Shown piece by piece: positions 1 to 32,000 of a stretch of DNA of 32,000 nucleotides (position 1 is its first letter; each line of letters opens with the position of its first letter). Where the stretch lies: the NCBI GenBank assembly GCA_003345555.1, contig PRDJ01000026.1:9864-41863 (forward strand), given 5' to 3'. This DNA comes from Candidatus Thorarchaeota archaeon (lineage in GTDB: Archaea > Asgardarchaeota > Thorarchaeia > Thorarchaeales > Thorarchaeaceae). Both the position numbers and the translations under genes were made by a program. The notes under the pieces are model-generated. The model was not told where the DNA came from. It ran no database searches and was given only the letters and a program-made list of their open reading frames with translations.

Positions 1-1
1 G

Positions 2-1813
2 GCGACCGACTACGATATCGAGGGCAGTCTAATTGGTTACTTGGTGCTAAAGTATGCCTGCGAGATCGATACTGCCAAGGCCCAAAGGATGGTGTTCTCG
101 TCGCTCACTAAATCAGATATTGTGGAGGCATATGAGAGTGCTAGACCTAACCTAGACTTCACGATGATAGAATCGGGTTGTGTGCGGCACAAAGTGGATT
201 GGCTCTATGGGATCAATCTCACTCGAGCTCTTACTTTATCAATCAGGAAGTCTGCTGGATGGTTCAAGATAGTATCTACGGGAAGAGTACAGGGGCCGAT
301 CTTGGAATTTGTCGCCCTGCGTGACAAGGAAATCAACCTGTTCGTGCCCACGCCATTCTGGAATATCGCTGTTCAAGGAATCTTCGAGAAACATGAATTG
401 TCATTGGAGTTCAGTAACGGCCGCATTGATAACAAGGAGATGGCCTATGCACTGGCTGATGAAATTCGAGGAAAGACTCCATATGTTGACGCCGTAAGAG
501 AAAAATCAGTTGTGCAGTCTGCGCCGCCGCCATTCAATCTCAGCGACTTGCAGACAGAAGCATACCGACTCTTCGGCTTCAGGCCCAGTAAGACTCTTTC
601 AGTAGCACAGAAGCTCTATCTTGATGCTCTGATTTCCTATCCGAGAACAAGTAGTCAGCGGCTTCCCCCTAGTCTTGATATCAACGCAATACTGAACGGG
701 CTTCAGAAGATTGCAAGATTGGGCCCTCTTGTCAGACGGCTGCTCAAGCAGGCACAGCTTACACCAACTCAGGGTGAGAAGGAGGATCCTGCACATCCAG
801 CGATACACCCTACTGGAACACAACCAACCGAAGAACTGAGGCCAAATGAAAGAAAGATCTTCGACCTTGTCGTGCACAGGTTTCTTGCATCGCTCGGAGA
901 AGCGGCTGTCAAGAAAATCGTGAAAGCGGACATTCTTTGTGGTGAGCGTCTCTTCTACGTGAGAGGAGTGAAAGTGCTGATCACAGGGTGGATGGATTTC
1001 TATGGCCCATTCGTACTAATGAAGGAGAAAGCATTGCCAGATCTTAGCAAAGGTGACGAAATCCAACTGACATCAGTGAAGGTGGATGAGAAGTACACGT
1101 CACCGCCATCTAGGTACAACCCGTCAAGCTTGTTGAGACTTCTTGAAAGAGAGAACCTTGGCACGAAAGCGACTAGGTCTGAAATCATTGATTCGCTCAA
1201 TTCACGCGGGTACACCGTAGGCGACAGATTCGAATTGTCAGCATTAGGCTACGCCATCTACGAGACCCTCAAGCAGTATGTTCCAACAGTGCTATCCGCC
1301 GACATGACTCGTCGATTGGAAGAGGAGATGGAAGAGATACAGCGGGGCGCGGGTAGCAGAGAGAGCGTACTCTCAGAAGCCAAGGCCAATCTCCTTACAC
1401 TACTTGGCAACTTCAGGTCTCAGGAAGATACGATTGGTCAAGCACTAGTGAAAGGTCTACAGAGATACTGGAGAGAGGAACAAGACATGGGGCCGTGCCC
1501 GAACTGCGAGGACGGAACCCTCACTCTGGTCTATTCGCCGAAGAGTGGTAAGAGATTCGTTGGATGCTCGAATTACCGAAATGGTACATGTAGTACGACA
1601 TTCCCGCTGCCCCAGAAGGGTAAAGTCTTGCCGCTGAAGAAACAGTGTCCATATTGCGGCTATAGAATGATAAGGGTACTATCGGGCAGAAAGGCTTGGG
1701 AAACATGTATCAACTGGGCAGAGTGCACGGGGCGACAAGACGAACTCAAGGCCCTTGAAGAGAAAAGGACAACCAAAGAAAGAACCAAACCAGTAGAGGA
1801 CGAAGACATATGA
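2..1813 (+). CDS. topA: DNA topoisomerase type IA (TopA/Topo III-like), 5'-truncated by the window edge
   Basis: The frame is open from base 2 (ATDYDIEGSLIGY, TOPRIM DxD). It contains GRVQ, the active-site LISYPRT, GLGTxATR-like NLGTKATR, and C-terminal Zn ribbons (CPNC..C, CPYC..C). Confidence 0.96.
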   Translation, partial: ATDYDIEGSLIGYLVLKYACEIDTAKAQRMVFSSLTKSDIVEAYESARPNLDFTMIESGCVRHKVDWLYGINLTRALTLSIRKSAGWFKIVSTGRVQGPILEFVALRDKEINLFVPTPFWNIAVQGIFEKHELSLEFSNGRIDNKEMAYALADEIRGKTPYVDAVREKSVVQSAPPPFNLSDLQTEAYRLFGFRPSKTLSVAQKLYLDALISYPRTSSQRLPPSLDINAILNGLQKIARLGPLVRRLLKQAQLTPTQGEKEDPAHPAIHPTGTQPTEELRPNERKIFDLVVHRFLASLGEAAVKKIVKADILCGERLFYVRGVKVLITGWMDFYGPFVLMKEKALPDLSKGDEIQLTSVKVDEKYTSPPSRYNPSSLLRLLERENLGTKATRSEIIDSLNSRGYTVGDRFELSALGYAIYETLKQYVPTVLSADMTRRLEEEMEEIQRGAGSRESVLSEAKANLLTLLGNFRSQEDTIGQALVKGLQRYWREEQDMGPCPNCEDGTLTLVYSPKSGKRFVGCSNYRNGTCSTTFPLPQKGKVLPLKKQCPYCGYRMIRVLSGRKAWETCINWAECTGRQDELKALEEKRTTKERTKPVEDEDI

Positions 1814-2043
1814 CGGAGTGTCCCATCTGCTTCCGCCAGTCCATGAACGGCACTGAACTCTGTGAATATCATGAGGAGGCACTCACTAGACTTCGTGCTG
1901 CATTCGCAGAATGGGAGAAAGCTCTGGGTGTTGGATGGATAGATTACCTATCATTAGTGTATCGAACTCAGGAGCTGGGATTGTGGGTCCGCGAGATAGT
2001 GGCTTATCTCACCTCAAGAAGTGCTGCTTCAATGCTTTCGTGA
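1810..2043 (+). CDS. Small putative Zn-binding protein (CxxC-x10-CxxH), coupled to topA
   Basis: ATGA overlap with the topA stop. Sequence is CPIC...CEYH followed by helical, Trp-rich segments (77 aa). Confidence 0.8.
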   Translation: MTECPICFRQSMNGTELCEYHEEALTRLRAAFAEWEKALGVGWIDYLSLVYRTQELGLWVREIVAYLTSRSAASMLS

Positions 2044-2353
2044 TATCGACCATAAGAGCCCGGGTCAGATCCTTCACGGCTATTATCATCATGCACATGC
2101 GGCCAGTGCTCTTGGCAACATTCTCTGCGAGAATGCGGACCTGCATGGCATCTTCTCCAAGCGAAAGAAACCCTGTTGATGTCGGTTCCCCGCGGCCCTG
2201 ACCTGCTGGAATTGCCACTGCTGATAGCCCTAATCGAAAACGCTCGGCGTCAGATATCAGCACTAGCAGTCCATTCTCAAGGTCCATTAATCTAACTCTC
2301 AGACGACCGTGCTCCGTTTCGTGTTCAAAATCACGGACATCATCAAGTGCCAT
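2009..2353 (-). CDS. Proteasome assembly chaperone 4 (PAC4/PSMG4)-like protein
   Basis: Probable start is MALDDVRDF at 2353. The pattern (beta-strands, LLVLIS, LGLSAVAIP, PTSTGFL, LAENVAKSTGRMCMM, C-terminal helix) matches the recalled PAC4 pattern LFLWVG..LAVAM..PVSTSLL..LAQRLARKTNKQVFVS. Confidence 0.7.
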   Translation of the reverse strand: MALDDVRDFEHETEHGRLRVRLMDLENGLLVLISDAERFRLGLSAVAIPAGQGRGEPTSTGFLSLGEDAMQVRILAENVAKSTGRMCMMIIAVKDLTRALMVDITKALKQHFLR

Positions 2354-2495
2354 TGTGCAAATCCCTGCTTGCACTAGGCGCAATTGACCATAAATCAGTA
2401 GCGAGCAGACCTGGAGACGCTATGTCTTGTCCAGTCAAAGGCTGCAAACAACATTGTTATGTGTCAGGAGAAACCTGTTCGTGTCGGAATCGGCA

Positions 2496-4424
2496 ATGAG
2501 TGGCAGGCGCTCTCACATGGACTACTTTCCTTACCCGGAGACTCGGAAAGGACAGGATGACATGATGCAGCTCATTGAGAGTTCAGTTAGAGAGGGAAGA
2601 GACGCATGCCTCGAGGCACCGAACGGTTTTGGGAAGACCTGTGTAGCGCTTTGTGGAGTCTTGCCTTGGGTGAAGGAGAACAACGGTAAGATTCTCTATT
2701 GTGCTAGGACACATAGACAGCTAGACCGCGTAATAGAGGAACTTGATGTTGTTTCCAAGCGCATTGATGTGACAGGCGTCGCCTTCAGAGGAAGGCAACA
2801 TATGTGTCTGAACGAGTTCATCGTGAAGAACGCGGATTTCGTGACCCCAATTAGCGAGATATGTGGCCAACTTAAGGCTGCACATAGTTGCTCGTACTTC
2901 GAGCATTTCAAGAACTTGGCCGCTTTAGACAATCCTTTCGAGGACATGCCGAAGAAAGCAATCAATGCTCTGGAGATTATTACGGTTGCAAAGGAATGGA
3001 GAGTGTGCCCATACGAACTGGCCAAAGCACTCGCGAGAGTCGCCGATGTTATCGCCCTTTCATATCTCTACGTGTTTGACCCATTCATACTCGAGTCCTT
3101 TGCACCAGAGATTGGAGCGCCCATGTCGATGGTTGTGCTTGTCCAAGACGAGGCACACAACGTTCCCTTCACAGCTCTCGATTCAGCCAGCGATTCACTA
3201 GCTCTTGGGACCATTAGGCAGGCAATGAGAGAAGCCGAGACGTACAACGATCATATATCGAGAAACTTCTGTCGGGAACTCGCGAAGAGCATACTGGAAG
3301 TATCCAATGGTATGGGGGAAAGCGAAGAGGAGAACATCAGTCCTAGAGATCTCTATGACTCCATCGTTGGAGCGTCCGGCATAGCTCCGGAAACACAACC
3401 ACTTCCCTATATGAGCAGCCTCGGTTCCAAGATTAGAATGGGTCTCCTGAGAGCTGGTAAGTTTCCCAAATCAGCAATCTACAGAGTGGCAGAGTTTCTT
3501 CTAAAATGGCTGCGATACAGTGAACGTGATGATTACGGTTTCTTGCTGACTTCGAGACATAAGAACGGGCAAAGTAGAGGGGTCTCCATTGACCTTGTAG
3601 CACTAGACCCGACGAATGTAACTGAACCGATATTAAAACAGGTTCATTCTTCCATAGCTATGTCGGGCACGATATCGCCACTTGATGCTTACGCGGAAAT
3701 GCTGGGACTAAGAAAGGACAGCATAAAGGCAGCCTTTCGTAGTCCTTTCGGGCCGCGCAACAGGCTTGGCATAATCGTGGAGGGCTTGGATACATCGTAT
3801 GAAGGCAGAAGCGCAACTCTATTCCAGCGAATGGTCGATCACTGTGTTGCTGTCGCTAATGCTACAAACGGCAATACGGGCATTTTTGCGGCCAGCTACT
3901 CGGTCGCAGAATCTTTGGTCAGAGCAGGACTGGAAAAGAGACTCAAGAGAAAGCTGTTCATTGAGAGGCAGGGAATGAAAACAATCGAAAACGACACCAT
4001 GATTGATGAGTTCAAGAGGAGGGGGGAAAGCGGCGGAGCTGTCCTCCTAGGCGTACAAGGAGGACGCAATTCCGAGGGTGGTGATTTTCCCGGTCCAGCT
4101 ATGGAGAGTGTAGTAGTCGTTGGTGTTCCGTATGCTAAGCCAACTCCCCGAATTGATGCACTAATACAGTATTTTGACAAGCGCTTCTCTGGTAAGGGCA
4201 GAGAATACGCTTACGTCCTGCCCTCGATGACAAAGGCGATTCAGGCGGCCGGTAGGCCTGTGCGTCGCCTATCCGATAGAGGGGCGATCGTGTTCTTGGA
4301 CCAGCGCTTTGCATCACCTTATCTTCGAAGATACTTGCCTTCTTGGCTTGATGAAGTGACAAGTACAATACCTGACGATCCCACCGCAGTTGCGGAAAGA
4401 ATACAGGCTTTCTTCTCAGACTAA
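2496..4424 (+). CDS. xpd: XPD/Rad3/DinG-family Fe-S 5'-3' DNA helicase
   Basis: Q-motif FPY..RKGQ, Walker A APNGFGKT, four Fe-S Cys (HMCL, EICG, HSCS, VCPY), DEAH, motif VI QAAGRPVRR. Start is uncertain (ATG 2496 or 2517). Confidence 0.93.
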   Translation: MSGRRSHMDYFPYPETRKGQDDMMQLIESSVREGRDACLEAPNGFGKTCVALCGVLPWVKENNGKILYCARTHRQLDRVIEELDVVSKRIDVTGVAFRGRQHMCLNEFIVKNADFVTPISEICGQLKAAHSCSYFEHFKNLAALDNPFEDMPKKAINALEIITVAKEWRVCPYELAKALARVADVIALSYLYVFDPFILESFAPEIGAPMSMVVLVQDEAHNVPFTALDSASDSLALGTIRQAMREAETYNDHISRNFCRELAKSILEVSNGMGESEEENISPRDLYDSIVGASGIAPETQPLPYMSSLGSKIRMGLLRAGKFPKSAIYRVAEFLLKWLRYSERDDYGFLLTSRHKNGQSRGVSIDLVALDPTNVTEPILKQVHSSIAMSGTISPLDAYAEMLGLRKDSIKAAFRSPFGPRNRLGIIVEGLDTSYEGRSATLFQRMVDHCVAVANATNGNTGIFAASYSVAESLVRAGLEKRLKRKLFIERQGMKTIENDTMIDEFKRRGESGGAVLLGVQGGRNSEGGDFPGPAMESVVVVGVPYAKPTPRIDALIQYFDKRFSGKGREYAYVLPSMTKAIQAAGRPVRRLSDRGAIVFLDQRFASPYLRRYLPSWLDEVTSTIPDDPTAVAERIQAFFSD

Positions 4425-5191
4425 TTCGAGTCGTCCAACAGCTTCTCTAGAGATGTACCGCCAGTCAGTACTGAGCGTGCCCGGCCAGTTGTCAGGGACC
4501 TTCTTCCGTCAGTCAGACGAGCAAACAGTTGCTTCAAAGACCGCACATACTCCTCTTTGGGTTCGATCAGAATATCCGAGCCACTAGGAACGCGTCCGTG
4601 TCGAGATGCGATTATTGTTGCAGAAGATTGGTCGGAGTCAGCGCCACCCCCCACTGTGGTATGATGTTCGTTCACGAGCTCTATTCGGGTCGCTGTAATC
4701 TTACCAAGAATACCCCGCAGATACAACACGGAGTACAAAGGAGAACCAGTTCCCACCCTTACTAGGGTCTCGCCCTCAGAATACTTCTTTGTGACGTGAT
4801 AGAGCCAATCCAGAGTGAGCTTTGCTGCCTCAACTGGTGATGAGACCGTCTTTGTGTGCACCGGACGACCATCCATGGTTATGGCCAGTCCGATACGCAT
4901 GCCTGGATCAACACCAATGGCAGTAATTGATGGACGCTTTATTCCAAGCAGTCTCATTTTGACTTCAATAGCTGTGAGGTCAGGGTCTGGGTCAGGCCCT
5001 ACTTTCACAATGCGGCTATCTATTGCAGACCACGCCTCATCCTCTGTCGTGATTACAACATTGGCAGTGTCACATTCTGAATCGCCGGGATTGCAGACAC
5101 TGAATCCAACTTCGAGACTCTCAAGAAGCTTGACTGTTTGGTAGAGCACCTTCGGGTTGCGGGTGGCAATTGTGACCTTAGTCTCACCCAT
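4421..5191 (-). CDS. Uncharacterised protein with a YqgF/RuvX-like RNase H-fold nuclease domain
   Basis: IGVDPGMRIGLAI (D95), VRVG, VNEHHTT (E175) and DQSSATIIA (D187) parallel the YqgF motifs. There are extra N- and C-terminal segments. It overlaps the xpd stop by 4 nt. Confidence 0.7.
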   Translation of the reverse strand: MGETKVTIATRNPKVLYQTVKLLESLEVGFSVCNPGDSECDTANVVITTEDEAWSAIDSRIVKVGPDPDPDLTAIEVKMRLLGIKRPSITAIGVDPGMRIGLAITMDGRPVHTKTVSSPVEAAKLTLDWLYHVTKKYSEGETLVRVGTGSPLYSVLYLRGILGKITATRIELVNEHHTTVGGGADSDQSSATIIASRHGRVPSGSDILIEPKEEYVRSLKQLFARLTDGRRSLTTGRARSVLTGGTSLEKLLDDSN

Positions 5192-5230
5192 TGTTCGAGC
5201 CCTTCTCGGTAGACTTATGACCCATCAGTC

Positions 5231-5980
5231 ATGATGGTGTTGGTGGTGGCTCCGGATTTGATTCTTCCGTCTGGCGTCTTGCCGTTGGATCATGTCTTGA
5301 ATGGCGGCCTACGCACAGGTTTAGTCACGCACGTCTATGGTGAGGCCGCATCAGGCAAGACCACCATGGGCCTGCAGTTTGTGAACGCGGCGTGCAAGCT
5401 GGGAGCGCGCTCGATGTACATCAACTCTGAAAGCACCTCAATAATCGAGAGACTGGAACAAGTCACAGGCAGAGAGTTCAATGAGATCGAGGATCTGGTC
5501 AGGATTCTCGCTCCAAAGGGTTTCGCTGAGCAAGGCATGCTTATTGATGAACTAGACCTCTACGCAAGAGAGGGCACAAAACTGGTTGTCGTCGATACTC
5601 TTACTCGGCTTTATAGAACTGTGCTCGAAAACAAAGATGCCACTTACGCAGCTCACCGAGAGTTGAATCGACAGACAGGCTTCCTGAAGGGGCTTGCAAG
5701 ACAAAGAGACATGGCTATTCTAATACTCAATCAGGTTAGGGGAGTGCCAGACAGTCATGATTTGCTCGAACCAGTCGCCAAGAACATTCTAGACTACTGG
5801 GCCGATTATGTCCTCTGGATGCGCTTGGGACAGACAAGAGGAGAGAGAAAGATAGACCTGATCAGACCCGGAGAAAAACATCGACGAGTCGTTCTATACA
5901 TCACTGGTTCCGGCATCGCTTCAGTACCCGACGAACAGGAAACAGTGAAATCGGGTGCAAAGAGACACAGAGAGGAGTAG
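5231..5980 (+). CDS. radB: DNA repair and recombination protein RadB (RecA-family paralog)
   Basis: Lacks the RadA N-terminal domain. LDHVLNGGL, Walker A GEAASGKT, Walker B LVVVD, ILNQV, and the RadB-type KHR basic motif (GEKHR). The exact start could be a later GTG/TTG. Confidence 0.88.
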   Translation: MMVLVVAPDLILPSGVLPLDHVLNGGLRTGLVTHVYGEAASGKTTMGLQFVNAACKLGARSMYINSESTSIIERLEQVTGREFNEIEDLVRILAPKGFAEQGMLIDELDLYAREGTKLVVVDTLTRLYRTVLENKDATYAAHRELNRQTGFLKGLARQRDMAILILNQVRGVPDSHDLLEPVAKNILDYWADYVLWMRLGQTRGERKIDLIRPGEKHRRVVLYITGSGIASVPDEQETVKSGAKRHREE

Positions 5981-5985
5981 TCCCA

Positions 5986-6546
5986 ATGTATGAGGCCATC
6001 GCAGTAATTGAATTGGCAGTCTGGCTTGGATTGCCGGCGTGGGTGGCGAACTTCACGCCAGTTATTTTCGGAGGGGGAATGCCCATAGATCGAGGAAGGG
6101 TTCTTCGTGATGGACATAGATTGTTTGGCGACGGGAAGACAGTCAGAGGATTCATAGCAGGAGTGATATGTGGTACAGTGGCAGGAGTAGCTCAAACCAT
6201 CGCGGGTCCGTTCTTGGAGCCGATACTGAGCTGGTATGTGGTCGTCACCCCTGACATGGAAACAGTGTTGCTGATGAACCTGCCTGCAGCGTTTCTGCTA
6301 TCCCTCGGTGCGCTTACCGGTGACCTTGCAGGATCCTTCATCAAGAGAAGAGCAAATATCAAGAGTGGAGGCCCATCACCGATGCTCGACCAGCTCGGCT
6401 TCGTAATCGTCGCTCTCATTGCGGCATCGTTTTTCTTGCGGCCTGCTCCAGAATATGTCCAGCTACTCATACTCATTACGCTCGGTGCGCACTGGTTGAG
6501 TAATGCATTAGGCTACTTGGTGGGTCTCAAGAAACACCCTTGGTGA
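5986..6546 (+). CDS. carS: CDP-archaeol synthase (CDP-2,3-bis-O-geranylgeranyl-sn-glycerol synthase)
   Basis: ANFTPVIFGGGMPID, GDGKTxRG, GDLAGSFIKRR, LDQL, several transmembrane segments, and a K-x-x-PW C-terminus. Confidence 0.93.
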   Translation: MYEAIAVIELAVWLGLPAWVANFTPVIFGGGMPIDRGRVLRDGHRLFGDGKTVRGFIAGVICGTVAGVAQTIAGPFLEPILSWYVVVTPDMETVLLMNLPAAFLLSLGALTGDLAGSFIKRRANIKSGGPSPMLDQLGFVIVALIAASFFLRPAPEYVQLLILITLGAHWLSNALGYLVGLKKHPW

Positions 6547-6750
6547 CGCCGAGAGTGAAACACCTGAGCTCTTGCGTCATTTCCCGAATTCATAAGTGCT
6601 TGTTGATGTCAATATGCAAATGGCCAAAGATAGACATAAAAGGTGTAGAACCCTCTCAGTGTTGCTCTGAGTAGAATACCGATTGGCTCAGTCTGTGAAG
6701 AGCTCAATCGGAATCTAATACTCTTCTACTACTCTTGGAGTTGTTATACA

Positions 6751-7626
6751 ATGAAGGTATCCGAATGCATGCGGTCAGATGTTCCATATTTGACAGTGCC
6801 AGGTACCCGAGAAGATCTCCTGCAATTGATGGCAGAAACACAAGCTAGCGGCTTTCCTATCTGCAAGAAGGGTACCAAGACAGTCGTGGGAGTGATCACA
6901 AGGAACGACCTTCTTCGAAAGCCAGATGAGAACCAATTGGGCATGTTAATGGTGAGAGACCCCGTTATAGTCAGTCCAGATGCAGACATCAAGAAAGCAG
7001 TGGACCTCATGCTCGAGAAGGGCTTTAGAAGAATCCCAGTGGTGAAGAGTGGCGAGTTGGTCGGCGTCATATCCATCCCAGATATCCTTGGGTGTATCCT
7101 AGAAGAAGAGGAGGAATATCAGACCGCAACCATAGCTGACTATGTCAATAGGACTGTTGTGTCTGTATGGGAGCAAACGCCACTAATCCTGTCTTACATG
7201 ATTATGGAAATGGCAGGCAAGAATGCGATCATAATCGTGGACGATACAGGCAGATTGGCAGGAATGATTTCAGTCAGTGATTATATTCGACTGTCGGAAG
7301 TGAGTGTTGAGGATAACGTGTCCAAGACCTACAGCGGCACCGAGCACTCGGTCGAATGGGGTTGGACTTCCAAAGACTACTTGATGGTTACCAAGAAGCT
7401 CCTGAGACTCCCGGATATTCCTGTTAGAGAAGCGATGACCAAGAACATAATCAGCGTTAGCGAAGTCTCAACGATTTCAGATTGCGTGAAAATCCTCAGG
7501 AAGAATGAAATCGATGAAGCACCTGTGGTTTCAGCCGCGGGTCTGCTTACGGGAATCATCGAGGACAGAGAGCTGCTGAAACTCGCAGCAAAGCGAATTG
7601 CTCCCGTGCAGAAAACGGAAAGATAG
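6751..7626 (+). CDS. Stand-alone protein with four CBS domains
   Basis: Repeated CBS signatures (VVGVITRNDLL, FRRIPVV..LVGVISIPD, LAGMISVSD, APVV..LTGIIEDREL); 291 aa. Confidence 0.9.
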   Translation: MKVSECMRSDVPYLTVPGTREDLLQLMAETQASGFPICKKGTKTVVGVITRNDLLRKPDENQLGMLMVRDPVIVSPDADIKKAVDLMLEKGFRRIPVVKSGELVGVISIPDILGCILEEEEEYQTATIADYVNRTVVSVWEQTPLILSYMIMEMAGKNAIIIVDDTGRLAGMISVSDYIRLSEVSVEDNVSKTYSGTEHSVEWGWTSKDYLMVTKKLLRLPDIPVREAMTKNIISVSEVSTISDCVKILRKNEIDEAPVVSAAGLLTGIIEDRELLKLAAKRIAPVQKTER

Positions 7627-7687
7627 CTGGGCAAAGGACCAACTGGATTGAGATGCACAAGTTCGCGCGGGAGAGGATAATCTGGAT

Positions 7688-10600
7688 TCAGAGGAAATCG
7701 GTCAGAGACGTTTGGTCGGATAAAAACAACGAGCTCATGGCCGAATCAATCAATCTGAGCCCATCTTTCAGATACTGCCCGAGATTATGTTCTTCGATTA
7801 TCCTTTGAGCGATTGGCAGATACTTCGATATGTTCTTTCGTCTCACGGTCAGCGACAAACCGAAACCACATTCGCATTTGCCTGAAAGCGGAATTCTGCG
7901 GTAGATCCGGTGACACCTAGTGCATTGCATTTTCTGAGTGGAATATGCTCTGAGATTCCCCTTTATGTCACGGATGAAGTGATGCGATAGAACCCGTTCG
8001 GCAACATCGCGTGCATCTACCGCATCTATCAAGCTCGCTAGGCGCAACTGTGCATCAAGCTTCTCGTCCATCCCCCCGAGCGCCTTATACCTAGTATTGC
8101 GTGGTCCAGCGTCAATTGATGATGTGCCATGCGTAAAGCCAAAGCCTTCATACTGGGCTTCCGTGTTCAGCCTCGATGCAACGATGTCAACCAAGTGCTC
8201 TGCTTCCTTGGGGTGACGTGCTTGCGCCACAATCTCAAAGAACTGTGCAGGATACCGAGTACATACGTCTAGGTTGTGAGCTTCACTATCCACTTCAGAA
8301 GGATTGAGGATAACCGACAGGACAAGGGGAGCATCCATGAAACCACCCCGGCCTGCGGGAAGATATGACCTCGAGAAGTTGATCAAGGCATCCATGACAA
8401 GAAGAAGAGCGTCTTCATCGCCATCACAGTTTCTTCGCTTTGCGGCGTGCCAGTAGGGATGTGCATAGCAGACACTTGCATTGGTGAAACCGATTATTCT
8501 TCCAATTATCCCTGCAGACGTATGTGGTGCCAGCCCGACCACGAGCTGCCCTACAACATCGTCTTGCGATTCAAATCCATAGAATCGCTTCAGACCGTAT
8601 ATCTTCTCGAGACAGTCATCAACAAAACAACCGACCCTGTAAAGATACTCCACACAATTCTCGGATACGACCAAGTCCTGTACTTTCAGCTCTACAACCT
8701 GCTCATCGGAATCAAGGGGTTCACTTCGGCAGTCTGTGAGATACCCCATCTCACGCAAACGTGCAACGGACACACCTATCTCTTTGGGCGTGAAGTGCGT
8801 GAGCGGTGCATCGGTTGCGTCAAAGCGGGCAGTTCCATCTCGATAACAATACACAGCATGTTTTGCACGCAGAATCCCTTTTCCAAGGTATTCGGGAATC
8901 TTGCGTTCATTTGTCAATCCGAGGACACCCCGTAGTCCATGAGATTGGGGCTCGCCGACTTCGGTCCGGACACGGTCAAGCAGCCCTTGAATATCCACTT
9001 TGACCTTCTTCGAAGCACGAATCATGTTCACATCATGGCTCAAAGGACACATTCCGGTGGTTTCGTCTATGGATCGGCCGCAACCTTCCTGAGAGCACCA
9101 ACGACGTATTTCGGTATGGGCGAGACAGTTTGGACATCGAGACTCAAACGTCTCAGACTGGCAATGAGGACATACGCGTGAAACCAATTCAATCTCAGGA
9201 CCGGAGACATTTGCGGGTCGGCCATCCAAGCGCGTTTCATCATCTGACAAGGCCAGAGTCGAAATGTGCTGTGCGGACCCCGCAACCTTCTCAATCCGCC
9301 TTTCGCTGGCCAGAGTCCTACCAACAGGAAAAAGTACGTGGACGGGTGGATGCATTTTTCGTTCTTCGGCCTTCTCTGGTCGACCCATTCGTGCCCCAAT
9401 GGAAAAGCCGACCTTGTCTCTGAGTGGAACATCGGCGACAGAACTCAGTAGTTCCATAGACTCCTTTCCACTGGGCGATTTGCTTCTTGCCCCCAGCTGT
9501 GCTAGGATAGTGAGAGGACTGTCAGTCAGTTCTATGTGCTTCATGTCACTGCTGAACCTGTGAGGAAGACCAACTCGCTCCAAGAGCGTCTTGTATCGCC
9601 TGTCATTTGGAACAAGAATCGATTCTCCTTCAGAATAGTTTGTTTTGTTCTTCTTGGAGAGAAGCCATTCCCTCAAATCCAGAATCTCGTCTGCAGTGAG
9701 AACCGACCATCTATACTGATACTTAGGGTGTAACGGTATGTCAAACTGCTTGGAAAGCTGAAGCGCCTGATGCGGAGTGGGAATCTTTGACAGAGGTAAG
9801 TCTATGAATGCAGTGAGTTCTTCTGGAGGAATCCCTGCACCTGATAGGCGTTTCTTCAGCTGTTTGTCTTCGAGTCTCGAACATGCCCGCTCCAAATCAT
9901 GAGACCACCATTCCTCACAGTATCCGGACGGTACAAGAGGGTGGTTGTTTTCAAGAAACTCACCCATCGCGACCAGAATATCGCCTAGGAAGATTATCTT
10001 CTCGAGTTTGCCCTGAAGACGCTTGGCCTCCTCGGTATCTTCGACCTGCTTGACAGTACCGTCCTTGAGCAAGACTATCGGCCCTTCGATTGTATCAACT
10101 GGCGCGACGATGGCCCCTTTTCCAGGACGCTCGGTTCTGATGTGAGTACCAGTGGCAAGAAACTCGTCCACCAAGAACATCGTTGCGGGATGAATGCCAA
10201 CGCCAGCTAGTCCTGTATTCCTCGATCGTCCGTACCTTAGTCTGAAACCGCCTACACGAGAGGGATGAGCAAAGACTGGTCGTCCGCCTATTACATCTGC
10301 CAAGTACTCATTTTTCGGAGCGAGCTTTTTGGTCATGGACTCCTCTGCCTCGGATGATCTGGCCTTGGAGGTCTTCTCGGCAAGCTCAGTCAGCCAATCC
10401 CATCCCTTTATGCGAAGCCTATTCACAATCTTGGCAAGTTTCGGCGACCTGCCAACAACCCCGTCACTAAGAACTAGGACAAAACCACTACGGACCCGAT
10501 TTGTTTCGATTCGTTCAAGGTCGCGGCCGCCAGAGACCTCATAGTCCTCCGTGGGTTCGCCAGTGAGCATAATAGGTAATTTTGAGGCTGCAAACCGGAT

Positions 10601-11233
10601 TAAGTCGGGATACACTGGATACTGAAGGTGTGATGCTCTTGAATAGAGCTCGACCTCTTCGACAGCACGCTCTACCTCCTCCGAGGTGGCTTTGAGTAAA
10701 GGCAGACCAAGCACCTGTCGAACCTGATCGGTAACCAATACTGTCATGGCGGCATCCGTGCCACCAGCAGCACGAATTGGACCCGCAAGATACAGTGCAA
10801 GGTATCGCTCGTCTCCAGAACCCCTGATGCGCACTCTTGCAATACCTTCCAGAGGAGCCGCAGTGATGCTCTCGGTCATTATGGCCAAAGCAACTCGGAC
10901 TGCCTTGTCAGCAGCCTTTTCGGGGTCTGTAATCCCTCCGAGTTCGCCCGCGGCTATTTCCCGTGCGATTGAGAAGGCGACTTCCTCCCTTGGCAGTTTT
11001 AGCTGGAGTTCTCTAATGCGTTGGGCAACCCCTACGGGCCCGTCTAGAGTAGCTTCTACCCTTGCTGCCACATCGTGTGCGGGAGGTATCTCAACTCTGG
11101 TGCTGGGGTCAACGCCCTTTGCCCGTGCCTGTTCTGCCACTGCATAGATTCTCTTGACTTCTTCACTGAGGGCAGCGAAGTATTGACCATAGCTAATACT
11201 GTGTTTGGGTAGGCTTGGTTCTAAATCGCTCAC
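7688..11233 (-). CDS. polC: DNA polymerase D large (catalytic) subunit DP2
   Basis: GTG start preceded by GGAGAGG. Contains GGFRLRYGRSRNTG, GARMGRPEK, catalytic NCDGDED, Zn-finger Cys clusters, and the C-terminal PIP-box QTSLTDFL. No intein is evident. Confidence 0.97.
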   Translation of the reverse strand: MSDLEPSLPKHSISYGQYFAALSEEVKRIYAVAEQARAKGVDPSTRVEIPPAHDVAARVEATLDGPVGVAQRIRELQLKLPREEVAFSIAREIAAGELGGITDPEKAADKAVRVALAIMTESITAAPLEGIARVRIRGSGDERYLALYLAGPIRAAGGTDAAMTVLVTDQVRQVLGLPLLKATSEEVERAVEEVELYSRASHLQYPVYPDLIRFAASKLPIMLTGEPTEDYEVSGGRDLERIETNRVRSGFVLVLSDGVVGRSPKLAKIVNRLRIKGWDWLTELAEKTSKARSSEAEESMTKKLAPKNEYLADVIGGRPVFAHPSRVGGFRLRYGRSRNTGLAGVGIHPATMFLVDEFLATGTHIRTERPGKGAIVAPVDTIEGPIVLLKDGTVKQVEDTEEAKRLQGKLEKIIFLGDILVAMGEFLENNHPLVPSGYCEEWWSHDLERACSRLEDKQLKKRLSGAGIPPEELTAFIDLPLSKIPTPHQALQLSKQFDIPLHPKYQYRWSVLTADEILDLREWLLSKKNKTNYSEGESILVPNDRRYKTLLERVGLPHRFSSDMKHIELTDSPLTILAQLGARSKSPSGKESMELLSSVADVPLRDKVGFSIGARMGRPEKAEERKMHPPVHVLFPVGRTLASERRIEKVAGSAQHISTLALSDDETRLDGRPANVSGPEIELVSRVCPHCQSETFESRCPNCLAHTEIRRWCSQEGCGRSIDETTGMCPLSHDVNMIRASKKVKVDIQGLLDRVRTEVGEPQSHGLRGVLGLTNERKIPEYLGKGILRAKHAVYCYRDGTARFDATDAPLTHFTPKEIGVSVARLREMGYLTDCRSEPLDSDEQVVELKVQDLVVSENCVEYLYRVGCFVDDCLEKIYGLKRFYGFESQDDVVGQLVVGLAPHTSAGIIGRIIGFTNASVCYAHPYWHAAKRRNCDGDEDALLLVMDALINFSRSYLPAGRGGFMDAPLVLSVILNPSEVDSEAHNLDVCTRYPAQFFEIVAQARHPKEAEHLVDIVASRLNTEAQYEGFGFTHGTSSIDAGPRNTRYKALGGMDEKLDAQLRLASLIDAVDARDVAERVLSHHFIRDIKGNLRAYSTQKMQCTRCHRIYRRIPLSGKCECGFGLSLTVRRKNISKYLPIAQRIIEEHNLGQYLKDGLRLIDSAMSSLFLSDQTSLTDFL

Positions 11234-11302
11234 GGGCTATCAATCCTCTCCAGCTGGGTGCGGCCTTTTCTGCTTTCTCTTAGGCGATTTGCTACCCGCT
11301 GT

Positions 11303-11324
11303 TGATTCATGGTTCCATGAATCA
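11303..11324. promoter_or_regulatory. Perfect 10-bp inverted repeat in the divergent DP2/RPA intergenic region (candidate operator)
   Basis: TGATTCATGG-TT-CCATGAATCA. A TATA-like TTTAAA lies about 13 nt to its right. Confidence 0.5.
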
Positions 11325-11397
11325 TTATCAGAGCCCTTTAAAGGACTGCAACCAGACAATTCCACGCCATACACCAGGAATCGGGACGGTATACATC

Positions 11398-13167
11398 GTG
11401 CTCACACTCGAAGAGACCATAGAGCTGATTCTGAAGAATTCATCAGAGTACGATCGAAAGGATATACTCAAGCTCATTGAGGACAAGCGTAAGGAACTCG
11501 GACCGGAAGTCGTCAACGAAGAGTCGGCTGCAATGATTGTGGCCCGCGAACTCGGGATAGACCTGCAGCAGGTCTCTCCTAAAGCGCGTCTCAGGATAGA
11601 AGACGTTACAGAGGAGAATAGAAGTGTCACATTGACTGCCAAGGTTGTAAACGTAGGCACGATACGAACTTTCTCAAGGCCGGGAGGAGGCGAAGGCAAG
11701 GTTGCAAGCATCATCGTAGCCGATGAGACTGGCCAAATCAGAGTTGCACTGTGGGATGAAATCACCTCTGCAATAACTGAGGGAGCTATCACTGTAGGTT
11801 CTGTGATTCAGGTTAGAGGAGCTTATGTTAAGAAGGGATTGCGCGGCGCCCTTGAACTGAATCTGGGGAGAATGGGGGGAATCACGGTGCTAGAAGACGA
11901 TGAGGCGAAAGAGCTGGATATCAAGACTGCTGAGAGCGGCAGCGTGCATGTAGGCGATCTTCATGACAAAATGTTCGATGTGACTCTAGTATTGAGATTG
12001 GACAGACTTCAGAATCTTACCACGTTCACACGCAAGACCGATGGTGCAGAAGGCAAAGTGATGAGTGCTGTTGGAGTAGACGAGACCGGCAGTATCAGGG
12101 TCGTCTTTTGGGACAATCATGCAGAACAGATGCAGGGTGCAAAAGAAGGCGAGGTAATCAAGCTGACAGGGTCTTACACGAAGGCAGGACGCAACGGCGA
12201 GGTGGAAATCCACGTAGGAAGATCCGCGAAGATAGAACGAGGACTGAAGGAGAAGATTACTGCGGCCAAGATAAAGGAATTTCCCGTCGCTGTTCAAATC
12301 ATCGGAAAGAAGAACATCAGTGACCTCTCAGTAGAGATGAGAGACGTAGATATTGAGGGTAAGGTTGTCAAGGTCTTTCAGCCCACGTCTTTTGAGAGGG
12401 AAGGAAAAGCTGGAAAGGTACAGAACATGATTGTCGCTGATGAATCAGGAACTACAAGGGTCACATTCTGGACCGAACAGGTAGACCTGATTAAGGACTT
12501 GCAGCAAGGTGACGTAATCAGAATAAGACACGGATACATCAAGGAAGGTCTACGTGGGGCAATGGAGTATCATGTTGGCAGGCGTTCCGAGATAGAGATC
12601 AATCCCGAGGATTCTAATGTTGGTCAGCTGGACCTGTCAGAGTTGGCCCAGAGACCTGCTGTCCAAGCAGGTAGGGTAATGGTTGGTCATATTGGCGATG
12701 AAACGGAGGGCAAGACGGTCGAGTTATGCGGCATCATTGTCGCTGTTGCTCGTACGAGCCCGGTCTACGCCTCCTGCCCCAACTGCCGAAAGAAAACAGA
12801 AGAACGGGATGGAAAATACTTCTGTGCTGTATGTGGCAAAGTGGACAAACCGGAATACAGGATGCTTTACAAGGTCACTCTTGATGACGGCTCCGGCTCA
12901 ATACGAGCTACTTTGTTTGGAAAGACAGGCGAGGACCTTCTTCAAATGACGGCACAGCAGGCGCAGGACTTGATGGTCAAATCAGGGAATAAGAGCTTCC
13001 CTATGGAACAGAATTCTAACAAGATGCTCGGAAGATACGTCACCATACGTGGCCGGGTGAGTAAATTCAGGGATACTCTGGAGATTTCAGCATCAGAGCT
13101 GCTATTTGCGGATCCTATTGAAGAGATAAGACGCACTCGAGAAGACGTAGTCAAGTTGGCAGGTTGA
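11398..13167 (+). CDS. rpa: Replication protein A large subunit (four OB folds, Zn finger in the fourth)
   Basis: Helical N-terminus, three repeats of ..DE[TS]G.[IT]RV..W, and a fourth OB fold with CPNC..CAVC and DDGSG. Probable GTG start at 11398 (the ORF track extends to 11302). Confidence 0.92.
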   Translation: MLTLEETIELILKNSSEYDRKDILKLIEDKRKELGPEVVNEESAAMIVARELGIDLQQVSPKARLRIEDVTEENRSVTLTAKVVNVGTIRTFSRPGGGEGKVASIIVADETGQIRVALWDEITSAITEGAITVGSVIQVRGAYVKKGLRGALELNLGRMGGITVLEDDEAKELDIKTAESGSVHVGDLHDKMFDVTLVLRLDRLQNLTTFTRKTDGAEGKVMSAVGVDETGSIRVVFWDNHAEQMQGAKEGEVIKLTGSYTKAGRNGEVEIHVGRSAKIERGLKEKITAAKIKEFPVAVQIIGKKNISDLSVEMRDVDIEGKVVKVFQPTSFEREGKAGKVQNMIVADESGTTRVTFWTEQVDLIKDLQQGDVIRIRHGYIKEGLRGAMEYHVGRRSEIEINPEDSNVGQLDLSELAQRPAVQAGRVMVGHIGDETEGKTVELCGIIVAVARTSPVYASCPNCRKKTEERDGKYFCAVCGKVDKPEYRMLYKVTLDDGSGSIRATLFGKTGEDLLQMTAQQAQDLMVKSGNKSFPMEQNSNKMLGRYVTIRGRVSKFRDTLEISASELLFADPIEEIRRTREDVVKLAG

Positions 13168-13183
13168 TCTCTTCAAGACTTTC

Positions 13184-14431
13184 TCACGAGGTTTGCTCGA
13201 TAAGCGTTTGGAGCCCTGTCAGAAAGATGCTGATATCGTTTGAGTTGTTGTAGATGTAGATTGATGCTCGCGCGGTCCCCTTGGACGGCGGAATTCCGAT
13301 TTGGTAGTGGAAAGGCGCTGCGCAATGCCATCCGCTCCTAATCATGACGGCATACCTGTCGTTGAGGAAAGTTGCGATATCATGTGCAGACTCAACCGTG
13401 TCGATAACAAACGTCAGAAGTCCAGTCCGAAGGTTCACATCGTCTGGTCCAAGGAAATGGACATGACTTAGCTGCTTGAGCCCTTCCAACGCCGCTCGAA
13501 GGAGATCCCTTTCGTGTTGCTCGATTTCACGCATTCCGATTGACTGCAGGTATTCGGCCGCTGCCCCGGCGCCTATGGCACCGGCATAGTTCTGCAATCC
13601 TGCCTCGAACTTGTGCGGAGGAGGCAGATAGGAAGGTATGATGCGGCCATCCTCAAACCTCACGTCACTGACGGTATCGCCGCCGACAAGAAACATGTCC
13701 ATTGACTCAAGGAGGCTCATCTTGCCATAGAGTACGCCCATTCCCGTTGGTCCACACATCTTGTGAACTGAAATGGCAGAGAAGTCTACGTCAAGATTCT
13801 GAACGTCAAGCGGATGATGTGGAGCGTATTGTGCATCATCCGAAACCACCAATGCTCCTCGATCGTGTGCAATTTCGATTATCTCTCTCAGTGGCGCTAT
13901 TGTGCCTGTCACATTGGAAGAATGAACGACTGATACAATCCTTGTACTGCTGTCTATTGCTCTCTTCCAATCCTCGATATCGAAGGTTCCGTCGTTCCGG
14001 GCCCTAACTACTTCCAACTTCAGACCAGTTTTCTTTGCTCTCTCCACAAAGGGCAACGAACCGCTATGATGCTCCAAGCTCGTCGTTACAACCTTAGACC
14101 CTCTTTCAATCTTTACAGAGCTGGCGACAATATTGAGTGACTCCGTGGCGTTGCGGGTCCAAATACACTCACCCGGTTCTGCTGCATTTATGAATCTCGC
14201 CAACTTGCCTCTGGCCCTTGAATATGCGTCAGAAGCCTCTTCGCCGAGTCTATGAATACTCCTGCCGCCGCAGGCAGGAAAACGCTCGTAATACTCGTTC
14301 ATGGCACTGATGACCTGACGAGGTTTTAGTGCCATGCATGCACTATCAAGATACACAATGGGTCGGCCGTTTATTTTCCGTTTGAGAACCGGAAAATCCG
14401 ATCTTATTCGAGACCAGAATCTGTCGTTCAT
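13184..14431 (-). CDS. Cysteine desulfurase, SufS/CsdA group (class V PLP enzyme)
   Basis: IRSDFPVL, VYLDSA, PLP lysine in SVHKMCGPTG, FEAG, and catalytic RSGWHCA. Probable start is MNDRFW at 14431. Confidence 0.92.
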   Translation of the reverse strand: MNDRFWSRIRSDFPVLKRKINGRPIVYLDSACMALKPRQVISAMNEYYERFPACGGRSIHRLGEEASDAYSRARGKLARFINAAEPGECIWTRNATESLNIVASSVKIERGSKVVTTSLEHHSGSLPFVERAKKTGLKLEVVRARNDGTFDIEDWKRAIDSSTRIVSVVHSSNVTGTIAPLREIIEIAHDRGALVVSDDAQYAPHHPLDVQNLDVDFSAISVHKMCGPTGMGVLYGKMSLLESMDMFLVGGDTVSDVRFEDGRIIPSYLPPPHKFEAGLQNYAGAIGAGAAAEYLQSIGMREIEQHERDLLRAALEGLKQLSHVHFLGPDDVNLRTGLLTFVIDTVESAHDIATFLNDRYAVMIRSGWHCAAPFHYQIGIPPSKGTARASIYIYNNSNDISIFLTGLQTLIEQTS

Positions 14432-14433
14432 TC

Positions 14434-14670
14434 TCAGCCCCTCACTATCTGCCAGTGGTATCCGCCCTTTCCAATTTTCCTCGTGATGATACCCCGCTCT
14501 ACCAGCTGATTGGCCGCTATGACAAATGTGTCGCCACCTGCACAGTCCTTGCATACCTCTGCATATTCAGCCCTCCGTGCTAGTTCCAGAATCTCAGAAG
14601 TGGTAAATGAGCCTCCGGCTTCGAGGATCTTCAGTATGCACTGAGCATTTCTTGATAACGTGGACATCAT
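14434..14670 (-). CDS. Small winged-helix protein with a CxxC insertion (putative regulator)
   Basis: The 78-aa ORF MMSTLS... shows a wHTH pattern (ILKILE..SFTTSEILE..QLVERGII..GGYHW) with CKDC between the helices. It stops 2 nt before the desulfurase start. Confidence 0.72.
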   Translation of the reverse strand: MMSTLSRNAQCILKILEAGGSFTTSEILELARRAEYAEVCKDCAGGDTFVIAANQLVERGIITRKIGKGGYHWQIVRG

Positions 14671-14828
14671 TAATGGGGTCCGGGATGCGGAATAAGAAGT
14701 CTTCGAAGATATAATTGCCCTGCAACTTAACATAATACTTAAATGATATCCATCGAGGCTAGAACCCGTTCTGTTTCTTTCCGTGCCTAGTAGCTCGGTC
14801 TGTGTGAAATAGGCGAAGGTGTACTGTG

Positions 14829-15080
14829 ATGGGAAGAAGAAGAAGGCAGAAAATCCGGAGAAGACCTCAGAAGCGAATTCCAGATGTGTATCAGTGTCCG
14901 GATTGTGGCAACGCTGCAATCAAGATAGAGCTGTTCAGGGACAAGAGTCTCGCGACAGTGAAGTGTGGGTCATGCGGTTTGGAGATGACCATTGACGATG
15001 TGAGTTCGCTTACCGAGCCAGTAGACGTTTACGGTAGCTTCATAGACAAGTTCTATGAAGGAGACAAGACGGAGAAGTAG
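14829..15080 (+). CDS. elf1: Transcription elongation factor Elf1
   Basis: Basic N-terminus MGRRRR, Zn ribbon CPDC..CGSC, and the EPVDVY..FID motif. Confidence 0.93.
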   Translation: MGRRRRQKIRRRPQKRIPDVYQCPDCGNAAIKIELFRDKSLATVKCGSCGLEMTIDDVSSLTEPVDVYGSFIDKFYEGDKTEK

Positions 15081-15146
15081 CCCGCTCGTCTCACTGCACT
15101 CAGCAATGATTATAAGTATGGCTCAAGCAGGAGATGTTCGACGCCT

Positions 15147-15257
15147 ATGCAGCAGAGCCTCATCCCGATTGTTAACATTGTCTTGAGCATTTTGGGTATT
15201 GTGGCCCTTCTCCTTGTGCTAGGTTATATCGCATACGGTCAAGAGGAAGAGGAATAG
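15147..15257 (+). CDS. 36-aa single-pass membrane microprotein (absent from the ORF track)
   Basis: MQQSLIPIVNIVLSILGIVALLLVLGYIAYGQEEEE*. TTATAA at 15110-15115 and AGGAG upstream. It fills an otherwise empty gap. Confidence 0.65.
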   Translation: MQQSLIPIVNIVLSILGIVALLLVLGYIAYGQEEEE

Positions 15258-15280
15258 CATCCTTTATCGAGTGCTTCCCT

Positions 15281-15520
15281 ATGAACCCCTTAGAGTCGGT
15301 GCTTCACCTCGCCTTCGATAATTCCGCGCCGTATGTCACCAACTTGGACGCTGTAAGATCACTGATTCAGCAAGCAGTGGCTCAGACCACCTCTGTCGAT
15401 GATGCAGTCACCTACATCGAGAACAGATTCCCAGACGCAGAGATCACGCTCAAGACTGATATTCGCATCTTAGTTGCTGCCATTCGCCATGCCGCCCGAC
15501 AAAGGAAGTTATCTGGATGA
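15281..15520 (+). CDS. Hypothetical helical protein coupled to lhr
   Basis: 79 aa, ATGA overlap with the lhr start, amphipathic helical pattern. Confidence 0.7.
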   Translation: MNPLESVLHLAFDNSAPYVTNLDAVRSLIQQAVAQTTSVDDAVTYIENRFPDAEITLKTDIRILVAAIRHAARQRKLSG

Positions 15521-18357
15521 GCGCGTTTGAGTCGCTAGGACCGGAAATTTCCAGATTCCTATCTGACCATGGTATCGGCTCACCAACGCCCATTCAAGAG
15601 CTGGCAATTCCCGCCATCCTACATGACCGCAGCGATGCGTTGCTCTTGGCCCCCACAGGCAGTGGCAAGACAGAAGCGGCTCTCCTACCGCTACTGAGAA
15701 TCCTGAAAGAGAGACAGTCGCAGAGCGAGTTGTATGGGATCTACATTCTGTACATCACGCCTCTCAGGGCACTAAATCGAGACGTGCTCTTGAGAATCGA
15801 AAGCCTATGCAATCGTCTTGGCCTGAGTGTAGCTGTGCGGCACGGCGATACGACGCAGTATGTGCGGAGACAACAGGCCCTTAATCCCCCGAATCTCTTG
15901 ATAACAACCCCGGAATCGCTTCAGGCAATTCTGCCAGCCCAGAGACTTAGATATCATCTAAGGACTGTCTTTGCGGTCGTCGTCGACGAAATTCATGAAA
16001 TGGCAGATAGCAAGAGAGGCACACAGCTTAGCTTGGGTCTTCAGCGACTGGACAGAATCGCGGGTACAAGGACCCAGCGTATCGGGCTTTCTGCAACGGT
16101 TGGAAATCCAAAGGATGTCGCAAGCCTATTGGCTGGAACAGGGCGACAAGTCAAGATTCTATGGGCCGGATATGAGCTGAGGAAGATGAATCTAAGGGTC
16201 GAGATGCCTGTCCCGAATGCAGAGGATCAGGAGACATCGAGAAGAATCTCATACCCTTTGAACTCAACAGCGCGACTCCGCAGGATAATCGAGCTTATTT
16301 CATCACACGGCTCGACGATTCTATTCACGAACACAAGATCGTTTGCGGAAGTCCTAGGAGCCAAGATGCATGCGATTGGGCCGCCGTTTGATTTTGATGT
16401 GCACCATGGGTCGCTGTCAAAAGATGCTCGTATGACGGCTGAGACTCGACTAAAGCAGGGGCTATCAAGAGCCATAATCGCAACCTCTAGTCTTGAGCTT
16501 GGTATCGACATAGGTCATGCAGATCTCGTGTTACAGTATTCCTCTCCGAGAGAGGTATCACGTGCTCTGCAACGCACAGGGCGAGCTGGTCATCGGTTAG
16601 GAATGGTAGCGGAAGGTGTGTTCATAGCCACTATGAACTTGGATGATGTCACTGAATCTGGAGTCATACTCAGACGGGCTCAATTGAACAAGGTTGAAGA
16701 TGCCCGAATTCCAATAAAAGCATGGGATGTCCTCTGCCATCAGATTGCCGGGATTCTTCTTGACGTCGGCGGAGCTGATGTTGATAGTGTCTTGAGATTC
16801 ATCCGTTCGACACAACCCTACGCGGAAATGACCCTTGAGGAGATGAATTCCCTTCTTCATTTCATGACTGAGAAGAAAATCGTGAGTACAAATGGGAGTA
16901 GGGTCAATGGAACGCGAGCAACCCGCCTTTTCTATTACGACCATCTGAGTACGATTCCTGATATCCGGCAACTGAGTGCCCTAGATATGACTACACGCAC
17001 CCCGATTGGCGTCTTGGATGAAGATTATGTAACAGAGAATATCCAAGCTGGCTCTCTGTTCGTAATCAGAGGCCGACCTTGGACTGTCGTGAGTGTGGAT
17101 GAAGACGAGGTTATCTGCGCTCCAGCAAGTGGCTCCGACAGTGAGGCGCCACATTGGATAGGAGAGATGATTCCTGTGCCCTATGAAGTTGCTTCGGAGG
17201 TCTCGGAACTATGGCAGCATGTGCTCGAAGGAACTGAGGACGAGGTCAAATTGTGGCTACAGTCGCGATATGGAATCGCGGGGTCTCCTCAGGAATTTAT
17301 TATCAGAACTGTAAGAGAGAGCAGTGAGGCTTTGGGATGCCTTCCGTCTTTAGAGTCTCTTCTTGTTGAGGACTTCGGCACAGGTCTGGTTATTCATGTG
17401 CCACTTGGTACAAGGGCAAATGAAACATTAGGAATCGTTGTAGCGGCCTTGCTCACAACATGCATGGGAATAGATGTGAGTGTGGAAAGAGACCCGTATA
17501 GGATTCTGCTAACCGCGACTGGTCGTCTGGACCCTGAACGGGTTGTCGATATTCTCAGAGGCTATGACGGCAAGCAGGCGTCGTCAATTCTCAGACTTGC
17601 GGTCAAGCACACACAGAGCTTTTCTTCTCGCTTCGTCCATGTCGCTCGCAGAATGGGCGTGATACGAAGGGAGACCAGAACCAAGGATGTTCCAATCAGG
17701 CGACTCATAGCCAGCCTTGAAGATAGTCCCGTCTTCCAAGAGGCAATGAGGGAGATACTGCAAGAGAAACTCGATGAAGAACGAGTTATTGACTTGTTCA
17801 ATGATATTTCTGAAGGACTAATAGATATCCGAATTGTCACTACCACAAAACCATCGCCTCTCGCTAGATTGATAGTTGAAGAAAAGACACGATTTGAGAT
17901 ACTGGGCGAAATCACAGATGAAAGCGAAGTTCTCAGGCTTGTCGAAAACAGACTGAACGCTAGGCAGTTAAGGCTGGTATGCATGGCGAATGGTGATTGG
18001 GATTCCGTCCGAACCATATCTACGCTAAGCGACGCAATAGAATGTCCGAAGTGTGGATCGAGAATGATAGCTGTGATTTCCCCTAGTGAATCCACGCTCA
18101 CAGCGATAATGAAGATGAAACGAAAGGGCAAGACTCTCTCGAATGATGAGATGAATCAGTATTCAGCGGCAGTATTGACAGCGGAGCTTGTATCGACATA
18201 CGGTAAGAGCGCGCTGATGGTATTGGCTGCACATGGTATCGGACCGAGAACCGCATCACGCATTCTGCAATCCGGGTCCACTGATAGGCTTGCCCTCCTT
18301 AGAGAGATTGTGAGAGCGGAACGTGAATATGCAAGGACAAGACCATTCTGGCAATGA
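15517..18357 (+). CDS. lhr: Lhr-family (COG1201) SF2 helicase with C-terminal Zn-ribbon and HhH elements
   Basis: APTGSGKT, TPLRALNRD, DEIH, HHGSL, ATSSLELGIDIG, QRTGRAGH. C-terminal CPKC and HGIGPRTA. Confidence 0.93.
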   Translation: MSAFESLGPEISRFLSDHGIGSPTPIQELAIPAILHDRSDALLLAPTGSGKTEAALLPLLRILKERQSQSELYGIYILYITPLRALNRDVLLRIESLCNRLGLSVAVRHGDTTQYVRRQQALNPPNLLITTPESLQAILPAQRLRYHLRTVFAVVVDEIHEMADSKRGTQLSLGLQRLDRIAGTRTQRIGLSATVGNPKDVASLLAGTGRQVKILWAGYELRKMNLRVEMPVPNAEDQETSRRISYPLNSTARLRRIIELISSHGSTILFTNTRSFAEVLGAKMHAIGPPFDFDVHHGSLSKDARMTAETRLKQGLSRAIIATSSLELGIDIGHADLVLQYSSPREVSRALQRTGRAGHRLGMVAEGVFIATMNLDDVTESGVILRRAQLNKVEDARIPIKAWDVLCHQIAGILLDVGGADVDSVLRFIRSTQPYAEMTLEEMNSLLHFMTEKKIVSTNGSRVNGTRATRLFYYDHLSTIPDIRQLSALDMTTRTPIGVLDEDYVTENIQAGSLFVIRGRPWTVVSVDEDEVICAPASGSDSEAPHWIGEMIPVPYEVASEVSELWQHVLEGTEDEVKLWLQSRYGIAGSPQEFIIRTVRESSEALGCLPSLESLLVEDFGTGLVIHVPLGTRANETLGIVVAALLTTCMGIDVSVERDPYRILLTATGRLDPERVVDILRGYDGKQASSILRLAVKHTQSFSSRFVHVARRMGVIRRETRTKDVPIRRLIASLEDSPVFQEAMREILQEKLDEERVIDLFNDISEGLIDIRIVTTTKPSPLARLIVEEKTRFEILGEITDESEVLRLVENRLNARQLRLVCMANGDWDSVRTISTLSDAIECPKCGSRMIAVISPSESTLTAIMKMKRKGKTLSNDEMNQYSAAVLTAELVSTYGKSALMVLAAHGIGPRTASRILQSGSTDRLALLREIVRAEREYARTRPFWQ

Positions 18358-18943
18358 ACTGAACAAACCACTTGTGGTGGTTGCCGGGAGAAGTAATGTT
18401 GGAAAAAGCAGTCTAGTCAGAGCTCTCACCGGCAAGAGAGTCAGAATCGGCAAGCGCCCCGGCACTACGGGGCATGAAGAACTCATCGACCTAGAGTCCA
18501 TAGTACTTGTGGATATGCCCGGATTTGGCTATGCTGCAGGAAAGGATAGGGCGGCCATAAATCGATTGAAGACCGGAATCGTACACAGACTCGAGAACTG
18601 GGAACGCCGACTACTCATAGCCATCCTAGTCATAGACGTGTCACTATTCAGAGAGCTTGTGGAGAGATGGGAAAGCCGAAACGAAGTTCCTGTTGATGTG
18701 GAATTCTACGGGTTCCTTTCCGAGATTTCACAGTATGTTATTGTCGCTGCAAACAAGACCGACAAGGTGGCGAATAAGGACAAGTCGGATGAGTTCGGTT
18801 TTCTGCGTATGAAGCTATCAGAGGTCGGACAGGCCCCGGACATTATTCCTGTTTCAGTCAGAGATGCAGAGAGCATCAGAGACCTCAGAGTGAGGATTGA
18901 GAGCATCTTGAAACAGGAGGGGTTGGAAGTCCCAAGCTGGTGA
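18329..18943 (+). CDS. engB: EngB/YihA-family GTP-binding protein
   Basis: G1 GRSNVGKS, G2 PGTT, G3 DMPG, G4 NKTD. Overlaps the lhr end; start is uncertain (18323, 18329 or 18359). Confidence 0.88.
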   Translation: MQGQDHSGNELNKPLVVVAGRSNVGKSSLVRALTGKRVRIGKRPGTTGHEELIDLESIVLVDMPGFGYAAGKDRAAINRLKTGIVHRLENWERRLLIAILVIDVSLFRELVERWESRNEVPVDVEFYGFLSEISQYVIVAANKTDKVANKDKSDEFGFLRMKLSEVGQAPDIIPVSVRDAESIRDLRVRIESILKQEGLEVPSW

Positions 18944-18952
18944 GCGCAGGTA

Positions 18953-20047
18953 TTACTGCTTTCCCTTCTTGAATACGTAAATTACGATGCCGACAAAGAA
19001 CAATGCAGAGGATACAATGAGCATAGGAAGAATAGCCGAATCGGGTGTAGCACGACCCGAAGTCAGCCAACTCACCATATTCATGAACAAACGAGCATTG
19101 TCAGCGGCGTAGTACCATTTCAAGGTCGCCTTCGGAATGTCAATCGGACGACCGGTAAACATGATTGTTGAGCCAGAGATTATCACTCTGCTCCCATTGT
19201 ATTCGAAAGCGGAGAGCCATGGTGGCAGTGTCCCGTTGATAGCAGAGTAGTTCAATGGCCACGTCTGTGATTCCTCTAGGGTCATATTAGGGAAGGAGAT
19301 GTTTCCCCACGTATATGGACCCTTTCTGAACTGAGCAAACGAACTCTTGTATCCCCGGGCAATCGAACTTGACAGGGATAGAGGCTTGAGCGTGGCCGTC
19401 ATTAGTATGAGCCCATTGATATCTTTGAATATCGGATGGTTTGTGTTCCAGGTTGTCGAATCCAGTTGCATGACCCAAGGATACGAACTGTTCAGATTAC
19501 GCTCGTAGTCAAACATGGTATCTGCCCATAATGTGCTCTCGCTCGTCGCGTTGATGCTGAATCGCACGCCTGTTATGTTGAGCATGTCTAGGAGCCGGTT
19601 TATTGCGATATTGTCTCCTAGGCTCTGAAGAGCCGATTCAGTCCAATACGTGGAGTTCTGAGAAATAGTGGGATCGCCAAGTATCATTAGTGAACTGCCG
19701 TTATTCAACATCCTGACAATTGAAGCAGCCTCGGAACTGGCAAACGGAGACCCCGCACTCGGAGAAGCGATGATGAGAACATCTGCGTCTGTCAGTACAG
19801 TATCGTTCAGATGCGAACCGTTGTAGATGCGAACCATATACCGGGTTGATGCATTCACAGCGTCAAGCATGAGTTTCAGTCCGTCGTCCGCATCACTGGC
19901 CGCAAAGTGTGGCGAGTGACTAGCGTCGAAGAGTATGACTATCGGGTCTAGGGGGACTTGAGCACTAGCGGTACATTCTAAGTATGAGACAGATAGAACT
20001 ACTATGAAAAGGGTGCTGCATATTTGGATTCTATTCAGCCGCCTCAT
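18953..20047 (-). CDS. Secreted, C-terminally membrane-anchored protein with a GldG/IFT52 (GIFT)-like domain
   Basis: N-terminal signal peptide, LFDASH, DVLIIASP..F..SE..I...L..G..LMILGD, HPIF, SRVIISG, a C-terminal transmembrane helix with KKGKQ tail, and many N-x-S/T sequons. Confidence 0.65.
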   Translation of the reverse strand: MRRLNRIQICSTLFIVVLSVSYLECTASAQVPLDPIVILFDASHSPHFAASDADDGLKLMLDAVNASTRYMVRIYNGSHLNDTVLTDADVLIIASPSAGSPFASSEAASIVRMLNNGSSLMILGDPTISQNSTYWTESALQSLGDNIAINRLLDMLNITGVRFSINATSESTLWADTMFDYERNLNSSYPWVMQLDSTTWNTNHPIFKDINGLILMTATLKPLSLSSSIARGYKSSFAQFRKGPYTWGNISFPNMTLEESQTWPLNYSAINGTLPPWLSAFEYNGSRVIISGSTIMFTGRPIDIPKATLKWYYAADNARLFMNMVSWLTSGRATPDSAILPMLIVSSALFFVGIVIYVFKKGKQ

Positions 20048-20138
20048 GGCTCCTTTCAACCTTCAGGCTCAGATTGCAAGCCTTACAGGAGAGCGTTTTT
20101 TAAACTTATCCTCAAAGTAATGGGGACTGCATGGTCCT

Positions 20139-20525
20139 CTAGTCAGTCCTTCTCCAGTAGACAAAGAGGATTCGCCTTTCCGCGTCTGTCGACTCGACAA
20201 CCTCATAGGAATTGCGGATTTGTGCGATTCTCTGGGCAAGGAGATGATAACAGGCATCCACTTTCCTTGCTATTACAACTGACTGATAGAAGCTCCTGCA
20301 ACTGCAGTAGATTTCTGGAATAACGAGGTACTCCCGTCTGAGCCCTCTGATAATCCAAGCAGTTGAGCCGCTTGGTTTGAAATGGTATTCTGCGACACGG
20401 CACTCCTCGACAGCTCTTAACGCTCTAATGAACCTCAGTCCATACTTGCCCCGGAAGTACTCGATATCGGCCTGTTTCAGTTCGTCTTTGGATATGAGGG
20501 CGACTTCATGAGCAGTGAGTGTCAT
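20139..20525 (-). CDS. SWIM zinc-finger protein, ZSWIM7/Sws1-like
   Basis: YCSC-x15-CYHLLA (C74, C76, C92, H94), preceded by RAL..V..PSG...W.I.G...Y. Confidence 0.85.
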   Translation of the reverse strand: MTLTAHEVALISKDELKQADIEYFRGKYGLRFIRALRAVEECRVAEYHFKPSGSTAWIIRGLRREYLVIPEIYCSCRSFYQSVVIARKVDACYHLLAQRIAQIRNSYEVVESTDAERRILFVYWRRTD

Positions 20526-20588
20526 TTCTTATCACGCAACTACCCATATGGCTATGCTAAAATGCTACGGGCCTCATTCACGCAATCA

Positions 20589-21422
20589 ATGGAGATAATC
20601 TTCGAGGACAGATGCCTTGTTGTTCGGTCCGATGTATTGAATGCGCTTCTAGTGTCCGATATACATTTGGGTTTTCGTGTCGAACTAGAACATCGTACAG
20701 GCATTAGTTATCCCCCAGACCATCCACTGTTGTTGAACCAGCTTCAGGCTATTGTCAAGAAACACTCTGTATCTGCACTGTACATAATTGGTGACCTTAA
20801 GCACACCATAGTCCCCGACAATTCATATGATTGGGAAATCATCCCCGAGTTCATGACAATGATTTCAAGGGATATTGACACAACCATCATACCTGGTAAC
20901 CATGATGGGTCAATAGAAGGGCTCCTTCCCAGGAAAGTCGGAATCGCAGATGTTCATGGATTGACTATTGGACATGATAGTGACACACTCGGTCTCCTTC
21001 ACGGTCACGCATGGCCATCAGCAGACGTTCTTCGTTCTTCGGTCATCGTTGTCGGCCACAACCACCCAAGTCTGAATCGCATTAGGACTGTTTCAGCCCG
21101 ACTAAATGGCAGGCAGAACCGAAGAAGATCAGTCGGATTCATGCCAGTGGTATTGCGCTCGAGATTGAACAAGAACTGTGTCCGCATGAATATCGGAGAG
21201 CCAGAAGACCTGATTGACTCTGAGGGCATTCTGATAACTCTGCCAAGCTTCAACCCTCTGATTTCCGGGATTCAAGTTAATCTATCAGGTTCGAGACTGC
21301 AAGGACCGATTTTCGAAACCGGATGTGCGGAGCTTCGAAGCTCCGAAGTCTATAGCGTCGATGGCGTGTTTCTTGGGACTGTAGATACACTACAGGCGTC
21401 AGTGGACGAAACCATTAAATGA
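20589..21422 (+). CDS. Calcineurin-like metallophosphoesterase (COG1407-like)
   Basis: SDIHLG, GDLKH, GNHD, HGH, GHNHP, LPSFNPL. Probable ATG start at 20589. Confidence 0.9.
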   Translation: MEIIFEDRCLVVRSDVLNALLVSDIHLGFRVELEHRTGISYPPDHPLLLNQLQAIVKKHSVSALYIIGDLKHTIVPDNSYDWEIIPEFMTMISRDIDTTIIPGNHDGSIEGLLPRKVGIADVHGLTIGHDSDTLGLLHGHAWPSADVLRSSVIVVGHNHPSLNRIRTVSARLNGRQNRRRSVGFMPVVLRSRLNKNCVRMNIGEPEDLIDSEGILITLPSFNPLISGIQVNLSGSRLQGPIFETGCAELRSSEVYSVDGVFLGTVDTLQASVDETIK

Positions 21423-21447
21423 CGCCCGCCGTGAATGGTGGGTGCAT

Positions 21448-21555
21448 GGGTCGGTAGTCTAGCTTGGCTATGATTCTTGGTTCGGGACTCAAGAACTGAT
21501 ATCCAGATCTTGACCGAGCAAGAGGTCGCCGGTTCAAATCCGGCCCGGCCCACCA
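21448..21555 (+). tRNA. tRNA-Pro(CGG) with an intron of about 30 nt (about 21489-21518); CCA encoded
   Basis: Acceptor stem GGGTCGG/CCGGCCC, A73-CCA, D-arm GTCT..TGAT, loop TT-CGG-GA with G37, T-arm GCCGG-TTCAAAT-CCGGC. The insert forms a CAAGA/TCTTG hairpin. Confidence 0.88.
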
Positions 21556-21726
21556 CTACTTTGTTCATACAAGGCCAACTCGTCTGATAGGTATCAGCAC
21601 TTCCCGCAAGCTACCATAGTTGAACCCCACTCAGGTGCCTGACGACGACACATGGCACAATGCCGAAGAATAAGTTCAAAAGTACCGAAAGGCATGCGCG
21701 GGAAGCTAGACAGCAGGGAGAGAGAA

Positions 21727-22668
21727 TTGGGTCAAGGATCTGGCAAGGGCAAAGTCATTCTGTTTGGCGAACACTTCGTAGTATACGGCCTTCCAGCACT
21801 TGCAGCAGGCATCGCCGCAGAAACGACTGCGAAAGTGACTAGATTAAAGACAAGTGGATGGACCATTGATGACCTTAGGCCAGAGACACCAGGCTACAAG
21901 GCTGAAAAGGCCGATGAGCAGAAGGTGTCGACAGACAACGTCATACGTCACTTGGGTTTGGATCTTTCGAAACAAGGTATTCACATTGAACTTGGAGGAG
22001 ACCTAGTAGCCGCGTCTGGAATTGGAGCAAGTGCTGCGAACTGTGTCGCGTTGGCCCGGGCACTGAACGAGGAGTTTCGACTCGGTTTGAACAATGACCG
22101 GATTAACGAAGCCGCCTATGAAGGCGAAAAGGGCTATCATGGTACACCCTCAGGAATAGACAATACTGCATCCACATTTGGCGGTCTGATATGGTATGTG
22201 AGAGATCCAAACAGTACTGTACCTATGTTCGAGAAGCTGAAGCTCAAGAAACCGATCGGGCTAGTCATTGCCTCCACTGGACTGACGGCTAGCACAAAGA
22301 AGGTCGTCGACGATGTAGCGGCAAAGAAAAAGGCCGATCCAAAATGGTTTGATTCCATTGTTGACGAATACAGGACTCTTGTGAAGGACGGGCGCGAGTC
22401 CTTGCTCCGCCTTGACCTCAAGAAGGTCGGACAGCTTATGAACAGGAATCATGAGCTGTTGCGTTCGCTAACTGTCTCTTGCCCAGAACTGGACAGTCTT
22501 GTAGAAAAAGCATTGAAGAATGGTGCGCTGGGTGCGAAACTAACTGGGACGGGAAGAGGAGGCCTAATGATAGCTCTCGTTGCCGACCAGCACGCAACAA
22601 ATCGTGTGGCAGAGTCTTTACAGAAGGCGGGTGCGGCTGCAGTCTGGAAGACGAACTTCGGACAGTAA
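21727..22668 (+). CDS. mvk: Mevalonate kinase (GHMP family)
   Basis: GKVILFGEHFVVYG, SGIGASAA, HGTPSGIDN, GAKLTGTGRGG. Probable TTG start at 21727 after AGGGAGAG. Confidence 0.9.
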   Translation: MGQGSGKGKVILFGEHFVVYGLPALAAGIAAETTAKVTRLKTSGWTIDDLRPETPGYKAEKADEQKVSTDNVIRHLGLDLSKQGIHIELGGDLVAASGIGASAANCVALARALNEEFRLGLNNDRINEAAYEGEKGYHGTPSGIDNTASTFGGLIWYVRDPNSTVPMFEKLKLKKPIGLVIASTGLTASTKKVVDDVAAKKKADPKWFDSIVDEYRTLVKDGRESLLRLDLKKVGQLMNRNHELLRSLTVSCPELDSLVEKALKNGALGAKLTGTGRGGLMIALVADQHATNRVAESLQKAGAAAVWKTNFGQ

Positions 22669-22684
22669 TGGGAAGTGCATACTT

Positions 22685-23995
22685 ATGATACTGGAAGACT
22701 ACATCAAGAAACTGGCTGTGCAAGGCGCACTGAAGACTGTACGCAAGTCTATCTCAAAGAACTTGGAAATAGCTGGAGTCCTTAAGACTCTGGAACCGAC
22801 ACCAGTGCTCTTTGAAAGCGTGAAGGAATCCGGGTTCCGTGTCGCTGGCAACCTCTTCTGCAACAAGACACAGATTGCCGACTACTTCGGCATCAAGCCC
22901 GAGGAAATGATTCCGACCCTGGCAAGAGCTATCGAACGCAAGAACCCTCCAGAGAAGACCAAGAGTGCCCCTTGCCAGGAAGTTGTCGAGACCGGCGTGG
23001 ACTTAGGCAAATTGCCAATCCTCATGCATAACAAGATTGATGGCGGCCCTTACATATCCGCAGGTGTCGTTGTCTCTGTGGACCCTGAGTATGGACAGAA
23101 CTTGGACTTCCACAGGGCGATGCAATTCGAGAAGAACCGCATGGCTGTGAGAGTCGTGAGCGGACGAGACTTTCATAAGTTTCTAGAAAGAAACGGCGAA
23201 GTTGACGTTGCTTTCTGTGTGGGAACTACACCTGAGGTCCTTGTTGCCGCAGCAACGTCGGTGGAGACTGGAGTGGACGAGTTGCAGATCGCCAACGCGC
23301 TGAGACCAATCAAGGTAACGCGCGCGAAGAGTGTTGACCTTAGCATACCGGCAGACTCTGAGTTTGTGCTCGAAGGCAGAGTATTCAATCAGGAGAGACA
23401 TGCCGAGGGGCCGTTTATAGATCTCACGGAGACTGTTGACGTTGTGCGGCAGGAACCAGTGTTCGAAGTAAGGAAAATCACGCACAGAAAAACGGCCATC
23501 TGGCAGGCTCTACTTCCAGGACGCTTGGAGCATAAGATACTGATGGGAATGCCTCGCGAACCAACAGTCTACCGGAAAATCAAGGAGCGTGGCGTGGATG
23601 TGATTGATGTGAGCATCACGCCGGGTGGTGCAAGCTGGCTGCACGTAGCAGCTAAAATCAGGAAGAAGAATGCAGACGACGGAGCAAAGGCAATCGAGGG
23701 AGCATTTGCGGGGCACACGAGTGCTAAACACGTCTGGGTGTACGACGAGGACATCGATATCTACAATGAGCAAGACCGGGAATGGGCCATGGCGACTCGC
23801 TTTCAAGGCGACAAGAACATGCATGTCAAGGCGAGAGAACCGGGGAGTTCTCTTGATCCGAGTGCCGAACCCGGAACGAAGATGACGACGAAGATTGGCT
23901 TCGATTGCACAAAGGCCCTCGACACGAAAGGCAAGAGCTACGATCGTGCTGAGTTCCCGAAAGTAGACCTGAAACGGTTCATGGAGAGCGCGTAA
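22685..23995 (+). CDS. UbiD-family decarboxylase; by context, anhydromevalonate phosphate decarboxylase
   Basis: DLGKLPIL..DGGPYI, EFVLEG, EGPFID.T, DEDIDI, WAMATRFQ, SSLDPS, KIGFD. It lies between mvk and the AcnX genes. Confidence 0.85.
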   Translation: MILEDYIKKLAVQGALKTVRKSISKNLEIAGVLKTLEPTPVLFESVKESGFRVAGNLFCNKTQIADYFGIKPEEMIPTLARAIERKNPPEKTKSAPCQEVVETGVDLGKLPILMHNKIDGGPYISAGVVVSVDPEYGQNLDFHRAMQFEKNRMAVRVVSGRDFHKFLERNGEVDVAFCVGTTPEVLVAAATSVETGVDELQIANALRPIKVTRAKSVDLSIPADSEFVLEGRVFNQERHAEGPFIDLTETVDVVRQEPVFEVRKITHRKTAIWQALLPGRLEHKILMGMPREPTVYRKIKERGVDVIDVSITPGGASWLHVAAKIRKKNADDGAKAIEGAFAGHTSAKHVWVYDEDIDIYNEQDREWAMATRFQGDKNMHVKAREPGSSLDPSAEPGTKMTTKIGFDCTKALDTKGKSYDRAEFPKVDLKRFMESA

Positions 23996-23999
23996 TCAA

Positions 24000-25184
24000 A
24001 TGCTCGAACTGAAACCCGAAGAGAAGGCCATGCTTGAAGGACGGCAAGGCAAGGCCACCCGAAAAGCGATGGAAATAATCACATTGCTTGGAGAGATATA
24101 TGGTGCAAAGAGACTGATTCCCGTCTCTAGCGTACAGATTGCAGGAGTCTCCTATGACAATCTCGGAGAGCCAGGTCTGGAGTTCCTTTCGGACATGGCA
24201 GTCGACGGCAAGGCGCGAGTGTTGACCACACTCAACCCTGCAGGAATGGACTTGGAGGAATGGCAGAAACACGGAATAAATGCCGACTTTGCCCGGAACC
24301 AACAGAGAGTCATAGATGCCTTTGCCAAGATGGGGGTTATGACGACGTGCACATGCACACCCTATCTCGTTGGTAATCTTCCTCACTTCGGGGAGCACGT
24401 GGCTTGGGCTGAATCATCAGCAGTCTGTTTTGCTAACTCCGTCATAGGAGCCCGGACCAACAGGGAGGGCGGGCCCAGTGCTCTTGCTGCATCTCTCACA
24501 GGCGTAACTGCCGAATATGGGCTTCACCTTGATGAAAACAGGGTAGCCGAGGTCAAGTACGACGTGCGGACGAGGCTGAAGACCACTGACGACTTCGGGC
24601 TTCTCGGCCAAGTAATTGGTGAAAGAACAAAACAGGCCATACCCTACATAACTGGAATCTCGCATGCTACAACAGAAGACCTGATGTCATTCTCTGCTTC
24701 AGTCGCGACCTATGGTGGGGTTGCTATGTTCCATATGGAAGACATCACCCCAAGAACGACGACAGTGCCAGAAAAGGTGCAAATCATCACACAAGAAGAT
24801 CTGAGTAATGCACGTAGAGCACTCGACGACAAGGACGCTGTCATTGATTTCATCAGCATTGGTTGTCCCCATGCCAGCATAGACGAGATATCTCACATTG
24901 CCAATATGCTGGACGGCAAGAGAGTGAAGAAAGGAAAGACTGTGTGGATTACAACAGCTCGACCCACGAAAGACTTGGCAGTCAGAATGGGCTACTATGA
25001 TAAAATAGAGAAAGCCGGTGCATTCCTCGTGAGCGACGCGTGTTGTGCAGTTGCACCCTTGAAAGGACGCTTCACGGGTTTGATGACCGACTCTGCAAAG
25101 GCCTGCTTCTATGCACGGGGCAAGAACAAGTTCAAGACGGAAATTCGAACCATCGACGAGTGCATTAGGGAGGCGGTCGTGTGA
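24000..25184 (+). CDS. Aconitase X catalytic subunit; by context, phosphomevalonate dehydratase large subunit
   Basis: TTLNPAG, CTCTPY, AWAESSA, GARTNREGG, IGCPH, DACC (three Fe-S Cys positions). Confidence 0.88.
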   Translation: MLELKPEEKAMLEGRQGKATRKAMEIITLLGEIYGAKRLIPVSSVQIAGVSYDNLGEPGLEFLSDMAVDGKARVLTTLNPAGMDLEEWQKHGINADFARNQQRVIDAFAKMGVMTTCTCTPYLVGNLPHFGEHVAWAESSAVCFANSVIGARTNREGGPSALAASLTGVTAEYGLHLDENRVAEVKYDVRTRLKTTDDFGLLGQVIGERTKQAIPYITGISHATTEDLMSFSASVATYGGVAMFHMEDITPRTTTVPEKVQIITQEDLSNARRALDDKDAVIDFISIGCPHASIDEISHIANMLDGKRVKKGKTVWITTARPTKDLAVRMGYYDKIEKAGAFLVSDACCAVAPLKGRFTGLMTDSAKACFYARGKNKFKTEIRTIDECIREAVV

Positions 25185-25573
25185 AACTCCAAGGAAGAAA
25201 GGTCTTTAGAGGAAAGGTTGCAGGCGAGGCTCTGGTGACCACTCAGGATATCTCGTTCTACGGAGGATGCGATCCACAGACAGGGCAGATTGTGGAAAAG
25301 GGGCACGAACTTGAAGGAAAGTCTGTGGCTGGGAAGGTGTTGGTTTTTCCAACGGGCAAGGGTTCGACTGTCGGTTCATACATTCTCTATGCCCTCCGCA
25401 AGAACGGAAAGGCGCCTCTTGCGATTGTAAACAAGATAGTTGACCCAGTTGTCGCCGTGGGGTGCATAATATCCGAGATTCCCGCAGTCGACCAAGTGCA
25501 AATCGATAGGCTGCACTCCGGGCAGAAAGTTGAGGTGGACGCCGATCACGGCGCTGTCTCAACTTCGGGCTAA
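25181..25573 (+). CDS. Aconitase X swivel subunit (DUF126); phosphomevalonate dehydratase small subunit
   Basis: GTGA overlap with the large subunit. Contains ISFYGG.DP.TG and GKGSTVGS. Confidence 0.9.
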   Translation: MKLQGRKVFRGKVAGEALVTTQDISFYGGCDPQTGQIVEKGHELEGKSVAGKVLVFPTGKGSTVGSYILYALRKNGKAPLAIVNKIVDPVVAVGCIISEIPAVDQVQIDRLHSGQKVEVDADHGAVSTSG

Positions 25574-25582
25574 TCAAACCTA

Positions 25583-26218
25583 CTAGAACCGCTGGACCTG
25601 AGGCTCAAAATCCTCGGGGGTGAAGGAGGGCTCGGCATCGGGGGCTAGGTCGCCCTTCTCTCTGAGAACTTGTCTTGTGATCAGGTAGTAGACAAGAGCA
25701 AGCGCCTTCCTTCCACGGTTGTTGGACGGGATGACAAGGTCGATGTTTGTCGTGACGTTGTCCGTGTCGCAGAGAGCGATGACTGGAATGCCAATCCTAG
25801 CAGCCTCGGACAGTGCTTGTTGGTCGGTACGAGGATCGGTCAGTATCAGGAGTTCGGGCTCCACATAGCTTCTTGGACCAGCGATGTTGGGATTTGTGAG
25901 CGTGCCGGGAACAAAGCGTTCAGTGAATGCATGTGCTCCGATATATCCTGAAAATGACTCCACAGGCCTCTTTCCGTATACACGTCCGGAGACGGCAACC
26001 ACCCGGTCGGGGTTGAATCTGTTTATGAACTTGCCAGCAGTCCTGATTCTCTCATCAGTCTTCCTTACATCTAGGACGTACAAGCCAATTGGGCGTTGTC
26101 TGTAGACAAACGGTTCCATGTCCTGTGTCTTCACTTGTGTCCCGATATGGCAACCCGCTGCAAGATACTTGTCCATCGGTGTCAGGAGCTCAACATCGGA
26201 TGCTTCGGCGTCGCTCAT
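25583..26218 (-). CDS. rps2: 30S ribosomal protein S2 (uS2)
   Basis: [37 protein letters not shown]. Confidence 0.97.
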
Positions 26219-26436
26219 GATTGCTTAGCCCCCGGAGACTCAGATGTTGCGAAGGCCATGAAGCTGTCTATCACATCCACATGTGAGAGCAACATTCTTC
26301 TACAGCAATACCTGTGCAGGCCCAATCTATCCAAGACCACGGCGGGGTCCTCGCCTTGACGGACCTCGCGCTTGAACTGCTCGTACTTGTCCGCTACAAC
26401 TTTCCCACACGTGAAGCATCTTACTGGGATAATCAT
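26215..26436 (-). CDS. rpoN: RNA polymerase subunit N (Rpo10)
   Basis: [14 protein letters not shown] and [13 protein letters not shown]. Confidence 0.97.
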
Positions 26437-26448
26437 CTTACGATCACA

Positions 26449-26847
26449 TCACCTGTATGATTTCTGAAAACGGCTTCTTGCCGATGGGCCACCAAACTTC
26501 TTCGGCTCGGTGCGCCTAGGATCGCCCACAAGCATCGTCCTATCGTGTTCAATCATTCGGGAACGCGCTTCGAAATCCTGACTCATCTCGATCAGACCAG
26601 TGGCTACTGCCATTCTGGCAGCATCTGCTTGGCCCATGAAGCCGCCACCCCGAACGCTCACTCTTATGTCATACTTCGTCCAGCCTTCGCCAAACAACAG
26701 AAGTGGTTCCTGTATTCTCAATCGTGCAATATCGGGTTGCACGATTTCGAGCGGCTGTCCGTTTATTCGGATTCTTCCATTGCCGTCCCTAACAGTTGCT
26801 TTTGCCAAGGATGTCTTTCTCTTACCGGCAGTCACGACTATGCGCAC
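26449..26847 (-). CDS. rps9: 30S ribosomal protein S9 (uS9)
   Basis: GKRKTS, GGGFMGQA, PKKFGGPSARSRFQKSYR. GTG start after GGAGGTGG. Confidence 0.96.
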   Translation of the reverse strand: MRIVVTAGKRKTSLAKATVRDGNGRIRINGQPLEIVQPDIARLRIQEPLLLFGEGWTKYDIRVSVRGGGFMGQADAARMAVATGLIEMSQDFEARSRMIEHDRTMLVGDPRRTEPKKFGGPSARSRFQKSYR

Positions 26848-26848
26848 T

Positions 26849-27316
26849 TCATTCCACCTCCAAGCTCGTCCAGCCAAGCTCTTCGCTAAGGTCGCCGATG
26901 GTCACACACTTGCGTCGAGGGCTGCTGTAACGCAACTTCTCAAGCACGATTTTCTCGGTTTCCGCATATTCTTTCGGAACGCCCATGAAAACCTGGATAC
27001 GTTTGTATGCGTCCATAGCCCGGGACGTAGACCAAGGAAGCATGCCGCGTACCATTCTGCGGAACATCTTGTCTGGGCGCTTCTGATGAAGTGGACCCTT
27101 CTCCGGTTTGGTCGATGTCTTAATCTTGCGTCTTAACTTGTAAGCATCAATGACTGTCTTCCTATCACCGGTGATTACGGCCTTCTCTATGTTCACAACA
27201 ACAATCCGGTCTCCTTTTAGAGCGGCCTTCGCCACCGTCGCTCCGAGCCTTCCAGCGATCATGTTCTCTGCATCAAAGACCTTTGCCTTCTGCTCGCCCA
27301 TCGCAACCGCCTTCAT
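26849..27316 (-). CDS. rpl13: 50S ribosomal protein L13 (uL13)
   Basis: DAENMIAGRL, NIEKAVITG, RMVRGMLP. An alternative start lies at 27301. Confidence 0.96.
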   Translation of the reverse strand: MKAVAMGEQKAKVFDAENMIAGRLGATVAKAALKGDRIVVVNIEKAVITGDRKTVIDAYKLRRKIKTSTKPEKGPLHQKRPDKMFRRMVRGMLPWSTSRAMDAYKRIQVFMGVPKEYAETEKIVLEKLRYSSPRRKCVTIGDLSEELGWTSLEVE

Positions 27317-27675
27317 GTGATTATCAATACTCCCGTACCTTTAGGAACTCGATCAAGCAGCTCATCGATTGAAATCAGAACTCCGCCCGCATCTACAATC
27401 AGCGACCGAGCCGAGACAGAGGCATTCAGAGCAGCCACAGTCACCTTGTGTGTCAAACTGCCGGAACCCAACACCTTGCCCGGTATAACCACTATGTCAC
27501 CGTCACTTGTGTACCGGCCAATCTTGCCGACGTTCACAGCTGGGCGCATCCGAGCCGGACGAGATATCAGTTCGGCGACTCGTTTCCATATTCTGGCACC
27601 ATTCTTGTTGGATGTGCTTTTGAGCGCATTGATAAGCGCGCGTGTATTGGGGTCTGTTGGTCCAGTTCTAACCAC
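27313..27675 (-). CDS. rpl18e: 50S ribosomal protein L18e (eL18)
   Basis: RPAVNVGKI and VIPGKVLGSG. GTG start after GAGGTGG. Confidence 0.95.
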   Translation of the reverse strand: MVRTGPTDPNTRALINALKSTSNKNGARIWKRVAELISRPARMRPAVNVGKIGRYTSDGDIVVIPGKVLGSGSLTHKVTVAALNASVSARSLIVDAGGVLISIDELLDRVPKGTGVLIIT

Positions 27676-27686
27676 CTGTAGCCACC

Positions 27687-28487
27687 TCACAGTGAACCTG
27701 CAAACTCAAGGGCTTCCCGAACCCGTTCCTTAAGGATATCAGCTGCTCTCTCAACTATCTCGTCGGGAGGAAGTGCTCCTGAGGACTCGACCTTGAATAG
27801 AAAGCTATCCTTCTTGGAATCAATTGTGATGGCACCGGACTCGCACTCCTGAACACATGCTTCGCACATGCTGCAGTCGAGAGTGTTCTGAGTAGAGACT
27901 TTGTCACCATCTAGCTTGAGTATCTTCTTCGGGCAGGCTTCCACACATGCGCCGCAGCGGTCGCATTTTGTCTTGTCAACGCTGACCACTGGCACATATT
28001 TGTATGCTACCGTTGCGACAGGTTGGAACTTCGCATTCTCTGCACCAGTCCCAAGACGTGCGTATGCTTCAACAATCAACCTCTGATGTGGGGCCAGCTT
28101 TACAATGGGTATCTCTCCTGAAGCCGGGACCACCTTTGGGTCCTGTGATGAGAGATCTCGGGAGTAAACTACTGTCTCTTGGTCGCCGGCCTCTTTCTCA
28201 AGAGTAAGCGTGCACTGGCATAGACTGCAGCCCTTCCCCTCACAGTCACATTCCTGAGGGAGGTTGTAGTCGTCGAGCTTGGTTATTAGTGGTATAAGCC
28301 CGAGTCTATGGGCCAGCATTTCATCATACATGACGCTTGTGTTCTCAATTACGATAACTTCGTCTATAGCCATTGCAGGTAACCGTGTAAGCATAGTGCG
28401 TCTGAGCGCATTCGCAAACGCGACATCTACGCCTTCCACTAGGAAATGGATTGCATCACTTTGCTTGTGGATTATCGTGATTTCCAT
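27687..28487 (-). CDS. rpoD: RNA polymerase subunit D (Rpo3) with a ferredoxin-like domain
   Basis: FANALRR, LAHRLGLIPL, HAK-like NAKFQP, CDCEGKGCSLC, and two CxxCxxCxxxC motifs. ATG start after GGTGA. Confidence 0.96.
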   Translation of the reverse strand: MEITIIHKQSDAIHFLVEGVDVAFANALRRTMLTRLPAMAIDEVIVIENTSVMYDEMLAHRLGLIPLITKLDDYNLPQECDCEGKGCSLCQCTLTLEKEAGDQETVVYSRDLSSQDPKVVPASGEIPIVKLAPHQRLIVEAYARLGTGAENAKFQPVATVAYKYVPVVSVDKTKCDRCGACVEACPKKILKLDGDKVSTQNTLDCSMCEACVQECESGAITIDSKKDSFLFKVESSGALPPDEIVERAADILKERVREALEFAGSL

Positions 28488-28655
28488 CTTCTCACCTGAG
28501 AGCAGAGGCCTTCCTTTACCCAAAAGACACTGTTCCCGGACGGACTCGCTCAAGAACCTTATGGGCCCTTCAGCTCACTCGCCCGTGCCCTGGGTGTTCG
28601 AAACGGGACTTGACATCGCATAAAAGTATTGCTCTAAAGCTGCGAGACATGCTGC

Positions 28656-29153
28656 TCAGGAAGCCACCCGGCACATATTCCTGAGCTCGTTGATTATCAC
28701 CCTGTAACCGTTGACCCTCTGCTTTGGGTCGATTGCAACCATGCCGTACGTCGGCCAACCTAGGAGGTCTTGTACCGACTCGGGTTTCATCGCGCCGGGC
28801 AGGTCCTGCTTGTTGGCAATGACGATGATTTGTATCCCTGCGAGTACGTCCTTATACTTCTCAAGAAGCTGTCGAGTCCGCAGTACCTCCCGGGGGGTAC
28901 TATCAGTGACCACTACGACCATAATACTGCCTTTCAGAAGGTCAGGCCACAGAAATTCAAAATGCGACTGACCAGCCATTTCAACAAGTGAAACCTTCGT
29001 CGTGCTGTCGATGGTTATCGTGCCACAATCCATTCCGGCGGTAGGCACATAATTGGAGTCCAGTGTCGCCGTCCTGTCCGTGAGCAGCTTTATCAGAGTA
29101 GACTTGCCAGCATACCCCGATCCGAGTAGAGCAACCTTCACGTACTGAGTCAT
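28656..29153 (-). CDS. Ras-superfamily small GTPase (Asgard Arf/Rab-like type)
   Basis: G1 GSGYAGKS, G2 PTAG, G3 EMAGQ (Asp to Glu), G4 NKQD, G5-like MVA. 165 aa. Confidence 0.9.
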   Translation of the reverse strand: MTQYVKVALLGSGYAGKSTLIKLLTDRTATLDSNYVPTAGMDCGTITIDSTTKVSLVEMAGQSHFEFLWPDLLKGSIMVVVVTDSTPREVLRTRQLLEKYKDVLAGIQIIVIANKQDLPGAMKPESVQDLLGWPTYGMVAIDPKQRVNGYRVIINELRNMCRVAS

Positions 29154-29349
29154 CCGACGCGACTCCGATTTATGTTAAAGCAAATAGGCTTCGTTTGGCA
29201 TATCAGCTGTCGTGTTACTGTTGTATCACTCGCAGTGCTGCTTGTTTGGCTCCTCTTAACCTGAGCTATAGGGGCGAGGCCCGGGCTAGTCTGACCTCGA
29301 CAGAAGCGCTTAACTGTGGAAAGTAAGTCCCCCTTGGGGAGCTAACAGA

Positions 29350-30339
29350 ATGACCTTCTCCTGTCCTTCTACCGTCATAGTGGCGAAGAATGCGATAGAA
29401 AAGTTAGGCGAACTGCTACGCTCGTATCAGCATATAATCTGCGTCACGGACGAGATTATTCAGTTGGACTATGGGGAGAAGCTGAGGAGAATCATAGGCC
29501 TCGATCCAGAATGGGTGATGGCCTCAACTTACCAAGACAATACACCTGTCAATGAGAGTGCTGACATCATAGTAGGATTCGGCGGAGGGCGAAGTCTAGA
29601 TGTTGCAAAACTCTTAGCCGCGAGGACAGGACTTGAATGGATTTCTGTGCCCACGGCCGCGTCTCATGACGGTATCGCAAGTGAGGTTGCGTCTGTTACT
29701 CAAGACGGTTACAGGTATTCAAAGAGATGCAGAAGACCCAGTGCAATTGTCGCCGACTTATCAATCATGTTGAGGGCGCCGCCTAGACTAAGGCTTGCAG
29801 GAACTGGCGACATCCTTTCCAAGGCATCAAGCCTAGCGGAATGGCGGCTGGGAAATCACAAGAACGGTGAGCCTCTCAACGAGGAAGCATTCTCCTTGGT
29901 CAGCTCCGCCCTAGAATCGGTTCTGAAGAACAGCAGTCTGGAGACTCTGGTCAAAGCTGAGATAGACGCAGGAAGGGCGATGTGCATCGTCGGTAGCTCA
30001 AGACCGTGCTCAGGAACTGAACATGCGATTTCCCATGCGATGGAAAGGCGATATCAAGAACTACACGGACTTCAGGTGGCCTTTGCCACCCCACTGTGCC
30101 TTCACTATCTGAAGGATCTCGGGTATGCGAAATATGGGGCTAACGATCTACTCAGCCTGATGCGCAAGAGAGGGCTGCCAACTACCCTTGGCGAAATGAA
30201 CACAACCCCCGACTTGTTCATAGATGATGTCCACCATGCCCTAGAGATAATGAAGAAGAGAGACAGGTATTCTGTCCTGAAAGATGTTGAGGACGATGCT
30301 CTTTTGAAAGTCATCAGTGAACTGTACGAAATGCCTTAG
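29350..30339 (+). CDS. egsA: sn-glycerol-1-phosphate dehydrogenase
   Basis: GGGRSLD, PTAASHDGIAS, GDILSK, SRPCSGTEH..SH, LHGLQV. Confidence 0.92.
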   Translation: MTFSCPSTVIVAKNAIEKLGELLRSYQHIICVTDEIIQLDYGEKLRRIIGLDPEWVMASTYQDNTPVNESADIIVGFGGGRSLDVAKLLAARTGLEWISVPTAASHDGIASEVASVTQDGYRYSKRCRRPSAIVADLSIMLRAPPRLRLAGTGDILSKASSLAEWRLGNHKNGEPLNEEAFSLVSSALESVLKNSSLETLVKAEIDAGRAMCIVGSSRPCSGTEHAISHAMERRYQELHGLQVAFATPLCLHYLKDLGYAKYGANDLLSLMRKRGLPTTLGEMNTTPDLFIDDVHHALEIMKKRDRYSVLKDVEDDALLKVISELYEMP

Positions 30340-30359
30340 GCTTCGAGACTTGTTCGACA

Positions 30360-30368
30360 GTTTTAAAA
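30360..30368 (+). promoter_or_regulatory. TATA-like element upstream of the rpl7ae operon
   Basis: TTTTAAAA lies 20 nt after the egsA stop and about 85 nt before the rpl7ae ATG. Confidence 0.5.
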
Positions 30369-30419
30369 GAGGTCGTCATGAGAAGGACCGGGACGGCCTA
30401 GGAAGACGGTCGTCTGGAT

Positions 30420-30444
30420 TACCAATGAAGTGCTAACAGAGGTA
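30420..30444 (+). promoter_or_regulatory. Kink-turn in the rpl7ae 5' leader
   Basis: TACC-AAT-GA-A-GT-GCTA-AC-A-GA-GGTA gives a 4-bp C-stem, a 3-nt bulge, tandem G.A/A.G pairs and a short capped NC-stem. It ends 6 nt before the ATG. Confidence 0.75.
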
Positions 30445-30450
30445 TACTGG

Positions 30451-30822
30451 ATGCCAAAACCAAGTTTCGTCGAATGGGAAGCCACTGAAGAACTTCAGAA
30501 GAAAGCCCTAGAAGCCGTAGAGATTGCCAAAGATAGCGGCAGAATCAAGAAGGGGATTAATGAAACAACAAAGTCCATCGAACGTGGCATAGCACGCTTG
30601 GTGCTCGTCGCCGAGGATGTTGAGCCGCCCGAAGTGATTATGTATCTGCCCGGTCTCTGTGATGATAAGAAAGCTCCATACATCTTTGTGAAGAGTAAGA
30701 AGGATCTTGGCAATGCAGCAGGCATTGAACGCCCCACTGCAGCAATCGCAATCGTCGTCGAAGGAAAGTCAAAAGACTTAGTCACGGAGATTGTCGAGAA
30801 GATCGCCGCCCTGCGAAAGTAG
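30451..30822 (+). CDS. rpl7ae: 50S ribosomal protein L7Ae (eL8)
   Basis: KKGINETTKSIERG, AEDVEPPEV, LGNAAGI. Start is MPKP at 30451. Confidence 0.97.
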   Translation: MPKPSFVEWEATEELQKKALEAVEIAKDSGRIKKGINETTKSIERGIARLVLVAEDVEPPEVIMYLPGLCDDKKAPYIFVKSKKDLGNAAGIERPTAAIAIVVEGKSKDLVTEIVEKIAALRK

Positions 30823-30844
30823 ACTGGCAAGGTGATATCGTTCA

Positions 30845-31066
30845 ATGAGCAAAGAAGAGGAAGCTCTATCGATTCCTGCGGAGGTTATTCAACTACTGGG
30901 CAGGACTGGCGTGACTGGAGAGATAACTCAGGTGAGAGTTAAGATACTCGAAGGCCGCGACAAGGGGCGAGTACTGACTCGTAACGTCAAAGGCCCTGTT
31001 CGCATGGGAGATATCCTGATTCTTCGTGAGACCGAACGCGAAGCTCGTAAGATGAGGAGGCGTTAG
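30845..31066 (+). CDS. rps28e: 30S ribosomal protein S28e (eS28)
   Basis: [32 protein letters not shown]. Confidence 0.97.
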
Positions 31067-31068
31067 CC

Positions 31069-31266
31069 GTGGTCGGCATACAGAAATGTGTATTCTGTGG
31101 GAAGGACATTGAGCCGGGCACGGGTATGGCTTTTGTACAGACAAAAGATGGAACTGTGCTATGGTTCTGTTCGAATAAGTGCAAGGTCAGTCGGATTCGG
31201 CGAAGGATGAAGCCAAGACAGACCAAGTGGACCGCGGGCTACGAAAAAGGCGGAAAGCCAAAGTAG
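31069..31266 (+). CDS. rpl24e: 50S ribosomal protein L24e (eL24)
   Basis: CVFCGKDIEPGTG..FCSNKC..KWT. GTG start. Confidence 0.96.
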   Translation: MVGIQKCVFCGKDIEPGTGMAFVQTKDGTVLWFCSNKCKVSRIRRRMKPRQTKWTAGYEKGGKPK

Positions 31267-31368
31267 ACGATAGATGTAGAGCCTTCGGCCTTCTCAAGTA
31301 CGCGACAGTAGTCAAAACCATTCCGTAGGACTCGGTGTACTACGACCACGAATGATGGGTTCAAGACA

Positions 31369-31408
31369 AGAGGGGCGGCAGTCCCAACAAGCTGCGGCCC
31401 GCTCCTCT
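31369..31408. other. GC-rich hairpin between the convergent rpl24e and ndk genes
   Basis: AGAGGGGCGG / CCGCTCCTCT (10 bp, one G.U) with an inner GCAG/CTGC. Function is unknown. Confidence 0.45.
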
Positions 31409-31501
31409 CTGCTAGTTCTGTTGGATCATTTCATCCAGTTCACAGCGATGTGCTGTGCTAATAGTCATGTTACTTGTGCACGAGTCTAGGGCTTGGAAAA
31501 C

Positions 31502-32000
31502 CTAAGCTTTCGCTATTTCTTCCTCGATGAAGCTGTGAATGGATCGCGCAAGAGCAGATATCTCACCCTGGCGAACACCCTCTGCGTCCTTCGAGAACAG
31601 TTTCTCCAGAGACGGAACGAGGTTGGGCGAGGAACGCTTCTGTTCAATCGTAGTTTGAACAAGCTTGCGAATCTCTGCAGTATAATCGGCGTCGCCAGTC
31701 TTGTACTTGTCGATGTAGGCTCTTGCTCTGGCTTCTGCATCTGACGAGTGTACTAGGCCGCCTTCCTTGGTCCAGAGTGCAATCTCAGCAGCAGCTGTAT
31801 CGGGAGCGTCGGATGCATGTGCAACGTTGATTCCGGCCCAAATCCCATAGCGTCCTCTCAAAGAATCTGGTGTGGCTTTCTGTACGAAAGTGGCGCCTAG
31901 CGCGTCGCGGATTCCTTGAATCACATTGTCTCCTTCGAATACCATTGCTAGCACGCGAGCAGATGTTATGAAGTCAACCAGCCAACCGAAGAACGGCTTA
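31502..32000 (-). CDS. ndk: Nucleoside diphosphate kinase with a C-terminal extension, 5'-truncated by the window edge
   Basis: The frame is open to the edge: KPFFGWLVDFITS..VLAMVFEG..IR..LGAT..SLRGRYG..NVAHASD..EIALW, followed by 89 more residues. Confidence 0.9.
   Translation of the reverse strand, partial: KPFFGWLVDFITSARVLAMVFEGDNVIQGIRDALGATFVQKATPDSLRGRYGIWAGINVAHASDAPDTAAAEIALWTKEGGLVHSSDAEARARAYIDKYKTGDADYTAEIRKLVQTTIEQKRSSPNLVPSLEKLFSKDAEGVRQGEISALARSIHSFIEEEIAKA

Follow-up and report, generated by a model that had tools for sequence, protein, structure and literature searches.

A 78-residue protein encoded next to a SufS-like cysteine desulfurase in Candidatus Thorarchaeota archaeon is the stand-alone form of a previously undescribed three-cysteine winged-helix domain, which we refer to as wH3C. 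The wH3C-desulfurase gene pair occurs far beyond chance, and the small protein may well be a dedicated partner of the enzyme, probably as an acceptor of persulfide or of a metal cluster. For wH3C, the role of a sulfur-accepting enzyme partner is more likely than that of a gene regulator. The locus lies in a window of 32,000 nucleotides from contig PRDJ01000026.1, and all coordinates given here are those of this window.

The wH3C gene occupies positions 14434..14670 on the minus strand, stop codon included. The true start is probably at 14667, as orthologues are mostly 77 residues long and begin at the second methionine. Between the stop codon TGA (14434-14436) and the ATG of the desulfurase gene (14429-14431) lie only the two nucleotides GA. 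Translation and coordinates thus agree with an earlier sequence-only reading of this DNA, which had described a 78-residue ORF with C11, C40-x-x-C43 and H72 lying 2 nt from the desulfurase. In a 63-sequence alignment, C11 (codon 14638..14640, minus strand), in the middle of helix 1, is Cys in all 61 sequences that cover the column, and the cysteines of the C40-K-D-C43 knuckle (14542..14553, minus strand) are kept in 62/63 and 63/63, with a conserved [SG]-G after them. The cysteines that had been singled out are therefore conserved; H72, which had been listed with them, is not, with R, V, I, H and Y all found at its column. The wing (14452..14481, minus strand) carries conserved R64, K68 and G70 and an invariant tryptophan (R/K64 in 58/63, K68 in 43/63, W73 in 63/63). 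Carboxylates are partly kept, with E/D38 in 40 and D47 in 29 of the 63 sequences.

An AlphaFold (AF2) model of wH3C is a canonical winged helix with a pLDDT of 87, in line with the fold proposed from the letters alone. Helix 1 spans residues 7-19, H2 24-31 and H3 46-58, with a loop at 32-45 and the wing at 62-75, and the order H1-b1-H2-H3-b2-b3 is exactly that of the winged-helix (wHTH) superfamily. As had also been predicted, the CxxC falls between helix 2 and helix 3, where the model places C40 and C43 in a long H2-H3 loop; this stretch has the lowest pLDDT (79). VIA comparison with the PDB aligned many winged-helix domains over 66-72 residues with Z scores of 9-11, the best being the DNA-binding domains of Zur/Fur, MarR, MecI and RosR (Z 9.9-10.9), and the top Foldseek matches in the PDB were the small archaeal and viral winged-helix DNA binders AspA, F-93 and Stf76. 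Both searches of the PDB returned generic winged-helix matches and no specific structural relative. The MarR-type proteins and AspA, F-93 and Stf76 have the same fold and a similar size; unlike MarR, wH3C is without dimerization helices and has a long, cysteine-bearing insertion between H2 and H3.

Pfam and NCBIfam scans of the 78-residue protein gave no match at E <= 1, and a member-wise Pfam scan of 45 wH3C members gave weak, sub-threshold matches to MarR-type families (E 0.004-0.009) in 6 and 4 members. The hhalign comparison with MarR_2 reached 84-87%, with the flanking helices of MarR absent. Rrf2 (PF02082) was matched by 1/45 members at E 0.043 and not by the Thorarchaeota protein. For ArsR/SmtB, hhalign gave 5.9-9.6% against 22 Thorarchaeota ArsR proteins, and PF01022 was matched by 1/45 members at E 0.18. 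The protein falls outside all known families of Cys-sensing regulators, as the sequence-only reading had held. Neither does it belong to the established sulfur acceptors: there is no match to SufE/CsdE (PF02657) at E <= 1, the fold being a winged helix, and none to SufU/IscU (PF01592), the likeness to the latter being limited to the ligand set of three cysteines and carboxylates.

The family profile gave a further signal, in that eS10 accounted for all of its best PDB sequence matches, 17 entries at E 0.017-0.24 that align over the full length. By hhalign, the comparison with an eS10 alignment scored 73-82%, against 7.5-14 for reversed or shuffled controls, and the H2-H3 linker is unusually long in both proteins. 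On this basis wH3C could be an RNA- or ribosome-associated winged helix akin to the N-terminal domain of the eukaryotic ribosomal protein eS10, for which no archaeal counterpart is reported in the literature (PMC11274626), and its desulfurase neighbor a lineage-specific accident. We consider this highly improbable. The signal is real yet no better than that for MarR, the top structural matches do not include eS10, and a search with Pfam S10_plectin (PF03501) misses wH3C even at E 10 per genome, in its own and in 5 other Asgard genomes. We therefore rejected eS10 homology as the main reading.

The distribution of the gene bears on these possibilities. Among 301 sampled Asgard genomes, 129 carry wH3C, always with the three cysteines; within its own family 75 of 76 genomes have it, and it also occurs in six further families of Asgard archaea. 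It was found in none of the 68 and none of the 19 genomes of two large Asgard families, which counts against an eS10-like role. The desulfurase lies directly downstream in three Asgard families. All 28 loci examined from families f1, f2 and f5 showed co-directional coupling, with an overlap or a gap of 0-10 nt, and many further pairs share a contig beyond those loci, so that the linkage on which the earlier proposal was built proved sound. Exceptions exist, and we count them against the partner reading. In family f27 the two genes are unlinked, and f14 and f26 genomes keep wH3C without a close orthologue of the linked enzyme, the best match there (40-42% identity) being the canonical SufS of a sufB-S-U-C cluster. 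Retention without a linked enzyme is what a trans-acting factor could show, and the wH3C neighbors in f14 and f26, the FAU-1 RNase and sometimes translation genes, would also suit an eS10-like protein. At two loci from two lineages (L050 and L061), wH3C and the enzyme are divergently transcribed, an arrangement typical of a regulator and its target.

In DPANN archaea and Elusimicrobia, the same three-cysteine domain stands at the C-terminal end of radical SAM proteins. These fused domains are tied to the Thorarchaeota protein by phmmer (E 2.5e-7 to 8e-5, 1.8 billion representatives), and C11, C40 and C43 are invariant through the stand-alone and fused forms. At DPANN-type metagenome loci with enough flanking sequence, the gene that carries wH3C extends past the start of a SufS-like gene in every case (6/6), the enzymes being 44-48% identical to the Thorarchaeota desulfurase. 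In Elusimicrobia, where the identity is 33-39%, the SufS-like gene ends at or overlaps the start of the gene for the radical SAM-wH3C fusion at 34/37 loci. A word-index search returned no longer fused relatives, as weak evidence. Coupling to SufS-like enzymes in three phyla is not expected of a ribosomal protein, and a transcription factor leaves unexplained why, in two further phyla, radical SAM fusions stand beside this enzyme family. We favor a partner over an autoregulator because the same pairing of domain and enzyme recurs in DPANN archaea and Elusimicrobia. The sequence-only reading, which had proposed a minimal autoregulator, had itself allowed that the protein might prove to be a structural partner; the fusions lend weight to that possibility, while the winged-helix fold, the cysteines and the linkage that it reported are borne out.

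The fused relatives resemble the maturases HxsC and HxsC4 of the HXS system (PMC13128918): they are HxsC4-like radical SAM proteins in HXS-type clusters, which also contain HxsD, HxsD-like and further HxsC-like genes and a His-Xaa-Ser repeat protein. The full HXS gene set (the HxsA repeat protein, HxsB/HxsC radical SAM proteins and HxsD) is present at one DPANN locus, L113. The NCBIfam HxsC4 model stops before the wH3C domain, and the published HXS antiphage system has neither a desulfurase nor this domain (PMC13128918). No HxsD was found in the Thorarchaeota genome, whose radical SAM genes have only generic similarity to HxsC4 (97.7 bits against a cut-off of 500).

The neighboring gene (13184..14431, minus strand) encodes a cysteine-rich protein of 415 residues that matches Aminotran_5 (PF00266) at E 2e-111 and shares, along its full length, about 40% identity with B. 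subtilis SufS. It has the features of a type II desulfurase: the Aminotran_5 fold, a PLP-binding lysine and a catalytic cysteine on a short loop (R-x-G-x-H-C). K224 (13760..13762, minus strand; S-V-H-K) aligns with the HK motif of solved SufS structures, and C370 (13322..13324, minus strand; R-S-G-W-H-C-A) aligns with the HHC motif of B. subtilis SufS, where its counterpart on the short loop of type II enzymes is C361. Its score of 431.1 bits falls below the curated SufS family cut-off (TIGR01979, 475.1 bits); linked enzymes from other lineages score 303-447 bits.

Judged by its residues, the desulfurase is an atypical type II enzyme with two extra cysteines. C32 (14336..14338, minus strand) lies in LDSACMALKP, where canonical SufS has LD[SN]AA[TS]xQKP in alignments of 18 and 28 enzymes, and no solved SufS or CsdA structure has an equivalent cysteine. 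In the alpha3-alpha4 loop, C54-G-G-R57 (14261..14272, minus strand) takes the place of the N-V-H-R of canonical SufS (H55/R56 in E. coli), so that ACMALKP and ACGGRS stand where the canonical motifs AA[TS]xQKP and N-V-H-R-G would be. The alpha3-alpha4 loop of E. coli SufS touches both the Cys loop of SufE and the substrate sulfur or persulfide (PMC11408855). The motifs DSAC and CGG-R-S/T-x-H are common to all wH3C-linked enzymes and absent from canonical SufS. The histidine with which B. subtilis SufS binds the zinc of SufU is not conserved across the cysteine-rich group, and we rejected a SufU-like zinc swap through it. We also looked for clean monophyly of the cysteine-rich enzymes and did not see it: in a sparsely sampled, unrooted SufS tree, canonical SufS nests among cysteine-rich enzymes that lack the winged-helix partner, a point against the partner reading.

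Type II desulfurases require a dedicated transpersulfurase (PMC11408855). Neither SufE/CsdE (PF02657) nor SufBD was found in the Thorarchaeota genome, which is 93% complete, and its only two NifU_N genes are IscU-type, each adjoining its own IscS; SufU, too, is absent. Because type II enzymes need an acceptor and this genome is without the known ones, wH3C is the candidate that we prefer. In the mechanism that we propose, wH3C and the desulfurase would be made together through translational coupling, and the enzyme would strip sulfur from cysteine by means of PLP-bound K224 and C370, leaving a buried persulfide. The small protein would then dock on the enzyme and take the sulfur onto the exposed loop with C40-x-x-C43, near C11. 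The three cysteines and a nearby carboxylate might instead hold a zinc ion or an Fe-S cluster, as in IscU/SufU. Sulfur or cluster would next be handed by wH3C to client proteins, and where the domain is part of a radical SAM enzyme, as in DPANN archaea and Elusimicrobia, that enzyme would be the client.

A structural zinc ion could give the three cysteines a different purpose, stapling the H2-H3 loop to helix 1 in a protein that binds the desulfurase without carrying sulfur and acts as an allosteric activator or client-recruiting adaptor. IscX (YfhJ) and DsrD are precedents for such a role: they are proteins of about 65-80 residues with winged-helix-type folds, encoded in operons of sulfur enzymes, that act on IscS and DsrAB, respectively, and not on DNA. 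Neither is known to have a conserved cysteine triad, unlike wH3C, and no relationship in sequence between them and wH3C was detected. All of the gene-coupling and fusion evidence applies equally to an adaptor of this kind, and the C-x-x-C-x-[SG]-G knuckle together with a helix cysteine resembles structural zinc knuckles. Language-model neighbors of wH3C at about 0.88-0.89 include DsrD (0.88) and the metal-binding YecH family, but these scores are below a meaningful level and serve only as a lead. Only three ligands are conserved, neither E/D38 nor D47 being invariant, and the type II enzyme would still be left without an acceptor in this genome. We regard the adaptor as improbable, though less so than an eS10-like protein.

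The most serious competitor of the partner reading is a minimal DNA-binding repressor, its three cysteines sensing Fe-S, persulfide or redox state in the manner of Rrf2/IscR, that autoregulates the operon by binding over the core promoter. Rrf2 Fe-S sensors are marked by three cysteines and a variable fourth ligand. Like these sensors (IscR, NsrR, RirA, RsrR) and SufR, wH3C combines a winged helix with three conserved cysteines and is encoded by the first gene of a sulfur-mobilization operon, and the divergent layout at L050 and L061 also fits. It is as similar to MarR-type DNA-binding domains as to anything, and the basic wing tip (R64, K68) is kept in the stand-alone Asgard forms; both of these points, like the divergent loci, weigh against the partner. 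In the DPANN fused forms K68 is replaced by E or S. Rrf2 proteins, however, are dimers of about 140-160 residues with the cysteines after the wing, in or near the dimerization helix, whereas wH3C ends right after the wing and has its cysteines in helix 1 and the H2-H3 loop, leaving no room for a dimerization element in 78 residues. The exposed positions of helix 3 vary, net charges run from -4 to +7, and the median pI is 7.7. A regulator thus seems to us somewhat unlikely.

A gene-specific conserved element lies upstream of wH3C at -37 to -25, which would suit an operator. This element, GAAGACTTCTTAT (14692..14704, minus strand), has counterparts of the same type 34-39 nt 5' of the start codon in 24/27 orthologous loci, with GAATAATTTAAAT at the equivalent place in f5 orthologues, and strict matches occur only 5 times in the 2.28-Mb genome. 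From its sequence it looks like the plain BRE and TATA box of a leaderless mRNA; f5 has a plain AATTTAAAT box, and no additional conserved inverted repeat was seen upstream of wH3C, all of which speaks against an operator. A regulon search with the motif GAAG..CTTC..TAT gave 40 loose and 5 strict matches, none near iscS/iscU and with no coherent gene set. The palindrome TCTTCGAAGA (14700..14709) and the TATA-like AATTATAT (14709-14716, minus strand) to which the sequence-only reading had pointed are both present. The first, which overlaps the 5' half of the promoter-like element, is at chance level, with 28 perfect 10-bp palindromes observed in the window against 31 +/- 6 in shuffles; it is partly kept within the genus only, its left half not being conserved beyond, and we rejected it as an operator. 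The second is not conserved. Building a crude promoter consensus for the whole genome from first-ATG ORFs yielded no signal, and no Rfam family was matched in the intergenic region.

Set beside known desulfurase systems, the locus is most like SufS-SufE, SufS-SufU and CsdA-CsdE, in which a type II short-loop PLP desulfurase adjoins, and is translationally coupled with, a small cysteine protein, and the three cysteines with nearby carboxylates on a small protein recall SufU/IscU. It differs in that the small protein is a winged helix with no similarity to SufE (PF02657) or NifU_N (PF01592), in that the small gene precedes that of the enzyme, in that the enzyme has two extra cysteines and is without the N-V-H of the alpha3-alpha4 loop of canonical SufS and, unlike the SUF system, in that no SufBCD is present at the locus or in the genome. 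In its fullest form, which we consider speculative and rather unlikely as a whole, the partner reading would make wH3C and the SufS-like enzyme a self-contained and unrecognized fourth type II desulfurase system, with wH3C as a transpersulfurase of new fold or a minimal Fe-S scaffold. Such a module would be native to Asgard archaea without SufE, SufU and, in this genus, SufBD, and would, in DPANN archaea and Elusimicrobia, have been taken up as a fused domain that supplies the radical SAM enzymes of HXS-like clusters.

Should wH3C prove to be a regulator instead, it would be the smallest cysteine-triad winged-helix sensor known. In either case, Asgard archaea, DPANN archaea and Elusimicrobia share a conserved domain that had not been described before. 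To our knowledge, type II desulfurases work with three kinds of acceptor only: SufE, SufU and CsdE. If the partner reading is correct, a three-cysteine winged-helix partner would constitute a fourth, structurally unrelated acceptor family. It would also connect a sulfur-mobilizing enzyme with variants of HXS, a radical SAM antiphage system described recently, and would explain how "orphan" SufS-like enzymes function in Asgard archaea that have no SUF scaffold.

In the window, two minus-strand genes form a tight pair. The first (P0001, 14434-14670) encodes a 78-aa protein, here called wH3C, with C11, C40-K-D-C43 and H72 in its translation, and two bases separate its TGA from the ATG of the second (P0002, 13184-14431), which encodes a 415-aa SufS-type desulfurase of the class V aminotransferases. 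Translation bears out the sequence-only reading of a short ORF with these residues ending 2 nt ahead of a SufS-type gene. P0002 matches Pfam Aminotran_5 (E 2e-111) and scores 431 bits against TIGR01979, below the 475-bit cut-off. It shares ~40% identity with B. subtilis SufS along the full length, and the alignment shows that PLP lysine K224 and catalytic Cys C370 are kept.

P0001 had zero matches among Pfam and NCBIfam models. Its AlphaFold2 model, built from a 45-sequence alignment (pLDDT 87), is a textbook winged helix comprising H1 (7-19), a short strand, H2 (24-31), a long 14-residue loop (32-45) that carries the CxxC, H3 (46-58) and a beta-hairpin wing (62-75), in agreement with the earlier placement of the CxxC between helices 2 and 3. 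Structure searches returned generic winged-helix domains at Z ~9-11 (Zur/Fur, MarR, MecI, YceH and viral/plasmid winged-helix proteins) and no specific relative. Among 63 homologues, the expected conservation of the cysteines was found (C11 in 61/61, C40 in 62/63, C43 in 63/63), together with W73 (63/63) and R/K64 (58/63); H72, which had been counted in the same residue set, is not conserved. Exposed positions of helix 3 vary across homologues, and the net charge of the domain lies between -4 and +7 (median pI 7.7). A winged-helix fold does not by itself decide between DNA binding and a role as protein partner. A multi-pass membrane protein of 277-297 aa, encoded at L027:3998-4858 (-) and in ~10 other Thor genomes, has a C-terminal winged helix without the Cys triad that is weakly related to wH3C (E ~1e-6 to 1e-5); this protein is a distant paralogue.

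At the profile level, all of the best PDB sequence matches of the wH3C family are to eukaryotic ribosomal protein eS10 (E 0.017-0.24), for which the literature gives no archaeal counterpart (PMC11274626). Alignment of wH3C to eS10 with hhalign yields 73-82%, compared with 6-10% for ArsR, and reversed or shuffled controls score 7.5-14. However, MarR_2 does equally well (84-87%), and the eS10 signal is therefore not specific; Pfam S10_plectin fails to match the wH3C gene in six genomes, and eS10 lies outside the top structural matches of P0001. We regard kinship with eS10 as highly improbable. The profile similarity to the eS10 N-terminal winged helix extends over the full length of wH3C, long H2-H3 linker included.

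The enzyme is itself atypical. All wH3C-linked enzymes carry 'LD[SN]AC..LKP' where canonical SufS has 'LDNAATTQKP', and '[AGS]C[GA]G..R[ST].H' where it has 'NANVHRG.H'; the extra Cys of both motifs occur in no solved SufS or CsdA structure. The second motif occupies the position of the alpha3-alpha4 'R56 loop', which in E. coli SufS touches the SufE Cys loop and the substrate sulfur (PMC11408855). Type II desulfurases require a dedicated transpersulfurase, and only three pairs are known, SufS/SufE, SufS/SufU and CsdA/CsdE (PMC11408855). SufE/CsdE was not found in the window's genome, which is 93% complete, nor was SufB/D (0/4 in the genus, 21/37 in the family). Two IscS-IscU pairs are encoded elsewhere in this genome, so that every desulfurase gene in it, the wH3C-linked one included, adjoins a small three-Cys protein. 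Clean monophyly of the cysteine-rich enzymes was not seen in a sparsely sampled, unrooted SufS tree. The 'DSAC ... CGG/CAG-R-S-x-H' variant (14261-14338 (-) in the window; also L105, L106, L108, L109, L110) is widespread in Asgard archaea and also occurs without wH3C: families f4, f13 and f18 have it, and some Thorarchaeota carry it as an additional, second gene beside a radical SAM gene, its small-ORF neighbour differing each time. The variant appears to represent an uncharacterised enzyme subfamily that no solved structure covers.

Among sampled Asgard metagenome-assembled genomes, 129/301 carry a wH3C gene: 75/76 in the organism's own family (f1), 1/1 in f2, 26/28 in f5, 11/11 in f14, 1/1 in f25, 3/3 in f26 and 9/11 in f27, the last as tandem pairs. 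Two large families have none (0/68 and 0/19). The proposed linkage to the desulfurase holds in all 28 fetched f1, f2 and f5 loci, where the SufS-like gene comes directly downstream in the same orientation, either overlapping wH3C or separated from it by 0-10 nt; it fails in most f14, f26 and f27 genomes. One f14 genome and the f25 genome have the two genes side by side but divergently oriented, and in f25 an Nfu-type gene follows wH3C. Unlinked copies neighbour FAU-1 RNase E/G, PAC4-like and UbiX genes. Genomes of f14 and f26 lack a close P0002 orthologue and have only a canonical sufB-sufS-sufU-sufC operon; where wH3C does not adjoin a SufS-like gene (f14/f26 loci L047-L051, L054), the ORF that overlaps it immediately downstream, flanked by FAU-1 RNase E/G and UbiX, is a candidate PAC4-like protein (proteasome assembly chaperone 4; PF16093 E 1.8e-6 to 5e-3, under cut-off). 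The window's own PAC4-like gene (2009-2353) is 12 kb from wH3C. In f27, a Heimdall group, the SufS-like gene is paired divergently with a 67-68-aa CxxC...CxxC zinc-ribbon-like protein in place of wH3C (L062:3615-3821, L063:3620-3826, L064:5346-5549), and the tandem wH3C paralogues lie elsewhere (L055-L057, L059).

A HMMER scan of 1.8 billion representatives showed that the domain also forms the last ~75 residues of some longer proteins (E 2.5e-7 to 9.4e-4), namely 388-431-aa radical SAM proteins and ~145-360-aa proteins without the radical SAM motif. In Elusimicrobia the radical SAM-wH3C fusion (P0067 type) is conserved at 37 loci. The end of a SufS-like gene meets or overlaps its start at 34/37, the other three having missing upstream sequence or no strong match; these enzymes are 33-39% identical to P0002, score 303-314 bits against TIGR01979 and contain both Cys motifs. 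Of the DPANN-type metagenome loci, six (one from Aenigmatarchaeota) have flanks long enough to judge, and in 6/6 the gene bearing the wH3C domain overlaps the 5' end of a SufS-like gene, whose product is 44-48% identical to P0002. One such cluster (L113:2259-10252) is HXS-like, with HxsD, HxsD-like, several HxsC/HxsC4-like radical SAM enzymes and a His-Xaa-Ser repeat protein; DPANN-type contigs (also L112, L114-L118) carry clusters of this composition with 3-4 HxsC/HxsC4-like genes, and related Elusimicrobia clusters (L068-L103) have several HxsC-like ones. In contrast to the HXS antiphage system as published (PMC13128918), which lacks a desulfurase, all of them include the cysteine-rich desulfurase and a wH3C domain. 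HxsD was not found in the Thorarchaeota genome, and its radical SAM genes resemble HxsC4 only in a generic way.

The sequence-only reading had cast wH3C as a minimal Fe-S/sulfur-sensing autoregulator. The palindrome and AT-rich octamer cited for it are present (14700-14709 and 14709-14716), but the palindrome does not qualify as an operator: the window holds 28 10-bp palindromes against 31 +/- 6 in shuffles, and its left half is kept only within the genus. A motif, [AG]AA[AG]-N1-3-[CT]TT[CAT]-[ATC]TA[TA], begins 34-39 nt upstream of the start codon at 24/27 orthologous loci (GAAGACTTCTTAT at 14692-14704), the distance expected for the BRE/TATA of a leaderless mRNA, and f5 orthologues have GAATAATTTAAAT at the same place. 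The motif is rare (5 strict matches in the genome), and the genome search found no coherent regulon marked by it. Because of this spacing, the f5 GAATAATTTAAAT, the missing regulon and the genus-limited palindrome, we read the region as a conserved core promoter with no demonstrable operator. In favour of autoregulation, wH3C resembles MarR-type domains at the profile level, has a basic wing and stands first in the operon, two lineages have divergent pairs, and the gene persists without a linked enzyme; we consider this reading possible, if rather unlikely.

Outside the window, a near-copy of the motif (GAAAGCTTCCTAT; G000:C18 ~6519-6575 (+)) precedes by 44 nt a radical SAM gene whose 341-aa product has CxxxCxxC near its N-terminus. 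This sole match with a thematic link may be a coincidence. An Elf1-like zinc-ribbon gene (14829-15080 (+)) is the divergent neighbour of the pair at 25/25 Thor-family loci. In the shared ~155-nt spacer (14671-14828), which has no Rfam match, strong conservation extends beyond the promoter element to two blocks with the minus-strand sequences CATTTAAGnnTTnTGTTAAG (~14730-14749) and GGCACGGAAAGAAACAGA (~14765-14795); they may serve the Elf1-like gene as promoter and 5' leader, or represent a small RNA.

That wH3C is a zinc-stapled adaptor, IscX- or DsrD-like and not sulfur-accepting, strikes us as improbable. The reading that we rank first, with roughly even credence, is that wH3C is a dedicated protein partner of the SufS-like enzyme, most likely a persulfide or metal-cluster acceptor; we infer its binding to the enzyme, the transfer and the clients. 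It is placed first because the association holds in archaea and bacteria alike and in three gene architectures, including a fusion of the domain to an enzyme, because enzymes of this class depend on a partner otherwise missing from the genome, and because the acceptor-facing loop of the enzyme is remodelled.
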